Positions 1-63,829 of a stretch of 63,829 bases of DNA are shown here, in pieces. The number at the start of each line of letters is the position of its first letter. Within the stretch, counting starts at the first letter, position 1. The stretch lies in the IMG/VR virus record IMGVR_UViG_3300025875_000017, positions 1 to 63,829 of that record. One strand, given 5' to 3'. A model generated the notes under the pieces. That model made no database searches, was not told where the DNA came from, and saw only the letters and a program-made list of their open reading frames with translations. The translations under genes and the position numbers were made by a program. This DNA is from a virus. Taxonomy: Duplodnaviria > Caudoviricetes.

Positions 1-127
1 CGGCATGGGACGCGACCCAAAGACTGAGGCCGAACTGCGGGAACGAGTCGCGCAGGTATTGGCTGACGTGCAGGGGAAGTATGAGTTGGTTGCAAGTGAG
101 TTGCTTTATTTGGGTGGTGGTATTGCA
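1..127. repeat. 127-nt terminal overlap identical to 63703-63829 (circular assembly overlap)
   Basis: cggcatgggacgcgacccaaag...ggtattgca occurs at both ends; 127 matches a common assembler k-mer. Confidence 0.95.
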
Positions 128-201
128 ATGGTCGAACATGAGCAAGTAGATCTTGCGGCGGCTGCATTTACTGATGCCGCTCAACGCATTCGAGCCGTGA
201 A

Positions 202-387
202 GTGAGGCCCGTGGAGATAGGCCAGTGCCTGTCGTGCGGTGGGCGCGGACACTACGGGGACCCGCAGCCATGCGTGCGCTGCGGTGGCACTGGCGAGGAC
301 CCGGCACGGCACACACGGTGGTACCTGGACATTTGCGCGCCCGTGCAGATCGCGGCGCAAGTTGACGAATGGATGGGGGCAGTGTGA
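202..387 (+). CDS. small Zn-finger protein (DnaJ-like CxxCxGxG motifs)
   Basis: CLSCGGRG...CVRCGGTG; GTGA overlap with upstream stop. Confidence 0.6.
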   Translation: MRPVEIGQCLSCGGRGHYGDPQPCVRCGGTGEDPARHTRWYLDICAPVQIAAQVDEWMGAV

Positions 388-542
388 GCACCAGCCCGTG
401 TGGGTCGCAGGCGCATGACTGGGGACGTTGGCGGCAGTGGCGCGAGCAGTCCGAGGGAACGCGTTGGTTCTTAACGGAGCCAATGGTCCGCGATTGTGAG
501 CGCTGTGGATTGACGCAGCGACATCATTGGTGGCGCCGATGA
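384..542 (+). CDS. small hypothetical protein (52 aa)
   Basis: Read manually: MSTSPCGSQAHDWGRW...CERCG; 4-nt overlaps with both neighbours. Confidence 0.55.
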   Translation: MSTSPCGSQAHDWGRWRQWREQSEGTRWFLTEPMVRDCERCGLTQRHHWWRR

Positions 543-949
543 CCGAACCAGCGTGCGCAACGTCTGGCCTGTCCCCCACCCTGTGGGACCACTACGAGGC
601 CGATGCGCCAGTCTCCTACCCTGACCGTAAGGCCCGCGTGGCAGCCGCTAAGGCCGTGTGCTCCACCTGCCCCGTGCGGCAGCAGTGCCTAGCCCAAGGA
701 CTCACCGACGCCGAGTGGGGCGTGTGGGGCGGCGAATACCTTGCCGCTGGCCGGAAAGTCAACATCGCGGGATCATATGATCCGTGGCGGCGACCACAAA
801 ACGCTGTCGGGCCCAAGCCGTTCCCTCACGGCACCACACACGGATTCGACCGGGAAAGCCGCGAAGGGATGGAACACTGCGATGCTTGCAGGGCAGCCAA
901 GACAGCGCGCAACGAGCTACGGAGAGGGCAGCCGCGTGGCAGGGTCTAA
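539..949 (+). CDS. whiB: WhiB-family transcription factor with C-terminal HGT/CxxC repeat
   Basis: C...AKAVCSTCPVRQQC...WGVWGG; tail PHGTTHGF...CDACRAAK. Confidence 0.9.
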   Translation: MTEPACATSGLSPTLWDHYEADAPVSYPDRKARVAAAKAVCSTCPVRQQCLAQGLTDAEWGVWGGEYLAAGRKVNIAGSYDPWRRPQNAVGPKPFPHGTTHGFDRESREGMEHCDACRAAKTARNELRRGQPRGRV

Positions 950-1103
950 GTTGTGGCGGCTTGGGGCTAACCCGATTTACGTCTATGAAGGTGACCGGCC
1001 CGTTGCCACGTTCCACCGCGAAGAAGACGCCATGGTTTGCGTCGCCGCGCGGAACGCTGTCGTTGACCGGATCGTGACGGACAACGGGGAGGAGCGGGCG
1101 TGA
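936..1103 (+). CDS. hypothetical protein
   Basis: GTG at 936 after GGAGAGG; operon packing. Confidence 0.55.
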   Translation: MAGSKLWRLGANPIYVYEGDRPVATFHREEDAMVCVAARNAVVDRIVTDNGEERA

Positions 1104-1273
1104 TAACCGACAGCCGGTGGACATGGCTATTCCTCGCACTCAACCGCCGGCCCTACCGTTGGATCATACCCACCGCCTTCTACTACTGGTTGCTTGACCA
1201 CCTCACCGACAACAACGGGTGGCGGCCACTCACCATGCGACACCCGGAATGGTTTGGAGGTAAGCGGTCGTGA
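1100..1273 (+). CDS. Trp-rich small hypothetical protein (57 aa)
   Basis: Read manually: MITDSRWTWLFLAL...; GGAGGAG RBS; GTGA overlaps on both sides. Confidence 0.55.
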   Translation: MITDSRWTWLFLALNRRPYRWIIPTAFYYWLLDHLTDNNGWRPLTMRHPEWFGGKRS

Positions 1274-1905
1274 CTGATCCGCTGGTTCGTTGCCGCCGCG
1301 GTCATCGTTGTCGCGCGTCGGTCCGTGAGGGTGACACTATGGTTGGTGCGCCCACCATGCGACCCCTGTGTGACGCCTGCGAGGCCGCCGTGGACACCGC
1401 ACTACACGACACCCCAGGGCTGTACGTGGCTCTTCGTAATGCGACGCTCACCAAGCCCGTAGTCGCCCCGAACGAGCGTGTAGGGGGCAGCATCGAGCGG
1501 CCCTTACCACTCAACAGTCGGGCGCTTGACCTCGGCGAGCAACTGTGGTGGGTGCTGTGCGTTGGTGAAGACGACGTGCGCAGGCTCGCAACCAACTACA
1601 CCGAAGCGCAACGCTGGGGGAAGCGGGAAGGCCGGCAAGTACAGGACGCCGCCGAGTTCCTTGCCGCGCATCTCACTGCGTGGTGCACGAACCGGCCCGA
1701 CGACGCTGGAGGGCTCATTGACTTGTGCGGCAGCGTACGGCGGTTCCTCGACGGGCGGGTCACCAGCAGGTCCGCAATCACCTGCCCCGCGTGCAAGGGG
1801 AGCGTGTACCTCAGCAAAAATGGGGGACACTGCGCGGCCTGCGGAAAGACGTGGACCGGGATCGAGTTTATTCGGATGGCGGCAGCAAAGGTGGAGGTGT
1901 CGTGA
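1270..1905 (+). CDS. actinophage Cys-rich (Zn-ribbon) hypothetical protein
   Basis: LCDAC, CPACKG, CAACGKTW; GGAGG RBS. Confidence 0.7.
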   Translation: MTDPLVRCRRGHRCRASVREGDTMVGAPTMRPLCDACEAAVDTALHDTPGLYVALRNATLTKPVVAPNERVGGSIERPLPLNSRALDLGEQLWWVLCVGEDDVRRLATNYTEAQRWGKREGRQVQDAAEFLAAHLTAWCTNRPDDAGGLIDLCGSVRRFLDGRVTSRSAITCPACKGSVYLSKNGGHCAACGKTWTGIEFIRMAAAKVEVS

Positions 1906-2162
1906 TTGGGATAGCCTATTGCGGTTTACTACTGCTTTGCTTACTGCTAGGTTCAATTCCATTTCTTATCGATCGCGTCAACAACAAGCTTATTCTCACG
2001 CAACGTGTGCGCGCCGAAATCGAACGCGAAACACTCGGCGCGCTTAATAGCGATGATCGCGCTTGGCTCCGCGACATGGGGTGGGCGGACCCGCAGATTA
2101 CCAAGCCCACGGCTGCCAACGCCCGGTATTTGAACGATCTTAGAGCGCGAAACGATCATTGA
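1902..2162 (+). CDS. single-pass membrane protein
   Basis: GTG at 1902 after GGAGG; N-terminal hydrophobic helix. Confidence 0.6.
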   Translation: MIGIAYCGLLLLCLLLGSIPFLIDRVNNKLILTQRVRAEIERETLGALNSDDRAWLRDMGWADPQITKPTAANARYLNDLRARNDH

Positions 2163-2237
2163 CTTTGCTATCGCCGCCGCCGGCCTGGTCGGGTTCGCTG
2201 CGGCGGCCGAAACTATCGCATGGATACTGCGGCGCTG

Positions 2238-2266
2238 TTGACGCGGCAGGCAACGACTGGCATACT
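2238..2266 (+). promoter_or_regulatory. SigA-type promoter TTGACG-17-CATACT
   Basis: Consensus hexamers with 17-nt spacer, upstream of AGGAGGT RBS and ORF 2303. Confidence 0.65.
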
Positions 2267-2302
2267 GAACGGACCGGCAGCACCCCGGACTAGGAGGTAA
2301 GC

Positions 2303-2500
2303 ATGATTAACCGATCAGTTGATGATTTTCGATTTACGGCAAGTTTCCTGGAAGAAAATCTAGAACTGGTTGCCGTTGCTGTTGCTGAATCACGCAATAA
2401 AGAACCTCGTTATCCAAATGATCGAGATAGCCGTGAAGTAATGCGTGACTTGATTGCCGCTCTGCGCGTTACTGCTAATGCAATGGAAGCGCAATCATGA
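2303..2500 (+). CDS. hypothetical protein
   Basis: Strong RBS AGGAGGT; ATG start. Confidence 0.65.
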   Translation: MINRSVDDFRFTASFLEENLELVAVAVAESRNKEPRYPNDRDSREVMRDLIAALRVTANAMEAQS

Positions 2501-2664
2501 AAATATGGATAACCGACCATTTGTTTCAGCCTGATCGGCAGGGTCAGTGGGTAACAAACCGCTGCGATCTTTGCGGGGAGCCAAAAGACGCCCATGCCGA
2601 CGAGTACGACTTATTGTGGATTGTGGATTTAACTGTCGGAGATGTAGGAGTGAATGAGCAATGA
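2497..2664 (+). CDS. small hypothetical protein (CxxC)
   Basis: Read manually: MKIWITDHLFQP...CDLCGEPKDAH; ATGA overlaps. Confidence 0.55.
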   Translation: MKIWITDHLFQPDRQGQWVTNRCDLCGEPKDAHADEYDLLWIVDLTVGDVGVNEQ

Positions 2665-2852
2665 GCACCCGCACCCGATCGTGGCTCATAGAGACCACCC
2701 GCGACAACTTTCAGACCGTTCACGCGGACGACCTGCGCTGCATCGGCAACAGCCTCGTCTTCGTCAAGTGGGACGACGGCGATTTCGTTGTCGATCTTGC
2801 GTTCGCCACCGGCCAGTGGCTCACCTGCACTCTTAGCGAATATCGGGAATGA
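2661..2852 (+). CDS. small beta-rich hypothetical protein
   Basis: ATGA overlap; pattern resembles the N-terminal domain of 4745..5020. Confidence 0.6.
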   Translation: MSTRTRSWLIETTRDNFQTVHADDLRCIGNSLVFVKWDDGDFVVDLAFATGQWLTCTLSEYRE

Positions 2853-2933
2853 AAGCGTGAGTCGCAAGTTTGCTGTGTTGCATCGCGCCGATAAAGACTA
2901 CACGCTTGCCCCCGCACTTGTTAAGGTAGCGGT

Positions 2934-3164
2934 ATGAGGCGAGGTCGAGCGCTTTATCCGCACCCAACGCCGATGAAGCTAGACGGCGGCGACCGCATCT
3001 TGGTTTCGCGGCAAGTGTTTGCCAAACAAACTGGCCTGCACGTCGACATGGTGCGCCGTCGAGTGCCGGCTGTTGCTTGCGACGTTAAGACGCGCGCATG
3101 GCTTATTGAGTTGGACGAAGCCGAGCAACTCTTGGCCCAAAAGATTTCTGCCGTGCGGGCTTGA
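2934..3164 (+). CDS. HTH DNA-binding protein (MerR/excisionase-like), candidate late activator
   Basis: RQVFAKQTGLHVDMVRRR helix-turn-helix pattern followed by a wing; sits directly before the promoter at 3161. Confidence 0.55.
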   Translation: MRRGRALYPHPTPMKLDGGDRILVSRQVFAKQTGLHVDMVRRRVPAVACDVKTRAWLIELDEAEQLLAQKISAVRA

Positions 3165-3191
3165 CAACTCCCGGCCGGGTTTTGCTACGAT
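3161..3191 (+). promoter_or_regulatory. promoter TTGACA-19-TACGAT with palindrome CCCGGCCGGG in the spacer
   Basis: Perfect -35, TG-extended -10, 19-nt spacer, 10-bp perfect palindrome at 3170-3179. Confidence 0.65.
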
Positions 3192-3296
3192 CATAGCGCA
3201 GGCGGATCAACTATGCAGTTTTGCTAGTTAACGCGTGCAACCCCGGCACCAGTTGGCGCTGGCCCGGGGCGTGGTCAACCTGGATGAGAGGCCGAC

Positions 3297-3860
3297 ATGA
3301 AGTATGGTAGCAGAGGTCAAGCGTTCGCGGCATCCATCCCTACGGGACCAAAGCCGGCGAGCAGCAAAGATTACGGCGAACAGATTACGGGTTTGCCGCC
3401 CGACGACCCGGCGCGTCCTTACGTGCTTCGGGTGATAACCACTATGAAGTTGTTGTGGCGAATCGACGTTCGCAGTAACCCCGAACTGATGGATACGGCT
3501 ATCCGTCAAGGTCGTGCAGCTTATGCGACCGAGCAAGCTAAAGTACCTGCGGAACCTCCTAAGCAGAAAACGCCCGACGTTCTCAAGGGCCCAGGTTTCG
3601 TGGTTTATTACCTGCGCGTTGGTAAATACGTTAAAATTGGCGTCAGCTCCAAACTGAAAAACAGGCTTACTGGCTACCCCCCAGACGCAAAACTCTTGGC
3701 TACCGAGCCCGGTGGTTGGGACTTAGAAAAACAACGTCACCAACAGTTTCGCGAAGACCTTGCCGCTCGCTTTGAGTGGTACCAACCATCTGCTAAGCTG
3801 CTCGCACACATAAATAGTCTTCGCCAGACGCCGCTAACTATGGACGATCTGGTGCAATAA
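3297..3860 (+). CDS. GIY-YIG-superfamily (T5orf172-like) nuclease
   Basis: VVYYLRVGKYVKIGVS...RL...E..LE..RHQQF...EWY. Confidence 0.8.
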   Translation: MKYGSRGQAFAASIPTGPKPASSKDYGEQITGLPPDDPARPYVLRVITTMKLLWRIDVRSNPELMDTAIRQGRAAYATEQAKVPAEPPKQKTPDVLKGPGFVVYYLRVGKYVKIGVSSKLKNRLTGYPPDAKLLATEPGGWDLEKQRHQQFREDLAARFEWYQPSAKLLAHINSLRQTPLTMDDLVQ

Positions 3861-3861
3861 C

Positions 3862-4403
3862 CTCCCCGCCGCCTTCCTCCGTGGCGCGGGGTGGACGCCG
3901 CTCAGCAGGGTGCAAGCTGCGGGCGGCTCCCCGACTGTTGTAGCTCGCCACGCTACCGGTTGACGCACCAGTCGGGTCGACTTCCCAACGGATCCAGGGG
4001 ATCTGGCGGGATGTAAGACCGATCAACGCTGCAACGTGATCGGACAACTGCATAGCGAAACCTATTCGGACACCGGTACACGGCCTTGTCCACTCCGTGG
4101 AGGTCGTCTAGGTTTGCAGCTCGGATGCGTAGATTCCGCCGGACGACGGGGACCACTGAGAGCTGGCGGTTAGATTCGCGGCCAGCACCACAAACGGCCC
4201 GGAGGCAGCTTAGGGTTAGCGTCCTAGGTGTTCCCTGCAAACAGGGGCATAGCTCAGATGCGAGCACCGGCGGGCGGGAAGCTAACTTAAGTTCCCCGTT
4301 TACTTCCGCGAAAGCGGTATACCGCTGGCGACCTAGGCGGGCCACGTGAAGTGGTAGAGGGGTCAAGCGCGCAGGCGGGCAGCGTTCATACTTGGCCGCA
4401 CCA
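3862..4403 (+). ncRNA. candidate large structured non-coding RNA upstream of the tRNAs
   Basis: No credible ORF; about ten stems, some nested, e.g. CCCGACTG/CAGTCGGG, CCGATCA/TGATCGG, GTCGTCT/GGACGAC, CCGC-GAAA-GCGG. Confidence 0.5.
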
Positions 4404-4404
4404 C

Positions 4405-4486
4405 GGAGACGTGATGGAATCGGCATACATGGCAGCCTCAAAAGCTGCTGCCGAAAGGCATGCGGGTTCGACCCCCGCCGTCTCTA
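4405..4486 (+). tRNA. tRNA-Leu (anticodon CAA)
   Basis: Acceptor GGAGACG/CGTCTCT; anticodon arm GCAGC-CTCAAAA-GCTGC; long variable arm TGCC-GAAA-GGCA; T arm GCGGG-TTCGACC-CCCGC. Confidence 0.93.
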
Positions 4487-4512
4487 CGCACGGTCGAAAC
4501 ACAAGGACTAAC

Positions 4513-4584
4513 ATGGGGATCGCCTTAGCCGTTGTCCTCGCCGTCACGCTCCTAGCGTTGCTCGTGCTCATCGACTCACGGTAA
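4513..4584 (+). CDS. 23-aa single-TM micropeptide between the two tRNAs
   Basis: AAGGA RBS; MGIALAVVLAVTLLALLVLIDSR. Confidence 0.45.
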   Translation: MGIALAVVLAVTLLALLVLIDSR

Positions 4585-4640
4585 ACAGCAGTTCCGCAAA
4601 AGCGGTGACCGCCCGGCTTTTGCGCGTCTAGCAAAAACTT

Positions 4641-4711
4641 TCCCGGTTCGTCTAGCGGCAGGACGACGCTCTTTGGAAGCGTTCACGGACGTTCGATCCG
4701 TCCACCGGGAG
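4641..4711 (+). tRNA. tRNA-Gln (anticodon UUG)
   Basis: Acceptor TCCCGGT/ACCGGGA; anticodon arm ACGCT-CTTTGGA-AGCGT; T arm GGACG-TTCGATC-CGTCC. Confidence 0.93.
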
Positions 4712-4744
4712 CCGTAAGCAGAACCACCACCACAAAGGATCATC

Positions 4745-5020
4745 ATGACCACCTGGGTTGCTACGTTCGCTTACGACGAGCCGAAGAAGATTACCGCCGA
4801 GTATTGGCAGGTTGATCCCGACGTGTCGTGGGTGTTTTTCAAGACTTCCGACCATAAGGTCGTCTACGGTTGCCGCTCCGATCGGATCGTTAGCGTTGAG
4901 CGTGCTGAGCCGTCTCCTGGCATCGTGAACAACGGAACGATTACCACCACCAACATTGACGAGCTAGCCGAAAACCAGCGTAAGGCAACTAGGCGCGCAC
5001 TCGGCCTTGCTGGCATTTAA
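4745..5020 (+). CDS. small protein ending in a copy of the tape measure protein C-terminus
   Basis: AAAGGA RBS; last 33 aa are 22/33 identical to the last 33 aa of 22201..27264. Confidence 0.8.
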   Translation: MTTWVATFAYDEPKKITAEYWQVDPDVSWVFFKTSDHKVVYGCRSDRIVSVERAEPSPGIVNNGTITTTNIDELAENQRKATRRALGLAGI

Positions 5021-5066
5021 CCTTTAATCGTCCGCACCAGCGTTAAAGGATAACCTAGGGGGCCAC

Positions 5067-5222
5067 GTGAGCCGCGCTATTGACGACGTCATCGATTTTG
5101 TCCGCAATAAGTGGTATTCGTTCGGCAGCGAGACGCAACGGCAGGTCGTTATCAACCGGCTTGATGTACCGCCGACTCGTGAAGAGTTGGCTCGTGCTCA
5201 CGAACAGTTGTACGGCAAGTGA
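5067..5222 (+). CDS. small hypothetical protein (51 aa)
   Basis: Read manually: MSRAIDDVIDFVRNKW...; AGGGGG RBS. Confidence 0.55.
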   Translation: MSRAIDDVIDFVRNKWYSFGSETQRQVVINRLDVPPTREELARAHEQLYGK

Positions 5223-5355
5223 CCGGCACCGCAAAGCTTCTCGCCGACCTTGACTGTGAGGCCACTGAGCAGGCTGAGCGTGTGCCGAAGTACATGCGTG
5301 AGCCGAAGCGCCGGCCGCAGCGCAAGTGCCCCACCGCGCTGAGGTTCAGCAGCCG

Positions 5356-5691
5356 ATGAGCGAGTACCGTCCGCGCATTCTGGTCGACTTCGACGGCGTG
5401 ATCCACGCTTACTCGCGCGGCTGGGATGACGGCACCGCTTACGATGGTCCGATGTCTGGTGCTTTTTTTGCGCTGGCCGAGCTGGACAATGCCGGTTACG
5501 AAGTCGTCGTGTTCTCTACTCGCGATGCGCAACAGATCGTTGACTGGCTCGATTACCACGGCTTTCCGCCTTACCGCGTGACGAACGTTAAGGAGCCCGC
5601 TGTGGCGCAGATCGACGACCGAGCAATCCGTTTTGAGTCATGGGCTCAGGCGTCCAACGATGTGCAGTCGCTTTATCCGGTCAAGCGATGA
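5356..5691 (+). CDS. HAD-superfamily phosphatase (PNK 3'-phosphatase-like)
   Basis: ILVDFDGV, VVVFSTR, K, IDDRA motifs. Confidence 0.8.
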   Translation: MSEYRPRILVDFDGVIHAYSRGWDDGTAYDGPMSGAFFALAELDNAGYEVVVFSTRDAQQIVDWLDYHGFPPYRVTNVKEPAVAQIDDRAIRFESWAQASNDVQSLYPVKR

Positions 5692-5906
5692 GCGAGGCCG
5701 ATACCGCGAGCCTACTGCTGACCCGTATTGTGATTGAGCGTCACCTCGGCGATGATGGTGACAGCATCACCGCCAGCTTTGAGGACTCGCAGGGTGACAT
5801 GCCGGGGCTTGTGGAGATCCTGGGCATGCTTGAGTTGACGAAGGACACCGCCGTTCAGGCCGCGATGGGGCTCATGGACGACGATGATGACGAGGACGAC
5901 GAGTAG
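5688..5906 (+). CDS. acidic hypothetical protein
   Basis: ATGA overlap; LGMLELTKD; poly-Asp tail. Confidence 0.6.
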   Translation: MSEADTASLLLTRIVIERHLGDDGDSITASFEDSQGDMPGLVEILGMLELTKDTAVQAAMGLMDDDDDEDDE

Positions 5907-6056
5907 CGTGGCTAAAAATACTGGCCGCGGTAGTCGAGTTGCTTTAACAGAGCCCATGGCTGGCCGGTTTGTTGAAGCTAAAATGCGCGGTGGATTGTTT
6001 GGTAGACAAACAGGCCGGGTTTCTTGTTTGCTACTCCGCTTTATTCGGAGGTAATC

Positions 6057-6245
6057 GTGAAGCTCGCCACCCGCGAGGATGTGCTGCGGGAGATCGACCG
6101 AGACCTGCGTAACGCCTCGCACCGCCTACGGGTCGCGTGCGCCGCTTACCGGCTCAGTCGGGATCCTGGCAGCTTTGACGCCATTGACCGTGCGCAGTCC
6201 AGTATTGACGCGCTACTCGACCACCGGCACAAGATTACGCACTAG
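6057..6245 (+). CDS. hypothetical protein
   Basis: GGAGGT RBS; GTG at 6057. Confidence 0.6.
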   Translation: MKLATREDVLREIDRDLRNASHRLRVACAAYRLSRDPGSFDAIDRAQSSIDALLDHRHKITH

Positions 6246-6253
6246 GGGGCGCA

Positions 6254-6451
6254 GTGAGTCGTTTTTGGATGACGCTCAGCTTGCTGTGGATCGTGCCGGT
6301 TTACCTAGACCATGGTGTATGGCACGTGGTGTCGGTTGTCATGCTTGGTATTGCTTTGGTCAACTTGCTGATTACTTGTCGGCGTGAAGATGCAAGGAAA
6401 GCTGAGTCGGTAATCAATAACTCAATCTTTTACAGCGACCGCGTTAACTAA
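6254..6451 (+). CDS. small two-TM membrane protein
   Basis: Two hydrophobic segments. Confidence 0.55.
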   Translation: MSRFWMTLSLLWIVPVYLDHGVWHVVSVVMLGIALVNLLITCRREDARKAESVINNSIFYSDRVN

Positions 6452-6471
6452 TACCTGATTAAGGTGGCGTA

Positions 6472-8178
6472 GTGACGGACCCCATCGCGGAAATCCGTGC
6501 ACTACGCTTCCAGCAACAGACCCTCCGTAAGTTCCGTGACGCCATCATTGCGTCCATTGACCGGTTGCTGACCACCAACACGGACTTGACCGCAGTTACG
6601 GACGTGCAGCAGCAGCTCCTCGACCTGGCTGGCACATTCTTCGGTGCGCTCGGCGACAGCGTCAATGATCGGCAGATGCTGCACGACCTCGTTGACATGC
6701 TGCAAACCGCTGTCGACGCGGTGCGCAACGGGCTCGCCGTTGAAGTGCAGCGTGCAGCCAGCGCCGAGCAGACCAATACGACCGCCATCAGCAATGAGGC
6801 CACGCGAGCCATTGGCGCCGAGCAGGGCATCATCGGTAGCCTGTCCGTCGAGGTAGCGCGCGCAACGAAGGCCGAAACCAGCAACGGTCAAGCCATCGTC
6901 AATGAGATTACCCGCGCGACCGGTGCCGAGCAGGTCAACGTAAAGGCGATTAGCGACGAGTCAAGCCGCGCTAAGGCGGCGGAGCAAACCCTCACTACTG
7001 GGCTGAATGCTGAAACTAGTAGGGCTTTACAGGCCGAACAAACCCTTACTGCTAGTGTTACCGCCGAGGCCACCACTGCCCGTGCCGCCGAGACAGCCAA
7101 CGCGAAGGCCGTCAGCGACGAGACCGCTCGCGCTAAGTCCAGTGAGCAGACGCTCACTACGGGGCTTAGCAGCGAAGTCACTCGGGCCACGCAGGCTGAG
7201 GCGACACTAACCACCAACCTGACCGCTGAGACGGCCCGTGCGACGTCGGCAGAGCAGGCCGCGTCCAAGGCTGCCAGCGACGAAGCGACACGAGCTAAGG
7301 CCGCCGAGCAGGCAAACACGACAGCCATTGGCAATGAGGTCACGCGGGCACAAGGCGCTGAATCGACGCTCACGACGAACCTGTCCAGCGAGGTCACTCG
7401 CGCTAAGGCCGCCGAGTCCGCCGAGGTTACGTCACGTCAACAAGGTGACAGCACCAACGCCACGGCGATCACCCAAGAAACCACAGACCGCAAGGCGGCC
7501 GACACTGCCGAGGCCACTGCGCGGGCCAACGCGGACAGCACCGAAACTACGAACCGCACCAACGCGGACACCGCGCTCGGCACACGCATCGACAACGAGA
7601 CCACCGCCCGCATTGCTGGTGACGCAGCGGCCATCGTCTCAGCCCTCTGGTTCCCCCCATACGCGGCCGGGGCCAGCTACGGGCAAGGCGGCGACGCCGA
7701 GGTTTACGTGCTCACCGTTGGCCGGCTGCACGTTATGCCGATCTTCGTGCCGCCCAACTCGGCTGCCATCAAGTCATTGCAGCTTGAAGTCATCAGCGCA
7801 TCCGGGTCCGGGCGCACCGTTCGAGCTGGACTATGGCGGGATAATGGCAGCGGGCTACCCGGAGCGCTGCTGTACGACGGTGGGGCCATCCCAGCGCCCA
7901 CGTCGTATCCCGCGCTCATGCGATGGACGCCTAGCGCCGCCATCAGCGCCACCGGCTGGCTTTGGATGGGCGTCGCGCAGCAAGGCGGCACAACGGGCAA
8001 CCCAACGCAGACGCGCGGACTCAGCGGTTACATGGCGGGCGTGCGACAGTCACCTACTGGGCAAATGGGCGTCGGGCTCGTGTCCAGCACGGACAACGTG
8101 ACCGGGGCGTTCGCTGCTAACCCCGCCGTGGTCGCGGACGGAACCAACATCACGCCCCGGGTCACGCTGCTGTTCTAG
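6472..8178 (+). CDS. coiled-coil fibre-like protein with ~18-aa E-x-x-R-A-x-x-A-E repeats and a beta-rich C-terminal domain
   Basis: More than 12 repeats such as ETSRALQAEQTLTASVTA; repeat type typical of phage fibres. Confidence 0.7.
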   Translation: MTDPIAEIRALRFQQQTLRKFRDAIIASIDRLLTTNTDLTAVTDVQQQLLDLAGTFFGALGDSVNDRQMLHDLVDMLQTAVDAVRNGLAVEVQRAASAEQTNTTAISNEATRAIGAEQGIIGSLSVEVARATKAETSNGQAIVNEITRATGAEQVNVKAISDESSRAKAAEQTLTTGLNAETSRALQAEQTLTASVTAEATTARAAETANAKAVSDETARAKSSEQTLTTGLSSEVTRATQAEATLTTNLTAETARATSAEQAASKAASDEATRAKAAEQANTTAIGNEVTRAQGAESTLTTNLSSEVTRAKAAESAEVTSRQQGDSTNATAITQETTDRKAADTAEATARANADSTETTNRTNADTALGTRIDNETTARIAGDAAAIVSALWFPPYAAGASYGQGGDAEVYVLTVGRLHVMPIFVPPNSAAIKSLQLEVISASGSGRTVRAGLWRDNGSGLPGALLYDGGAIPAPTSYPALMRWTPSAAISATGWLWMGVAQQGGTTGNPTQTRGLSGYMAGVRQSPTGQMGVGLVSSTDNVTGAFAANPAVVADGTNITPRVTLLF

Positions 8179-8348
8179 TTCTTCAGAAGAAAAATAAGCC
8201 ATATGATGCCGCCGATAACCGGACCCAACAATAGCAGAACAATGAACGCCCATCCTAACGGACTCCACAAACAACCACCGGCTAGCAATGACACGCCGGC
8301 AAGCAAATAGGTCGCAAGGGCGATCTCCGGCCAGTCCTTATCTTTCAC
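8175..8348 (-). CDS. 57-aa two-TM membrane protein (antisense cassette)
   Basis: Read manually: MKDKDWPEIALATYLLAGVSLLAGGCLWSPLGWAFIVLLLLGPVIGGIIWLIFLLKN; overlaps the RHH stop. Confidence 0.6.
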   Translation of the reverse strand: MKDKDWPEIALATYLLAGVSLLAGGCLWSPLGWAFIVLLLLGPVIGGIIWLIFLLKN

Positions 8349-8482
8349 TTCTGCTCCTTGATGTAGTCGATCATGTGGTTGCGGAGAACACTGGACGCTG
8401 TCGTACCACGTTCACGACACGCGGTTGTGAAACGCTGCCAAAGAGGGGTGGGAACGCGGACGTTGCGAAGTGGGTCAGGCAT
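8345..8482 (-). CDS. ribbon-helix-helix DNA-binding protein (45 aa)
   Basis: Read manually: MPDPLRNVRVPTPLWQRFTTACRERGTTASSVLRNHMIDYIKEQK. Confidence 0.8.
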   Translation of the reverse strand: MPDPLRNVRVPTPLWQRFTTACRERGTTASSVLRNHMIDYIKEQK

Positions 8483-8619
8483 CACGCGTTCTTAACTTCC
8501 GCCATAAGCTCGTTGATGCGCTTAAGCACCCAGCCTCCGTCCACAACACGCAATTCAGTGTGCTTCCGGCGAGCGGCGATCTCGGTGGACAGTTGCTTGA
8601 GGGCTTCGGTCTGCGTCAT
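8482..8619 (-). CDS. 45-aa hypothetical protein, leaderless
   Basis: ATG lies 6 nt after the -10; its TGA overlaps the RHH ATG. Confidence 0.6.
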   Translation of the reverse strand: MTQTEALKQLSTEIAARRKHTELRVVDGGWVLKRINELMAEVKNA

Positions 8620-8625
8620 GCCCCC

Positions 8626-8654
8626 ATCATGCACCCTGTACCTACAGCCGTCAA
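8626..8654 (-). promoter_or_regulatory. leaderless promoter TTGACG-17-CATGAT with operator CTGTA-CC-TACAG
   Basis: Hexamers and palindrome (8636-8647) read directly. Confidence 0.7.
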
Positions 8655-8665
8655 GGGGACACGCC

Positions 8666-9097
8666 GTGCCGCTCACCATCCCCGAGTACACCGACGGCGG
8701 CGCGACCCTCACCGCAACCGTCGTCCTCGACCGCACTGCTGGCTACACGCGCACACCCGTCACCGGCAGCGCAGTCACCAGGGCGCTCACCGCCGATGAG
8801 ACCGCCATGCTCAACGCGGCCGAGGCACAGCAGCACGGGCAGCTACTCGAAGCGCTCGCCACCGGCCAATCCGCCGCCATCACACTCCTAGCACCGAAGA
8901 CCACCGTCACCTTCACGTGGGCGCCCGTCGTCTTCCCCAACACCACGTACAGCATCGACACCACACCCGGTGGCATCGCCGGCATGACACTCACGTGGGT
9001 CAAGTATGCGGACCGGGCAACGCTCACCATCGACGGCGCAGGGCTTGTCGCGCTCGGGTCCACGAGCTTCACCGCGCTCGCCTACATGCTCACCTAG
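8666..9097 (+). CDS. Thr-rich putative virion protein
   Basis: AAGGGG RBS; GTG at 8666; beta-rich C-terminus. Confidence 0.55.
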   Translation: MPLTIPEYTDGGATLTATVVLDRTAGYTRTPVTGSAVTRALTADETAMLNAAEAQQHGQLLEALATGQSAAITLLAPKTTVTFTWAPVVFPNTTYSIDTTPGGIAGMTLTWVKYADRATLTIDGAGLVALGSTSFTALAYMLT

Positions 9098-9105
9098 GAG
9101 ACACC

Positions 9106-9378
9106 GTGGCAGCTAATCTTATACCCCAGCGCAACGCCACCGTGCAGTTGCCGCAGCTTGCACCAGGAGACACGTACCAATCACCGATCGCCTGGGACCC
9201 GCCCATGCCGCGCGACGCTTACCAGACCATCGTCAAGGTGCCCAGCGATCATTACGGTGTATGGACCTCGAAGGTTGTTGGCACGCAGACTGCTGCGGGT
9301 TGCACCGTGCAGTTCACCATCAACCAGCCGTGTGCGGCGGTCAACGTTGTTGTGCAAGCATGGGATTTCGGGAACTAG
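9106..9378 (+). CDS. small beta-sandwich putative virion protein
   Basis: AGGAG RBS; GTG at 9106. Confidence 0.55.
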   Translation: MAANLIPQRNATVQLPQLAPGDTYQSPIAWDPPMPRDAYQTIVKVPSDHYGVWTSKVVGTQTAAGCTVQFTINQPCAAVNVVVQAWDFGN

Positions 9379-9731
9379 TCCTCGTCCACTTGCAGCGCGC
9401 CCAGGCCGCTCCAAGCGTCGAAGTGGTTGTTGTCGCGCATCAACCGGATGATCGGCTTAGACGCTATGACATCACGGAATGGGTTACGGAAATCCCAGCC
9501 CTCCGAACCGTCATACTCCCAACGCTCAAGCCAACTGCCGTCAGTGAAGTGGATTTCCAGGTCGGCGGCAACCTCTTGGCTGCCGTATCCGCTGTCGTAC
9601 TCGCGGTCCGCTAGCTCGGTGAACTGCTCCCACGAACAGGAGTAGCCATCCCGCGAACCGACATAAATAACGTCATCGACGGAATGACCGCGCTCGGCGA
9701 TCTCGGTCAACGTTTCCTGTAGCAAGTTCAT
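9375..9731 (-). CDS. conserved phage hypothetical protein (YDSGYG...RxEYDGSEGW type)
   Basis: Motif-rich ORF of a recurrent phage type. Confidence 0.7.
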   Translation of the reverse strand: MNLLQETLTEIAERGHSVDDVIYVGSRDGYSCSWEQFTELADREYDSGYGSQEVAADLEIHFTDGSWLERWEYDGSEGWDFRNPFRDVIASKPIIRLMRDNNHFDAWSGLGALQVDED

Positions 9732-9779
9732 GCACCAGACCGTACAGCCTGGCGCCGGTCCACCACAAGAGGGCTACTG

Positions 9780-9998
9780 CTAGAACGTCAGGCGGCGACG
9801 GATGCGCCACGCCCTCACCGCCGACCACACGGCCACACCAGCCCACCACAACAGGCGCACCGCTAGTACCGTGAGCTGCACCGCCCACACCGCCGCTAGC
9901 CACGTTACTAGCACCGGCCAGTAAATGAGCAGCAGGAACCATGGGACGCGTACCGAGACCGATGTGCGGCGACGTGGGCTGCCGGAGATAAAGACCAT
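9780..9998 (-). CDS. Trp-rich membrane protein
   Basis: Long hydrophobic stretch. Confidence 0.55.
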   Translation of the reverse strand: MVFISGSPRRRTSVSVRVPWFLLLIYWPVLVTWLAAVWAVQLTVLAVRLLWWAGVAVWSAVRAWRIRRRLTF

Positions 9999-10315
9999 GC
10001 AACAACACTAGCCCCGAAGCGAGGTGATGCCCAGTGGTCGCAGGCAAGGAAGCAAGTCCCCAGGACGTGCGCAACACCCAACGCTTGAAGGACTACTGGT
10101 AGTCCATGCACTAAAGGTGCAGGACTCCACAAGTGGGCAACCACTGACGCGCCATTCACGAACCTGCTCAAACACCTGCGCAAGTTCATGCCCGAAGAAG
10201 AAGCTAAGCGCACGGCGGCGCAGTGGTTCCATGACACCCTACGCATTTGGCCTGGGTCAGATGCTAATAGAGTCGCGCATGGCAAGCCACCGCGCGGCAA
10301 GAACGTTGGGCCAGG

Positions 10316-10612
10316 GTGAGTTGGGCTAGCTCCGATCGTCGGGCGTCACTGCCCAAGGACTGGCACAAGCGCAGGGCTAGGGCCAAGCGTGATGCTGGTG
10401 GTCAATGCCAAGCCGTGCTCGATGACGGTCAGCGATGCCCACTACCAGGCACCGACGCTGACCATGCCGCTGACCGTAACGATCACGAGCGGTTGCAGTG
10501 GCTGTGCCGGCCGCACCACAACACCAAGACGGCCCAAGAGAGCGCAGCCGCACGCGGCGCTGTACGGGGCAAGTTGCAGCACCCTAGGGAAGTGCACCCA
10601 GGGCTGAAGTGA
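10316..10612 (+). CDS. terminase-associated HNH endonuclease
   Basis: W.SSDRRASLP.DW...C...C...DADH...LQWLCRPHHNTKT; lies upstream of terS. Confidence 0.85.
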   Translation: MSWASSDRRASLPKDWHKRRARAKRDAGGQCQAVLDDGQRCPLPGTDADHAADRNDHERLQWLCRPHHNTKTAQESAAARGAVRGKLQHPREVHPGLK

Positions 10613-10766
10613 GGCGTTTAGACGGGCGCTCAGAAGGCGGGTAGGGGATCCCCCCGGTGGGGTAGCTTCTTTTGACCGCTGCGTTCTGTCCCTCGGCTTG
10701 GCTACGGGTCTGGGGCATCGGCCAAGCGGCCCGCCCGGCTCTTGTTGATCTAGTTAATGCGCTAGC
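10613..10766. other. putative packaging (cos-like) region
   Basis: Non-coding G/C-run-rich gap between the HNH and terminase genes, the usual position of cohesive ends in HNH-terS phages; exact site not determinable. Confidence 0.4.
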
Positions 10767-11327
10767 ATGGGTGCCGTGAAGCGCGCAAGCACTTGGGCTC
10801 CTCGCAGCAAGGTGTTCATTAAAGATTGCAAAACCTGCGGGGCGACTTACGTGGCTCGTAGCGGGCGCTCAGTTGCTTGTGGGGACCGTTGCCGGCGCGT
10901 GTATTGGACGATGCGTGAACGTGCTCGGGCTCAAGTCGATCCTAGTGTTTCTGCTGCGCGTATGCGTAAGCAGCGCGCGGAGTGGACGCCTAAGCAGCGT
11001 GAGCATGCGCGGGAGAACAGCAAAGCGTGGCGTGAACGCGGGGGTTACTGGGAAAGTAAGCGAGCTAGCGATCAACGTCGCAGAGCTTGGAAGTTGGGCG
11101 CTGAGACTGAAAAGTTTACGACAGCAGAAATTTTTGAGCGCGACGGTTGGTGTTGCGGTATTTGCTCCAAGCCGGTTGATCCGACTTTGGCGTATCCCGA
11201 CCGCCTAAGCGCTAGCTTGGATCACATCGTGCCATTGTCCTTGGGTGGCGCACACACTCGTGCGAACACTAGGCTTGCCCACTTGTGGTGCAATGTTTCT
11301 CGCGGCAATCGCGTTGACTCAAACTAA
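10767..11327 (+). CDS. HNH homing endonuclease
   Basis: IFERDGWCCGIC...SLDHIVPLSLGGAHTRANTRLAHLWCN. Confidence 0.9.
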   Translation: MGAVKRASTWAPRSKVFIKDCKTCGATYVARSGRSVACGDRCRRVYWTMRERARAQVDPSVSAARMRKQRAEWTPKQREHARENSKAWRERGGYWESKRASDQRRRAWKLGAETEKFTTAEIFERDGWCCGICSKPVDPTLAYPDRLSASLDHIVPLSLGGAHTRANTRLAHLWCNVSRGNRVDSN

Positions 11328-11356
11328 TTAATCGTTCTTATTTGCGGGAGGCTAAC

Positions 11357-11830
11357 GTGGCTGGTCGTGGACCTGCTCCTAAGGATCCCGCTCGTCGTGC
11401 TCGCACGAATGCTGATCCGGTAGCTGGTCGGCAGTTGCAGCTTGTCCGTGAACCTGCTCCTGAGCTTCCTGAGCTTGGTTTGGATGCTAAGGGCGAGTGG
11501 CAGGAGTGGCACATTCGCACCATTGAGTGGTGGGACATGTGGTCGCGTTCGGAATTGGCGAAAGATTTTACGGCTACTGACTGGTCGTTCCTTTTGGACA
11601 CGGCGTTGATGCATCACGCCATGTGGTCTAAAGGGCAGTGGACGTTGGCGGCTGAGGTTCGTCTGCGGGTGGCTAAGTTCGGTGCCACGCCGGAGGATCG
11701 TGCTCGGCTGCGTATCACTTTTGCGGATGCTGACGAGAAGGACGATAAGCGAGCTACGCGGCGGGGTGCTTCGTCTCGTGAGCGTCGCGGTGGATTGAAG
11801 GCTGCTCCGGGTGCCGTGGAAGCCGTCTGA
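11357..11830 (+). CDS. terS: terminase small subunit
   Basis: AGRGPAPKD...EVRLRVAKFGATPEDRARLR; directly upstream of terL. Confidence 0.85.
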   Translation: MAGRGPAPKDPARRARTNADPVAGRQLQLVREPAPELPELGLDAKGEWQEWHIRTIEWWDMWSRSELAKDFTATDWSFLLDTALMHHAMWSKGQWTLAAEVRLRVAKFGATPEDRARLRITFADADEKDDKRATRRGASSRERRGGLKAAPGAVEAV

Positions 11831-13550
11831 GCCTGGCGAGGTCCCGACGCTGGGTTATCAGGTCATCGACTGGATGGCGGAGTTTCTAGCGGCTCCCGAC
11901 AGGCCTGACTATGCGCCGTTCGTGTTGTACCGGGAGCAAGAGGACTTTCTGCTCCGGTTCTACGAGATCAACCCGGCCGGTGAGTACGTGTGGAACCGGG
12001 GAAACTTTTGGGGTCGTCGTCGCATTCAGCGTGCGCTTCTCGGCAGACCGCGCGGCTGGGGGAAGTCTCCGCTGCTAGCGTCGATTGCCATTGCGGAGGC
12101 TTTGGGTCCTGTTTTGCCGGGTGGCTGGGATGCTGATGGGCAGCCGGTGGGCGTGCCGTGGTCGGACTACCGAACACCGCTGTGCCATGTGGCTGCCGTG
12201 TCGGAGGATCAGACGGCTAACACATGGGCCCCATTGTTGGAGATGCTTGAGGGTCCGGTGATTGACGAGTACCCGGGTTTGGAGCCGATGGGTACGTTCG
12301 TTAACTTGCCGCGTGGGCGGATTGAGCCTAAAACGGCTTCGGCACGCTCCGTCAAGGGTGCACGGGCAATCTTTTCAGTGCTTGACCAGACCGAAGAGTG
12401 GGTTCCGAGTAACGGCGGCCTTGTGCTCGCCAATACTTTGCGGACGAATGCGGCTAAGGTGGCTGGAACGACGATCGAGTCGCCTAACGCATTCATTCCT
12501 GGCGATGGTTCGGTGGCTGAGGAGTCGGCTGCTTATGCGGCGTCGATTATTGAGGGACGCGCACTCAATAACGGTTTTCTTTACGATCACCGTGAGGCGC
12601 CGGCTGAAACGAACATGTGGGAACGCGAGTCGCTGATCCTTGGATTGCGGACTGCTTACGGTGATTCTTCGGGCCATCAGGATGGCTGCGTTATTCACGA
12701 TCCGCCGTGCGATCCGGGCCATGTTGACCTTGAGTCTCAGATCGGTAAGATTTGGCAGACGGACGCCGATCCGCAAGTATCCCGGTCGGATTTCTTGAAC
12801 CAAATCACGCACGCTTCGAACTCGTGGATTGATCAGCCGACGTGGGCTGACCGGGGACCCCGTAAGGATGAGCCCGACACCTTCAAGACGGTTGCCGATA
12901 ACGACATCATTACGCTTGGCTTCGACGGCTCGCGTGGCCGCCACAAGGGTAAGCCTGATGCTACCGCGTTGATTGGCTGCCGCGTTTCTGACGGACACGT
13001 GTTTGAGGTTGAGGTGTGGGAGGCTGGCCCCAATCAGGACACGTGGCCGGATTGGTCACCGCCAATCGTTGAGATTGAGGCGCAGATCGCTAAGTGCTTT
13101 GATCGGTATCGCGTTGCGGCTTTCTACTGCGACCCGGCAAAGGATTGGCGGTCGTTCGTCAACTCATGGGAAGCCACGTACAGCGGGCGTTTGCTGAAGA
13201 CGAGCGACGGTAAGCAGATTCAAGTGTCGCGGGATCACCCGTTTGAGTGGTGGATGGTCGGCGGGCGCACTGGTCTGATTCAGCGGGCCATCGAGCAGCT
13301 TGAGGGTGCTATTCGTAACGGGGACATGACCCACGACGGCAGCAGCTCGTTGACGCGGCATGTGCTCAATACTCGCCGCCAGTTGCGGAGCGGTAAGTTG
13401 TCACTCCGCAAGGAAAACGATTATTCAATCAAAAAGATCGACGCGGCGGTTGCTGCCGTATTGGCCTGGCAGGCTCGCCTTGATGCGGTCGCTGCTGGCG
13501 TAACGGACGTTCCGGCGTCGACATTTTATAAGCCGAGAAGGCTCTACTGA
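11811..13550 (+). CDS. terL: terminase large subunit
   Basis: Walker A RPRGWGKSP; Walker B VLDQTE; nuclease motifs GFDGS and KIDAAVA. Confidence 0.95.
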   Translation: MPWKPSEPGEVPTLGYQVIDWMAEFLAAPDRPDYAPFVLYREQEDFLLRFYEINPAGEYVWNRGNFWGRRRIQRALLGRPRGWGKSPLLASIAIAEALGPVLPGGWDADGQPVGVPWSDYRTPLCHVAAVSEDQTANTWAPLLEMLEGPVIDEYPGLEPMGTFVNLPRGRIEPKTASARSVKGARAIFSVLDQTEEWVPSNGGLVLANTLRTNAAKVAGTTIESPNAFIPGDGSVAEESAAYAASIIEGRALNNGFLYDHREAPAETNMWERESLILGLRTAYGDSSGHQDGCVIHDPPCDPGHVDLESQIGKIWQTDADPQVSRSDFLNQITHASNSWIDQPTWADRGPRKDEPDTFKTVADNDIITLGFDGSRGRHKGKPDATALIGCRVSDGHVFEVEVWEAGPNQDTWPDWSPPIVEIEAQIAKCFDRYRVAAFYCDPAKDWRSFVNSWEATYSGRLLKTSDGKQIQVSRDHPFEWWMVGGRTGLIQRAIEQLEGAIRNGDMTHDGSSSLTRHVLNTRRQLRSGKLSLRKENDYSIKKIDAAVAAVLAWQARLDAVAAGVTDVPASTFYKPRRLY

Positions 13551-13563
13551 AAGCGGGTTCCGC

Positions 13564-15006
13564 GTGTTGAATGACGTGGATACCGTTGGTTCGCCCGCAT
13601 GGTGGTTGAAGCGTCTGGGTACTCGCCAGGCGGCGCGGCATGAGCGTTTGGACCGTTTGCAACGTTGGATGAGTGGTGATCCGCCTCTTCCCGTGGGCGC
13701 GCCGCAATGGCAGGCGGCGTATCAGGCGTGGCACCGTAATACGCGCACGAACCTTGCTGAGCTGATTGTTGAGTCGGTGCGGGAACGTCTGACGCCGATT
13801 GGTTTTCGCACTGGCGCGGAGAACGACGATAATGGTGACACGGTCGCGGCTCGCGTGTGGGCCGTGAACGAGATGCCTGTTGAGCAGGTCGATCTGCTCA
13901 CGTGGATGCTCGGGTTGTCGGTTGGTTACACGATGATCGCTCCCGCCCCAGCTGGCACGGATGTCCCGTTGATTACGGCGGAGGATCCGCGGCAGGTGAT
14001 CACGGCGCATGATCCTGCTCGCCGTTCGCTGGTGCGTGCTGGGTTGAAGACGTACCACGACCCGGATGAGGGCATCGAGGTTTGCTGGGTTTACCTGCCT
14101 GGTGTGCCCGGTCAGTCGAATGGTCGTGCGCAGGCTTACCGGGGTACGCGGCCCGTTAGCAGTATCCCCATGTTCGGTCTCGGCTTCGATTTTTATGATG
14201 GCCGCAAGTGGGTGTGGGATGACCCGATTAGTTTGCCGACGACGCGTGTGCCGATTGTGCAGTACGCGAACCGTGGCGGGGTAGCCGAGTTTGAGACGCA
14301 CATTGATTTGTTGTCGCGGATCAACCGGACGACGTTGCAGCGGATGCTGATTGCAGAGTTGCAGGCGTTCCGCCAGCGGGCTATTAAAAGCCTTCCGGAG
14401 GTTTACCCGGTTGGGCATCCGCTTGCTGGTCAGCGCATCGACTATGACGGTGTGTTCACCCCGGGTCCAGGGTCGTTGTGGCAGGTTCCGGAGGGTGTTG
14501 ACTTTTGGGAGTCGACCCCAATTGACCTTAACCCGATCCTGAACGCTGAGCGCGCCGACATCCGTACCTTGGCCGCTCTGACTCGCATCCCGATCAGCTA
14601 TTTCAACCCGGATGATGCGAACGGTTCGGCTGAAGGCGCGTCGTTGCAGCGCGAGGGTCTCGTGTATCGCGCGGAGGATCGGCAGACGCTCGCGGGCGCT
14701 GGTTTCGCGCAGACCATGTCGCTGGCGTTTGAGATGATGGGTGACACGGCCCGCGCGGACGTGTCGCAGATTCAGACTTTGTGGGCGCCGGTTGAGCGGT
14801 TGTCGTTGACGGAGCGGTACAACGCTGCGGTGCAGGCTAAGGGCGCTGGCCTGGCGAACGACACGATCCGCCGCGAGGTCTTGGGATTCACCCCGGATCA
14901 GATGACCCGCGCCGATGCCGATGATGCTCGTGACATGGTTCTAGGCGTGAAAAACACCAGCATCGGCGCGGGCGTCAGCAATCAAGGACGCCAAGCTTCT
15001 TCGTAG
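13564..15006 (+). CDS. portal protein (SPP1 gp6-like)
   Basis: Follows terL; 480 aa; N.AELIVESV.ERL, FETHIDL..RIN. Confidence 0.9.
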   Translation: MLNDVDTVGSPAWWLKRLGTRQAARHERLDRLQRWMSGDPPLPVGAPQWQAAYQAWHRNTRTNLAELIVESVRERLTPIGFRTGAENDDNGDTVAARVWAVNEMPVEQVDLLTWMLGLSVGYTMIAPAPAGTDVPLITAEDPRQVITAHDPARRSLVRAGLKTYHDPDEGIEVCWVYLPGVPGQSNGRAQAYRGTRPVSSIPMFGLGFDFYDGRKWVWDDPISLPTTRVPIVQYANRGGVAEFETHIDLLSRINRTTLQRMLIAELQAFRQRAIKSLPEVYPVGHPLAGQRIDYDGVFTPGPGSLWQVPEGVDFWESTPIDLNPILNAERADIRTLAALTRIPISYFNPDDANGSAEGASLQREGLVYRAEDRQTLAGAGFAQTMSLAFEMMGDTARADVSQIQTLWAPVERLSLTERYNAAVQAKGAGLANDTIRREVLGFTPDQMTRADADDARDMVLGVKNTSIGAGVSNQGRQASS

Positions 15007-15386
15007 TCCGGGTCGTCAGTGTAGGACATGGCGAGTTGCCGAAGAACGTTCTGGTTGGCGGAAGCCAACTGATCCCAATTGGTTGCGCTAGCGTTCGTCA
15101 GTAAATCGATGATGTGCTTCTTGGCTTTGCACTCATTGAGGGTGCGCGCCGGGTCGTGGCGGGCGATGTGCTCGGCGATTGGGATAAAGATTTCATGCGC
15201 TACGGACCAATAATGCCCGCTGTGGTCCTCGGCGATGTGCGCTCGATTTGGCTCGGAGTGATACTCGCTATTGTGATGCTCGGTAATCCAAGATCCGGGC
15301 TGCACCGCGTCCGGGTGCAATGCGTTTTCCGCAATCGCTTCGTCTTCGGCGATACGTGCCAGCAAAAACTCCGTCAACGTGGGCAT
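14982..15386 (-). CDS. DUF6221-like actinobacterial/phage protein, antisense within the head operon
   Basis: LTEFLLARIAEDE...HIARHDPAR.L.EC.AK...LA..Y.D.PDY.EAWRP. Confidence 0.7.
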   Translation of the reverse strand: MPTLTEFLLARIAEDEAIAENALHPDAVQPGSWITEHHNSEYHSEPNRAHIAEDHSGHYWSVAHEIFIPIAEHIARHDPARTLNECKAKKHIIDLLTNASATNWDQLASANQNVLRQLAMSYTDDPDYEEAWRP

Positions 15387-15422
15387 GGCTCACTCTCCCA
15401 CATATCGAGCGGTGGTGTCTAG

Positions 15423-16463
15423 GTGACCACGCCAACGCAGCAGCGGACCGCACAGGCCACCAGCGTCACGGCAGCATCGGGAGCGGTCGACTCGGGCCCG
15501 CCGATTGCCGTTGCGGCGACTGTGGTGGGCCGCATGGTCGCCAACGAGGGCATCGCGCACCAGCGGGTAGCCGACAACCTTGTGGCGGCGCTGTTGAGGC
15601 TGTGGCGGTCGTTCAGCGGCTACTACGCGGGCGATGACGTAGCCCGTTTCGGTCAGCAGGCTGCGACGCTCGTCGAGGCCGCACAAAAGGCCACGGGGCA
15701 GATCACCGAGCAGCATCTTCGGCAGCAGTTCCAGCGCATGGACGCGCCGCTACCGCGCGGGACGATTGTTGACTTGCCGTCATCGCTGCGGATCGGCGCG
15801 GACACCGCAGACGTGTATCAGCGGCCCGCGCGCACCGTGCGCTACCTGGAATCGACGGGTGTTGAGCAGGCGGACGCGGTCGAGCAGGCCACGCAACGCC
15901 TGGAAACGCTCGCCCGCACTGACATGCAGTTGGCGAAGACCACCGCCGCGCAGCAAGTCATGTACGCGGCGGACCCGGACACGCGCGGTTATCGGCGGGT
16001 TATTCACCCCGAGGTGTCCGGGCACGTGTGCGGCCTGTGCATTGTCGCATCGGACCGCGTGTACCACCGCGAGAACCTGCTGCCGATTCATCCGGGTTGC
16101 CACTGCACCGTGTTGCCCATTGTTGGCAGCAAAGACCCGGGGCATTCGCTCAACGGTGACGACCTGAGCCGCATTTATGAGGCCGCCGGGTCAAACAAGG
16201 CCGCTGATCTTCGTAAAACCCAGATCGCTATTCACACGAACGGTGAACTGGGGGATGTGTTGACTCCCGCCGGTCAGCCACCGCGCACACCTAAGCAGTC
16301 CGACGCGGATTCGGCCCGTATCGCCGCTGAGCAGCGCGTCAAGACGCTAGAGGCGCAACGGCAGGCTTTGCGTAAGCAACTGGACAAGGACGGTCTCACC
16401 ACCGCTCAAACAGTTTGGCTCTCGGACCGTATCGACGTGTTGGAAAGCCAGCTCACCGCCTAA
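15423..16463 (+). CDS. capsid maturation / MuF-like minor head protein
   Basis: GYRRVIHPE...CGLCIVASDR.Y....LLPIHPGCHCTVLP. Confidence 0.8.
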   Translation: MTTPTQQRTAQATSVTAASGAVDSGPPIAVAATVVGRMVANEGIAHQRVADNLVAALLRLWRSFSGYYAGDDVARFGQQAATLVEAAQKATGQITEQHLRQQFQRMDAPLPRGTIVDLPSSLRIGADTADVYQRPARTVRYLESTGVEQADAVEQATQRLETLARTDMQLAKTTAAQQVMYAADPDTRGYRRVIHPEVSGHVCGLCIVASDRVYHRENLLPIHPGCHCTVLPIVGSKDPGHSLNGDDLSRIYEAAGSNKAADLRKTQIAIHTNGELGDVLTPAGQPPRTPKQSDADSARIAAEQRVKTLEAQRQALRKQLDKDGLTTAQTVWLSDRIDVLESQLTA

Positions 16464-16522
16464 CGGCACACAAACCATCCGGTACCGCAACGGGACCGGA
16501 CTTTCCCGCAACGGGAGCACAA

Positions 16523-17068
16523 ATGAGCGACACTGATACCACCACAGACACGTCCGCAACGGACACCGACACTGGCGACACCACCATCGAGCATGTTGAC
16601 GCGGCTGTAACCGCTGATGCGCTCGGTGACGCCGGTAAGCAGGCCCTCGACCGCATGAAGGCCGAGCGCAACGAGGCGAGTAGCAAGCTCAAGTCGCTGC
16701 AAAAGGAGCTGGACAAGTACAAGCAAGCCCAGATGACCGAGCAGGAGCGCGCCGTCGCTGCCGCGAAGGCTGAGGGCTACGCGGAGGCCAGTCAAAAGGC
16801 ATCCGAGTCGGCTGTCATGGCTATCCTGCGGGCCAATTTGCAGGCCCGCGGTAAGTCCGGCGCCGAGCTGGATGAGCTTTTGGAGCCGGTTACCGCTAAG
16901 TCGTTCATCAACGATGGCGAGATCAACACCGACAAGGTTGTTGCGTTCGCTGGCCGCCTCGCCCCTACCGCCGGATTTTCTGACCTTGGTCAGGGGCGGC
17001 GGGAAGCCACTGATAAGCCCGTGACGATGAGCGAACTCATTCGTCGCGCAGCAGGACACCAGCAGTAA
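16523..17068 (+). CDS. scaffolding protein
   Basis: Acidic N-terminus; LGDAGKQALDRMKAER coiled coil; precedes the capsid gene. Confidence 0.85.
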   Translation: MSDTDTTTDTSATDTDTGDTTIEHVDAAVTADALGDAGKQALDRMKAERNEASSKLKSLQKELDKYKQAQMTEQERAVAAAKAEGYAEASQKASESAVMAILRANLQARGKSGAELDELLEPVTAKSFINDGEINTDKVVAFAGRLAPTAGFSDLGQGRREATDKPVTMSELIRRAAGHQQ

Positions 17069-17135
17069 TTCGTAGCACCCGGCATTGCGCGGGGACCGCT
17101 ACTCATTGACTATCCCTTGAAAGGGGACCCACGCA

Positions 17136-18086
17136 ATGGCGTTTAACAACGTGACGAGTCGGACGGACGCTGCGGCGCTCATCCCCGAGGAGGTGTCTAA
17201 GGACATGCTCCGAACCGCGACCAACGAGTCCGCGGTTCTCTCGCAGTTCCGGCACATCCCCGTCGGCCGCGCCCAGGTGCGCATGCCCGTCCTCTCCACG
17301 CTCCCCGTCGCCTACTTCGTGAACGGTGACACCGGTCTTAAGCAGACCACCGAAATGAACTGGGCCAACAAGTTCCTCAACGTCGAGGAAATTGCCACCA
17401 TCATGCCCGTTCCCGACAATGTCCTCGCCGACGTTGACGCGAACATTTGGGACGAGGCCATGCCGTACCTCGTTGAGGCTTTCGGCCGGACGTTGGACGC
17501 GGCCGTGTTCTTCGGCACCAACTCCCCGTCCTCCTGGCCCACCAACATTTCCGCTGCCGCCGCCGCGGCCGGTAACACGGTCACCGAGGGCTCCACGGCT
17601 GCGGCCGGTGGGTTCTTTGGTGATATCGACGCCACCATTGAGACCGTTGAGACCGACGGCTTCGACGTGTCTGGTTTCGTCGCTTCCCGCTCCACCAAGG
17701 GCAAGCTCCGCGCCGCCCGCAACGCGCAGGGTGACCGCCTCGACGCTAACCGCGTCAACGGGCCCCTCACCGAGATCGACGGCAACCCGATCTCTTACCC
17801 CATGCGCGGTTTGTTCCCCGCTGGTGGTGCCGCTGGCAGCAACGTCCGTCTTTTCGCGGGCGATTTCAGTCAGTTTGTGGTCGGTGTTCGACAGGACATC
17901 ACCATGAAGGTGCTGACCGAGGCCGTCATTCAGGACAACACTGGGGCCATTGTGTATAACCTCGCCCAACAAGATATGACGGCCGTGCGACTTACTTTCC
18001 GCGTTGGTTGGCAAGTTTCGAACTTGATCAACTACGATGCCCCCGACGCGGCGACTCGGTACCCGGTCGCTCGCTTGACGTACTAA
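17136..18086 (+). CDS. major capsid protein (HK97 fold)
   Basis: LIPEEVS, AYFVNGDTGLKQTT, GDFSQFVVGVRQDIT, NLAQQDMTAVR. Confidence 0.93.
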   Translation: MAFNNVTSRTDAAALIPEEVSKDMLRTATNESAVLSQFRHIPVGRAQVRMPVLSTLPVAYFVNGDTGLKQTTEMNWANKFLNVEEIATIMPVPDNVLADVDANIWDEAMPYLVEAFGRTLDAAVFFGTNSPSSWPTNISAAAAAAGNTVTEGSTAAAGGFFGDIDATIETVETDGFDVSGFVASRSTKGKLRAARNAQGDRLDANRVNGPLTEIDGNPISYPMRGLFPAGGAAGSNVRLFAGDFSQFVVGVRQDITMKVLTEAVIQDNTGAIVYNLAQQDMTAVRLTFRVGWQVSNLINYDAPDAATRYPVARLTY

Positions 18087-18114
18087 TTTGCAAAAGCTGC
18101 TAAGATAGCAGCAC

Positions 18115-18168
18115 GCCGAGGCTAGGGTAGCTCCCGAAAAGTGGTACACCCACACCGCCTGCCTCGGC
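18115..18168 (+). promoter_or_regulatory. three-way-junction RNA element in the 5' leader of an HNH gene, downstream of extended -10 TGCTAAGAT
   Basis: GCCGAGGC/GCCTCGGC closing stem; GGG-TAGCT-CCC; GAAAA linker; GTGGT/ACCGC. Confidence 0.55.
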
Positions 18169-18196
18169 TCTAAGTGGGGTAAGGCTGGGAGCCTTA

Positions 18197-18589
18197 ATGC
18201 AAACGTGTCGAACGTGTGGCGAAACTTTGCCTTTTGACTCGTTTTATAAAAACGCTGGATCGACAAATGGCAGATTGCAACGCTGCAAGACTTGCTGTAT
18301 AGCTCGTTATCGATCTGGTGTTATTGAGCGCGCCAAGCGAGATCGTGCTTATTTTCAACGAATTAAAGTTGAGCGCGGTTGTACAGATTGTGGATACAAC
18401 GCTCACGCGGTCGCACTTGACTTCGATCACCTGCCCGGTGCGGTCAAGTTGTATCGCGTCGCTTCTATGGCGGGTTTGAGGCGCGCGCTGGTGGACGCCG
18501 AAATAGCTAAATGTGAGGTCGTCTGCGCGAATTGTCATCGCGTTCGGACGGCTACCCGACTTGCAGAAAAGGACAATACTAATGGCTGA
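18197..18589 (+). CDS. HNH endonuclease inserted after the capsid gene
   Basis: CRTCG...CKTC; GCTDCG...LDFDH...EIAKCEVVCANCHR; lower GC. Confidence 0.85.
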   Translation: MQTCRTCGETLPFDSFYKNAGSTNGRLQRCKTCCIARYRSGVIERAKRDRAYFQRIKVERGCTDCGYNAHAVALDFDHLPGAVKLYRVASMAGLRRALVDAEIAKCEVVCANCHRVRTATRLAEKDNTNG

Positions 18590-18800
18590 TCAAAAGGCTG
18601 TTTCGCAGAACGACAAGGCCGAGGCGCAGGTTCAGGCCAAGGTTGATGAGGAGCTGGAGCAGGGTTTCCGTGGTGTGAGGGTTGACCCGACGCCGAGCGA
18701 GAACTATTCCGTTGCGGGCGTGACGTCCGGTAAGCCGACTCCGGAGACTGACCCGGAGCAGAAGGCTAAGGCTGACGCTCACCGGGCCAAGCTGGTCTGA
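18582..18800 (+). CDS. small head-associated protein
   Basis: AAGGA RBS; head-neck position. Confidence 0.65.
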   Translation: MADQKAVSQNDKAEAQVQAKVDEELEQGFRGVRVDPTPSENYSVAGVTSGKPTPETDPEQKAKADAHRAKLV

Positions 18801-18866
18801 CGTGTGACGGGCGGCCCTGACATGAGTTGGGGCTGCCTAAGCCGTCCAACTATCGAAAGGGCCCGC

Positions 18867-19304
18867 ATGGCTTACGCAACGTTGGATGATGTGCGGGCCG
18901 CCTATGAGGGCGACACGCTGCCCGCGTCCGATGATCGGGTGAACTATTTGCTGCGGGTGGTGTCGGCTCGTTTGACGGCGCTTCGGCCTGGTTTGCCGAT
19001 GTGGCTGGACGCGCACCTTGTGGACGCTGATCTGGTCACGGACATAGTTGTGCGCGCGGTGTTGCGGGATGTGCGGCACCCGGATTCGTCGGTGGCAAAC
19101 TTGTCGCAGACGGCGGGCCCGTTTAGTACAACGACGACGTACCGGCAGGATACGGGTGGGGATGCCTTGTTCGATGAGGCCGATTTGGCCGCGCTCGTTT
19201 TGCCTGGCGCTACGTCGTTTGGTGTAGGTACGATCAAGTTGAATGCCCCTGATTACACGCCGCGCTTGCCGCCGCGCACTTGGCGGAATCGGGGTGCGGA
19301 TTGA
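18867..19304 (+). CDS. head-to-tail adaptor
   Basis: MAYATLDDV...V.RAVLR..R.P...QTAGPFS. Confidence 0.8.
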   Translation: MAYATLDDVRAAYEGDTLPASDDRVNYLLRVVSARLTALRPGLPMWLDAHLVDADLVTDIVVRAVLRDVRHPDSSVANLSQTAGPFSTTTTYRQDTGGDALFDEADLAALVLPGATSFGVGTIKLNAPDYTPRLPPRTWRNRGAD

Positions 19305-19639
19305 CCGCGCCGTGGTTCGCCCGGTTCGGCCAGGAGATCACGGTGGTTCGCCGCACGGTCACGGGTCAGGACGATCTCGGCAATGATGTGTACGCGGAGT
19401 CTCGGTCTACGGTGATCGGTGCGTTTGCTCCGTCGACGTCGCAGGAGTTTGTGCAGGGCCAGGATTTGGTCATTGACCATCCCGCCGTGTACCTGCCGAC
19501 CGGCACGAACGTGGACGCGATCGACCACGTTGAGGTTGGTGGCCGCAGCTATAACGTCGATGGCAGTCCGAACGACTGGCATAGCCCGATGACGGGCTGG
19601 GCTCCTGGCGTTGAAGTTCGTTTGGAGGGCACCCGCTGA
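19301..19639 (+). CDS. head-to-tail stopper
   Basis: D.LGN, D.VEV.GRSY.VDG.P..W.SP.TGW.PG. Confidence 0.8.
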   Translation: MTAPWFARFGQEITVVRRTVTGQDDLGNDVYAESRSTVIGAFAPSTSQEFVQGQDLVIDHPAVYLPTGTNVDAIDHVEVGGRSYNVDGSPNDWHSPMTGWAPGVEVRLEGTR

Positions 19640-19989
19640 TGGCGAGCCAGTTTAACGCTAGCTATCGAGGAATTGGTGAGCTTCTTAAGTCACCGGGAAT
19701 TCAGGCGGCTATGCGCGCGAAGGCTGAGCGGGTTGCTCAGGCAGCGCGTGCGGCGGCCCCAGTTGGTGATGCGATTACCGATAAGCACCCTGGCGAGTAC
19801 CGGGACGGTTTTGAGGTGTCGTCGGGTACGAATCGGACTCGCGCGTATGGCCGTGTGGAGAACCATGTTGGTCATGCGGCGGCTGTGGAGTTTGGGAATG
19901 GTCGTACGCAGCCGGCGAATCGTGCGCGTAAGACGATTGATGCTCATTACACGTTGACGCGGGCGCTGGACGTTCTCGCGCATGACTAG
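19639..19989 (+). CDS. HK97 gp10-like neck protein
   Basis: G.YRDGF...HAAAVEFG...LTRALD. Confidence 0.7.
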   Translation: MASQFNASYRGIGELLKSPGIQAAMRAKAERVAQAARAAAPVGDAITDKHPGEYRDGFEVSSGTNRTRAYGRVENHVGHAAAVEFGNGRTQPANRARKTIDAHYTLTRALDVLAHD

Positions 19990-20001
19990 TTGGGGGCGGC
20001 T

Positions 20002-20265
20002 ATGCCGTTTGTGAAGTACACGTATCCGAAGGATGTTCGCCGGTTCGGTTCGGATCCTGTTGAGGTGACGGATCGGCACGCGGAGCTGATTGTGCGGGAC
20101 AGGCGCGGTGTCGTCGTGGATTCCCATGATGAGCTTGAGTCCGAGACGAAGGCTGAGCTGGTGGCGAAGGCTGTTGAGCTTGGTAAGCGTGTGCCGGCGA
20201 AGGCGAAGAAGCCGGAGCTGGTGAAGCTGGTCGAGGACGCGCAGGCCGCCGAGGGCCAGTCGTGA
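20002..20265 (+). CDS. small protein with Rho-N/HeH-like C-terminal motif
   Basis: TKAELVAKAVELG...AKKPELVKLV. Confidence 0.55.
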   Translation: MPFVKYTYPKDVRRFGSDPVEVTDRHAELIVRDRRGVVVDSHDELESETKAELVAKAVELGKRVPAKAKKPELVKLVEDAQAAEGQS

Positions 20266-20419
20266 TTGAGCGGACTGTTATCGTTCAGGAGTATTTGGAC
20301 GTGGACACTGGCGAGCTATTGCGCCGTAATGTTTCGACTCGGGTACAGAGTCACGGTTCCGCTAAGCCGATTATTGCCGAATCCAAGTATTTGAGCGGCC
20401 TCCGCGCTAAGGCGAGTTA

Positions 20420-20848
20420 GTGTCCGCGCCGCCGATTTCGCTGGCAAAGGATCCGCCGGTCCCGTTGTCGACGGAGCAACTGCTCGTTCCGTGGCTGCGA
20501 GCGTTTCTCAACGTTCGCGCGGTCACGGAGTTGCCCGCGAACCTTGCGACGGTCACCCCGATCATCGACGTTGCGCGTATCGGTGGCGGGTCCGATGACA
20601 ACAACCCGTCGTTTGAGTTCCCGACCGTGAGTATCGACTGCTACGCGGCTAACGTCACTGACACTATGGCGCTGGCAATGCGTGTCGACCGGGCTATCCG
20701 AGTTAACTTGCCAGGCCAGCCGCTCGCTAACCGTGCTGTGGTCACGCGCACCGACACGATCAGCGGCCCATCGTTCCGTCCCTACGATGATCTCGCGCTC
20801 CGCAGGTTCGGGGCCACGTACCGCATTCTGATTAAGCAACCCGTTTAA
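20420..20848 (+). CDS. tail terminator
   Basis: V.RIGG.D...PTVSIDCYA...RRFGATY; precedes the major tail gene. Confidence 0.8.
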   Translation: MSAPPISLAKDPPVPLSTEQLLVPWLRAFLNVRAVTELPANLATVTPIIDVARIGGGSDDNNPSFEFPTVSIDCYAANVTDTMALAMRVDRAIRVNLPGQPLANRAVVTRTDTISGPSFRPYDDLALRRFGATYRILIKQPV

Positions 20849-20917
20849 CCACTGCATTACCTTGCACCTCGACAGTCGTCGGGGTATTAACCATGCCCGA
20901 AAGGAACATCACGAACG

Positions 20918-21481
20918 ATGGCTGTTGACACCGATTACGCGCTTGCCATGTCTGACGGGGTTTGCTCTATGGCTCCCGTTGGCACCCCCGCGCCCGTTGG
21001 CATGACTGCCCTTGGTAGCCCTTGGGTTGACATGGGTGCTATTAGCACTGACGGTCTTACCGAATCGTTTTCGACCGACCGAACCGATTTCAAGCGTTGG
21101 GGCAGCAAGCAAAAGTTCAAGACCGTTGTTACGAACGTTGACAAGACGTTCCAGTTGACGTTTCTTGAGACCAACCCTAACGTTTTGGGTCTTTACTTCG
21201 GCATTGACGCTCCGACGCCCGACCCGACCACCAAAATCATGTCTGTTATTGACGACACTTCCGGCGGGATTAACATCGTTTCTTTCGTCTTCGACATTGT
21301 CGAGGAAGGAACGGGTAACCACGCTCGTTTTTACCTCCCCAAGGCTGAGGTCACGACTCAGGCTGATGTTAAGTACGCGACTGACACATTGAGCCAGTAC
21401 GGCGTCACCATCACCGCCTACCCGGACGACGCTGGCGTTTCGGTCGCTCGCCAGTACAAGCTTGATGCGGTGAACGGCTGA
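20918..21481 (+). CDS. major tail protein
   Basis: APVGT..P...W.DMGAISTDG..E, FQLTFLETN, YGVTITAYPD. Confidence 0.9.
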   Translation: MAVDTDYALAMSDGVCSMAPVGTPAPVGMTALGSPWVDMGAISTDGLTESFSTDRTDFKRWGSKQKFKTVVTNVDKTFQLTFLETNPNVLGLYFGIDAPTPDPTTKIMSVIDDTSGGINIVSFVFDIVEEGTGNHARFYLPKAEVTTQADVKYATDTLSQYGVTITAYPDDAGVSVARQYKLDAVNG

Positions 21482-21819
21482 TGGCCGCCGCATTGGAGGC
21501 CGTGGAGGCTGAGGCCACGGAGCCCGCTGAGGGTGTCCTGGTTGAGCTAGTGACGGATGAGGGTTCCGCTGAGCTGCTGGTGCCGCCGGTCGGTAAGTGG
21601 AAGACCCGCGCTCAGGCCGCTCTTGCTAGCGGTGACCTTGATCGGTGGGCGCAGATCACTCTTTTTACTGAGGACGTCGACGCGTGGCGCGAACTTGATC
21701 CCACCCTGGACGACGTCAATGCGTTTCTTAAGAATTGGGAGACCGCGGCGAACGCTGACCTGGGAAAGTCACGGGGCTCGTCGGGTTCCTCCAAGACGAC
21801 GAAGCGTGCCAAGCGGTAG
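21481..21819 (+). CDS. tail assembly chaperone (G)
   Basis: Between the major tail and TMP genes; contains a slippery site. Confidence 0.85.
   Translation: MAAALEAVEAEATEPAEGVLVELVTDEGSAELLVPPVGKWKTRAQAALASGDLDRWAQITLFTEDVDAWRELDPTLDDVNAFLKNWETAANADLGKSRGSSGSSKTTKRAKR
21762..21768 (+). other. -1 programmed frameshift site G GGA AAG giving the G-T fusion through 22196
   Basis: The -1 frame reads GKVTGLVGFLQDDEACQAVEADLRRYYQIKL without stops into ORF 21852..22196. Confidence 0.85.
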
Positions 21820-21851
21820 AAGCCGATCTGCGGCGCTACTACCAAATTAAA

Positions 21852-22196
21852 TTGGGTTGGCTGTTCACGGGCAAACTGACGCACCGCGAGGCGCTGGTCT
21901 ACATCGCACAACTGCCTGAGGATTCGCGTACGCAAACGTTGCTGCGTGATCGGCAGAATGCGCAGCCCGCTGAGCCGAACGATGGTCCGGTGAAATTCGG
22001 TCCGTGGCGTACCGAAAATTATCAGCTCGCGGCTCTCACGGATGCCGTGCGCCGGCTGGAAATCACATTGGTGCGTGTCAACGGTAATGACGAAAAGTAT
22101 CCGGATCCAAGCCCGCGTCCTGGCATTGGCCGACCAGTGCGCCGTCAGTCGGTTGCGAACGTTACGTATCTAAGCAAGCTACGAGCACAGGGGTGA
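21852..22196 (+). CDS. tail assembly chaperone C-terminal part (T), reached by frameshift
   Basis: EADL.RYY upstream in frame; LP.DSRT; W....YQLA.L.D. Confidence 0.8.
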   Translation: MGWLFTGKLTHREALVYIAQLPEDSRTQTLLRDRQNAQPAEPNDGPVKFGPWRTENYQLAALTDAVRRLEITLVRVNGNDEKYPDPSPRPGIGRPVRRQSVANVTYLSKLRAQG

Positions 22197-22200
22197 CATT

Positions 22201-25200
22201 TTGAGCATCAACGTCGGCTCCGTGTCCGTGGAAGTTGTCCCAAGCACTAAAGAGTTTGCCGAAAAGCTTCGGACTCAGCTTGCTGATTTGAAGACAAGTG
22301 TTCGGGTTGAACCTGACACTAAGGGGTTCGCCGCAAAGCTGAAGGCTCAGCTCAAAGATCAGCAAATCAAGGTTAAGCCGGTTATTGACCCAAACGATCC
22401 GGCTACGCGGGCTGCTGGGGCTAAGGCTGCTGGTTCATTTGCCGATAGTTTTAAAGCTCGCCTCAAGGCTGCTTTGGCGGATCTGCCGGAAGCCCGCATT
22501 ACCGCCAACTCGAATTATGCGGAAAGAACGATAGCCGATTTGCGTCGGCAGATGGAAACGCTTTCAAATAAGCGCATTGATATTGATATTTCTGCTCGGG
22601 ATGCTATTGCCGAGCTTGATCGGTTGCAAGCTGAGTTGGGGGCGGTTGGGGCTTCTTCTGCTGATCCTCGGATCCGTATTGATTCCGCTGCCGCCGCCGC
22701 TGAACTTGCGAAGTTTCGTGCTGAGTTGGCGCGTTTGGACGCGGAAGATGTCGATGTCGATGTCGATGTTGACACAAAGGGCGCTGAGTCTCGTCTTGCT
22801 GCGCTGAGCGGGTCTTCTTTTAATGCGTCTGGTGGTATGTCGTCGCTGATTGCTGCTGCCGTTGCATTGAGTCCTGCGCTGATCCCGATTGGCGCGGCGG
22901 CGATTGGTGCGAGCGTTGGTATCGCCGCGCTCGGTGCTGCCGGTGTCACGGCTGCTGGTGTTCTCGCCCTCGGCTTTTCGGGTGTGAGCGACGCCGTGAA
23001 ATTGTTGGGGCAGCGGTCGGATGCCGCGAAGGCCGCAGGGGCGTCTGCTGGGCAGTCTGCGGCGGCCCAGGCCCGGCAGATGGCTACGGCGCAGGCGTCG
23101 TTGGCGTCGGCGCAGCGACAGGCCGCGGAGTCGCAGGTGCAGTCTGCGGAGCGCGTGTCGGATGCGCAATACGCGGTGGGTCAGGCTGGACAGAAGGTCA
23201 CTCAAGCGCAGTACGCTTATGTGCAGGCCGGTAAGCAGGTTACCGAAGCCCAGTACGCGGTCGCGCAGTCCGCGCAGCGCGTGCAGGAAGCGCAATACGG
23301 TTTTGCTACGGCGTCCCGTCGGGTTACTGCGGCGCAGCAGGATCTTAAAACTGCGAACCAGGATGTCACTGACGCTGTTAAGGCGTTGACGGCGGCTCAG
23401 GAGGCTGCTGAGCGGCAATTGGAGTCGTACGCGGACCGCGCGGTTGATACTGGTTTGGCGCAGGAGCAGGCTGTCTTGGATTTGCAGGACGCGCAGGATA
23501 AGTACAACGCGACGATGAAGTCGTCTACGGCGACGGACCGCGACAAGATTGATGCGTCGCTGAGTTTGCGTAAGGCACAGCAGGGCCTGGTTGAGGCGAA
23601 CCAGGATGCGGCGAACGCGCAAGAGGACAATGCCGCCGCGCAGGCTAAGGGCGTTGCTGGTTCCGACCAGATGGTTGCGGCGACGAAGAATGTGCAGCAG
23701 GCCCAGCAGGGCGTCGTTGAAGCTACGCAGGCTGTGTCCGATGCGCAGCACGAGCAGGCGCAGGCAGCGCAGGGTGTTTTGGACGCCCAGCATGACCAGC
23801 AGCAGGCTATTGCGGCCGTGGTGGACGCTCAGCACGCTCAGCAAGCCGCCAACGTCGCGGTTCTTGAGGCGCAGCATGATCAGCAGCAGGCGGTGCGTGA
23901 TCTCGCGGACGCGCAGCGGCAGGCGGTTAATCAGCAGGCCGATTCGGCTGCGGCGATTGCGGCGGCTCAGCAGCAAATCCAGGCCGCGATGGACAAGACC
24001 GGTGATAGTGGTTCGGCGTCGCTGGCTAAGATTAACGATCAGTTGTCGAAGGTCAACCCGGCGACGCTCGCGTTCGCTGGGTTCGTGCAGGACAGGCTCG
24101 CGCCGGCGTTTGATCGGCTCAAGGGTGCTGCTGCGGCTGGGTTGTTGCCTGGCGTGCAGACGGCGTTGGAGAATCTGCTGCCTTTTGTGGGCCCGCTGTC
24201 CAAGTTCATTGGGCAATTAGCGGATCAGCTCGGCGACCTGTTCATTCAAGCATCCAATGCTTTGACGGGCCCCTTTTGGGCGCAGTTCTTCCAGTTCGTC
24301 GGTCGGGTCGCTGGCCCCACGATTGACACTCTCGGGCATATTATCGGTGACCTGTTCGAGGGTTTCGCTGGACTGGCGCAAGCGTTCCAGCCGGTCGCTG
24401 ACGTGTTCGTTGGCGGCATTAAGAACATGGCTGACCGGTTCGCCGAGTTCGGCAAGAACGCGAGTAGCAACTCGGGTTTCCAAAGTTTCATTCAGTACAT
24501 CATCGACAGCGGGCCGAAGGTTGCTAACTTTTTCGGTAGCCTGTTTGATGCTACGGGACGGATCCTCCAAGCGCTCGCCCCGGTCGGTGACGCGATCCTC
24601 GGTATCATTGGTTCGCTCGCGGATTCTATTGCGAAGTTGCCGCTGAGCACAATCCTTGATTTTGCGGCAGGGCTAGCCGCACTTGTGTTGGGCGGTTTGC
24701 AGCCTGAGGTTGCGGTTATCGCTGTGATCGCGGCCGGGTTTGTTGATTTGTATCAAAAGAGTCAACCGTTCCGCGACTTTATCGGCGAAATTGTTGATTT
24801 CGTTCAAACGCAACTAGTGCCGGTGCTTGGCGGTGTTCTCGCGGGTGCTATCCAGGGAGTTAAGGACGGTTTCCAGGACGTCATGAAAGTTGTCAACCAA
24901 AACCGGTCACAGCTTGGGGAGTTCTGGTCGTTCGTGAAAAACGATCTCGCCCCAGTCCTAACGTTTGTGCTCAAGTATGCTTTTGAACTGATCGTTGACA
25001 CGATCGCTGTTGTCGTGGCGGCTATCGGCGGTCTCGTAGATGTCTTCAACTTCCTGCGTGACACGGTCGATGCGGTGGCGTCTTTCTTCGCACAGAACGT
25101 GCTTCCGCGGCTGGTTGATTTCATCCAAACCGTTCAAGCAATCTATCGGGGCGTGCTTGATTTCTTGGGGCAAGCGTGGCTCACGCTTCAGGCTGTCATT

Positions 25201-27264
25201 GATGGCGTGGTGCAGTTCATCGCGGTGCAAATTTTTGGCCGCATTGTTGGATTCATCAACGGTACGCAACAATTCTTTAGTAACATGTTTCTTTATCTGC
25301 AAGGAGCATGGCAGGCGTTTCAGGGACTAGTTGATGGGGTCGTCCAGTTCATTGCCATCAACGTGTTTGGCCGCATCGTCGGCTTCGTCAATGGCGTGCA
25401 ACAGTTCTTCGGCAACATGTTTGCGTACATGCAGGGCGCGTGGCAGGCTTTCCAAACCCTTGTTGATGGTGTAGCCCAGTTCATTGCGAACAACGTCTAT
25501 GGAACGCTGCTCAACTTTACCAATGGTGTCCGCGGGTTTTTTACTGATTTGTTCGGGTTTTTTGGCGCGGGTTGGCAGGGACTGCAAAACGCTTCTAAGG
25601 CCGCCGCTGATTTCTTGACCTCAACGGTCTCGGGAATCTTTAACGGTTTCGTTGGCGGCGTACAAAACGCGTTCTCTAACATGTTTAATGCCGTGAGCAC
25701 CGGCTGGGATGCGCTCAAGAACGTTGCCCGCGACGGAATCAACTTCGTTATTGGCACCGTGTACGACGATGGTATCCGCGACGTGTTCAACAAGGTCGCG
25801 GACTTCTTCCACCTGCCCGATAGCGTGCGGCTGCCGTTTGTGAGTCAGATTGGTTTGCCTCCTGCCGAAACGGGTGCGGCTGGTAGGCGCGGCAACTTTT
25901 ACACGGGTGGCTACACGGGTGACGGCGGTAAGTATGAGCCCGCTGGCGTCGTTCACGCTGGCGAGTTCGTGTTCCCGCAGGAATCTGTCGCCCAGCTCGG
26001 TGTGCCGTTCCTAGGGCAACTGGCGGGGCTCCCGGGCTACGCTGGCGGTGGTTTCGTTGGCGCGGTGAAGGGCGCGGCGAGTTCGGTTGCTAACGGGATC
26101 GGTGACGTGGCGGGGTTCTTGACGAACCCGGTCGGCAAGATCACTGACGCCGTTTCGGGCTTGTTCGATAAGCTCACCGGCTCCCCGTTCGGTCAGGGTC
26201 TCGTGGGCGGCGTGAAGACGCTGATCGGCTGGGCCGGCGATAATCTCAAGTCGCTGTTGTCTGCGGCGCAGGGCACGGGCACGCTTGCCCCGGGCGCTAA
26301 CATGGTTGAGCGCCTGTTCAACACGGTGAAGGCCCAGTTCCCGTTCGCTCACCTGAATGACGGGTTTCGGCCGGGCGCAAGCGACTACCACGGCAAGGGC
26401 CTCGCCGTTGACCTTGGCGTCACGGGCGTTCCGGGTGGCGATGGCTCTTCGGGGCTGGCCGCGATGAACCGGTGGATCTACGATAACTTCGGTGGCAGTA
26501 TCACCGAGTTGATTTATGACGGTCTCGGTGATGACCGGCCTGATAAGAAAAACGGGCAGGACCACAACTACGGTTCCGCCTTGTCGGCGCAGCACCACAA
26601 CCACGTTCACTGGGCTATGGCCACCGCACCGTCGGGTGCTGTCCCGGATGCTGTGGCAGGTGCTGCTGGGCTTAATGCTGTGGAGCGTTGGCGTCCTACG
26701 GTCGATCAGGCGCTTGCTATGCTGGGCATCTCGAAGTCTTTGGACAATGGCGTGCTGTCGCTGATCAAGAACGAGTCCGGGGGCAACCCGAACGCGATAA
26801 ACTTGACCGACTCGAACGCTAAGGCCGGTCACCCGTCGCGCGGTCTCATGCAGACCATTCCCGCAACATTCGAGCGGTGGCGGTCGCAGTCGCTGCCGGA
26901 CAACATTGTTGATCCGCTGGCGAACGTGTATTCGGGCATCAACTATTTCGCGCACACCTACCCTTTGTCGCAGCTCGCGGCGGGCGGGCGACACAATGCT
27001 GCCGGTTCGTATGTGGGCTACGATTCGGGCGGTATTGTTCCACCCGGCCCGTCGCTTCACTACAACGGGACGGGTGCGAATGAGATTGTCGCTCCGACTG
27101 CGACGTGGGAGCAAGCACTTGTGTCGATGCAGACTAAGACGGGTGCTGGCACCTCGGTGTCCGGTATCACAAACAATGGCACTATTGTAACGACCGACAT
27201 TGATGCGCTTGCCCGTAAGCAGCGGCAGGCCACCAGTCGAGCGCTCGCTACTGCTGGTCTCTGA
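22201..27264 (+). CDS. tape measure protein with C-terminal peptidoglycan peptidase-like and lytic transglycosylase domains
   Basis: 1687 aa; Ala/Gln heptads; 44-aa aromatic repeats; DYHGKGLAVD..HHNHVH; ESGGNPNAINLTDSNA..GHPSRGLMQ. Confidence 0.95.
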   Translation: MSINVGSVSVEVVPSTKEFAEKLRTQLADLKTSVRVEPDTKGFAAKLKAQLKDQQIKVKPVIDPNDPATRAAGAKAAGSFADSFKARLKAALADLPEARITANSNYAERTIADLRRQMETLSNKRIDIDISARDAIAELDRLQAELGAVGASSADPRIRIDSAAAAAELAKFRAELARLDAEDVDVDVDVDTKGAESRLAALSGSSFNASGGMSSLIAAAVALSPALIPIGAAAIGASVGIAALGAAGVTAAGVLALGFSGVSDAVKLLGQRSDAAKAAGASAGQSAAAQARQMATAQASLASAQRQAAESQVQSAERVSDAQYAVGQAGQKVTQAQYAYVQAGKQVTEAQYAVAQSAQRVQEAQYGFATASRRVTAAQQDLKTANQDVTDAVKALTAAQEAAERQLESYADRAVDTGLAQEQAVLDLQDAQDKYNATMKSSTATDRDKIDASLSLRKAQQGLVEANQDAANAQEDNAAAQAKGVAGSDQMVAATKNVQQAQQGVVEATQAVSDAQHEQAQAAQGVLDAQHDQQQAIAAVVDAQHAQQAANVAVLEAQHDQQQAVRDLADAQRQAVNQQADSAAAIAAAQQQIQAAMDKTGDSGSASLAKINDQLSKVNPATLAFAGFVQDRLAPAFDRLKGAAAAGLLPGVQTALENLLPFVGPLSKFIGQLADQLGDLFIQASNALTGPFWAQFFQFVGRVAGPTIDTLGHIIGDLFEGFAGLAQAFQPVADVFVGGIKNMADRFAEFGKNASSNSGFQSFIQYIIDSGPKVANFFGSLFDATGRILQALAPVGDAILGIIGSLADSIAKLPLSTILDFAAGLAALVLGGLQPEVAVIAVIAAGFVDLYQKSQPFRDFIGEIVDFVQTQLVPVLGGVLAGAIQGVKDGFQDVMKVVNQNRSQLGEFWSFVKNDLAPVLTFVLKYAFELIVDTIAVVVAAIGGLVDVFNFLRDTVDAVASFFAQNVLPRLVDFIQTVQAIYRGVLDFLGQAWLTLQAVIDGVVQFIAVQIFGRIVGFINGTQQFFSNMFLYLQGAWQAFQGLVDGVVQFIAINVFGRIVGFVNGVQQFFGNMFAYMQGAWQAFQTLVDGVAQFIANNVYGTLLNFTNGVRGFFTDLFGFFGAGWQGLQNASKAAADFLTSTVSGIFNGFVGGVQNAFSNMFNAVSTGWDALKNVARDGINFVIGTVYDDGIRDVFNKVADFFHLPDSVRLPFVSQIGLPPAETGAAGRRGNFYTGGYTGDGGKYEPAGVVHAGEFVFPQESVAQLGVPFLGQLAGLPGYAGGGFVGAVKGAASSVANGIGDVAGFLTNPVGKITDAVSGLFDKLTGSPFGQGLVGGVKTLIGWAGDNLKSLLSAAQGTGTLAPGANMVERLFNTVKAQFPFAHLNDGFRPGASDYHGKGLAVDLGVTGVPGGDGSSGLAAMNRWIYDNFGGSITELIYDGLGDDRPDKKNGQDHNYGSALSAQHHNHVHWAMATAPSGAVPDAVAGAAGLNAVERWRPTVDQALAMLGISKSLDNGVLSLIKNESGGNPNAINLTDSNAKAGHPSRGLMQTIPATFERWRSQSLPDNIVDPLANVYSGINYFAHTYPLSQLAAGGRHNAAGSYVGYDSGGIVPPGPSLHYNGTGANEIVAPTATWEQALVSMQTKTGAGTSVSGITNNGTIVTTDIDALARKQRQATSRALATAGL

Positions 27265-27275
27265 GACGGGGGAAC

Positions 27276-28169
27276 GTGTACACGCCACCGCCGCGTACCT
27301 CGGTCAGCATTATCGGTGTTGATGGGTCGTCGTGGGATCTTACTGGCCCGGGTTCCACGGCGACTCTTGTCGACGGCTTGTCGGGTTTGCATTTGCCGAA
27401 GACGAGCCAGTTGTGGTCTAAGACGGCTCGCCGTCCGGGGCAGACGTGGCGGGGGTCCCGGTTGGAGTCCCGCGAGTTCACCGTGAAAGTTGCGGTGGGC
27501 GATTCGGATGCCCCGTACCGTCGTGGCGACGACTGGCGCACTCTCGATTCCCAATTCTGGCAGGCGCTGTCCACGGACGCACTTGCGACGCTGCGAGTGA
27601 ATGACCGGTATCTGCGGTTCCGGCTGGACGATAACGAGGACCCGGTGTTCGCGCAGGACCCCGCATTGTTGGGCAACGCTGTGTACAGCATTGACTGTAT
27701 TGCGGACCGTCCGGAGTGGATGGGCGATCAGATCAGCAAAGCGTTTGCCTACAACGCCTTGGCGAATCAGAACTATTATGGTGGCAGCACCGGCCTCGGT
27801 CCGCCGTTCTACATTGGCGAGGCCGGAATCTTCGACTCGGCTGCTGTGCCTAATCCTGGCGACCTGCCTGCGTACCCGACGTGGATGATCGTTGGGCCCG
27901 CAACCCGGGTCACGTTCGGCGTGGGTAACCGAACAACGACGCTACCGTTCAGCCTCAACGTTGGCGATCAGGTCATCATTGACACGGAAGCGCAGATGAT
28001 CCGCGACCAGCAGGGCAACAACTTGTGGCCGCAGATTGGTTACACGCCCGTGAATCTAGCCCCGATTCCGCCCGGTGATCCTTCGCCTGTAGTGATTGCG
28101 ATGGATGGTGCCGAGGCTGGCGCGTCCGTGACCGTATCTTTGATTCCTTTGTATCGGCGGGCCTGGTGA
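27276..28169 (+). CDS. distal tail (Dit-like) minor tail protein
   Basis: G.DGS.WDL, NPGDLPAYPTW.I.GP; follows TMP. Confidence 0.8.
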   Translation: MYTPPPRTSVSIIGVDGSSWDLTGPGSTATLVDGLSGLHLPKTSQLWSKTARRPGQTWRGSRLESREFTVKVAVGDSDAPYRRGDDWRTLDSQFWQALSTDALATLRVNDRYLRFRLDDNEDPVFAQDPALLGNAVYSIDCIADRPEWMGDQISKAFAYNALANQNYYGGSTGLGPPFYIGEAGIFDSAAVPNPGDLPAYPTWMIVGPATRVTFGVGNRTTTLPFSLNVGDQVIIDTEAQMIRDQQGNNLWPQIGYTPVNLAPIPPGDPSPVVIAMDGAEAGASVTVSLIPLYRRAW

Positions 28170-29344
28170 CGGACGCTGGCATGGTCGTCGAGGTTTATGA
28201 CGGCGCGTACGTTAAGCAAACGCAGGCCCCGGACTACCAAACCTGTTCCGTCACGTGGCGATACTTGGCCGTCGGTTCCGGCACACTCATCGTCAGCGAG
28301 GACGACCCAGCGGCCGGCGTGCTGTTGGACTGCGTGACCAAGGTTGTGCCTGTACGCATCACGCTGAACGGCATGAAATGGTCGGGGCGCGTGATTACCG
28401 CTCAGTACGATGAAGATGCCGACTCACCGCCTACGGTGACCGCGACATTGGTCGATGATTGGGCGTGGCTGCGGGCCATGCTCGCTAGCCAAAACGGCGC
28501 TAACCCGGATCTCACGAATATGTCCTCGTATGACACGCAAACCGCTGAGGCCGCGCAGCTCGCCCGCTACTACATTAGCGCGGCAGCCCAACGGCTCGGC
28601 GTCAGCGTGCAGGTCACTAACCGGGGTTTGTTCGGTACTACGTCGTCCACACTGAACGCTCGTATGGACGCTTTGGATGAGTTGCTAACTGTGCCATTGA
28701 GCGCCAGTAACCTGTCGATGCGTGCTTACACGTGGCTGCCAGGCGATGTCCAGCCGCCCGGGCTCACACTGACCGCCCCGACGGTCGTGTTTGATCCTAA
28801 GCAGATGACGGATAAGTCGTGGCTGCAATGGTCAACTTCGGTCGGGTCTTTGTCCGATGTGCATTTGACTGCGTCCGCGCCTAGCGCCTACCGGACCGTT
28901 CTCGGTTTGGATGGGCAGGACGTGGACCGCCGGTATTACGGCTATACAAATACGGATCTGCAAGGTACCCTCGGTGCATTTGGGTTTCCCGAGTTGTACG
29001 TGGATGCCACGGACTTGTCCGATATGGATGATCCGTTGCCGCGCGCGCAACAAAAGCTCGCCGAAAAGGCGGGCACCGTGTCCGCATCATTCACCGTGCA
29101 AGATGGCGTCCCCTGGACGTACGGCACCGACTACCGCGTTGGCGACGTTGGATCATTCGACGTGGCGGGCGTCCAGTTCCGCGAGCGCATCACGCAGGTC
29201 ACCGCAACCGATAACCGTGACGGGGGACTCGTGTTCACCCCGCAGATCGGTGACCCGAACGCTTCCGATTCATCCGATAATGCCGTGATCGCGGCCGTGC
29301 AGCGTATCGCTTCCGACATTCGTTCTATTCAGAAGGGCCGCTGA
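28166..29344 (+). CDS. minor tail / baseplate hub protein (Gp37-like)
   Basis: W.YGTDYRVGD...RERITQVT...TP.IGDP. Confidence 0.8.
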   Translation: MTDAGMVVEVYDGAYVKQTQAPDYQTCSVTWRYLAVGSGTLIVSEDDPAAGVLLDCVTKVVPVRITLNGMKWSGRVITAQYDEDADSPPTVTATLVDDWAWLRAMLASQNGANPDLTNMSSYDTQTAEAAQLARYYISAAAQRLGVSVQVTNRGLFGTTSSTLNARMDALDELLTVPLSASNLSMRAYTWLPGDVQPPGLTLTAPTVVFDPKQMTDKSWLQWSTSVGSLSDVHLTASAPSAYRTVLGLDGQDVDRRYYGYTNTDLQGTLGAFGFPELYVDATDLSDMDDPLPRAQQKLAEKAGTVSASFTVQDGVPWTYGTDYRVGDVGSFDVAGVQFRERITQVTATDNRDGGLVFTPQIGDPNASDSSDNAVIAAVQRIASDIRSIQKGR

Positions 29345-29345
29345 C

Positions 29346-30368
29346 ATGAGCGTAACCCACATTCCCCGGGGTTTCACGGGCACCGTCGACCAGGTCGCGG
29401 AGGCCCGCCGGTTCTCCCTCGCCACCGCACCGTTCCGGGTCGCGAGTAGCAGCGACTGGCGGCCCACTGTGGTCACCACCACTGACCGCACCGTGCAGAT
29501 CGCGGCGGGCGCGGCTGAGGCTTGTGGCGTCTACGATTCGACCACGGCAACGGACACTGTTCAGTTCGCCGCAAACTCCACGGGAACTGTCCGTTATGAC
29601 GCGCTCGTGGCCGTGTTCGACTGGGGAACACTGAACGTTTCGTTCGCTGCGATCCAAGGCACCACGACGCCCCCGGCCATCAATCAGACGTCGATCTCGT
29701 CCACCAGCCAGATTGACCGTATCCCGGGTACTCGTTACGAGGCGTTGCTGGGCATTGTTGCTATCAACCCGGGGCAGGGTGCGCTCACCGCCGCGTCGCT
29801 CAGTGACTGCCGCGTGTGGGGCACGGGCGCGACCCTCATTGCTGCTGGTAACGCTTACAAGGAACTCATTGATGTGCCCGTCGGTGGACTGCTGCGGCTT
29901 CCCGCGATCCCTGGTGTGCGCCCCTCGTGTGAAATCACGTACCGTGACGGCATGTGGCGGCTCGTATCGCCCAGCCCTCTCGTGAGCTTCTACGGGGATT
30001 TTACTAACGCACCGGGAACGTACATTGCTGACCCGTCGCCAATCACCGCGTGGACGGTTCCCGATCTTGGTTTCGGTGTGAAGCTTGCCCCGAACTCGCG
30101 CGTGGAAACTGGCGCCGATTCTGGTGGTGGACGTTGGGATACCCGCGTGTTCGCCACCCAGGGCGGTACCGACACGGAGATTGGCCGCACCGAAGGAATT
30201 GATAGCGCGATCTCCTACCAGGAGATTCACGACCCGCCTAATGACCGCGTCTTTAACGGTGCAATCAACTGCCGCGTTGATGCGTTTAAGGGTTACACGC
30301 ACAACGTTCTCGGCCGAGTGAATGGCGGCGGTGGCCGCGTCGCTGGCGTCGTCGTCTACGCAGGCTAA
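29346..30368 (+). CDS. minor tail protein
   Basis: GF.GTV, DRTVQIAAG.A...G, RYDALV...DW. Confidence 0.7.
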   Translation: MSVTHIPRGFTGTVDQVAEARRFSLATAPFRVASSSDWRPTVVTTTDRTVQIAAGAAEACGVYDSTTATDTVQFAANSTGTVRYDALVAVFDWGTLNVSFAAIQGTTTPPAINQTSISSTSQIDRIPGTRYEALLGIVAINPGQGALTAASLSDCRVWGTGATLIAAGNAYKELIDVPVGGLLRLPAIPGVRPSCEITYRDGMWRLVSPSPLVSFYGDFTNAPGTYIADPSPITAWTVPDLGFGVKLAPNSRVETGADSGGGRWDTRVFATQGGTDTEIGRTEGIDSAISYQEIHDPPNDRVFNGAINCRVDAFKGYTHNVLGRVNGGGGRVAGVVVYAG

Positions 30369-30379
30369 AGGGAGGCATC

Positions 30380-30547
30380 ATGGCTCGCCACGAAAAGCCC
30401 GACGAAGACCCAATCCTCGACCGCGTGCATGATCTGATTCACGGCGCGGACCACAAAGATTGGGACGTCACCAAGCACGGTCGGATGCGAGAACACGCTA
30501 CCGGCCCCGAAGACGAGCCAGCGACCGTGCTTTACGAGGGGGACTAA
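30380..30547 (+). CDS. small hypothetical protein (55 aa)
   Basis: Read manually: MARHEKPDEDPILDRVH...; GGAGG RBS; TAATG overlap with the lysin. Confidence 0.55.
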   Translation: MARHEKPDEDPILDRVHDLIHGADHKDWDVTKHGRMREHATGPEDEPATVLYEGD

Positions 30548-31470
30548 TGGCCGCTCAACTTGGCCTGCCCGCTGCTCTTAAAGCACGCGGGCTCACCGTG
30601 GAACTCGTGCCGGGCTGGGAGACCCGGTCCGCCGGATCGTTCGCGCCCAAGGGGGCAATCTGCCACTGGACTGCGGGGCCAGCTAAGTCAACGACTCGCC
30701 CGTCGCTGAACATTGTTGTCAATGGGCGACCCGATCTCGACGGGCCACTGTGCAACGTCTACCTGGATCGCAATGGTATCGCAGTGGTCGTGGCGGCGGG
30801 CCGCGCAAATCATGCCGGCGCGGGCAACTGGCGCGGACTCACCGCCAACAGTCAACTGTTCGGTACTGAGTGCGAAGCTGCGGGCCCCGATGATTTCACG
30901 CCTGCTCAGCGCCTCGCCTACCCGAAGGTTAACGCCGCCTACTGTGATCTTGGCGGTTTCGGCGCGGACATGGTCGCGGGGCACTCGGAGTACGCGCTGC
31001 CCAAGGGCCGCAAGACCGATATCAACGGTTACACGATGGATGACATGCGGCAGAAGGTCGCTGCGATCCTTGCCGGGCAGACGCCTGGCCCTATTATTGC
31101 GGAGGAAGATTTGGACGCCAATCAGGCTAAGATGCTGCAAACTGTTTATGATGCGCTGACCCCGGGTGTTGCGGGTGTGAAGTTTGATGGGGACATTCTT
31201 GCGCGCCTCAAGGCGGTGCAGGCCACGACCGTGAGCATTCTTCCGGGCGTGTCGGCCACCGTGTGGGACGTGAAAGACGGCGGTGTCCGCATGGGTCAGC
31301 TGCTGCACGAGGGCCACGATGCCGCTGTAACGGCCTCTGGCGCGGTGTCTGCTGTTGTGGGCAACGTGGGCGCCACCCCGGCTACTGGCCCCGTTGAGCT
31401 GTCTGATGCACAGATGGAGTCGCTGGCCGACAAGGTCGCCGACAAGCTCGCCACTCGACTGGCGTCCTGA
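30547..31470 (+). CDS. endolysin, N-acetylmuramoyl-L-alanine amidase (Amidase_2)
   Basis: ICHWTAG, GRPDLDGPLCN, AGRANHAG, GTECE, GHSEYA...RKTD. Confidence 0.9.
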   Translation: MAAQLGLPAALKARGLTVELVPGWETRSAGSFAPKGAICHWTAGPAKSTTRPSLNIVVNGRPDLDGPLCNVYLDRNGIAVVVAAGRANHAGAGNWRGLTANSQLFGTECEAAGPDDFTPAQRLAYPKVNAAYCDLGGFGADMVAGHSEYALPKGRKTDINGYTMDDMRQKVAAILAGQTPGPIIAEEDLDANQAKMLQTVYDALTPGVAGVKFDGDILARLKAVQATTVSILPGVSATVWDVKDGGVRMGQLLHEGHDAAVTASGAVSAVVGNVGATPATGPVELSDAQMESLADKVADKLATRLAS

Positions 31471-31498
31471 TGGTTGAGTCAACGCACGTTTTTGGCCC

Positions 31499-32005
31499 GT
31501 GGCAAGGGTTTTCCCCGTCGCAACAAGTCCGGTACTGCATTCGCTGTGGGCTCGCCCAGTACCGCAACTACGGCACGCAGCCCGGGTGACGCGGGCGCAT
31601 CTGCGCCAGGAGTTGTGCGCCGAGATTGTGGCGCTAGCTGCGATCTTCGGTGCAATCAGTGCAGTGCTTTTCTTCGCACCACGCAAAGTGGTTGTTACCG
31701 CGACCAACATCAATGTGTACCGCATTTGGCCTGACGTGTTGTCGGTTGGGGTCACGCGCGCGGCATGGGCTGCTATGTTTCTGTTGTGCGCAATCATTAC
31801 GGCTAGTCTCATATGGCGAAGCACCGCGGGCTGGATCTTAGCTGCGGTGCTCATCGTCTTTTTTGTCAACGGAACATGGTTCGCGTCATACACCCTGCCC
31901 CTTATAAAAGGCCAGGGTTCAGCTATCGGAACAATCGTTTTCACGGCCCTACTCGCTTGGCCTGGGTTCGTGATCTACCGAGTGGCCCACGGGGCGGGGG
32001 AATGA
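31499..32005 (+). CDS. multi-pass membrane protein of the lysis cassette (start uncertain)
   Basis: About four hydrophobic helices. Confidence 0.65.
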   Translation: MARVFPVATSPVLHSLWARPVPQLRHAARVTRAHLRQELCAEIVALAAIFGAISAVLFFAPRKVVVTATNINVYRIWPDVLSVGVTRAAWAAMFLLCAIITASLIWRSTAGWILAAVLIVFFVNGTWFASYTLPLIKGQGSAIGTIVFTALLAWPGFVIYRVAHGAGE

Positions 32006-32006
32006 C

Positions 32007-32351
32007 TTGTGGCATCTCGCGGCAGACCTACCAACAACCCCCGCCGATAACACAGGCGTATACCTAGTCTTCTTCGGTACCGTTGTCGCTAGCCTCGCCG
32101 GTATTGCCGTCGCCTACATCAACAACCGCAAAAAGTCCGATCCGGTGCGCGTCAACACTGAGGACGGCAACCAAGTCGGTTCGCTCCGTGAGCGCCTTGC
32201 CGTCGCCGAAAATGAACTCAAAGGATTAAGCGACGACCACGACGAACTGTCTGAGATAGTCGAAATCGTGGACCGGCGAACCGGTAAAATCGAGCAGGTC
32301 AACGAACAAGTCGTCAAGTGGCTTGACGACAATCAACCAGGGTGGCGCTAA
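32007..32351 (+). CDS. membrane protein with coiled coil (lysis cassette)
   Basis: One TM helix plus heptad region. Confidence 0.65.
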   Translation: MWHLAADLPTTPADNTGVYLVFFGTVVASLAGIAVAYINNRKKSDPVRVNTEDGNQVGSLRERLAVAENELKGLSDDHDELSEIVEIVDRRTGKIEQVNEQVVKWLDDNQPGWR

Positions 32352-32818
32352 TGGCACGACGACGAGCCCGCCGAACTGACGCCCCAATGCTCTCGGACGC
32401 GCAACAGGACGATGATGTTGTCGCGGTGCTGTCTCACACGAACCCGCACAGCAACCGTAACGTTGTTCTGGCGGTATTGTTCGCCGCTTTTCTCGTCATC
32501 GGCTGCATCGGCTACTTGCAGTATTCGACCAACGAGCGGCAAATGAACACCAATGCTCGGCTGGTCAAGCTAGAAGACTACGTGGCCCAAGCCAAGGTCA
32601 AGCGGGACGCGCAGAACAAAGCCATCAACGATGAGCTGAAAATCGCCGCCTGCGGGTTCCTTGACCGCCTACCCGCTAGCCCGCTGTGGGACCCAATGCG
32701 TGAGCAGTACGGCTGCGGCCCCGGCATCCCGGCCGACGAGTACCCGGCCGCCGCCATGGCTGTTACTGCCGACCAGTTCTATCAAGCTTTTCCGTCGACG
32801 CGGGACCAAAACAACTAG
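32351..32818 (+). CDS. membrane protein (lysis cassette)
   Basis: One TM helix; two Cys in the C-terminal domain. Confidence 0.6.
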   Translation: MARRRARRTDAPMLSDAQQDDDVVAVLSHTNPHSNRNVVLAVLFAAFLVIGCIGYLQYSTNERQMNTNARLVKLEDYVAQAKVKRDAQNKAINDELKIAACGFLDRLPASPLWDPMREQYGCGPGIPADEYPAAAMAVTADQFYQAFPSTRDQNN

Positions 32819-32826
32819 GAGACTCC

Positions 32827-33075
32827 ATGAACCGCCAGTTCCTCACCGATCTCGCTGAGCGGGCCGCTAAGACGTTTGCGCAGGCCCTCATCGCCGTTCT
32901 CACCGTTCAGGGCGTCTCGGGCGTGCTTGACGTCAACTGGGGCCGCGCGCTGTCCGTCGCCGCCCTCGCCACTGTCGTGTCGGTGTTGACTTCGGTTGCG
33001 TCGCTGAACCTTGGCAATTCTGGCACGGCATCCGCTACTGACGCGGTTGAGCCTGTGCCCACCACCCAGTTTTGA
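32827..33075 (+). CDS. holin (r1t-like)
   Basis: DLAERAAKTFAQALIA...VNW..ALSVAALATVVSVLTSVAS. Confidence 0.9.
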   Translation: MNRQFLTDLAERAAKTFAQALIAVLTVQGVSGVLDVNWGRALSVAALATVVSVLTSVASLNLGNSGTASATDAVEPVPTTQF

Positions 33076-33479
33076 CCGCAACGTCGGCGCTGACCCCGCC
33101 GTACATTTACCGCGCCACGGTTACGCGCGTCATCGACGGCGACACCATTGTGGTTGACATTGATCTTGGCATGTATCACCACGAGGTGGATGTGCCGATC
33201 CGTCTCCGGTGCTGCGCCGCCCGCGAACTGCGCGACGAGGGCGGACCAGAAGCGCGCGACAATCTTGCTACGCTGCTGCCGCCGGGGACTGTGGTTTTGC
33301 TGTCAACCGCTAAGCCTGACAAGTATTCGCGCCGCTGGGATGCGTCGGTCCTTTATGCTGACGGTGACATAGTCCGCAACTTGTCCGCCGCTTTGGTAGC
33401 GACGGGGTGGGCTGTGCAATGGAATGGTCGCGGCGCGCAGCCTAAGCCGTCGTGGCCGCGCGTAACCGAGGAGCAGTAA
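33072..33479 (+). CDS. thermonuclease (SNase-like)
   Basis: Y.ATVTRVIDGDTI..DIDLG...IRL....A.E...DKY.R. Confidence 0.85.
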   Translation: MTATSALTPPYIYRATVTRVIDGDTIVVDIDLGMYHHEVDVPIRLRCCAARELRDEGGPEARDNLATLLPPGTVVLLSTAKPDKYSRRWDASVLYADGDIVRNLSAALVATGWAVQWNGRGAQPKPSWPRVTEEQ

Positions 33480-34711
33480 TGCCGCAACTTCACCGCATTA
33501 GCAACATCATCGCCCACGCAGCTAGCGTTTCTTACACGCCGCGCCAAGTGGCTAAGGCGTACAACGCGCCCATCGACACCTATGATGGCACTGGGCAAAC
33601 CATCGGCATTATTGAGCTGGGCGGCGCGTACAACGCTGCCGACCTTAAGGCTTATGCCGCGAAGCTCGACGTGCCCGCCGCTAACGTAGCAGTCGTCAAT
33701 GTGGGCAACGGCCGACCCGTGTCCGATGGCCCGAAGGGCGCCGACGGTGAGGTCATGCTCGACGTCGAGGTTGTCGCGGCGGTCGCCCCGGGCGTTCACC
33801 AGCGTCTTTATCTTTGCGAAAACACGAATGCGGGTTTTCTCGCCGGGATCAAGCAAGCTGTTGTTGAGTGCGGCATCGTGTCGATTTCATGGGGCGGGGC
33901 GGAGTCGTCGTGGGATGCCGCGACGATGGATGAATACGAGCAGGTGCTCGCGGCGGCCCGCGCTAAGGGCGTGGCCGTGTTCGTTGCCAGTGGCGACACC
34001 GGTTCACGCGACAGCACCAGCACAAACACCGTGGACTTTCCCGCGTCGTCCCCGTCTGTGATTGCCTGTGGTGGCACGCAGCTTCGGCTCAGCGACGATG
34101 GGTCCCGCGCGTCTGAGGTGACGTGGGATGACGACGACACGCAGTCCGCTACCGGCGGTGGCGTCTCCAAGCACTTCCCGGGCCGACAGGTTCCGGACCT
34201 CGCGGGCAACGCTAGCCCCACCACGGGCTACCAGATTCGCGTAGACGGCGGCACCTATGTGATCGGTGGGACGTCGGCTGTTGCGCCCCTTTATGCAGCT
34301 ATGACGGCAATTATGCGACAGGCCAGTGGGGCGTCTTTCGATCTGCTGAACTTGGTGCTCACCAATCCGACGATCGCGTTCGACGTAACGATCGGCGACA
34401 ACGGTGGGTACAAGGCCGGCCCCGGCCGAGACATGACCACCGGCTATGGCGTGCTTGACGTTGCCCGCGCCCTCGCGGTGCTCACCAGTGGCACGCAGGT
34501 CCCCGCTCCCGGCGGTAACCCCGCGCCCACCCCGACGCCCACACCAGCCCCAGAGCCCGTGCAGCCCATCCCTGCGCCCCCGGTCACCGCAAACCCACTC
34601 GACGGTTTTCCGTTTGCAGACTATCGAGCGTTTGAAGCGCACCCCTATTCGCTGAGCAAGCGCCGTATTTTCATTGCCCGGGTTAACGCCTGGATCTTGG
34701 CCCGCGACTAA
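33479..34711 (+). CDS. S53 sedolisin/kumamolisin-like serine-carboxyl peptidase lacking a prodomain
   Basis: GQTIGIIELGG; EVMLDVE (Glu/Asp); ISWG; ASGDTG (oxyanion Asp); GGTSAVAP (Ser); Ca site FDVTIGDN...D.TTGYG. Confidence 0.9.
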   Translation: MPQLHRISNIIAHAASVSYTPRQVAKAYNAPIDTYDGTGQTIGIIELGGAYNAADLKAYAAKLDVPAANVAVVNVGNGRPVSDGPKGADGEVMLDVEVVAAVAPGVHQRLYLCENTNAGFLAGIKQAVVECGIVSISWGGAESSWDAATMDEYEQVLAAARAKGVAVFVASGDTGSRDSTSTNTVDFPASSPSVIACGGTQLRLSDDGSRASEVTWDDDDTQSATGGGVSKHFPGRQVPDLAGNASPTTGYQIRVDGGTYVIGGTSAVAPLYAAMTAIMRQASGASFDLLNLVLTNPTIAFDVTIGDNGGYKAGPGRDMTTGYGVLDVARALAVLTSGTQVPAPGGNPAPTPTPTPAPEPVQPIPAPPVTANPLDGFPFADYRAFEAHPYSLSKRRIFIARVNAWILARD

Positions 34712-34723
34712 TCGGAGACAACG

Positions 34724-35206
34724 ATGGCGTCCATTCAGCTGTATGCGCCTACTGGTGGAATTGTCACCGTCACCAGTTATCAGGACGCCCTCGTGAAGCT
34801 TTACACGCAGGGCTACTTCACGGTTATTGGGTCTAAAGATTCGAACTTGCAGGCGCTTGCGGGTGGCGCGGCACCTTACGGCGCAGGCGACCCGACTGCT
34901 ATCGCCGGTGGCTTGTCGATTGATGTAGCCGATAAGCGGTATGTGCTGGTTACAGATTTCGCTAAGGGTGTTCAACACGCGGTCGCCAGTATTTTTGTTG
35001 GCCAAGGAACGTACAACGAAACAACGGGCCGCTTCACCCTAACCGGGACTGGGGCTGGGGGAAACGCTAGCGGCGGGGGCGGGGGTGCTACTACTGGCGG
35101 TGGCACCACAGGAAGCGGTAGCGGATCAACTGGCGGAACCGGCACAGTGACGACCCCAACCGTCAACTCTGGCAAATACCAGGCCACTTATCCGACGAGT
35201 TATTAA
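34724..35206 (+). CDS. Gly-rich putative virion adaptor; N-terminus shared with 42718..45000
   Basis: GGAG RBS; VTVT...LVKLYTQGY motif. Confidence 0.65.
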   Translation: MASIQLYAPTGGIVTVTSYQDALVKLYTQGYFTVIGSKDSNLQALAGGAAPYGAGDPTAIAGGLSIDVADKRYVLVTDFAKGVQHAVASIFVGQGTYNETTGRFTLTGTGAGGNASGGGGGATTGGGTTGSGSGSTGGTGTVTTPTVNSGKYQATYPTSY

Positions 35207-35217
35207 GGTAGACCAAG

Positions 35218-35466
35218 ATGGCTATTGTTTTTTCGCAGGATCTTCCGCCGACGCGATCAACGGGGCAACCCGATCCAGCCGGCGACGTCAACGCTATCGT
35301 AAGCGCCGTGGCCGAGATCCGCGGAGTCGTTGGTGACGTGCAATTCAATTCGGGGGCCGGGGGGAACGTCGGTTCCATTGAAGCATCCGACGGGGTGCCG
35401 CCCTCGACTCCACCCGACGATGGTAAGTATTACTTTTGGTTCAACGCGGCCACTATCAGCATTTGA
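35218..35466 (+). CDS. small putative virion protein
   Basis: AAGGT RBS; PP....DG.Y.FW tail-type motif. Confidence 0.55.
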   Translation: MAIVFSQDLPPTRSTGQPDPAGDVNAIVSAVAEIRGVVGDVQFNSGAGGNVGSIEASDGVPPSTPPDDGKYYFWFNAATISI

Positions 35467-35492
35467 CCCACGACTAGGCTTAAAGGAATTTC

Positions 35493-37904
35493 ATGGACTT
35501 CTTCGTTGGAGCTACTGCGGCGGGCACCGGCGACGGCAGCTCCATTGCTAACCGAGGCGTGTTTACCAGCATGCGCACTGCCGTTGCTCGGGCGGCTGGT
35601 CTTACTGCCGCCGCCGATGGGACGTGGCCGCGTAACGCCCTGGAATCCGGGCGCGTACTGTTTCTGCCAGGAACGTACAATTTTAAGGACGCTTTCACTT
35701 CCATTCAGACGCTGGTTCCCGATGGCTTGACACTTGAGATTTGCCCTTGCGATTCGTCCGGTAAGCCGCTTGCTCGTGGTACTCGGCTGGTGCTTACGGG
35801 TGACCGCAACTGGCGCGGGACTCAGGATCCGTCGCCGAACACTGGCGGGGAGAAGGGGTCGACCGCGTTTTCGCTGGCTGGCGGTAGCGGCGGCTACAAG
35901 ATCCACGGTTTCCACCTCAAGAACTGCGCGTACGGTATTGCTACCGCTAGCCTCGGTTCGGTCACCAAGGCCCAGTTTTATGACAACGAGTTCACGAATG
36001 TGCAGATCGGTTACGCCGCTCGCACGGATGGCACGTTCACGAATTGCACGTTTGACCACCGCATTCACAACAGTGACGGCACGTACAGCTTCGTGGAGAC
36101 CTTCCACGGCTACTCGAAGGCCATGGGATCGTTCGGCACTGACTCCTCTTCGACCACACAGGGATCGTGCAACAACACGGTTCAAGGCATGGTCGGCTAC
36201 GGTGGGCAGACCGGCGACGGGTTCCTAAATGGCTGGGTGCTGCTCGGCAACGTAAACAACACCGCGAACAAGAACAACGTGTTTGAGGATTGTGCGGCTA
36301 CGGCCCTGGTCTCCCCGACCGCTAAGCCCGCCAGTGGCTCGTGGTACGGCTCGCAGGGCGATGGGTTTGCCAACGAAGAGTATGACACCGGGAACGTGTA
36401 CAACCGTTGCGGTGTCCGCGCCTCCCGCGACGCTAACGGCAACATCATTCTTGGTACGGGCGCTGGTGACGGCGGTTTCGACATCAAGGGCGAGGGAACC
36501 GTCATCAATGACGGGTTCGCCGAGGACTGCAAGCGTTCGGTCCGTAAGCACCAGGACGATCACACCACTGGCGGCGGCACTCTCACGGTCAACGGGTTCA
36601 CCTCGGTAAGCCCGTGGAAGCACGGCTATGACTCGTCGGGGGAGTCCGCGCACATTGAGACTGAGGGGTCCACGATTCGGGCCACCGGTTTCGTGGGCAC
36701 CGACCCGGGTGGCATTGCATCCCTAGACCTGCTCGCCCAGGACCAGGGTGGGCACAGCGGCAACATTTACGTCACTGGTAGTTTTACCAGCCCGGGCCTG
36801 GTCAACAAGCCGCGCTCCAAGGACGAGAACGGCGTCATTGTTTACTCGGTGACGGGTTCGGCGTCCGCCCCCACCCCGGATCCGACGCTTCCGAAGCCGA
36901 CGAATGTTACCGCAACCCAGGACGCGACCACCGGTCGTTCTGTGGTCAAGTGGACGCCGCCCGCGGGGTGCAGCAGTGTGCAAGTTTTTGAGCGCACCAA
37001 CACGCCGAACAACCCGTTGGGTACGTTTACCCCCGATGTGACCACCCGCACGGGCGCGGTGCTCACCGCCGGCAAGTCGTACACGTTCTCCGTGATCGCC
37101 GTGTATCCGACGGGCATTTCCGCCGAGGTTGCGGCCACCCCCGCGACGCTGATCGGGCGGGCGGCTAGCACTGGTACCCCCACGTCGTCGGCCGCTCCCC
37201 TACCTACGATCACGATCACTTCCCCTGTTACGGGTGCCACGCTGTCCGGCTCCATCCCGTTGACTGCTACCGCGACAAACGCCACCCAGGTCAGCTACTA
37301 CTGCAACAATGTTCTCATTGGTCAGGGAACTAGTGGCGCGTCCTGGGATTCCACCACGGTTCCCGATGGCGCCTACTCTTTAACGGCTGTTGCAACCAAT
37401 GTTGACGGCGTGCAGGTCACGTCTTACGCGCAGGTTACGGTCGCTAACACGGTTGTGCCGCCGAGCACGATTCCGGTCGCGCCCACGAACGGTTACCCGC
37501 AGGGCCTGCTGGTTTATGATCGTTCCGCGCGGGACTGGGTGCCGTTCATTGGTGGCGTCGGTGATGATAATGGCGGTACGGCCAGCAACTTGCTGATTCA
37601 GTCGCAGCAGGCTGGTGCCGCCTACACGTTCGCCTTGTCCGATGGGGGAACGGCAGTCGATTTCTTGAGTGGTAGTGCTGTGACCGTCACGGTTCCGGCG
37701 AGCGCATCCGTCAACTTTCCGGTTGGTACGTCCCTGATCCTGCGCCAGTACGGTTCCGGCCAGGTCACGATCACCCCGGGGTCGACGAGTGTTCTACTGC
37801 GTTCTCGGGGTAACGCTTTGCGGACGGCGGGCCAGTATTCCGAGGTCGTGTTGACGAACCGTGCTGTGGATGAGTGGATTATTTCTGGGGATGTGACGGT
37901 GTGA
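35493..37904 (+). CDS. beta-helix (pectate-lyase-like) protein with FN3 and Ig-like domains
   Basis: VLFLPGTY, QGDGFANE, GDGGFDIKG; PKPTNVTA..W...Y.FSVIAV; PTITITSP..GATLSG...WDSTTVPDG.Y.LTAVA. Confidence 0.75.
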   Translation: MDFFVGATAAGTGDGSSIANRGVFTSMRTAVARAAGLTAAADGTWPRNALESGRVLFLPGTYNFKDAFTSIQTLVPDGLTLEICPCDSSGKPLARGTRLVLTGDRNWRGTQDPSPNTGGEKGSTAFSLAGGSGGYKIHGFHLKNCAYGIATASLGSVTKAQFYDNEFTNVQIGYAARTDGTFTNCTFDHRIHNSDGTYSFVETFHGYSKAMGSFGTDSSSTTQGSCNNTVQGMVGYGGQTGDGFLNGWVLLGNVNNTANKNNVFEDCAATALVSPTAKPASGSWYGSQGDGFANEEYDTGNVYNRCGVRASRDANGNIILGTGAGDGGFDIKGEGTVINDGFAEDCKRSVRKHQDDHTTGGGTLTVNGFTSVSPWKHGYDSSGESAHIETEGSTIRATGFVGTDPGGIASLDLLAQDQGGHSGNIYVTGSFTSPGLVNKPRSKDENGVIVYSVTGSASAPTPDPTLPKPTNVTATQDATTGRSVVKWTPPAGCSSVQVFERTNTPNNPLGTFTPDVTTRTGAVLTAGKSYTFSVIAVYPTGISAEVAATPATLIGRAASTGTPTSSAAPLPTITITSPVTGATLSGSIPLTATATNATQVSYYCNNVLIGQGTSGASWDSTTVPDGAYSLTAVATNVDGVQVTSYAQVTVANTVVPPSTIPVAPTNGYPQGLLVYDRSARDWVPFIGGVGDDNGGTASNLLIQSQQAGAAYTFALSDGGTAVDFLSGSAVTVTVPASASVNFPVGTSLILRQYGSGQVTITPGSTSVLLRSRGNALRTAGQYSEVVLTNRAVDEWIISGDVTV

Positions 37905-40708
37905 GCACTCGCGCTGTTCGCGGCGGGATCATCAACGATTCCCGCCACCGCCCCACCCTCACCGCGGTACCGTTTCCGTCCGCTATCCCGGGGCTTGGTT
38001 TTTGGTTCCGAGCAGGTGACGTGACTAGCGCGGTGGGCGCACCCGTCACCTCATGGCCCGGTGCGGGCGGTGCCGATGCTGCCACGCAAACGGACACTAC
38101 TTTGCAGCCCATCTTGGGCAACGGTTCCAACGGGCGCAAGACCGTTGTGTTCACTAACGACTCGCTTACCCTACCCGCGTCGGCGCTTGCTTCGACCAAT
38201 GGAATGCCCGGGTTTACGGCTTTTCATGTGGCGATGAGCGCCGACGTTTCTACGGGAACCAAAACTGCTTTGTCTTTGTCGGGTTCGGTGTCGACCAACA
38301 CCCGGTTCGCTTTACAGCTCAACAGGAGTCTGAACCTTCCGACTGTTGCTTTCCGCCGCTTGGACGATGACACGGCGATTACGTCGATTGTTGCGTTGAA
38401 CACCGCCCCGATCTCTCCTAATGTTTTTTATGCACAAACCAGCACTTTGGATTACATCAACGGTGTTGGAAACGTTCGGCTCAACGGGACTGTCGTCAAA
38501 ACTGGTACGTCAGCAGTTGGGCCGGGATCGGCTACCGCGTCACTCACTGGCACTATCGGTTCCAAGATCGGCGCCCTGATCGAGTTTTGGACCGGCTCCA
38601 TTTCGGAGATCATTTTTTATCCGCGGGTGCTCACTGACGCCGAACGTCAACAAGTTCACGCCTACCTGCAATACCAGTACGGGATCACAATCACTGATTC
38701 GGGTGCGCAAGCGACGGTTGTCGCCCCATCTATCCGTATTACGGGTGTGACCACTACTGCGACGACCGCTACGGTCACGTGGGTTCTGGACGCAGGTAAC
38801 AATGGTGTCACCATCACCGACGTCACCGCTGGCCGAGACAGTGTCGACTCGACCGGGTCCGGCGCGTACACGTCCCCCACGGACCCCGTGAGCGGGTCCA
38901 GGACGTTCGACAAGCTCGTCCCCGGCAACACGTACACATTCACCGTGCAAGGCCGCATCAACGGCGCTCCGTATGGTTCCCCGCAAACCGTAACGGCGAC
39001 GATCTCCGCAGCAGCAGCGACACCCACGCCGGCACCTGCTCCAGCCGCTGGCACGACTGATGAGTTCACTTTCAAAAACACGAGCCTGTGGACTTTTGAG
39101 GGAACCACCGACACCAACGGTCAACTGTCCACGTCCCCGCCTGACAGTGACGTCATTTCCATCAACACCTACAACTTGACGGGAACCGCAGCCAGCGCCA
39201 TTCTGGCAGCGCAAAGTTCCGTGGAAACTTATTTCTTGGCGTACACGGACGCCCCGAACAGTAACGCTATCGGTTTCAGTATTACGGGCGGTAGCATTAT
39301 CGCGTTGTACCGCACGAGTGGTGCGCAAACGACTATCGGCACGGCCGCTTATGATGCGACGGCCCACCGGTACCTGCGGATTCGGGAAGCCAGCGGTACC
39401 GTCTATTGTGAAACTTCGCCGAACGGCTCAACGTGGTCCGTTATTGGTTTCAAGGCAAACGTAAGCTTCGGCGTGACCGCATTGCACTTCACGCTCGGCG
39501 CTTACGGTAGCGGCACAACGCCCGCCTTGTGGGAGTCCGCAACCCTGCCTGCCGCCGCCAGCACCACTGGTGGTTCCACTGGTGGTTCCACTGGTGGAAG
39601 TACGGGTGGTTATACGGGTACTACGCCGACGCAGTCCGCCGACGTGGGTAGCTTGTTCATCTCCGGTGTCAGCATTGACGGCGTCGATGATTCCAGCACC
39701 CGCGCGGGCAGCATGTACACGTGGCGCGGCGGCACGAAGCCGGTCGGGTCCACAAGCACCTGGAACGACTCCGACCCCACGACGCAACTCAATCAGTGGA
39801 CGCTTACGGTCGCCCCCGGAAAACTCAACTGGTCCGGTGTTCTTGACATCGGCATGGGTGGCATTTACCCCAATCAGGGCGATACGTGGGCTGGTGCCGC
39901 GACCGGATCGTGCGATGCGCGTTGGACGACCGCTATCCAAAAGATCGCGGGCAACCGCGCCAGCAAGGCCGCGACCACCTATATTCGACCGTTCCACGAG
40001 TTTAACTCCGGTTACCCGTGGCAGATCACTGATCCGTCGATGATCCCCAACTTTATTGCCGCATGGAAGCGGCTTTACGGGATCATTAAGGCCCAGTTCC
40101 CGGCTGCACAGGTCGTGTGGTGCCCCAACCGGGAAGCGTCCGGGTCTTCCATCAAGACCACGGATGCATACCCGGGGAACGCTTATGTTGACGTCATCGG
40201 CGTCGACTACTACCTGCAATACCCGTCGTGCATGACGCAGTCCGATTGGGACTCGCAGCTCATGCAGACCGATGGGAACGGCGGGCCGAAGGGTCTCGGC
40301 GCGTGGCGTGCGTTCGCCATCGCGCAGGGTAAGCCGATGTGCATTCCCGAGTTCGGCGCTAGTCACGATTTCGGCGACCAGGCCGGGGGACTCACCGCCT
40401 ACCTCAACTACCTTGAGCAGTACCAAGGTAGTGGTGTAGGCCAGTTTATTTACGCGAACTATTTCAACACCGCCACGCAGGGAGACGATTACGGTTCGCG
40501 CTACGGGCTGTACCCGTACACGTTGCAGCCGAATGCAGCCGCCGCCTATAAGGCGTGGCATACTGCCCGCGGTACTGTCGCGACGAGTAACACCGCCACG
40601 GATAATGGCGACGGCACGTACAGTATGGCCGTAGCCGACAACGGTGACGGCACGTACACCACGCCCGGTGCCGATAATGGTGACGGCACCTACACCCTCT
40701 CGTCCTAG
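37901..40708 (+). CDS. multidomain LamG-like/FN3 protein with C-terminal GH26 (beta-mannanase-like) domain
   Basis: G.ISEIIFY.RVLTDAERQQVHAYL; IRPFHEFN; YPGNAYVDVIGVDYY; KPMCIPEFG; 3x DNGDGTY tail. Confidence 0.85.
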   Translation: MSTRAVRGGIINDSRHRPTLTAVPFPSAIPGLGFWFRAGDVTSAVGAPVTSWPGAGGADAATQTDTTLQPILGNGSNGRKTVVFTNDSLTLPASALASTNGMPGFTAFHVAMSADVSTGTKTALSLSGSVSTNTRFALQLNRSLNLPTVAFRRLDDDTAITSIVALNTAPISPNVFYAQTSTLDYINGVGNVRLNGTVVKTGTSAVGPGSATASLTGTIGSKIGALIEFWTGSISEIIFYPRVLTDAERQQVHAYLQYQYGITITDSGAQATVVAPSIRITGVTTTATTATVTWVLDAGNNGVTITDVTAGRDSVDSTGSGAYTSPTDPVSGSRTFDKLVPGNTYTFTVQGRINGAPYGSPQTVTATISAAAATPTPAPAPAAGTTDEFTFKNTSLWTFEGTTDTNGQLSTSPPDSDVISINTYNLTGTAASAILAAQSSVETYFLAYTDAPNSNAIGFSITGGSIIALYRTSGAQTTIGTAAYDATAHRYLRIREASGTVYCETSPNGSTWSVIGFKANVSFGVTALHFTLGAYGSGTTPALWESATLPAAASTTGGSTGGSTGGSTGGYTGTTPTQSADVGSLFISGVSIDGVDDSSTRAGSMYTWRGGTKPVGSTSTWNDSDPTTQLNQWTLTVAPGKLNWSGVLDIGMGGIYPNQGDTWAGAATGSCDARWTTAIQKIAGNRASKAATTYIRPFHEFNSGYPWQITDPSMIPNFIAAWKRLYGIIKAQFPAAQVVWCPNREASGSSIKTTDAYPGNAYVDVIGVDYYLQYPSCMTQSDWDSQLMQTDGNGGPKGLGAWRAFAIAQGKPMCIPEFGASHDFGDQAGGLTAYLNYLEQYQGSGVGQFIYANYFNTATQGDDYGSRYGLYPYTLQPNAAAAYKAWHTARGTVATSNTATDNGDGTYSMAVADNGDGTYTTPGADNGDGTYTLSS

Positions 40709-40719
40709 GAGCCGCACCT

Positions 40720-42687
40720 GTGGCAATCGTTGCCTACACCAAGGCGCGTATCGATGCCCTGCTCGCCGCCCTCAACGGCCAGTACACGACCGCAAGCGCT
40801 GGTCAGGCACTCGCGACACGCATCGCCGCGCTAGAAAACAATGCGCCAGCACCAACCAAGAGTCCCATCGTCGCCGCGCCCACCACGGCCAGCTCGTCGG
40901 TGGCGCGCTGGTGGATTCCCTACGGCAACGTCCCGCACTGCCGCGTCACCTACACGACGGGCGTGAACGCGTCCGGGCAGATGCAGGTTACGTGGGCGGG
41001 CTCCATGCCCGATGTGCGAGCGCGCACCAGCAAGCTGGAGACTGGTGTCGCCGCACAGGCCCAAGACGGGTGGCAGGCGTACGTCGTTGACCTGTCCACG
41101 AATACCACGGTCGCCGACTCCGGGGTGCAGTCCGGTATTGCCGAGGTATGGGTGGTCACGGGCCTCACTCCGGTCGCTGGCCGCCGCTATCAAGGCTTTG
41201 CACGGGTTCGCTCCGTTGATGGGCAGTGGTCCCCGTACGGCAGTACCCGCTTCGTGGTTCCCACGGGCACGGTCCGCTACTTTGAAGACTATGGCGCGAT
41301 CGGTGATGGTGTTCACGTCGACGGCGCGGACTACCCAAACAAGATTTATACGGGCCCGATCCGTCAGGCGATGGCCGCGTGCCGGCCCGGTGACGTGCTC
41401 AAGTCGAAGAATCCGGGTGTGACCGTTGCGGGCGTCTCGGTTACGGGCACGACGGTGACCGCGGCGAACGCATCGTTCTCGTCCAGCATGGTCGGCAAGA
41501 AGATCATGGTGCACCGTGCTGGTGTACGCGACGCGACCGGGGATTCCTACATTTGGCGGACCACGGTCAGCGCCGTGTCCTCCGATGGCACGAGCCTGAC
41601 CCTCGCGGCGGCGGTGAAGACCGCGCAGACCAGCACTCGCGTTGTCATCGGCTACCCGGAGTATCTCACAGGCCACATGGACGTGGACAGCAACGTCAAC
41701 GCGGGCAGTGGCGGTTTCACGGTCGATGGCACGGGATGTCTTTTTACCTCAACCAGCCCCGACTCGGCTGGTTTTCACACTGCGATTCCCGATGTCACGT
41801 ACATCAACGTTCATTACTGGCATCGCAACGTGACTGTGCGCGGCAACGGCAAGAACGGTGACAGCGGCACATTCTTCACCGATGGTACTAACGCTGTCGG
41901 TGGACGGTGGATCGGATGTTATTCCGAGCGCGCCCGCGACGCCGCATGGCTGTTCTTTTCCGGCCCCTCGGACATGCACGTCGTGGACTGCATCACCGAC
42001 CATTCCAACGCGGACCCGTTCCACGTCACGGGCAGCTCGCACGACATTCAGTTTATTCGCCCGACCGCTATTTACATTGGCGACGACGCGACCGCCAACA
42101 TTGGCTACCGCTCCGACGGCGACTCCAAGCGGCCGTACAACATTTATTGGGAGAATCCTAAGATGTTCGGGCAGGACTGGGGGCGTGGGCTCAGCTTCGG
42201 CGGCTGCTACAACGTGCTCGCCACCGATGTGACGCAGGATGGCGGCGCGATGGCGTCGTTCCTCATCGGCTCCGATGGCGACCAGGCCAACACCAATCAC
42301 GTGCAGGTCCGCCGGTTCACGATCACGAATCCGCACAGCCGCGTTGGCCTTAAGCCCACGTACACGCAGGGCGCATCAACCACCAGCACTATTGCTAACG
42401 ACCCTTGGCTCAAGCTACTCAACAATGGGTCGACCACTCCGCAAGCCGATATTCTCATGGAAGACGGCACCGTGGATGGCGGAAACTTCATTCAAGTCGT
42501 CAGCTACGGCGGCGGCGCATTCAACGATGCCAGTGTGGTCCTGCGCGGTATTACCATGACCGGTGCAACTAGCTCCGGCACCAACTGGGTCGACCAGTCC
42601 ACGTATGCCGGGCATTTGGATTTCCGCGGCATTACTGTGCCGACCGGTTCTAGTCCGCAAGCCGCCCCGTCCAACCCGAACAGCTAA
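40720..42687 (+). CDS. FN3 plus right-handed beta-helix glycoside hydrolase/lyase-like protein
   Basis: DYGAIGDG; SNADPFHVTG.SHDI; IGDDATANIGY; WGRGLSFGG..NV. Confidence 0.75.
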   Translation: MAIVAYTKARIDALLAALNGQYTTASAGQALATRIAALENNAPAPTKSPIVAAPTTASSSVARWWIPYGNVPHCRVTYTTGVNASGQMQVTWAGSMPDVRARTSKLETGVAAQAQDGWQAYVVDLSTNTTVADSGVQSGIAEVWVVTGLTPVAGRRYQGFARVRSVDGQWSPYGSTRFVVPTGTVRYFEDYGAIGDGVHVDGADYPNKIYTGPIRQAMAACRPGDVLKSKNPGVTVAGVSVTGTTVTAANASFSSSMVGKKIMVHRAGVRDATGDSYIWRTTVSAVSSDGTSLTLAAAVKTAQTSTRVVIGYPEYLTGHMDVDSNVNAGSGGFTVDGTGCLFTSTSPDSAGFHTAIPDVTYINVHYWHRNVTVRGNGKNGDSGTFFTDGTNAVGGRWIGCYSERARDAAWLFFSGPSDMHVVDCITDHSNADPFHVTGSSHDIQFIRPTAIYIGDDATANIGYRSDGDSKRPYNIYWENPKMFGQDWGRGLSFGGCYNVLATDVTQDGGAMASFLIGSDGDQANTNHVQVRRFTITNPHSRVGLKPTYTQGASTTSTIANDPWLKLLNNGSTTPQADILMEDGTVDGGNFIQVVSYGGGAFNDASVVLRGITMTGATSSGTNWVDQSTYAGHLDFRGITVPTGSSPQAAPSNPNS

Positions 42688-42717
42688 ACCATTCACTACT
42701 CATTGAGGAGGCTGGTC

Positions 42718-45000
42718 GTGGGATCGGTAGTCCTGCTAGACCCGCAAGGCAAGACGGTTACGGTCACCGATACCTACGATTTTCTCGTCAAGATATATAC
42801 GCAAGGTTATGAGCCGCAGTCTGGGTCGATTCAATCAAATCTTGACAAGATTAAGGGCAATGGCGAGCTGGCTCCCGCGTTGCGGGAACTGCTGACGCTC
42901 GGCGACTTTGCCAACCCGCAGTCGGACGTTAACAAGGTGCTGCAAGGCATGTTCACGTCCACGCCGCCCACAACGGACGCTAGTAAGCTTACGTCAGGTA
43001 TTTTGCCGGCGGCGCGGGTCGGGTCGGGGTCCGTGACCGCAGCGAAACTCGCTAGCGATGTGCCTGGTGCTATTGCCGTCGCGCCGGAACTAAGGGCGGC
43101 CTCTGGGTCAGTCGCGGCGGTCGTGACGGCGTCCGGCGCGCTGGTGGTGCAGAAGCACAACCCGGTCGACGCCAGCAGCGGCGCCCGCACGATGACGCTG
43201 CCGATCGGCGCACCGGAGGGCTCGCAGCTGTCGGTCGAGAAGGTGGACATCAGCACGAACACGGTCACGATCACGGGCAACCTCCGAGGCACCGCGAGCT
43301 CGTCGATCGCGCTGGTCTACCAGCGGGAGACCGTGCAGCTGCGGGCGGACGCCTCCGGCTCCTGGTGGCCGACCGCTGGCCACCGCACGAAGACCTCTCT
43401 GGACACCGCATCCGTCGCCGCCGTGAAGGCCGCGATCACCGCCGGCGACATCGTCACCGGGACGACCGTTGACCCCGCGGTCCAGATCGGCGACTCGCTC
43501 ACCCAGAACTGGAGCGCCTACAACACCGCTCTCGCGGCGGCGCTCGGCCGGCCGCTGAACAACATCGGCATCGGCGGCCAGGGGACGCTGCAGATCGCGG
43601 CCCGCCAGGGCGGCTCGCCCGCGCTGCTGACCGTGACGGGCAACGTCATCCCGGCCAGTGGCGCGGTCGCGGTCACCGCCTACAGCGTCAACCTGCTGGC
43701 CCGCCCCAGCGACGGCACGCAGTCCATCAAGGGTGTCCTCGCCGGCGTCTCCGGCACCCTGCAGATGGCCCAGTCCAGCGGCACCTGGTCGTACACGTTC
43801 ACCCGCGACACGGCGGGCATACCCATGCCATGCTCGCCGAACACCCCGTTCGTGACCGGCCTCGAGTACGAGGACGCCTGGCCGATCATCTGGACCGGCC
43901 GCAACGACATCGGCCAGGGAGCCTTCCGCACGCCGCTCGCCGACATCGTCACCGCGATCAAGGGGATGCTCGCCTGGTCTCGGCGCGGACAGCGAGCCGT
44001 CGTCCTCTCGGTGCTCCCCCGGGCCGACGAGGACTCCACTGGGTCCGCCGCTCGCACGATCCTCGACCAGCTCAACGCAGGGCTGCAGTCCGCCTTCCCC
44101 CAGGCGTTCGTCGACATCGCCGCGATCTTGCGCACCGACGCCGCCTTCGCCATCGCGGGCATCACCAAGACCACCCAGGACGCCACGGACATCACCAACG
44201 GCCTGACCCCGACGTCCTTCCGCGGGTCGGACATCGTCCACCTCAACGCCGCCGGCTACACCGTGCTCAACACGGTCCTGCCGCACATCCTGGACGACCG
44301 AGGCTGGCACGCGGCATCCCTCGCCAGCTACCCGTCCGGCGCGTCGACCGCAGCCCTGCACGACAACGGGGTGGCCGGGGCGACCCACCGCTACGTCCCC
44401 AGCGTGCTGGCGCTGTCCAGCGGCACCGCCGCGAGCACCCTGCCCGACTCGATCGGCTCGGCCACCCTAGCAGCCGTCGGCACGTCCGCCGGCAACCCGA
44501 CGGTCACCGCCGAGGGCGCCGGGCAGGTGCTCTCGTTCGTCAGCACCACCGGCAAGTCGATGAACGCGACCACCACCGTCGCCACCCCGTTCACCGTCGC
44601 CCTGGTGGTCAAGTCGACGGCCACCGCCTACAACATCGCGGTGGTGGACGGCTACCGCATCCAGAGGGCCAGCAACGGCTCCTGGGCTCTGGCTGGCGGG
44701 GCATCCGATGGATCCACGGCACTCGTGACGCTGCCCGGTTCGGACAACTACGTGGTCATCTTCGGGGTGTGCAACGGGTCCAGCTCTCAGCTGGCGGTGA
44801 ACGGGACCGTCACCAGTAGTGCGGGCAGCATCGTAGGACCCGGAGCGGGGCTCAGCGGGAAGATCCAACTCGGTCCGCAGGTGTCCGGCGCTTCGCTGAT
44901 CAACATCGCCGAGGCCAACATCTGGCCGTTCGCGCTCACCGCCGCCCAGCAGGCGGCGCACATCACGGCGATGAAGGCGCGCTACGCCTTCATCGCCTGA
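42718..45000 (+). CDS. tail/appendage protein with SGNH esterase and C-terminal LamG-like domain
   Basis: IGDSLT, GIGGQ, WTGRND, DIVHLN; GAGGAGG RBS. Confidence 0.8.
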   Translation: MGSVVLLDPQGKTVTVTDTYDFLVKIYTQGYEPQSGSIQSNLDKIKGNGELAPALRELLTLGDFANPQSDVNKVLQGMFTSTPPTTDASKLTSGILPAARVGSGSVTAAKLASDVPGAIAVAPELRAASGSVAAVVTASGALVVQKHNPVDASSGARTMTLPIGAPEGSQLSVEKVDISTNTVTITGNLRGTASSSIALVYQRETVQLRADASGSWWPTAGHRTKTSLDTASVAAVKAAITAGDIVTGTTVDPAVQIGDSLTQNWSAYNTALAAALGRPLNNIGIGGQGTLQIAARQGGSPALLTVTGNVIPASGAVAVTAYSVNLLARPSDGTQSIKGVLAGVSGTLQMAQSSGTWSYTFTRDTAGIPMPCSPNTPFVTGLEYEDAWPIIWTGRNDIGQGAFRTPLADIVTAIKGMLAWSRRGQRAVVLSVLPRADEDSTGSAARTILDQLNAGLQSAFPQAFVDIAAILRTDAAFAIAGITKTTQDATDITNGLTPTSFRGSDIVHLNAAGYTVLNTVLPHILDDRGWHAASLASYPSGASTAALHDNGVAGATHRYVPSVLALSSGTAASTLPDSIGSATLAAVGTSAGNPTVTAEGAGQVLSFVSTTGKSMNATTTVATPFTVALVVKSTATAYNIAVVDGYRIQRASNGSWALAGGASDGSTALVTLPGSDNYVVIFGVCNGSSSQLAVNGTVTSSAGSIVGPGAGLSGKIQLGPQVSGASLINIAEANIWPFALTAAQQAAHITAMKARYAFIA

Positions 45001-45053
45001 CGGTTCCTGCGGCGCCAGTCAGCAAGCTGGTTTCGCTCCATCCCCGGTGCGCC

Positions 45054-45680
45054 TTACCGACGAACGGTCCGCTTGATCCGCTCCTTGGCCTGAGCCTTGC
45101 CCCAGCCCAGTCCCCAAGCTGGCCAGTAGGTGAGGGGCAGTCGCCCCCGACCCTGTTTGATCGCGAGCTCGCTCGGGCGGGGGGAGCTCAGCAAAGCCGC
45201 GGCTCTGTCGGCCAGTTTTAGGTGGCCGAGGGCCGTCGGATGGATACCGTCCGGCTGCATCAAGCGGGCGCCATGCAACTCGGCGTCGACCACGAGCAAC
45301 CCGTGCCGCTCAGCGACTTCTCGCACTTCCGCGGTCGCGGCCTCGGAGTAGGGAACCGTGAGCACGAGCACTCGATCGCAGCAGTCGACGAAGCGCGCGG
45401 CAGCAAAGTCGAGGTTGCGCTTGAGCTTTGAAAGGTCCAGTCCCAGATAGGCGTCGTTGGTGCCCATGTTGAAAGCGCCGACTTCGTACTTCCCCGAGAC
45501 GCGAGGGAGTAACTCGCGCACGATGTCGTCGGACGTCGCGCCGCCTCGGGCGAAGCGCATGTAGGAAAGCCCCATTGCGTCTGCAACCCATTGCGCCCAC
45601 GACAGCGACGGCACCCGCGCCATCGAATTGGCGTGACCGTTCACGATGCTGTCGCCCACGGCCAGTAAGCCCCCGCTCAT
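45054..45680 (-). CDS. standalone SGNH/GDSL hydrolase
   Basis: VGDSI, ARGGAT, MGTND, DGIHP. Confidence 0.9.
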   Translation of the reverse strand: MSGGLLAVGDSIVNGHANSMARVPSLSWAQWVADAMGLSYMRFARGGATSDDIVRELLPRVSGKYEVGAFNMGTNDAYLGLDLSKLKRNLDFAAARFVDCCDRVLVLTVPYSEAATAEVREVAERHGLLVVDAELHGARLMQPDGIHPTALGHLKLADRAAALLSSPRPSELAIKQGRGRLPLTYWPAWGLGWGKAQAKERIKRTVRR

Positions 45681-45751
45681 GCGAGGACCTTATCGGGCTC
45701 CAGCGTCCCTATCCGTCCGCTGGCACTGAGGGGGCGCTACGTCCCACCGAT

Positions 45752-45795
45752 ACTAGCCCCGCCCGCTGCCTTAACTGGTGGCGGGCGGGGCTAGT
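45752..45795. terminator. 19-bp hairpin, probable terminator
   Basis: ACTAGCCCCGCCCGCTGCC-TTAACT-GGTGGCGGGCGGGGCTAGT. Confidence 0.7.
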
Positions 45796-45802
45796 TGCGT
45801 GT

Positions 45803-46048
45803 TCAGAACAAGATAATGAGCGCGACGACCCCGAACGTCGCCATGGCCCACCAATTGTTGTGGTGTACGGGCGGCACGGTGATGATGTGCGTTGGCTGGC
45901 ACACGCCCCCGTACACGGACAAGCCCGGGCCCTCACAGTACGTGTCCTGCGGGTCCATGACGGGGTGCGCGGACGCTGCACCAGCACCGCCCACGGTGAT
46001 CGCGGCGGCCGTGGTAGCGACGATGAGGGACTTGCGGAGCTTGGTCAC
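45803..46048 (-). CDS. small exported, C-terminally anchored protein
   Basis: Sec-type signal ending A-S-A; two Cys; C-terminal TM. Confidence 0.65.
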   Translation of the reverse strand: MTKLRKSLIVATTAAAITVGGAGAASAHPVMDPQDTYCEGPGLSVYGGVCQPTHIITVPPVHHNNWWAMATFGVVALIILF

Positions 46049-46248
46049 AGCTGACCATTCTCGGGCAGGTAGCCCAACTGCTCGGCGATGGCGAGAGCCT
46101 GTGCGGCGTACTCAAACTCGCGCACGTAGTCCGACACAAACGGCGCGCCCGTAAGACATAGCGTGGGCTTGCGACCGGGGGCTTCGATCAGCTCCCCGGA
46201 CCTAGTGGTGCTGGTGACGTGACGAAGGTGGGTGCGGGTCGTTGTCAT
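46045..46248 (-). CDS. hypothetical protein, leaderless
   Basis: ATG lies 6 nt after the -10 of the leftward promoter. Confidence 0.6.
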   Translation of the reverse strand: MTTTRTHLRHVTSTTRSGELIEAPGRKPTLCLTGAPFVSDYVREFEYAAQALAIAEQLGYLPENGQL

Positions 46249-46254
46249 GGGCCT

Positions 46255-46332
46255 AGCTTGACACACGTCCGACGTCAGTGCAAGAAAAGTTTGTCCGCGT
46301 GTCTTGCGCGGCGACTGCGGACCCGCTACGTT
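46255..46332. promoter_or_regulatory. divergent leaderless promoters (left TTGCAC-17-CAAGCT; right TTGCGC-17-TACGTT)
   Basis: Each -10 lies 6 nt from an ATG; inverted repeat GTCCGC/GCGGAC at 46293-46322. Confidence 0.65.
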
Positions 46333-46338
46333 CATCCC

Positions 46339-46530
46339 ATGAACACACCGAGCCGGCGGCTAGCCGACCACCTCATCGACGGGGGGCTAGACGCATTCGT
46401 GCACGCTCGACGAGCTGAGGGCATGAGTAATCGCAGCCTCACCGTCGCCATCTACTCCGCGACCCACGGCCAGGTCGACATCAGTGAGACCACGGTTCGC
46501 GCATGGTACCCAATTAAGGAGGCAAACTGA
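46339..46530 (+). CDS. small HTH (Cro-like) protein
   Basis: RRAEGMSNRSLTVAI....GQVDISETTVRAW; first gene of the rightward early operon. Confidence 0.65.
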   Translation: MNTPSRRLADHLIDGGLDAFVHARRAEGMSNRSLTVAIYSATHGQVDISETTVRAWYPIKEAN

Positions 46531-46643
46531 TGGGTGACCTTGGCCCGATCCGTCGTCGCGTCGATTTGGAGCCGATCCCCGAGTCGGCGCCCGTTCCTGA
46601 GCGCGCCCCCGAGCCGCAGCGAATCCCGGAGCCGGTCCGATGA
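46530..46643 (+). CDS. 37-aa Pro/Glu-rich peptide
   Basis: Read manually: MGDLGPIRRRVDLEPIPESAPVPERAPEPQRIPEPVR; AAGGAGG RBS; coupled to both neighbours. Confidence 0.6.
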   Translation: MGDLGPIRRRVDLEPIPESAPVPERAPEPQRIPEPVR

Positions 46644-47455
46644 GCAACGGCGGTCTCAGTGGATACGGCAATGGTGGCTGGATCACGCCGCACTCCCAGT
46701 GGGCAAACGCAGTGCGCGCTTTGTCAACTTTGCCAGGGGGGACCACATCAACGCCCGCTAAGTCTAACGACTTCGCTGGTGCTCCGTTCGATTTCGCACT
46801 CGGTGAAGTTTACGGCATGCGTATGTGGCACATGGACGGCTACGGGCGACTGAGGGCGCGCAACTGGAACCGCGCTAAGCCGTGGCGTCCCGGAATAAAT
46901 GTGGCTAAGTGTGAGGCCGAGTCGGCGAACACGTCGCTTGACGCAGCCGTTGATCCTTCGGGACGTGGTCGCAAAGCCGTCGAGGTTTCCGTTGATTACA
47001 CGTATAGCGGAACTAGCGAGTTTGCAGTCAAATGGGATGACGGCCAGGTTGAGCTACTCGCCAAGCTGGAGTTTGCCACTCGCAATTTCGACCATGACAC
47101 CCCGTCCGAGGACTGCCAGTGTGGTTTTTACGCCTACACGGACAGCGTGCACGCCGAGGTTAAGTCACAAACCCGAAACGGCGTTGAGCCCGCCCTCGGC
47201 ATCATCAAAGGCACTGGTCGCACTCTGATCGGCACGAAGGGTTTTCGCTGCGAGAAGGCGGAGATCGTGGGGTTCCGCGACCCGACCCGTGGCGGCGCGA
47301 AGACCGATGTTTGGCGGGTGCAGCAACTCGCCAACCTGCGTCGCGTCTACCCTGACGTGCCGATCCTGGACAATCGTGCGGCGCTCCTAGAGTTCGCGCC
47401 GCTCACGAACACCCTGCCCGATCCGAGCACCGACGAGTTTTGGGAGCTGCCGTGA
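46640..47455 (+). CDS. hypothetical protein with HxxPxxxCxCGFYA motif
   Basis: G.R.W...L...N....W.PG...A.C; HDTPSEDCQCGFYAY; GFRCEKAEI. Confidence 0.7.
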   Translation: MSNGGLSGYGNGGWITPHSQWANAVRALSTLPGGTTSTPAKSNDFAGAPFDFALGEVYGMRMWHMDGYGRLRARNWNRAKPWRPGINVAKCEAESANTSLDAAVDPSGRGRKAVEVSVDYTYSGTSEFAVKWDDGQVELLAKLEFATRNFDHDTPSEDCQCGFYAYTDSVHAEVKSQTRNGVEPALGIIKGTGRTLIGTKGFRCEKAEIVGFRDPTRGGAKTDVWRVQQLANLRRVYPDVPILDNRAALLEFAPLTNTLPDPSTDEFWELP

Positions 47456-48147
47456 AGCACCGCGCGTGGGGCCGGCACAGCGACGAGAACGATCATCAGC
47501 CCGAGGACAAGCTGCGGCACTTGGAGCGCCGTTACTGGCAGGTGCACCCGGATACGCGGCCACTCCTGTCCCGGTCCGCGCCACCAACCATGCCGATCCG
47601 GGTCGTGGTCCTGTGATGTGGCTACTCGCCTGGCCCGTTCTGTCGGTCCCTGCTGCTCTACTCGTGTCAGGCATCATCCGGCTTCGCGACAAGATGGAGG
47701 CACCGTGAATGGCGAAGAAGTTAGCGTTCTGACCGACGAAGATGTTTGCGTTTTGTATGGGTCTTACAGAATGCGCGACTCGCTTCCGCCGGAGTGGTTA
47801 GTGGAGTGCTACCGAAGCGTCATGCGTCGCGCCTATCGAGCACGTAAGTCGGGGGCGCGACGTGGCTGACTGCATCGACGGCCACCGCAAGCATGACTGG
47901 GGCCGATGGGAACCCGTTTCGCTGCACGCTGAGGATTATCTCGCTGGACGTCAGCGCGCTGAGTGTCGCCGTTGTGGCAAGCCTCGGTGGTCCTGGTGAC
48001 CCCCGAGGCTCGCCTACTCCGCGCCAGTCTCGCGCTTGTCGCAACCTGCGCGCTCACTCTGTGGCTGATCCGCGAGGGTAGCCGCCTCGCCGCGTGGCTT
48101 GACCATTTCGACTGCTGCCCACACACCGACACGGAGGACGAAGACTG

Positions 48148-48594
48148 ATGGCTATTACACGCGAGCAGGTTGCCGACTTACAGCCTGGCGATGTCGTCCG
48201 CCTTATATGCGATGCATGGCCGGCCGGTGCTGCCTTAGAAGGCGCCGTAAGTCTTAACAAAAGCGACGTACTCATTGTGCGGTTGCCTGACCGCGACGGG
48301 CAGTACTGGTTGCGCCAGTCGGACGGCTCGGTTTTCGACGGAAAAAATCGGACCCTCACCGTCATTTCCCGCGCCCCGCGCACGCTTTACATAAACCACC
48401 CACGCACCGAGCCCCGCGCTGGGGACGTGGCTAAGGACGCGACTGGAACCGAGCCGTCAGGTCACACATGGCACTACCTCGGCGACGAGGAAGATGGTTA
48501 TTACTGGTGGCGTTTCGATGACCGCATGCGCAATGGACAGCCAAAGGTCATGCGCCTTTTGATCGACGGTGAAATCGGCGAGGTTGTCCCGTGA
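48148..48594 (+). CDS. hypothetical protein
   Basis: GGAGG RBS; TGATG overlap. Confidence 0.65.
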   Translation: MAITREQVADLQPGDVVRLICDAWPAGAALEGAVSLNKSDVLIVRLPDRDGQYWLRQSDGSVFDGKNRTLTVISRAPRTLYINHPRTEPRAGDVAKDATGTEPSGHTWHYLGDEEDGYYWWRFDDRMRNGQPKVMRLLIDGEIGEVVP

Positions 48595-48836
48595 TCGCGA
48601 ACAAGCCAATTCCCGTTACTATTGTCCGGCCCCGCGATCCAGTCAGCACCATTGTAGTTTCACTCAGCCGAGCGTTTCTCAGCTCCTATTTTTTGATGCT
48701 TATCCTGGGGGTGTTGACCACCTGGCATGTTAGCTACTGGCATTCAGTGCTAATCGTTCTCGGTGCTGGTTTATTGCGCGGCGACATCGCGTACTTGTCT
48801 TGGTCACGCGCCGGCAAAAAGGACGATGCGGCATGA
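48591..48836 (+). CDS. two-TM membrane protein
   Basis: Hydrophobic pair; GTGA overlap. Confidence 0.6.
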   Translation: MIANKPIPVTIVRPRDPVSTIVVSLSRAFLSSYFLMLILGVLTTWHVSYWHSVLIVLGAGLLRGDIAYLSWSRAGKKDDAA

Positions 48837-49315
48837 CCCCCCGCACGGTCGCTGATGTCTTGGATGCGACGGCCACATATCTCGCGCAGCCCGACACCGC
48901 GTGGCAGCGGTACAGCCCAGATTTTGAGAATACGAGTACCTGGCGGCGATCAGTAAGCGGAGCCATTGCTGGACAACTGGCACCAGCGGATGTGTGGGGT
49001 AACCCAATGGAACTGACTGCTCTCCGCCAGACCGCCGATCTGGCCGCCGAAACCGTTGATTTTCTCGCCCACTACCTCATCGACTACGTAGGTGATCACG
49101 CCGTGTGGACGGGCGACGACGAGCAGTACCCGATGGAACTGGACCCCGTGGAAACGATCCTGTCGTGGGAGACGGACGCAGTGCCTGGATGCAAGCTGCC
49201 CGAGGCGGCCGACGTGCAGGCCGTGCTCACAGCGGCGGCAGTTAACTATCGGATGCGCGCGGCCGCTAGGGCCGAGCGTGAGGCGCTGGTCGAGAGGGAT
49301 GGGTGCGAGGCGTGA
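48833..49315 (+). CDS. hypothetical protein (DUF6197-like pattern)
   Basis: VADVLDATA.YL...W.R...SVSGAI...W...V.AVL.AAA. Confidence 0.55.
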   Translation: MTPRTVADVLDATATYLAQPDTAWQRYSPDFENTSTWRRSVSGAIAGQLAPADVWGNPMELTALRQTADLAAETVDFLAHYLIDYVGDHAVWTGDDEQYPMELDPVETILSWETDAVPGCKLPEAADVQAVLTAAAVNYRMRAAARAEREALVERDGCEA

Positions 49316-49566
49316 ACGTACGTGACGAAATGGCCAAAGCGTTGAGTAACTGGGCAGCGGAAGAAGGATTTCCCGGTCTGAGCTATGGCCCGTACGCCGA
49401 CGCGATCATCGCGGCCGGTGTCGTAAAGCGGGCCGAAAAACACGCCGCCGCCGACGAGCTAGAGCGGTGCGCTGCGGAAGTTCGCGAACACCATGGCACG
49501 GCGAGCTCGGTCGCCAAGCGATTCGAAGCTGCCGCCATTGCTCTCCGAGCCGAAGCTAACCCGTGA
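49312..49566 (+). CDS. hypothetical protein
   Basis: Operon packing. Confidence 0.55.
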   Translation: MNVRDEMAKALSNWAAEEGFPGLSYGPYADAIIAAGVVKRAEKHAAADELERCAAEVREHHGTASSVAKRFEAAAIALRAEANP

Positions 49567-49738
49567 CCCGTTACGTCGCCACGCACGCGGACCCGCTGAC
49601 CACGGTCATACGCCGTACCCGCTGGTATCCGCAACGCCAGTACGGGTGCGGCTGCGAATCCGCCCGACTCTGCCAGCAGCACTCGGCTATCCGCGCCGCT
49701 GAACATTACGACCCGACGCTCATACCGGAGGACGCACG

Positions 49739-50509
49739 ATGAGCTTGACGTTCAATGCGAAGACGCACCGCTACCGCATGGACAAGCAGCATGTGTCAGG
49801 CGTGACCACGGTCCTTGGTAAGGCGATTCCGAAGGATGCGCTCAAGTTTTGGGCGGCCCGCACCGTAGCTGAGTACGTGCACGAGCACGAGGACGATGTG
49901 GCCGCGTTGCGGGCGATGGGTGGCCGCAAGCTCGTGGAGGTGCTTAAGCAGGTTCCATTCGACAAGCGGGACGATGCGGCGCAGCGCGGCACCGATATCC
50001 ACGAGATCGCCGAGGATCTTGTGTGGGGCCGTGAGGTTGACGTGCCCGAGGGCCTGGTGGACATCGCTGCCGACTTTGCCCGTTTCCTGGACGACTGGTC
50101 CGTGGAGCCGATCCTCACGGAAAAGTCAGTGGGCAACCGTAGCCTTTGGTACGCGGGCCGGTTTGACTTCATCGGCCGCGTCGGGGGAGTGTTCGGAGGG
50201 CAGGTGACTTGCTTGGATTGGAAGTCTAGCAAGGGCGTGTACGCGGAGACCGCGCTACAGACCGCCGCCTACGCCCGCGCCGAGTTCTACGTTACCGACG
50301 ATGACCCGGAGGAGGAGCTGCCGTTGCCGGAAGTTGAACGGCTGGGTGTCGTGCACCTGACGCCCGATGGGGTCCGAGTCTACGACCTGGGCGACCCCGA
50401 CGAGCATTTCAAGCTTTTCAGGCACATTGCCTATGCGGCACAGCGCCTGCCGAAGATGGACGATCTTGTCAAGGTCCCTGCACCGAACCCCACGGAGGAT
50501 GCACAGTGA
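49739..50509 (+). CDS. RecE/Cas4-like PD-(D/E)XK exonuclease
   Basis: SGVTTVLG, RGTDIH, E......YAGRFD, LDWKS, LQTAAY. Confidence 0.85.
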   Translation: MSLTFNAKTHRYRMDKQHVSGVTTVLGKAIPKDALKFWAARTVAEYVHEHEDDVAALRAMGGRKLVEVLKQVPFDKRDDAAQRGTDIHEIAEDLVWGREVDVPEGLVDIAADFARFLDDWSVEPILTEKSVGNRSLWYAGRFDFIGRVGGVFGGQVTCLDWKSSKGVYAETALQTAAYARAEFYVTDDDPEEELPLPEVERLGVVHLTPDGVRVYDLGDPDEHFKLFRHIAYAAQRLPKMDDLVKVPAPNPTEDAQ

Positions 50510-50742
50510 GCGAGCCCGTTAACTTTACGTCGTCCATCGACTTGCCCGATGGACGCAGTATTTACGTTTCCGTCGCAGTCCCCGCTGATCACGCCGCCGG
50601 ACTGAGCTGGGAATACACCGCCGAGAATGCTGAGATCGCTCAAATGGCGGTGGCGCAGGTGCTGCGGCTTATGCTGCGCGGCGATAAGTCACGCGCAGAG
50701 CGTGCCGCCGAGGACGCCGAAGATAATGAGGTGGCTTTCTGA
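50506..50742 (+). CDS. hypothetical protein
   Basis: GGAGG RBS; overlaps both neighbours. Confidence 0.6.
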   Translation: MSEPVNFTSSIDLPDGRSIYVSVAVPADHAAGLSWEYTAENAEIAQMAVAQVLRLMLRGDKSRAERAAEDAEDNEVAF

Positions 50743-51677
50743 TGACTGAAGTCGAGCAGTATCAGCAGCCCGCCGAGCTGGCCGTAGCCGATCCTACGGG
50801 TGGCCGTCTCGTCGCCTGGGCTGGCGCTGGCCGTGCCGCGTATGAGATAGCGCGTGCTATCGCGGACACCGATTTTATCCCTAAGCATTTCAAGGGCAAG
50901 CCAGGGGACATCATGGCCGCGCTCATGCTTTCGGATGAGCTGCGGTTGCCGCCCGTTTCGGGCCTGCGATCCATCTACGTGATCAGCGGAACGCCCGCGT
51001 TGTACGCGCGGACGATGGTCGCGTTGGCGATGCAGCACGGGCACGAGGTGTGGACGGAAATGTCCACGGACGCCGAGGTCGTGGTGTGCGGTAAGCGCAA
51101 GGGCAGCGAACACGTCGAGCGAGCAAGCTGGACAACGGCCCGTGCGCGGAAGGCCGGGTACACCAGCAACCGCAAGTACGATACCGATCCTCAGTCGATG
51201 CTCTATAGCAAGGCCGCCGCTGAGGTTGCCCGCAAGATCGCACCCGACGTACTTTCCGGCGTGCCGTACTCCGTGGAGGACTTGGAGTTGGAGCAGCCGG
51301 AGCCAGCTGCCCGGGTGTCCCGCCGGCAGCCCGTGAAGCGGGAGACGCCGACGGTCCCGGAGCCCGAGTTTGATGAGCCGGCTCCAGCCCCAGAGCCGGT
51401 GGCTGTCCCCGCCGAAACCATGATCACCCGCGCTCAATCCGGGAAGCTCCACGCCCTCCTCAAGGAATGCGGCATCACCGACCGCGAGGTTGGTTTGGCC
51501 TACGTGAGCCAGGTGATTGACCGGAAGATCGAGTCAACGAACGAGCTAACGAAGGCGGAGGCGTCGCGGGCTATCGACCAGATTGAGAAGGAGAAGGAAC
51601 CCGCCGAGCCTGAGCCTGAGCCGTCCGAGGCGTGGCCGGCGGTCGCTGGGGCCGAGCAGCAGGAAATTGGATCATGA
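50742..51677 (+). CDS. RecT-like single-strand annealing protein
   Basis: FIPKHFKGKPGD..AA....EL.L.P..GLRSIYVI.GTPAL; WT..RARKAG; P..ML...A. Confidence 0.8.
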   Translation: MTEVEQYQQPAELAVADPTGGRLVAWAGAGRAAYEIARAIADTDFIPKHFKGKPGDIMAALMLSDELRLPPVSGLRSIYVISGTPALYARTMVALAMQHGHEVWTEMSTDAEVVVCGKRKGSEHVERASWTTARARKAGYTSNRKYDTDPQSMLYSKAAAEVARKIAPDVLSGVPYSVEDLELEQPEPAARVSRRQPVKRETPTVPEPEFDEPAPAPEPVAVPAETMITRAQSGKLHALLKECGITDREVGLAYVSQVIDRKIESTNELTKAEASRAIDQIEKEKEPAEPEPEPSEAWPAVAGAEQQEIGS

Positions 51678-51889
51678 GCGGGCCGCGGTACGTGTTCGTG
51701 CTCGGCTACGGCGTAACTATCGGCAACCCCGACGACCCGTGGGGGATTACTCTTTACCAGCGGCGCGTAGTTGAAAACCGCGACCACGCCGATGAGCTTT
51801 GTGAGCAGGCCAAGCGTGAGGGGCACGTTGAAGCTGACGTGTACATGCTCATCCCCCCGGATACGTTTCCTAATGGCGGTCGTGACTGA
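51674..51889 (+). CDS. hypothetical protein
   Basis: ATGA overlap. Confidence 0.55.
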   Translation: MSGPRYVFVLGYGVTIGNPDDPWGITLYQRRVVENRDHADELCEQAKREGHVEADVYMLIPPDTFPNGGRD

Positions 51890-52175
51890 GGCGGCGTTTC
51901 AGCGCGCCGTCCTGGACCTAGCCGCCTGGCACGGCTACACGCTGGTCTTCCACGACAACGATCCGCGCCGTAACCGCCGTGGGTTTCCAGACTTGGTGCT
52001 GCTGCGGGAGCGTGACGGCCGGCTGCTGTTCGCTGAGTTGAAGTCCGCGACGGGCAAGGTACGTCCGGAGCAGGCGCGGTGGCTGGCGGCGTTGCAGTAC
52101 GGGGGGGCGCTCGCGTTCCTGTGGCGGCCAGCCGACTTGGAGGACGGTACGATCGGCCGCGTGCTGGCGGAGTGA
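51882..52175 (+). CDS. VRR-NUC domain nuclease
   Basis: E..FQ..V...GFPDLVL...LFAELKS..G.V..EQ..W...WRP.D. Confidence 0.9.
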   Translation: MTEAAFQRAVLDLAAWHGYTLVFHDNDPRRNRRGFPDLVLLRERDGRLLFAELKSATGKVRPEQARWLAALQYGGALAFLWRPADLEDGTIGRVLAE

Positions 52176-52177
52176 GG

Positions 52178-52217
52178 GCTGCCCGGGTTGGCTTCGGCTG
52201 GCCCGGGCAGCTTTTTT
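52178..52217 (+). terminator. intrinsic terminator
   Basis: GCTGCCCGGGTTGGC-TTCG-GCTGGCCCGGGCAGC followed by T6. Confidence 0.85.
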
Positions 52218-52229
52218 GGCGTAGCCCTC

Positions 52230-52259
52230 TTGCACATTTGGACTACAGGGTTGTAGTCT
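52230..52259 (+). promoter_or_regulatory. leaderless promoter TTGCAC-18-TAGTCT with palindrome GACTACA-N4-TGTAGTC
   Basis: Palindrome at 52241-52258 overlaps the -10; ATG at 52266. Confidence 0.7.
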
Positions 52260-52265
52260 CATGAC

Positions 52266-52442
52266 ATGACCTCGCAGCGCACAATAAAGGTTCGCGTTCC
52301 CGTCACGGTGGAGATTGACCTTGACGCTTATCGCACCGAGTTCGGTTTGGAGAGCGTCGGCGAGGTCCGCGAAGACGTCAAGCGCTACATCGCCAGCAGT
52401 GTTCAGCAGCACCTTGACTCACTCGGGCTGCTGGCCGAGTGA
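52266..52442 (+). CDS. 58-aa hypothetical protein, leaderless
   Basis: Read manually: MTSQRTIKVRVPVTVEIDLDAYRTEFG... Confidence 0.65.
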   Translation: MTSQRTIKVRVPVTVEIDLDAYRTEFGLESVGEVREDVKRYIASSVQQHLDSLGLLAE

Positions 52443-52468
52443 AAGTAGACCACGACCAGGGAGACGCG

Positions 52469-52663
52469 ATGAAGACCACTGTCCAGACAATCCGCCAGCG
52501 CCTAAATGCCATGCATGCCGAGCTCTACGACATCGCAGAGTGTGCCGAGGACATCGGTTGGCTCGCCGTCCTCCATCCACTGGAAGCAGCTCTCGGTCGA
52601 ATCGAAAATGCCACTACTGCCGCCGAGCAGTACGAAGGCGGACAGCTTGAGGCTCGTGACTAA
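52469..52663 (+). CDS. hypothetical protein
   Basis: GGGAG RBS. Confidence 0.55.
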   Translation: MKTTVQTIRQRLNAMHAELYDIAECAEDIGWLAVLHPLEAALGRIENATTAAEQYEGGQLEARD

Positions 52664-52886
52664 TCTCGCCCCCCCGCCCCTCACCACCTTAGGCGTCACC
52701 TACCGCCAACTAGACCACTGGTGTAGGCGCGGCTACCTGCACCCCGCCAACGGACACCCGGGCAGTGGCAATCGCCGCACCTGGACCGATAGCGAGCTAG
52801 CCGTAGCACACCGCATGGCCCAGCATGTACGCAACGGCATGTACCCGCGAGCAGCCGCACAGCTCGCACGACAGGAGGAACAGTGA
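52656..52886 (+). CDS. MerR-like HTH protein
   Basis: GVTYRQLDHWCRRGYL.P....GSG.RR.W. Confidence 0.85.
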   Translation: MTNLAPPPLTTLGVTYRQLDHWCRRGYLHPANGHPGSGNRRTWTDSELAVAHRMAQHVRNGMYPRAAAQLARQEEQ

Positions 52887-53110
52887 CCACGTACAACAAC
52901 CGCAGCGACGCGAGCGACGCCGAGTTCCAGGCGTTGGACGAGCGCGAGTACGACGAGCCCACCGTTGAGCGGGTCGCGGCGGCACTAGAAGCTGTCGCCG
53001 TCCGCGACCTCGGCCCCGATGGTGCGTTTCCGATGGAAGACTACGCCCGTGCCGCTATCGACGCGATGAAGTCCACCCGCACCCCCACGAGCGAGGAGAC
53101 GAACCGATGA
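52883..53110 (+). CDS. hypothetical protein
   Basis: AGGAGG RBS. Confidence 0.6.
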   Translation: MTTYNNRSDASDAEFQALDEREYDEPTVERVAAALEAVAVRDLGPDGAFPMEDYARAAIDAMKSTRTPTSEETNR

Positions 53111-53517
53111 GTACCCGACGCACCGTCACGGTCGCCAGCCCGATCGGCGCCCGCACCGAACTCACTCCCGCGGCCGACCAACTGCTGCGGGACCTGGAGG
53201 CCCGCGTCTACCTCGCCCGTCAGTGCTGGCTCGTCGCAGCACCGCGCGGCCGTAACGCCGTCGTCGTCCCGGTCGACTACAGCCACGTCCCGGAGCGGCT
53301 GCGCACCGTCAACGACGGCACGGCCTATGAGCTCGCCCGGTACGGCCTTGTCGACCTCGGCGACTGGCAGGACGCTCCCCGGTACGCCTGGCGCTCACCC
53401 ACCGACCGCAACCGCGGCCGCACCATCACGCCCACTCAGCTCGGCCGGCAGCGCCTCAGCGAGCTGGCGCTGCAGCTCGAAGCCGACAACATCCGCGCCC
53501 AGGCAGCCACCCCGTGA
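53107..53517 (+). CDS. hypothetical protein
   Basis: GAGGAG RBS; strongly GC3-biased codons. Confidence 0.65.
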   Translation: MSTRRTVTVASPIGARTELTPAADQLLRDLEARVYLARQCWLVAAPRGRNAVVVPVDYSHVPERLRTVNDGTAYELARYGLVDLGDWQDAPRYAWRSPTDRNRGRTITPTQLGRQRLSELALQLEADNIRAQAATP

Positions 53518-53744
53518 CCGCCCCCGAGCAGGCGCAGAACAGCGGCCAGACCGGTGCTCAGATCACCGCTCAGCGCACGGACGTTCGGTCGTCTGGGGCG
53601 CGCGGTCGGGGCTGCTCGTGCGGTCACCCGGCGGCTGTGCACGCGCACTACCGCCCGGGTAGCGACTGCGGCTCGTGCTCGTGCTCGTGCCCTCGGCTGC
53701 GTCGGCGGCTGCTGGCCCGCGTGATCGGCCGGGTGCAGCGATGA
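53514..53744 (+). CDS. small Cys/His-rich protein
   Basis: CSCGH...H.HYR.G.DC..C.C.C. Confidence 0.6.
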   Translation: MTAPEQAQNSGQTGAQITAQRTDVRSSGARGRGCSCGHPAAVHAHYRPGSDCGSCSCSCPRLRRRLLARVIGRVQR

Positions 53745-53899
53745 GCGAAAAGCGCATCGTGATCGCGTTCCTGTTGCGGGACCTGTCGTTGGTCGCTGCC
53801 GCGTTTCTAGCCTCCGCTCTCGTGTCCGTGCTCACGGGCGCCGTCATCTGCTTTGGAGTCTTCGGCCTCGTGAACTGGCTGTCGGGGATGCTCCCGTGA
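53741..53899 (+). CDS. small membrane protein
   Basis: Hydrophobic; ATGA/GTGA overlaps. Confidence 0.55.
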   Translation: MSEKRIVIAFLLRDLSLVAAAFLASALVSVLTGAVICFGVFGLVNWLSGMLP

Positions 53900-54831
53900 C
53901 CGCGGCCGAGAACCCCACCCCGGGGACGGACAGGCTGCCGGGACCGTTGGAGCGTCGTTGCTGCGGCGCACCCGATTCCGGCGTCTGCCACCAGTACGGC
54001 CTCTGCGTCGCCTACGGTGCTCATCCCGCCACCCCGCCGCCGGTGGGCACCGAGCGAGACCAGCAGGCAACGGTGATGCCGCCGGTCGGTCTGCGCCCGC
54101 GGTGGCTGTCCAACGAGATGCGGGATGACGAGATCACCGCGGCGATCGGCCGGTACGAGGCGGTCGGCCTCGACGTGCCTGCCGAGTGGCGCGACGAGCT
54201 TGCCGCCTTGTCGTCCCCGCCCGCGCCGGTCCCGGACACGGCGGTACGGGAGCAGGGTCGCGACGCTGACGCCCTCCTCGACACCCGAGCCGGTCTCGCC
54301 CTCGCTCACCAGGCGTGGGGTGAAGGGGCATCCACGATGCTGCGATCCGTCAACGAGCACAGTGACGGTGACCTCTGGGCGCGTCCGTCTAGTCCCTACC
54401 TGGCTCCGCTCATGGCGGCAAAGCGGCAAGAGCCCGCCCCGGCCCCGGAGGTGGCCGGACCACCGCCCGTCCCTTACGACGAGCACGAGCGGCAGGTGCT
54501 CCAGCTAGTCGACGAGCGTGACCGGCTGGAGTCCATCGCCGACGACCTCGCGGCCGCGATCGCACCCGCCGAGGTGCTCGGCGAGCACTCGTCGGAGAAC
54601 AACCCGTGGCGGAACGCCCTCGACTATGCCGAGGGCTGCCTCGGTCCCGAGCCCGCCCCGGCCCCGGAGGTGGCCGCGCTGGTGGAGCAGCTGACCAACC
54701 TCGCCTACGACTGGAGGGGCGTTGCCCGCGACTACCGCCACGCTGCGCCAGGCTCATACGACGCTGGCGCCCGCAACGCGCACGTCCAGCTCGCCGCCGA
54801 GCTGCTGACCGCCCTGGGTGATGGGCGATGA
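53896..54831 (+). CDS. mosaic hypothetical protein
   Basis: PPVGLRPRW; GEHSSENNPWRNA; duplicated EPAPAPEVA linkers. Confidence 0.65.
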   Translation: MTAAENPTPGTDRLPGPLERRCCGAPDSGVCHQYGLCVAYGAHPATPPPVGTERDQQATVMPPVGLRPRWLSNEMRDDEITAAIGRYEAVGLDVPAEWRDELAALSSPPAPVPDTAVREQGRDADALLDTRAGLALAHQAWGEGASTMLRSVNEHSDGDLWARPSSPYLAPLMAAKRQEPAPAPEVAGPPPVPYDEHERQVLQLVDERDRLESIADDLAAAIAPAEVLGEHSSENNPWRNALDYAEGCLGPEPAPAPEVAALVEQLTNLAYDWRGVARDYRHAAPGSYDAGARNAHVQLAAELLTALGDGR

Positions 54832-54952
54832 GGTCGCCAGCGCAGTACCGCTCGCTCGGCGTGATGCTCGACCGAGATGACCACGAGGTGCAGCTCACCG
54901 TCAGCCTGTGGTGGTTCGACTTCTCCTGGTCGTGGTCACGACGGTGTTTCCG

Positions 54953-55423
54953 GTGAGCGCCGACGAGGCGGTGCGGGCCGAGGCTGCTGTGGGCGCGCTC
55001 ATGTGGGCGGCGTGGACCGTGGAGCACTCGCCAGGCATCCAGCACCAGGCCCGGGCCGTGACCGAGATCCGCGACCGGGCTGCCGCGCTGGCTGCCTCAA
55101 CGGCCGGCGGGACGGACGAGGCGGGCCGGATGCTGGCCCGCTACTACGACCTCATGGACGAGATGGCCGGGGACGACCAGGTGCTGCGCAAGCGCATCGC
55201 TGCCGGTCGTGCCCGGCTCGCCGCCCGGTCCGGGGACGACGGACTCAGGCAGCGCTGCTCATCCTGCGAGCACGAAGCGCGGTTCCACCAGCCTGACGGC
55301 TGCTGGTACTCCGTCACCAACGCCCGCCCGAACACGACCGTCGGGTGTCACTGCGGTATGCCTCGTCGTGCTCTGGCTGGCCCCGAGGCACCGCAGCACG
55401 ACGACGGGAGCGGACGTGGCTGA
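54953..55423 (+). CDS. hypothetical protein with C-terminal Cys/His cluster
   Basis: CSSCEH...H...GC...GCHC. Confidence 0.55.
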   Translation: MSADEAVRAEAAVGALMWAAWTVEHSPGIQHQARAVTEIRDRAAALAASTAGGTDEAGRMLARYYDLMDEMAGDDQVLRKRIAAGRARLAARSGDDGLRQRCSSCEHEARFHQPDGCWYSVTNARPNTTVGCHCGMPRRALAGPEAPQHDDGSGRG

Positions 55424-55691
55424 GCTGCTGACGTGGGATGACCTGTGCAATCTGCCGACGTGGACCGACTCGTTCGGCAACGTGCGCCCGACGCTGCGCC
55501 TCATCTACCTCGCTGGCGTCCCCGCGGTTGTCGTCCCGACTCGGATGCACGAGCCCGGCTGGTACATCCGCAGTGGCAACCACGACAACCTAAGCCGGTA
55601 CTGGAACCTGCGCAGCGACCAGGACTACCAGCTGATCCGGCAGTTGTGCGCCGCTGGTGCCATCACGGCCCGCGAGGACGGACCCCGGTGA
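55416..55691 (+). CDS. hypothetical protein
   Basis: GGGAG RBS; GTG at 55416. Confidence 0.55.
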   Translation: MAELLTWDDLCNLPTWTDSFGNVRPTLRLIYLAGVPAVVVPTRMHEPGWYIRSGNHDNLSRYWNLRSDQDYQLIRQLCAAGAITAREDGPR

Positions 55692-55771
55692 CCGCTCAGT
55701 CCACGTCCCGGGGTCGCACCTGGTCGGCGAGCACGTGCTAGTTTTCACCCCCGCCTAAGCAAAGGACGCCC

Positions 55772-56479
55772 ATGAGCCTCAACGCATCAGTCCTAAACCG
55801 CATCAACGCCCACACCACCGACCCAGACATCCGCGCCGAACTAGCCGAAATGCTGGGCCTGACCCGCAACGGTATCCCGCAGGACGACGACACCCGCCAC
55901 TACGGCCTCGCGGTGCTCAACGGCGAGGGCCACCAGAAGCTGAGCGACCCGTCCACGTTGCCGATCACGCTGAAGCCGAAGACGTCGACGGCACCGGAGT
56001 CGCTGCGCAACCTGCCGCCCGCTAAGCCCATTGAGCGCCCCCGTAAGCCAGCGCCACGTAACCCGCCACCGCGACCCGCGCTCAGCCCGCACGGTACGGA
56101 GGCGGCCGCTAAGCGGCACGTCATGTTGCGGGAGCCGATCTGCGACGTGTGCGCCGCTGGTCGACTTGCCCGCCGCAAGCCCATCGTGAACCGCGCGACC
56201 GCTAAGTGCGCCACGGAAGCTGGGTATGTTCGACACTTGCGGGAGAAGACCGTGATCTGCCAGCCGTGCCGGGAGGCGCACCGCGTATACAAGCGGGCAT
56301 CGGCGGCCAGGACGCGGGCGCGACGAGAGACTGAGGTGGTTGTGCGCCGGCAAGAGTGCGGGACCACGCGCGGCTACGATGCGCACCGGCGGCACAAGGA
56401 ACCACAGTGCGATGCGTGCCGCGAAGCGGAACGACTGCGAGCACAGGCACGGCGCGCGCGGGCTAAGGCGGCGACGTGA
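55772..56479 (+). CDS. protein with three (H/C)GT..GY..H....CxxC Zn-binding repeats
   Basis: HGTEAAAKRH..CDVC; CATEAGYVRH..CQPC; CGTTRGYDAH..CDAC. Confidence 0.75.
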   Translation: MSLNASVLNRINAHTTDPDIRAELAEMLGLTRNGIPQDDDTRHYGLAVLNGEGHQKLSDPSTLPITLKPKTSTAPESLRNLPPAKPIERPRKPAPRNPPPRPALSPHGTEAAAKRHVMLREPICDVCAAGRLARRKPIVNRATAKCATEAGYVRHLREKTVICQPCREAHRVYKRASAARTRARRETEVVVRRQECGTTRGYDAHRRHKEPQCDACREAERLRAQARRARAKAAT

Positions 56480-56690
56480 ACGACCCTTACGCCCCCGACT
56501 GGTGTGAGCGTTGCGGCATTCACCTCGCCCTACCCACCTACGAATGGCACCTCGGCAGGCAGTGGCGGAAACCCCTCGTGTGCCCCGTGTGCCAGGACTG
56601 GGAGAAGCGCGGCCGGTGACCGTGCAAACGCTTGACGAGATGCGAGGCAAGTACGTGGTGTTACACCTGCGATTACTGAGGTTAGGTTAA

Positions 56691-56897
56691 ATGATGCAGC
56701 TCCCGTATTACGGTCACCTTCCCAAAGACATTTACACGACTGGCTGCTGGGTATCGCGTAACGAACGAAAATACTTGGTTAATGTCCGTACTCCCGATGG
56801 AGGTTTCGTCAAGCTGGCTGAATATAGAACTCATTGGGCCGCCGCCCGGTTTGTTCATCGTTCATGGAAATTGGCATTGCAAATGGAGGAACCGTGA
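56691..56897 (+). CDS. hypothetical protein (lower GC)
   Basis: ATG ORF with AT-rich codons. Confidence 0.55.
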   Translation: MMQLPYYGHLPKDIYTTGCWVSRNERKYLVNVRTPDGGFVKLAEYRTHWAAARFVHRSWKLALQMEEP

Positions 56898-57133
56898 CCG
56901 TCACACCGCAGTCATCCCGCGAACAGGAAGTCATGGACGCCGCCTGGAACGCGGTAGCCGTGGCTAGTTACGCTTTTGCCGTAGCAAATGTCGCTTACGA
57001 CCGCGAGCTGAGCGCATTCCAAACCATCGTTCACCAAGCCAGCAGTCACGGGCTGAGCCTCGATGACATTGCCCAAGCGGCCGGCATCACCGCCGAGCAG
57101 GCGCGGTCGCTGTACTACGACGGGGAGCTGTGA
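56894..57133 (+). CDS. small HTH-like protein
   Basis: A...GLSLDDIAQAAGITAEQAR; GGAGGA RBS. Confidence 0.6.
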   Translation: MTVTPQSSREQEVMDAAWNAVAVASYAFAVANVAYDRELSAFQTIVHQASSHGLSLDDIAQAAGITAEQARSLYYDGEL

Positions 57134-57385
57134 CCGACGGGCTGCGTGACTTGTGGATCGCGGAAATGTGGCCGGTCGTGCGGGAGTTGTCGCGCGATGA
57201 CCGGCAGGTGCAGACTGCTATGTCGGACACATTCCGCGCTTATCCACATTTAGCGTACCGCGGCGTGGACAATAAGCCGGACGTGTGCGAGACTGAGCAA
57301 CGATAGAACGGGCCGCGACGGAGATGCCTAGTCTCCGCGCGGCCCTAGCACCAACCGAAGCGACCGGAAGGCACTTAGTATTATT

Positions 57386-57976
57386 ATGCCACAACGCAAC
57401 AACAACGAAAATCCCATTGGCGCGATCCCAACTCGTTACCGTAGTTGCTGGTTTCGTTCGCGCCTAGAGGCTCGCTGGGCCGTCTTCTTTGACCGCATGG
57501 GCATCGGCTGGCAATACGAGCCGCAGGGCTACTACGTGGGCGGTAAGCCCTACCTGCCCGATTTCCTGCTGGACTGCGGAACATGGGTTGAGGTTAAGGG
57601 TAACGATCAGTTCCTTGACCGTGACTTGATGCGTAACGCGGGCCTACAGTTGCCGGCTATGCCAGCCAAAAACGAGCGTGGACCGCGTCTCATGGTGCTT
57701 GGCCCGCCACCGCTGCCGTTGGACGATGACGGACCCGGCGATTACGGCTGGCTCGCGTTTGAGCCTGATGGTCGCGGCGACGAGCTGTTGTGTTCGACCT
57801 ACTCGTTCGGCCGCTATGGCAAAAACAACCGTCCTTGGTGGGTTGATGAACGTGACGCCCACGGCGGCGGCTCATGGCTTCGCCCGACGTTCTTGTCTGG
57901 CGAGCCTGATGCGTCTAGCGCATACGCCGCCGCCAATGTTGCTCGCTTTGAGCATGGACAGTCGGGTGCCGCCTGA
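57386..57976 (+). CDS. PD-(D/E)XK endonuclease-like protein
   Basis: FRSRLEARWAVFFD..GI.W.YEP.G....YLPDF....WVEVKG. Confidence 0.8.
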   Translation: MPQRNNNENPIGAIPTRYRSCWFRSRLEARWAVFFDRMGIGWQYEPQGYYVGGKPYLPDFLLDCGTWVEVKGNDQFLDRDLMRNAGLQLPAMPAKNERGPRLMVLGPPPLPLDDDGPGDYGWLAFEPDGRGDELLCSTYSFGRYGKNNRPWWVDERDAHGGGSWLRPTFLSGEPDASSAYAAANVARFEHGQSGAA

Positions 57977-59004
57977 TGGCCCGTGATCACGCTGTGATTC
58001 GCCTCGACATGTGGGGCGACGATGACTGGCGACAACTTACCGTTGCCGCCCAGCATCTCTACATGCTGGTGCTCACGTCGCCGTCACTGTCGTTTTGTGG
58101 CGTTGCTGATTGGCGGCCAGGACGAGTCGCCAAGCTCGCTCACGATTGGACTGCTGGCGGGGTTCAGAGAGCCGCGGACGAGCTGATCGACAGCAACTTC
58201 CTGATCGTGGACGAGGAGACGGAAGAAGTTTTGGTTAGGTCGTTTGTTCGCCACGACGGGTTGATGAAGATGCCTAACATGGCGACGGCGATGGCTAATG
58301 ATCATGCCGCGATCGCTTCTGCTCGACTGCGCGGCGTGGTTGTCCACGAGCTGCGGCGGCTGCACGAGGAGCGCCCTACCCTCGCCGGCTGGAAGTCGGT
58401 TAAGGCTCTGGCTGTCCTGGACCGCACGGCGATTGACCCTTCGGTTAAGGGTTACGGTAACCCTTCGGGTGAGGGTTCGGTTGACCTTGCCGCCAACCCT
58501 TCGGTTGAGGATGAAGCGAACCCTTCGGTTAACCCAAGCCCTTCTCCAGCACCAGCACCTACTCCAGCACCTTCACTCTCTAACGAGAGTGAAATAAAAA
58601 CTTCTTCATCATCGGACGATGATGCGGTCGATGCCTTCGAGGAGTTCTGGTCCGTGTACCCGCGTAAGGCTGGCAAGGCTCCAGCGCGAAAGAAATTCTT
58701 GGTTGCCGCTAAGAAGGTCGGAGCTGAGAAGCTCGTCGAGGCAGCTACGAAGTTCGCTGCTGACCCGAATCTGCCGCCGAAGTCCGAGGAGCAGGCGATC
58801 CCGCACGCGACCACGTGGCTCAATCAGGAGCGGTGGGACGACCCGCCGCTGCCGCCTCGGTTCAACCGGGGCCCGCAAGTTCCGCCCGCCGCGACACGCA
58901 CCGTCGTTGACGATGCGCCCCAAACCTTGTGGCCCGCGAACTTCGCTAAGGGCAAGACCTACGGTGAACTCAAGGCTGCCGGCTACCCGATGGATGATTT
59001 CTGA
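57976..59004 (+). CDS. phage replication initiator
   Basis: W.D.DWR.L...AQ.LY..L; internal iterons; FEEFWSVYPRK.GK..A; PHATTWLNQERWDD. Confidence 0.85.
   Translation: MARDHAVIRLDMWGDDDWRQLTVAAQHLYMLVLTSPSLSFCGVADWRPGRVAKLAHDWTAGGVQRAADELIDSNFLIVDEETEEVLVRSFVRHDGLMKMPNMATAMANDHAAIASARLRGVVVHELRRLHEERPTLAGWKSVKALAVLDRTAIDPSVKGYGNPSGEGSVDLAANPSVEDEANPSVNPSPSPAPAPTPAPSLSNESEIKTSSSSDDDAVDAFEEFWSVYPRKAGKAPARKKFLVAAKKVGAEKLVEAATKFAADPNLPPKSEEQAIPHATTWLNQERWDDPPLPPRFNRGPQVPPAATRTVVDDAPQTLWPANFAKGKTYGELKAAGYPMDDF
58436..58528 (+). repeat. origin-like iterons ACCCTTCGG x4 inside the initiator gene
   Basis: Copies at 58436, 58460, 58496 and 58520 (spacing 24/36/24). Confidence 0.7.
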
Positions 59005-60605
59005 TGCGCCGCCCATTGCCGCCCGAGGTGTCGTCACGGCTTGAGGGCATCCGTCCCAGCGGTGAGGGTTACATCGCTCGGTGTCCCGCGCACGAGGATC
59101 GCTCGCCGAGCCTGTCGGTGTCCGTCAACGAGACCGGGAAGCTGCTCGTCCACTGCCATGCTGGTTGCGATCAGCGAGCTGTGCTGGACGCGATCCAAGC
59201 GACGCCGCAGATGCTGCACGGTGACGAGCCGGAGCAGCGCGACGAGGGCGAGTGGACACCGCGGGGGCCCGCTATTGCCGTGTACCACTACGTCGATGAG
59301 CAGGGCACGTTGCTGTTCGACGTGTGTCGCACGGCCGATAAGCAGTTCCCGCAGCGCCGGCCGGACTCGGCGGCCAAGTCGGGCTGGTCGTGGAAGCTGG
59401 GCGAGGTTCGCCGGGTGCTGTACCGGTTGCCGCAGGTGCTTGCTGCCGTGGAGGCGGGCGAGACGGTGTGGGTTGCTGAGGGCGAGAAGGACGTGCACTC
59501 GCTGGAGGCCGCGGGTGTGGTGGCGACGTGTTCACCGGGTGGGGCGGGTAAGTGGCGGGACGAGTATGCGGCGGCGCTCAAGGACGCCAATGTGGTCATC
59601 GTGGCCGACAAGGACAAGCCAGGGCAGGCCCATGCGCGGGCTGTAGCTGTCTCTGTCGCCTCCGCGGGTGGTCGGGCACGTATCTGTGAGGCCAAGGAAG
59701 GTAAGGACGCCACAGACCATCTGAGGGGTGGCAACGGGCTCGCCGACTTCCTCACGACGCATGAACCCGAACAGGCCGCCAAGCCCGAACTAGCCCTCGA
59801 CATCCACGACTACCTCGGCCAAGCCGACGACGAGATCCAATGGCTTATCCCCGGGCTCATCGAACGCGGCGACCGAATCATGATCACGGCTTTCGAGGGA
59901 TTCGCCAAGTCGACGTTCCTGCGGCAGCTCGCTGTGGCTGCTGCGTCCGGCCTGCACCCGTTCACCGGGGAGCACATCGAACCGCTACGCGTGCTGCTCG
60001 TGGACTGCGAAAACAGCGACCGGCAGACACGGCGAGCGTTCCGGTGGATCACCCCCATCGCGCACGAGTACGGCGGGGTCATCCCCCGCGACACGTTCTA
60101 CCCGCTCGTGCGACCCGAAGGAATCGACCTCGGCAACGACGAAGACGCACAATGGCTACTAGAGCGCGTTACCGCCCACAAGCCCGACCTCATGATCATC
60201 GGACCCGTGTACCGACTGCTCACCGAAGACGCCAACAACGACGTTACCATTCGCAAAATCATCACCGCGTTGGACAAGGCCCGCACCGCCGTCGACTGCG
60301 CTGTCGTTCTAGAGGCACACGCGGGTCACGGCAACGGAATCAGCGGCCGGTCCACCCGCCCGCTCGGCTCGTCTATGTGGATGCGGTGGGTTGAGTCGGG
60401 CATCGGGTTCGCCCCGTTCGACGGCACCGACCCGCTCGCCAAGACACCACTCCAGGTGGTGCACTGGAAGCCTGCGCGTGACCGCGAACTCAAAAAGTGG
60501 CCCGACGTGATCCGCCACGGCGTGCCCGACCGTGACGACGTGCGCCGAGAATGGCCGTGGGTTGAGGATGCGTTGTACGGACCCGGTGGCACGATGGTCA
60601 TCTGA
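59004..60605 (+). CDS. DNA primase-helicase (Zn finger, TOPRIM, AAA/RepA-type ATPase)
   Basis: CPAHEDRSPSLS..HCHAGC; VAEGEKD; ADKDKPG; AFEGFAKST; LLVDCEN. Confidence 0.9.
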   Translation: MRRPLPPEVSSRLEGIRPSGEGYIARCPAHEDRSPSLSVSVNETGKLLVHCHAGCDQRAVLDAIQATPQMLHGDEPEQRDEGEWTPRGPAIAVYHYVDEQGTLLFDVCRTADKQFPQRRPDSAAKSGWSWKLGEVRRVLYRLPQVLAAVEAGETVWVAEGEKDVHSLEAAGVVATCSPGGAGKWRDEYAAALKDANVVIVADKDKPGQAHARAVAVSVASAGGRARICEAKEGKDATDHLRGGNGLADFLTTHEPEQAAKPELALDIHDYLGQADDEIQWLIPGLIERGDRIMITAFEGFAKSTFLRQLAVAAASGLHPFTGEHIEPLRVLLVDCENSDRQTRRAFRWITPIAHEYGGVIPRDTFYPLVRPEGIDLGNDEDAQWLLERVTAHKPDLMIIGPVYRLLTEDANNDVTIRKIITALDKARTAVDCAVVLEAHAGHGNGISGRSTRPLGSSMWMRWVESGIGFAPFDGTDPLAKTPLQVVHWKPARDRELKKWPDVIRHGVPDRDDVRREWPWVEDALYGPGGTMVI

Positions 60606-60757
60606 TGTGACAGATTAGACCTATGTGCCCTTGCACAAGACCTATGTGCCCCTGGCGCGACGGGCAAGGTGGTCTTGTCGTGGCAGCCGTGGCAGTCGCG
60701 TGTGATGGAACGCGGCACCCCCAAGATTTAGGCAATCAACACGAGGAGCTAACTGGC

Positions 60758-60955
60758 ATGACCGACCACTTTGACGACGAGTACGTGATCGACCGGACGG
60801 GGCTCGTGTGGCTGCTGGTGCACGATGGTGGCATGGCTACTCGGGCGGACTACGCGGGTATCACCAGCATCGGCATCCGCCGGTTGGAGCTTGACGCTGG
60901 GCCGTTGCATTCGTTGACTGTTCGAACGATGCTCGCGGTGAATCCCAAGATTTAG
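60758..60955 (+). CDS. hypothetical protein flanked by a 12-bp direct repeat
   Basis: GAGGAG RBS; CCCAAGATTTAG at 60720 and 60944. Confidence 0.55.
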   Translation: MTDHFDDEYVIDRTGLVWLLVHDGGMATRADYAGITSIGIRRLELDAGPLHSLTVRTMLAVNPKI

Positions 60956-60957
60956 AC

Positions 60958-60986
60958 TTGACGGGGTGTGGTGCACCCGCTAGGTT
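60958..60986 (+). promoter_or_regulatory. promoter TTGACG-17-TAGGTT with GGGTG-N5-CACCC palindrome
   Basis: Read directly; upstream of GGAGG RBS and ORF 61014. Confidence 0.7.
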
Positions 60987-61013
60987 GATTTCACACCAAC
61001 AACGGAGGCCCGC

Positions 61014-61778
61014 ATGACCATCAACTTCGACACCCTCACTCTCGCTAGAGGCTCGCACGACGAGTGCGACGACGGCTCCTGCCTCATGGAAGCCCGCATG
61101 CTCCTGCTGGGCAAGCCCAAGACCGACGACCGCCAGCCCGGCGTGTCCCGCGTCCTGCACGACATGGGCATCAACCTCAACGACTCGTTCCCGGATGACC
61201 GCCGGCAGGAGCTGAAGCGATTCCTCCCCCACGGCGGTGTCGATCCGCTCGCGAACACTGACGATGGGCGTGACGAGCAGCGGTCCTACATGGCGTTGGA
61301 TTGGCTAATCCGTACGTACACGCCCGCGTTCTTGGATTTGCGGCCCGAGCTGGCTGACGTGGCTGCGGAGCTGCGATCGCTGCGGCGGATCGTTGATATG
61401 GCTGCCGCCGAGGCTGCTGGTCCTGTCGTTCGTACTGCGCAGCAGAAGTCGGCCGCCGCTGGGGACGCCGCTTGGGCCGCCGCTGGGGCCGCCGCTCGGG
61501 CCGCCGCTGGGGCCGCCGCTGGGGCCGCCGCTCGGGACGCCGCTCGGGACGCCGCTGGGGACGCCGCTCGGGCCGCCGCTGGGGCCGCCGCTCGGGACGC
61601 CGCTTGGGCCGCCGCTGGGGCCGCCGCTCGGGACGCCGCTTGGGCCGCCGCTTGGGCCGCCGCTCGGGACGCCGCTCGGGCCGCCGCTGGGGCCGTTTTG
61701 CAGCCTACCGTCGCCAGCTTGCAGGCGTCAGCCATTGAATTGTACGCGGCAATGATCAATCCGAGTTCCATTGCCTAA
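61014..61778 (+). CDS. protein with Ala-rich (A/D)AA(G/R/W) tandem repeat
   Basis: L..GSH.....CLMEA...D...VS.V....NDS; 20 tetrapeptide units. Confidence 0.8.
   Translation: MTINFDTLTLARGSHDECDDGSCLMEARMLLLGKPKTDDRQPGVSRVLHDMGINLNDSFPDDRRQELKRFLPHGGVDPLANTDDGRDEQRSYMALDWLIRTYTPAFLDLRPELADVAAELRSLRRIVDMAAAEAAGPVVRTAQQKSAAAGDAAWAAAGAAARAAAGAAAGAAARDAARDAAGDAARAAAGAAARDAAWAAAGAAARDAAWAAAWAAARDAARAAAGAVLQPTVASLQASAIELYAAMINPSSIA
61452..61691 (+). repeat. 12-bp tandem repeat G(C/A)CGCCGCT(G/C/T)GG x20
   Basis: Counted directly. Confidence 0.9.
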
Positions 61779-61920
61779 CGCCCCGAAAACCCCGGGCCGC
61801 AACATCCGCGTCCCCGACACCACGTGGGGTGCGCTCCGATCCCAGGCCCGCGCGTTGGGTCTCACCGTCAGCCAGCACGTCCGCAACATCCTCACCGCAC
61901 ATCTCACGAAGGAGAACTAG
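61771..61920 (+). CDS. ribbon-helix-helix DNA-binding protein (49 aa)
   Basis: Read manually: MPNAPKTPGRNIRVPDTTWGALRSQARALGLTVSQHVRNILTAHLTKEN. Confidence 0.75.
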   Translation: MPNAPKTPGRNIRVPDTTWGALRSQARALGLTVSQHVRNILTAHLTKEN

Positions 61921-61922
61921 CC

Positions 61923-62255
61923 ATGCCCCTCAATTTTGTCACCGACCTCCCCGAGCCCGCCAAGCCTGGTGGAATGGGTCGTGTGCAGCAGATCATTGCG
62001 GACCTCGCCGACAACCCTGGCGCGTGGGCGGAGATTGCGTTCTACCCGAAGGGCAAGCAGTCGACCGCGAGCGCCCGAGGCAAGTACATGAGCGGCCAGG
62101 ACAAGCGCGTGGAGACCGCTGTGCGCACCGTGGACGGCAAGGTTGTGCTGTTCGCGCGGGTCGTGGAGTCGTGGGATGATAGCTATGCGCAAACTCAAAT
62201 GGCTGATGACATGGTGCTGGCTGAAATTCGACGCTATCAAAGATGGACAGCGTGA
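61923..62255 (+). CDS. hypothetical protein
   Basis: AAGGAG RBS; L..NPG.WA.I motif. Confidence 0.65.
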   Translation: MPLNFVTDLPEPAKPGGMGRVQQIIADLADNPGAWAEIAFYPKGKQSTASARGKYMSGQDKRVETAVRTVDGKVVLFARVVESWDDSYAQTQMADDMVLAEIRRYQRWTA

Positions 62256-62416
62256 CCACCGTCCACGTCACGCCGATTAACGATCTGATCGATCACCGCG
62301 AGATCAGTGACGAGTGCGTATGCGGGCCCACCACCGAACCCGTACCGGGCGACGATGGGTCGATGGGCTGGCTGGTCACGCACCACTCGTTGGACGGTAG
62401 GGAGCTGCGGGAGTGA
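62252..62416 (+). CDS. small His/Cys protein (HV.P.NDLI.H...C.CGP...HHSLDGRE)
   Basis: Read manually; GTGA overlaps. Confidence 0.7.
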   Translation: MTTVHVTPINDLIDHREISDECVCGPTTEPVPGDDGSMGWLVTHHSLDGRELRE

Positions 62417-62637
62417 GCGTCGCAAATAATCATGCCGCCACACTTCCGTATCCTGATCGAACCGAGCCCACCGCCGGCAGTTGCCTATGCGGGTGGACGG
62501 TGGTCTACGGGTGGGGCGAACATGGCGACGCCGCCGACGCCGCCGCTGGCCACATCAAGCGAACTGCTAAATGTGATACGTACGAGATCCGCACGGGCAC
62601 TGGTGAGCGACGTATTCGATCGGGGGGATCGCTCTAG
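62413..62637 (+). CDS. small Zn-finger-like protein
   Basis: H...CLCGW...H. Confidence 0.55.
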   Translation: MSVANNHAATLPYPDRTEPTAGSCLCGWTVVYGWGEHGDAADAAAGHIKRTAKCDTYEIRTGTGERRIRSGGSL

Positions 62638-62638
62638 G

Positions 62639-62917
62639 ATGAGTTACTACAACTGCAAGCAAGGTGATCGCTGCGAAGATTGCAACGGTTACATCGGCCC
62701 TTTGGATAGTTATGCGTGCCTGTGCTCTTGCCACACGCGGCTAAACCCGCCAATCCACGAATGTGGGGCGGGTCCGCACAACAACGATAGCACGGATCAT
62801 TTTGGCTGGGACGACACGCCCGTGACCGTATGCCTCATGCACAAGCGGTTCCTACCCTGCCGTCGGGGCGCGCGTGACGGTGGCTGCGTTGACAGCAGTG
62901 AACCCGCTGACGTGTAG
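62639..62917 (+). CDS. Cys-rich hypothetical protein
   Basis: Multiple Cys/His clusters. Confidence 0.5.
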   Translation: MSYYNCKQGDRCEDCNGYIGPLDSYACLCSCHTRLNPPIHECGAGPHNNDSTDHFGWDDTPVTVCLMHKRFLPCRRGARDGGCVDSSEPADV

Positions 62918-62940
62918 CGGGTACGGGACTACCGGGAGGG

Positions 62941-63195
62941 GTGATGAAGGTGCAAAACCAGCGTGAGGCGGCGCGCATGCGTCAGGAGGCTGCTAAGCTG
63001 ACTGTTGCTGAGGCCCAACGCATGCTTAACATGGCTTATAATTATGCTGCCGCCACGCAGCTTGCGGAGATGCGGGCCAAGCTGGAAGCGCTGGGTAACC
63101 AACTAGTTGTAGAAGCCGTCAGTTCAAGTTTTAGCGAACAGCGTGACGTAATGCTGGCTTTTGCTGGACAGGTTCATAAAATCGCGCGCGGCTAG
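62941..63195 (+). CDS. hypothetical protein
   Basis: GGAGGG RBS. Confidence 0.55.
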   Translation: MMKVQNQREAARMRQEAAKLTVAEAQRMLNMAYNYAAATQLAEMRAKLEALGNQLVVEAVSSSFSEQRDVMLAFAGQVHKIARG

Positions 63196-63269
63196 CCCTA
63201 TTGACGTTGCGGCGGCACCCTGCAACACTCACACCACCGGCAGCACCCCGGACACGACGTGGAGGAATA

Positions 63270-63656
63270 ATGAATGGTCAGGTAGAAAACGTGACTGCCC
63301 CAAAGACTGGCACTTATAGTGTTGACGCCGTACTGTCGGCCGCCAGCGGAAAAATGCTGTGCGATTCGTTCAGTCCCGTTCACGAGGTCGTCACCGACGT
63401 CGCTGGCTGGCCCGTAATGACTCACCACATGGCCAACCGCGAGCTGGTGGACAGCGTTGCGGCGCGCATCATCCGACAAGTCCCGTGGATGCCGGGCGCA
63501 ATCGAGAACATGCCGACCTTTAGCGGGCTCGACGACCCGAAGGCTGCCGTTCTGGCCTACGTGGCACGCATCCGCCAGGCGCACGGCGACACCGTCACGC
63601 TTAAGCTCGATGAGCCGCTGCCCGCGCTTGGCCTGTTCGACGGGTTTACTCGGTGA
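63270..63656 (+). CDS. hypothetical protein
   Basis: GGAGGA RBS; VLS...G..LC..F..VHE......G.PV.TH motif. Confidence 0.65.
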   Translation: MNGQVENVTAPKTGTYSVDAVLSAASGKMLCDSFSPVHEVVTDVAGWPVMTHHMANRELVDSVAARIIRQVPWMPGAIENMPTFSGLDDPKAAVLAYVARIRQAHGDTVTLKLDEPLPALGLFDGFTR

Positions 63657-63829
63657 CCGCCCCGACGTCCGCCGAGTATGCGGCCGCCGACAACATCACC
63701 GCCGGCATGGGACGCGACCCAAAGACTGAGGCCGAACTGCGGGAACGAGTCGCGCAGGTATTGGCTGACGTGCAGGGGAAGTATGAGTTGGTTGCAAGTG
63801 AGTTGCTTTATTTGGGTGGTGGTATTGCA
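63653..63829 (+). CDS. hypothetical protein spanning the circular junction (continues through 5..205)
   Basis: GTG at 63653 overlaps the previous stop; MTAPTSAEYAAADNITAG is in frame with MGRDPKTEAELRER of ORF 5..205. Confidence 0.75.
   Translation, partial: MTAPTSAEYAAADNITAGMGRDPKTEAELRERVAQVLADVQGKYELVASELLYLGGGIA

Follow-up and report, generated by a model that had tools for sequence, protein, structure and literature searches.

A small phage protein ends in a diverged counterpart of the phage's own tape measure C-terminus and is a candidate mimic of it

Why should a phage encode, far from its tail genes, a small protein that ends like its own tape measure protein (TMP)? The question is raised by the 91-residue product P0001 of a virus record of 63,829 bp (61.8% G+C, complete), which is the window analysed here at its full length; a groundwater metagenome, probably the source of the record, is the only sequencing run listed with this phage, with no RNA run alongside it. 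All recognisable genes are on the plus strand (Table 1). The ends of the record share an exact overlap of 127 nt (1-127 = 63703-63829), listed as a "direct terminal repeat", which fits a circular assembly with an arbitrary start point better than a biological terminal repeat. The genome yielded neither a resolvase nor an integrase of the tyrosine or serine type, and the phage is therefore probably lytic. The nearest cultured relatives of its tail proteins belong to Gordonia, Rhodococcus and Mycobacterium phages (22-36% identity), and close relatives of the phage itself were found neither among cultured phages nor in viral, metagenome or genome contigs. Likewise, no phage relative was recovered from viral contigs with the TMP end and the hub protein as queries, or from the phage collection with the DNA of the Dit-hub region. 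Elsewhere in the genome, about 28 tandem 12-nt units (61403-61743) encode a 4-residue Gly/Ala/Pro-type repeat inside an open reading frame of 254 aa (61014-61778) that has no PHROG match. The first ~45 residues of a 765-aa fibre-like protein (42703-45000) resemble a 160-aa open reading frame (34724-35206; 52% identity over 42 aa, E value 2.5e-4), a pair that represents a second shared terminal module in this genome and possibly a common baseplate-attachment piece.

Table 1. Positions of the features discussed in the text
Feature	Position	Strand	Evidence or remark
TTGACA-N19-TACGAT motif	3161..3191	+	133-nt intergenic gap
tRNA-Leu	4405..4487		upstream of tRNA-Gln
tRNA-Gln(UUG)	4641..4713	+	ends 32 nt 5' of the P0001 ATG
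P0001 gene, 91 aa	4745..5020	+	translation; stop codon TAA at 5018-5020
P0001 N-terminal domain, residues 1-54	4745..4906	+	AlphaFold2, Foldseek, profile search
P0001 Pro/Ser-rich junction, residues 55-58	4907..4918	+	modelled without regular structure; no TMP similarity
P0001 TMP-like tail, residues 59-91	4919..5017	+	BLASTP, codon comparison, AlphaFold2
HNH endonuclease	10767	+	genome annotation
Small terminase	11342	+	genome annotation
Large terminase	11811	+	genome annotation
Portal	13564	+	genome annotation
Capsid protease	15423	+	genome annotation
Major capsid	17136	+	genome annotation
Major tail protein	20918	+	genome annotation
TMP, 1687 aa, with SLT domain	22201..27264	+	PHROG, domain search
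TMP C-terminal 33 residues, counterpart of the P0001 tail	27163..27261	+	translation, alignment
Dit-like minor tail protein	27276..28169	+	phrog_106 (E 5e-52), weak Dit match
Hub/Tal-like minor tail protein	28166..29344	+	phrog_110 (E 3e-47)
Endolysin	30460	+	genome annotation
Fibre-like proteins	35-45 kb	+	
Recombination and replication genes	49-61 kb	+	

The argument depends on the long open reading frame at 22201-27264 being the TMP, as the first-pass annotation had assumed. It matches PHROG TMP families down to an E value of 2.5e-79 (phrog_4197; phrog_167, E value 7e-72) in addition to carrying the SLT domain, and the gene order fits a TMP, with the major tail protein before it and the Dit-like and hub-like proteins after it. 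The Dit-like protein is presumed to form part of the docking site of the TMP end and the hub-like protein is presumed to be its partner; the latter shares 34% identity with a protein encoded downstream of the TMP of Gordonia phage GMA4, the nearest cultured hub. The TMP has internal repeats, with four 42-nt units and a 132-nt tandem duplication of 70% identity (23734-23891 and 25173-25436). A 568-aa open reading frame at 6472-8178, which combines Thr/Ala/Glu-rich repeats at multiples of 54 nt with a non-repetitive C-terminal part, was rejected as a relative of the TMP coiled coil, the resemblance being compositional (E value 0.34 after composition correction).

The last 33 residues of P0001 align without gaps to the last 33 residues of this TMP with 22 identities (67%), and both copies run exactly into their stop codons, TAA and TGA, respectively. 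The match had been noted from the letters alone and was re-derived by translation, BLASTP and codon comparison. In a pairwise BLASTP alignment (E value 6e-14), residues 58-91 pair with the TMP end over 34 positions, 22 of them identical, without a gap, and P0001 as query against its own genome returned the TMP end at an E value of 6.8e-9. In the six-frame translation of the genome, the runner-up ungapped 33-residue match to the TMP tail reached 11/33, and in an all-versus-all comparison of the 434 plus-strand open frames of at least 40 aa, the P0001/TMP pair was the best non-trivial match (E value 7e-9). Residues 59-91 are homologous to the extreme C-terminus of a TMP, which is the sequence mark of a TMP C-terminal domain. 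Such a second copy is not common: in the cultured actinophages GMA4, Hum25, REQ1 and Perlina, none of which has a member of the P0001 family, the last 40 residues of the TMP had no second genomic copy at E values up to 10 (0/4).

Comparison of the two tails codon by codon bore out the earlier observation that 13 of the 22 identical residues use different codons, the other nine using the same one, and the nucleotide differences are distributed 7/7/20 over the three codon positions (34 codons including the stop). The Nei-Gojobori estimates are pS 0.65, dS 1.54, dN 0.26 and dN/dS 0.17, with synonymous sites near saturation. The tail is therefore not a recent DNA copy; the protein was kept while silent sites neared saturation, in agreement with the protein-level conservation first proposed. 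At the DNA level, the two copies resemble each other from the glycine codon that opens the shared stretch through to the stop, and the flanks on both sides are dissimilar.

These values bear directly on the main rival explanation, i.e., that P0001 is a one-off chimera in which the 3' end of a TMP (its own, long ago, or that of a relative) was placed in frame behind the barrel by illegitimate recombination, so that the N-domain does the protein's work while the tail persists as baggage without a TMP-related role. We regard this explanation as a substantial possibility, at well under an even chance. If the tail was copied within this genome, a dS of 1.5 implies that it survived for a long time intact and in frame, which counts against a chimera, as does homology that starts after the barrel and a 4-residue junction and ends at the stop without any flanking remnant. 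However, the dN/dS could have been inherited from TMP-TMP evolution if the donor was the TMP of another phage; a low ratio and changes restricted to one helix face would be equally expected if the divergence had accrued while both sequences were TMP ends. Also in favour of the chimera, the phage is a singleton, every piece of direct evidence coming from its one genome.

The pattern of substitutions within the tail is also relevant. Residues 1-12 of the tail, rich in Gly, Asn and Thr, are 9/12 identical to the TMP, while the last 21 residues, predicted to be helical, are 13/21 identical. The AlphaFold2 model places a helix at P0001 residues 72-86 with low confidence (pLDDT 40-55), and residues 55-71 have no regular structure (pLDDT about 40-70). 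The eight differing positions in tail residues 13-33 lie on one helix face (mean resultant 0.72, reached in 8/20000 permutations); with the analysis limited to the modelled helix, the clustering was reached in 284/20000 permutations. In heptad terms, positions a, b, d and e are kept whereas c, f and g vary, a pattern compatible with a helix that packs through a single side, in a coiled coil or onto a binding partner. If the copy was made within this genome, the retention of 22/33 residues, with changes in the tail confined to one helix face, argues against a chimera with an inert tail; the low confidence of the modelled tail counts in its favour. Co-folding of the hub-like protein with P0001 gave a score of 0.00 in a single job without controls, which counts neither for nor against binding.

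An invariant helix face would fit a coiled-coil core, and TMP ends are described as three-helix coiled coils in two structural reports (PMC11445458, PMC10721106). Thus, the 33 residues could be a shared oligomerisation module only, a generic trimerising unit employed independently by both proteins without cross-talk. The fibre-like protein and the 160-aa open reading frame, with their shared terminus, offer a parallel for such a module within the same genome. On the other hand, two nearly identical trimerising cores present in the same cell should mix, which already amounts to cross-talk, and no other protein carries the 33-residue unit in the collections searched. We consider this explanation improbable.

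The open reading frame of P0001 is a real gene, as indicated by an AAGGA ribosome-binding site ~8 nt 5' of the ATG, by 19 homologues and by a confidently predicted fold. It directly follows the tRNA-Gln gene, as had been stated, and sits among small accessory genes without assignment, ~6 kb upstream of the terminase, outside the tail module and 22 kb from the sequence encoding the TMP C-terminus. Tail assembly chaperones of the gpG/gpGT type use a programmed frameshift and have their gene between those of the major tail protein and the TMP; P0001 is not of this type by position, its gene lying ~16 kb upstream of the major tail gene. PADLOC, whose 2023 version predates Tab and Tai, gave no match for P0001, its relative P0009 or the neighbouring genes, and Pfam, PHROG and PADLOC searches of the P0001 neighbours gave no assignment pointing to a tab/tai-like gene. 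Three further features were observed in the surroundings. Between tRNA-Leu and tRNA-Gln lies a strongly hydrophobic 23-codon open reading frame (4514-4585), followed on its 3' side by a 9-bp inverted repeat (~4596-4626). Two genes downstream of P0001, a 121-aa open reading frame (5326-5691) has a HAD-like DxDGV start and a weak phosphoheptose-isomerase/HAD match (phrog_1238, E value 9e-13; Pfam below cut-off).

The timing of expression was the one part of the first-pass annotation of the sequence that found no support. The motif at 3161 had been taken as a putative late promoter and P0001, in one option, as a late-expressed decoy. The motif is the sole match to TTGACA-N16-19-TANNNT in the genome, but at least one TTGACA-type match occurred in 36/100 shuffled genomes, and the motif was not among the promoters listed by a promoter scan. 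Its consensus is of the host sigma-70/SigA type, making it a possible host-type promoter of the gene block that includes P0001, and leaves the proposed late expression without a basis. If anything, such a consensus hints at early expression.

The N-terminal part of P0001 had been described as a beta-rich domain of ~55 residues, which the AlphaFold2 model with the family alignment supports: residues 1-54 form a six-stranded small beta-barrel with pLDDT above 90, probably of the SH3/Sm-like type. P0001 had no match in Pfam or the PHROGs. At weak E values, Foldseek matched the barrel to numerous phage proteins of ~55-60 aa that share its fold and are uncharacterised. Models of proteins from Microbacterium phage Megan, Rhodococcus phage Trina and other actinophages in BFVD resemble the barrel with TM-scores (by target) of 0.82-0.88, the Megan protein giving 0.88, and DUF903/YgdR and Hfq-like barrels of the PDB with 0.6-0.74. 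All of these differ from P0001 in lacking sequence similarity to it, the Foldseek E values being 4e-4 at best in BFVD and 0.015, a weak value, in the PDB; none of the matched proteins has a known function. A profile search against the PDB gave the KOW domain of uL24 (weak, E value 0.08).

The results from the homology searches indicate that this N-domain defines a hitherto undescribed family, with 20 small phage proteins, all metagenomic and none of them named (P0001, P0004-P0006 and P0009-P0024). An exhaustive HMMER search returned three small N-domain homologues of 60-74 aa (E values 2.5e-6 to 8e-5), while two other matches, P0007 and P0008, are repetitive proteins and were discarded as chance matches. 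A profile search seeded by the three homologues and two metagenome loci then gave the 20 proteins (E values 1e-31 to 2e-13), which share an N-domain of ~50 aa with invariant A, Y, W, F, K, K and V positions. When each protein was split after the last barrel strand, everything beyond being counted as tail, four of the 20 ended within 8 residues, two had short tails (19 and 24 aa) and 14, including P0001, had tails of 37-75 aa. As the tail-less members show, the N-domain can function by itself. For the tailed members of the main subfamily (13 proteins and 78 pairs, with P0001 and P0006 excluded), mean identity is 77% (64-98%) over the last 42 N-domain residues and 27% (10-84%) over the tails.

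The family tails behave like exchangeable units. Two loci on soil-type metagenome contigs, L006 (617-1050) and L007 (391-725), have nearly identical flanks and differ by an indel of ~100 nt that is exactly the tail. In both, the family gene is followed by a gene for a conserved membrane protein of 52-53 aa whose start overlaps the stop codon as ATGA. L006 also encodes, on the strand opposite the family gene, an amidase endolysin that is 72% identical to that of phage Hum25, by which sequence L006 is assigned to an Arthrobacter-type phage. In L006, as in the phage of P0001, the family gene is outside the tail module. Ten family tails terminate in a similar short Trp-Gly/Ala-Arg motif; in L006 it lies over the region where the next gene starts, which may account for its conservation.

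The P0001 tail occurs in no other member among the 19 homologues: four have no tail, two a short one and 13 other, hypervariable tails. The loss of the tail from homologues had been named beforehand as an observation that would speak against a role for it, and this came true in part, in that the P0001 tail is absent throughout, whereas 13/19 have a tail of another sequence. For the chimera, the 0/19 distribution and the four tail-less members among 20 are favourable, and hypervariability is what would be expected of a weakly constrained appendage. Against it, the length and layout of the P0001 tail are those of P0009, the only other family member modelled, in which AlphaFold2 gave a barrel at residues 1-52 and a low-confidence helix at 72-86; the P0001 tail thus resembles an ordinary tail of the family rather than an accidental product. 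Sequence similarity between the tails is slight. The score of the P0001 tail with a profile of nine family tails was reached by 20/500 shuffles, which is marginal, and the tail is marginally similar to those of P0006, P0014, P0016 and P0022 (3-35 per 1000 shuffles), mostly at the junction. The TMP tail has no significant similarity to the same profile (61/500 shuffles reach its score), and its pairwise comparisons with 13 family tails were all null. The family-member contigs compared, those other than the longer ones of P0014 (19.7 kb) and P0024 (42.5 kb), span 0.6-2.6 kb.

Searches in wider collections were likewise negative. P0001 had no relative in a collection of 50,697 phage records (megablast and tblastn) or in viral contigs, and in a word-indexed set of 5.8 billion proteins it retrieved only itself. 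Queried alone, the tail gave no match to longer proteins, and tblastn against phages at E values up to 10 returned chance matches only, on the wrong strand (E values 3-10). No match was obtained with the tail as a degenerate DNA motif in viral contigs, with an alignment-based scan of viral, metagenome and genome contigs, or with PHROG scans using the P0001 tail or the TMP tail alone. The other family members gave nothing meaningful against cultured phages, the family profile found nothing in genome contigs or in GMA4, Hum25, REQ1 and Perlina, and the Protein Atlas yielded nothing above the chance range. Full-text searches of the literature retrieved no paper describing a mimic or decoy of the TMP end.

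In light of these results, we propose, at about an even chance, that P0001 is a functional mimic of the TMP C-terminal domain. This reading draws on two features: the copied unit is the structural and functional unit of the TMP end, kept at the protein level and placed on a soluble carrier, and the family tails behave like swappable cassettes. P0001 would be a soluble two-part protein in which an SH3/Sm-like barrel (residues 1-54) and a flexible linker display a copy of the TMP C-terminal domain (residues 59-91). Because the tail keeps the conserved face of the TMP end, it should bind the partners of that end, for which the candidates are the TMP's own coiled coil, the socket of the baseplate core, or some factor of the cell able to recognise that end. 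Folding and binding of the tail in the manner of the TMP end, together with every subsequent step of function, is what we infer from the similarity. Several observations count against the proposal. It concerns a single case, given that 0/19 homologues have the tail and no tail relative was found in any collection; the other family tails lack significant similarity to the TMP tail; some family members are tail-less and the tail helix is modelled with low confidence; and hub binding by a mimic, or its entry into TMP trimers, would put the tails of the phage itself at risk of being poisoned.

Among the forms that a mimic might take, we lean tentatively, by analogy, toward a decoy or competitor made outside the tail-gene module, while assigning it clearly less than an even chance. 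The gene is accessory and patchily distributed, its tail is hypervariable, and a defence that reads the TMP end is known, all of which favour this form. As a decoy, P0001 would shield the low-copy TMP end from a targeting factor such as Tab in Pseudomonas. To our knowledge, no defence that targets the TMP end has been described from Actinobacteria. Two other forms of the mimic appear unlikely, namely a factor for the assembly or plugging of the tail tip and, with no better prospects, a targeting signal that brings the barrel domain into the tail tip.

The same binding could also be turned outward, P0001 acting as a dominant-negative weapon against relatives that co-infect or superinfect the cell, by capping their hub or joining their TMP trimers, i.e., a Tab/Tai-like block achieved by mimicry. 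Blocking tail assembly is an established means by which mobile elements exclude rivals (PMC10884400; PMC11364771), and hypervariable tails would fit an arms race. The position of the L006 family gene opposite the endolysin strand, coupled to the small membrane protein, may recall the Arthrobacter phage Hum25 prophage accessory region. However, the P0001 tail is closest to the phage's own TMP, so that its own tails would be the first victims; without an integrase or resolvase, the phage probably has no prophage state from which to express a defence; and no counter-measure gene is evident. We therefore hold such a weapon to be rather unlikely.

Whether the proposal extends to the whole family is more doubtful. 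We consider it unlikely, though worth stating, that the family is an unseen accessory class in which a constant barrel displays a swappable copy of the resident phage's own TMP C-terminal domain. In that case, the hypervariable tails would change in step with that phage's TMP and hub, and the proteins might act as decoys that divert defences recognising the TMP end or, in another role, the tail might be a tail-tip address that loads the barrel into the baseplate core, from which it would enter the host ahead of the DNA. What is new here by observation is a confidently predicted barrel in an undescribed family whose conserved N-domain is combined with hypervariable or absent tails. The TMP C-terminal domain nucleates the assembly of siphophage tails, and at least one defence, Tab, is tuned to this part of the TMP; a soluble phage-encoded look-alike of it would be a new way to protect or manipulate tail assembly. 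If the family tails track their own TMPs, they would provide a marker, readable from sequence, of the specificity of the interaction between TMP end and hub, and the barrel with its 33-residue tag would be a portable probe of tail initiation. Should the tail be inert, the locus would still represent a new small-protein family and an example of short terminal modules moving between phage genes.

The known systems closest to the P0001 tail are the TMP C-terminal domains of siphophages (JBD30 gp46, T5 pb2, 80alpha and lambda gpH residues 818-842). In JBD30, the 33 residues at the TMP C-terminus form a coiled coil that the baseplate core holds in place, T5 and 80alpha having the same fold (PMC11445458), and the background on TMP docking invoked by the first-pass annotation agrees with this, the 33 residues of P0001 matching the anchored domain in length and position. 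In lambda, gpH residues 818-842 are described as a coiled coil resting on the gpI plug (PMC10721106). Deletion of the last 30 aa of the TMP of TP901-1 is reported to give heads without tails (PMC5099701). The P0001 tail resembles these domains in its ~33 residues at the extreme C-terminus, its predicted helix with one invariant face and its 67% identity to the end of its own TMP. It differs in that the carrier of the unit is a barrel of 55 aa and not a TMP of 1687 aa, and in that its gene lies 22 kb distant, outside the tail module; trimer formation and docking in the baseplate core are, for P0001, putative.

Defences that act on the TMP provide the second comparison. Tab is a defence protein that blocks tail assembly, and its specificity maps to the TMP C-terminus, in keeping with the background given in the first-pass annotation; phages carrying Tab encode anti-Tab, which binds Tab (PMC10884400). 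The Tai/Ati systems work along similar lines (PMC11364771). Other defences meet the TMP differently: what Avs18 senses is a segment in the central part of the TMP, and SNIPE is associated with the TMP as injection takes place (PMC13581612; 10.1101/2025.11.03.685801). As with P0001, anti-Tab (JBD26 gp30) and AtiEcA (phi80) are small proteins whose genes lie close to the packaging region of the phage and apart from the tail genes, and they protect tail assembly when a factor targets the C-terminal region of a tail protein (PMC10884400; PMC11364771). Unlike what is proposed for P0001, they bind the blocker, adjoin the blocker gene and are not reported as TMP-like. Finally, lambda gpI resembles P0001 in size and is a small protein that meets the C-terminal coiled coil of the TMP inside the tip (PMC10721106). 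It differs from P0001 in supporting the TMP helix without resembling it and in being encoded in the tail module, and would be a possible analogue if P0001 proves to be an assembly or plug factor.
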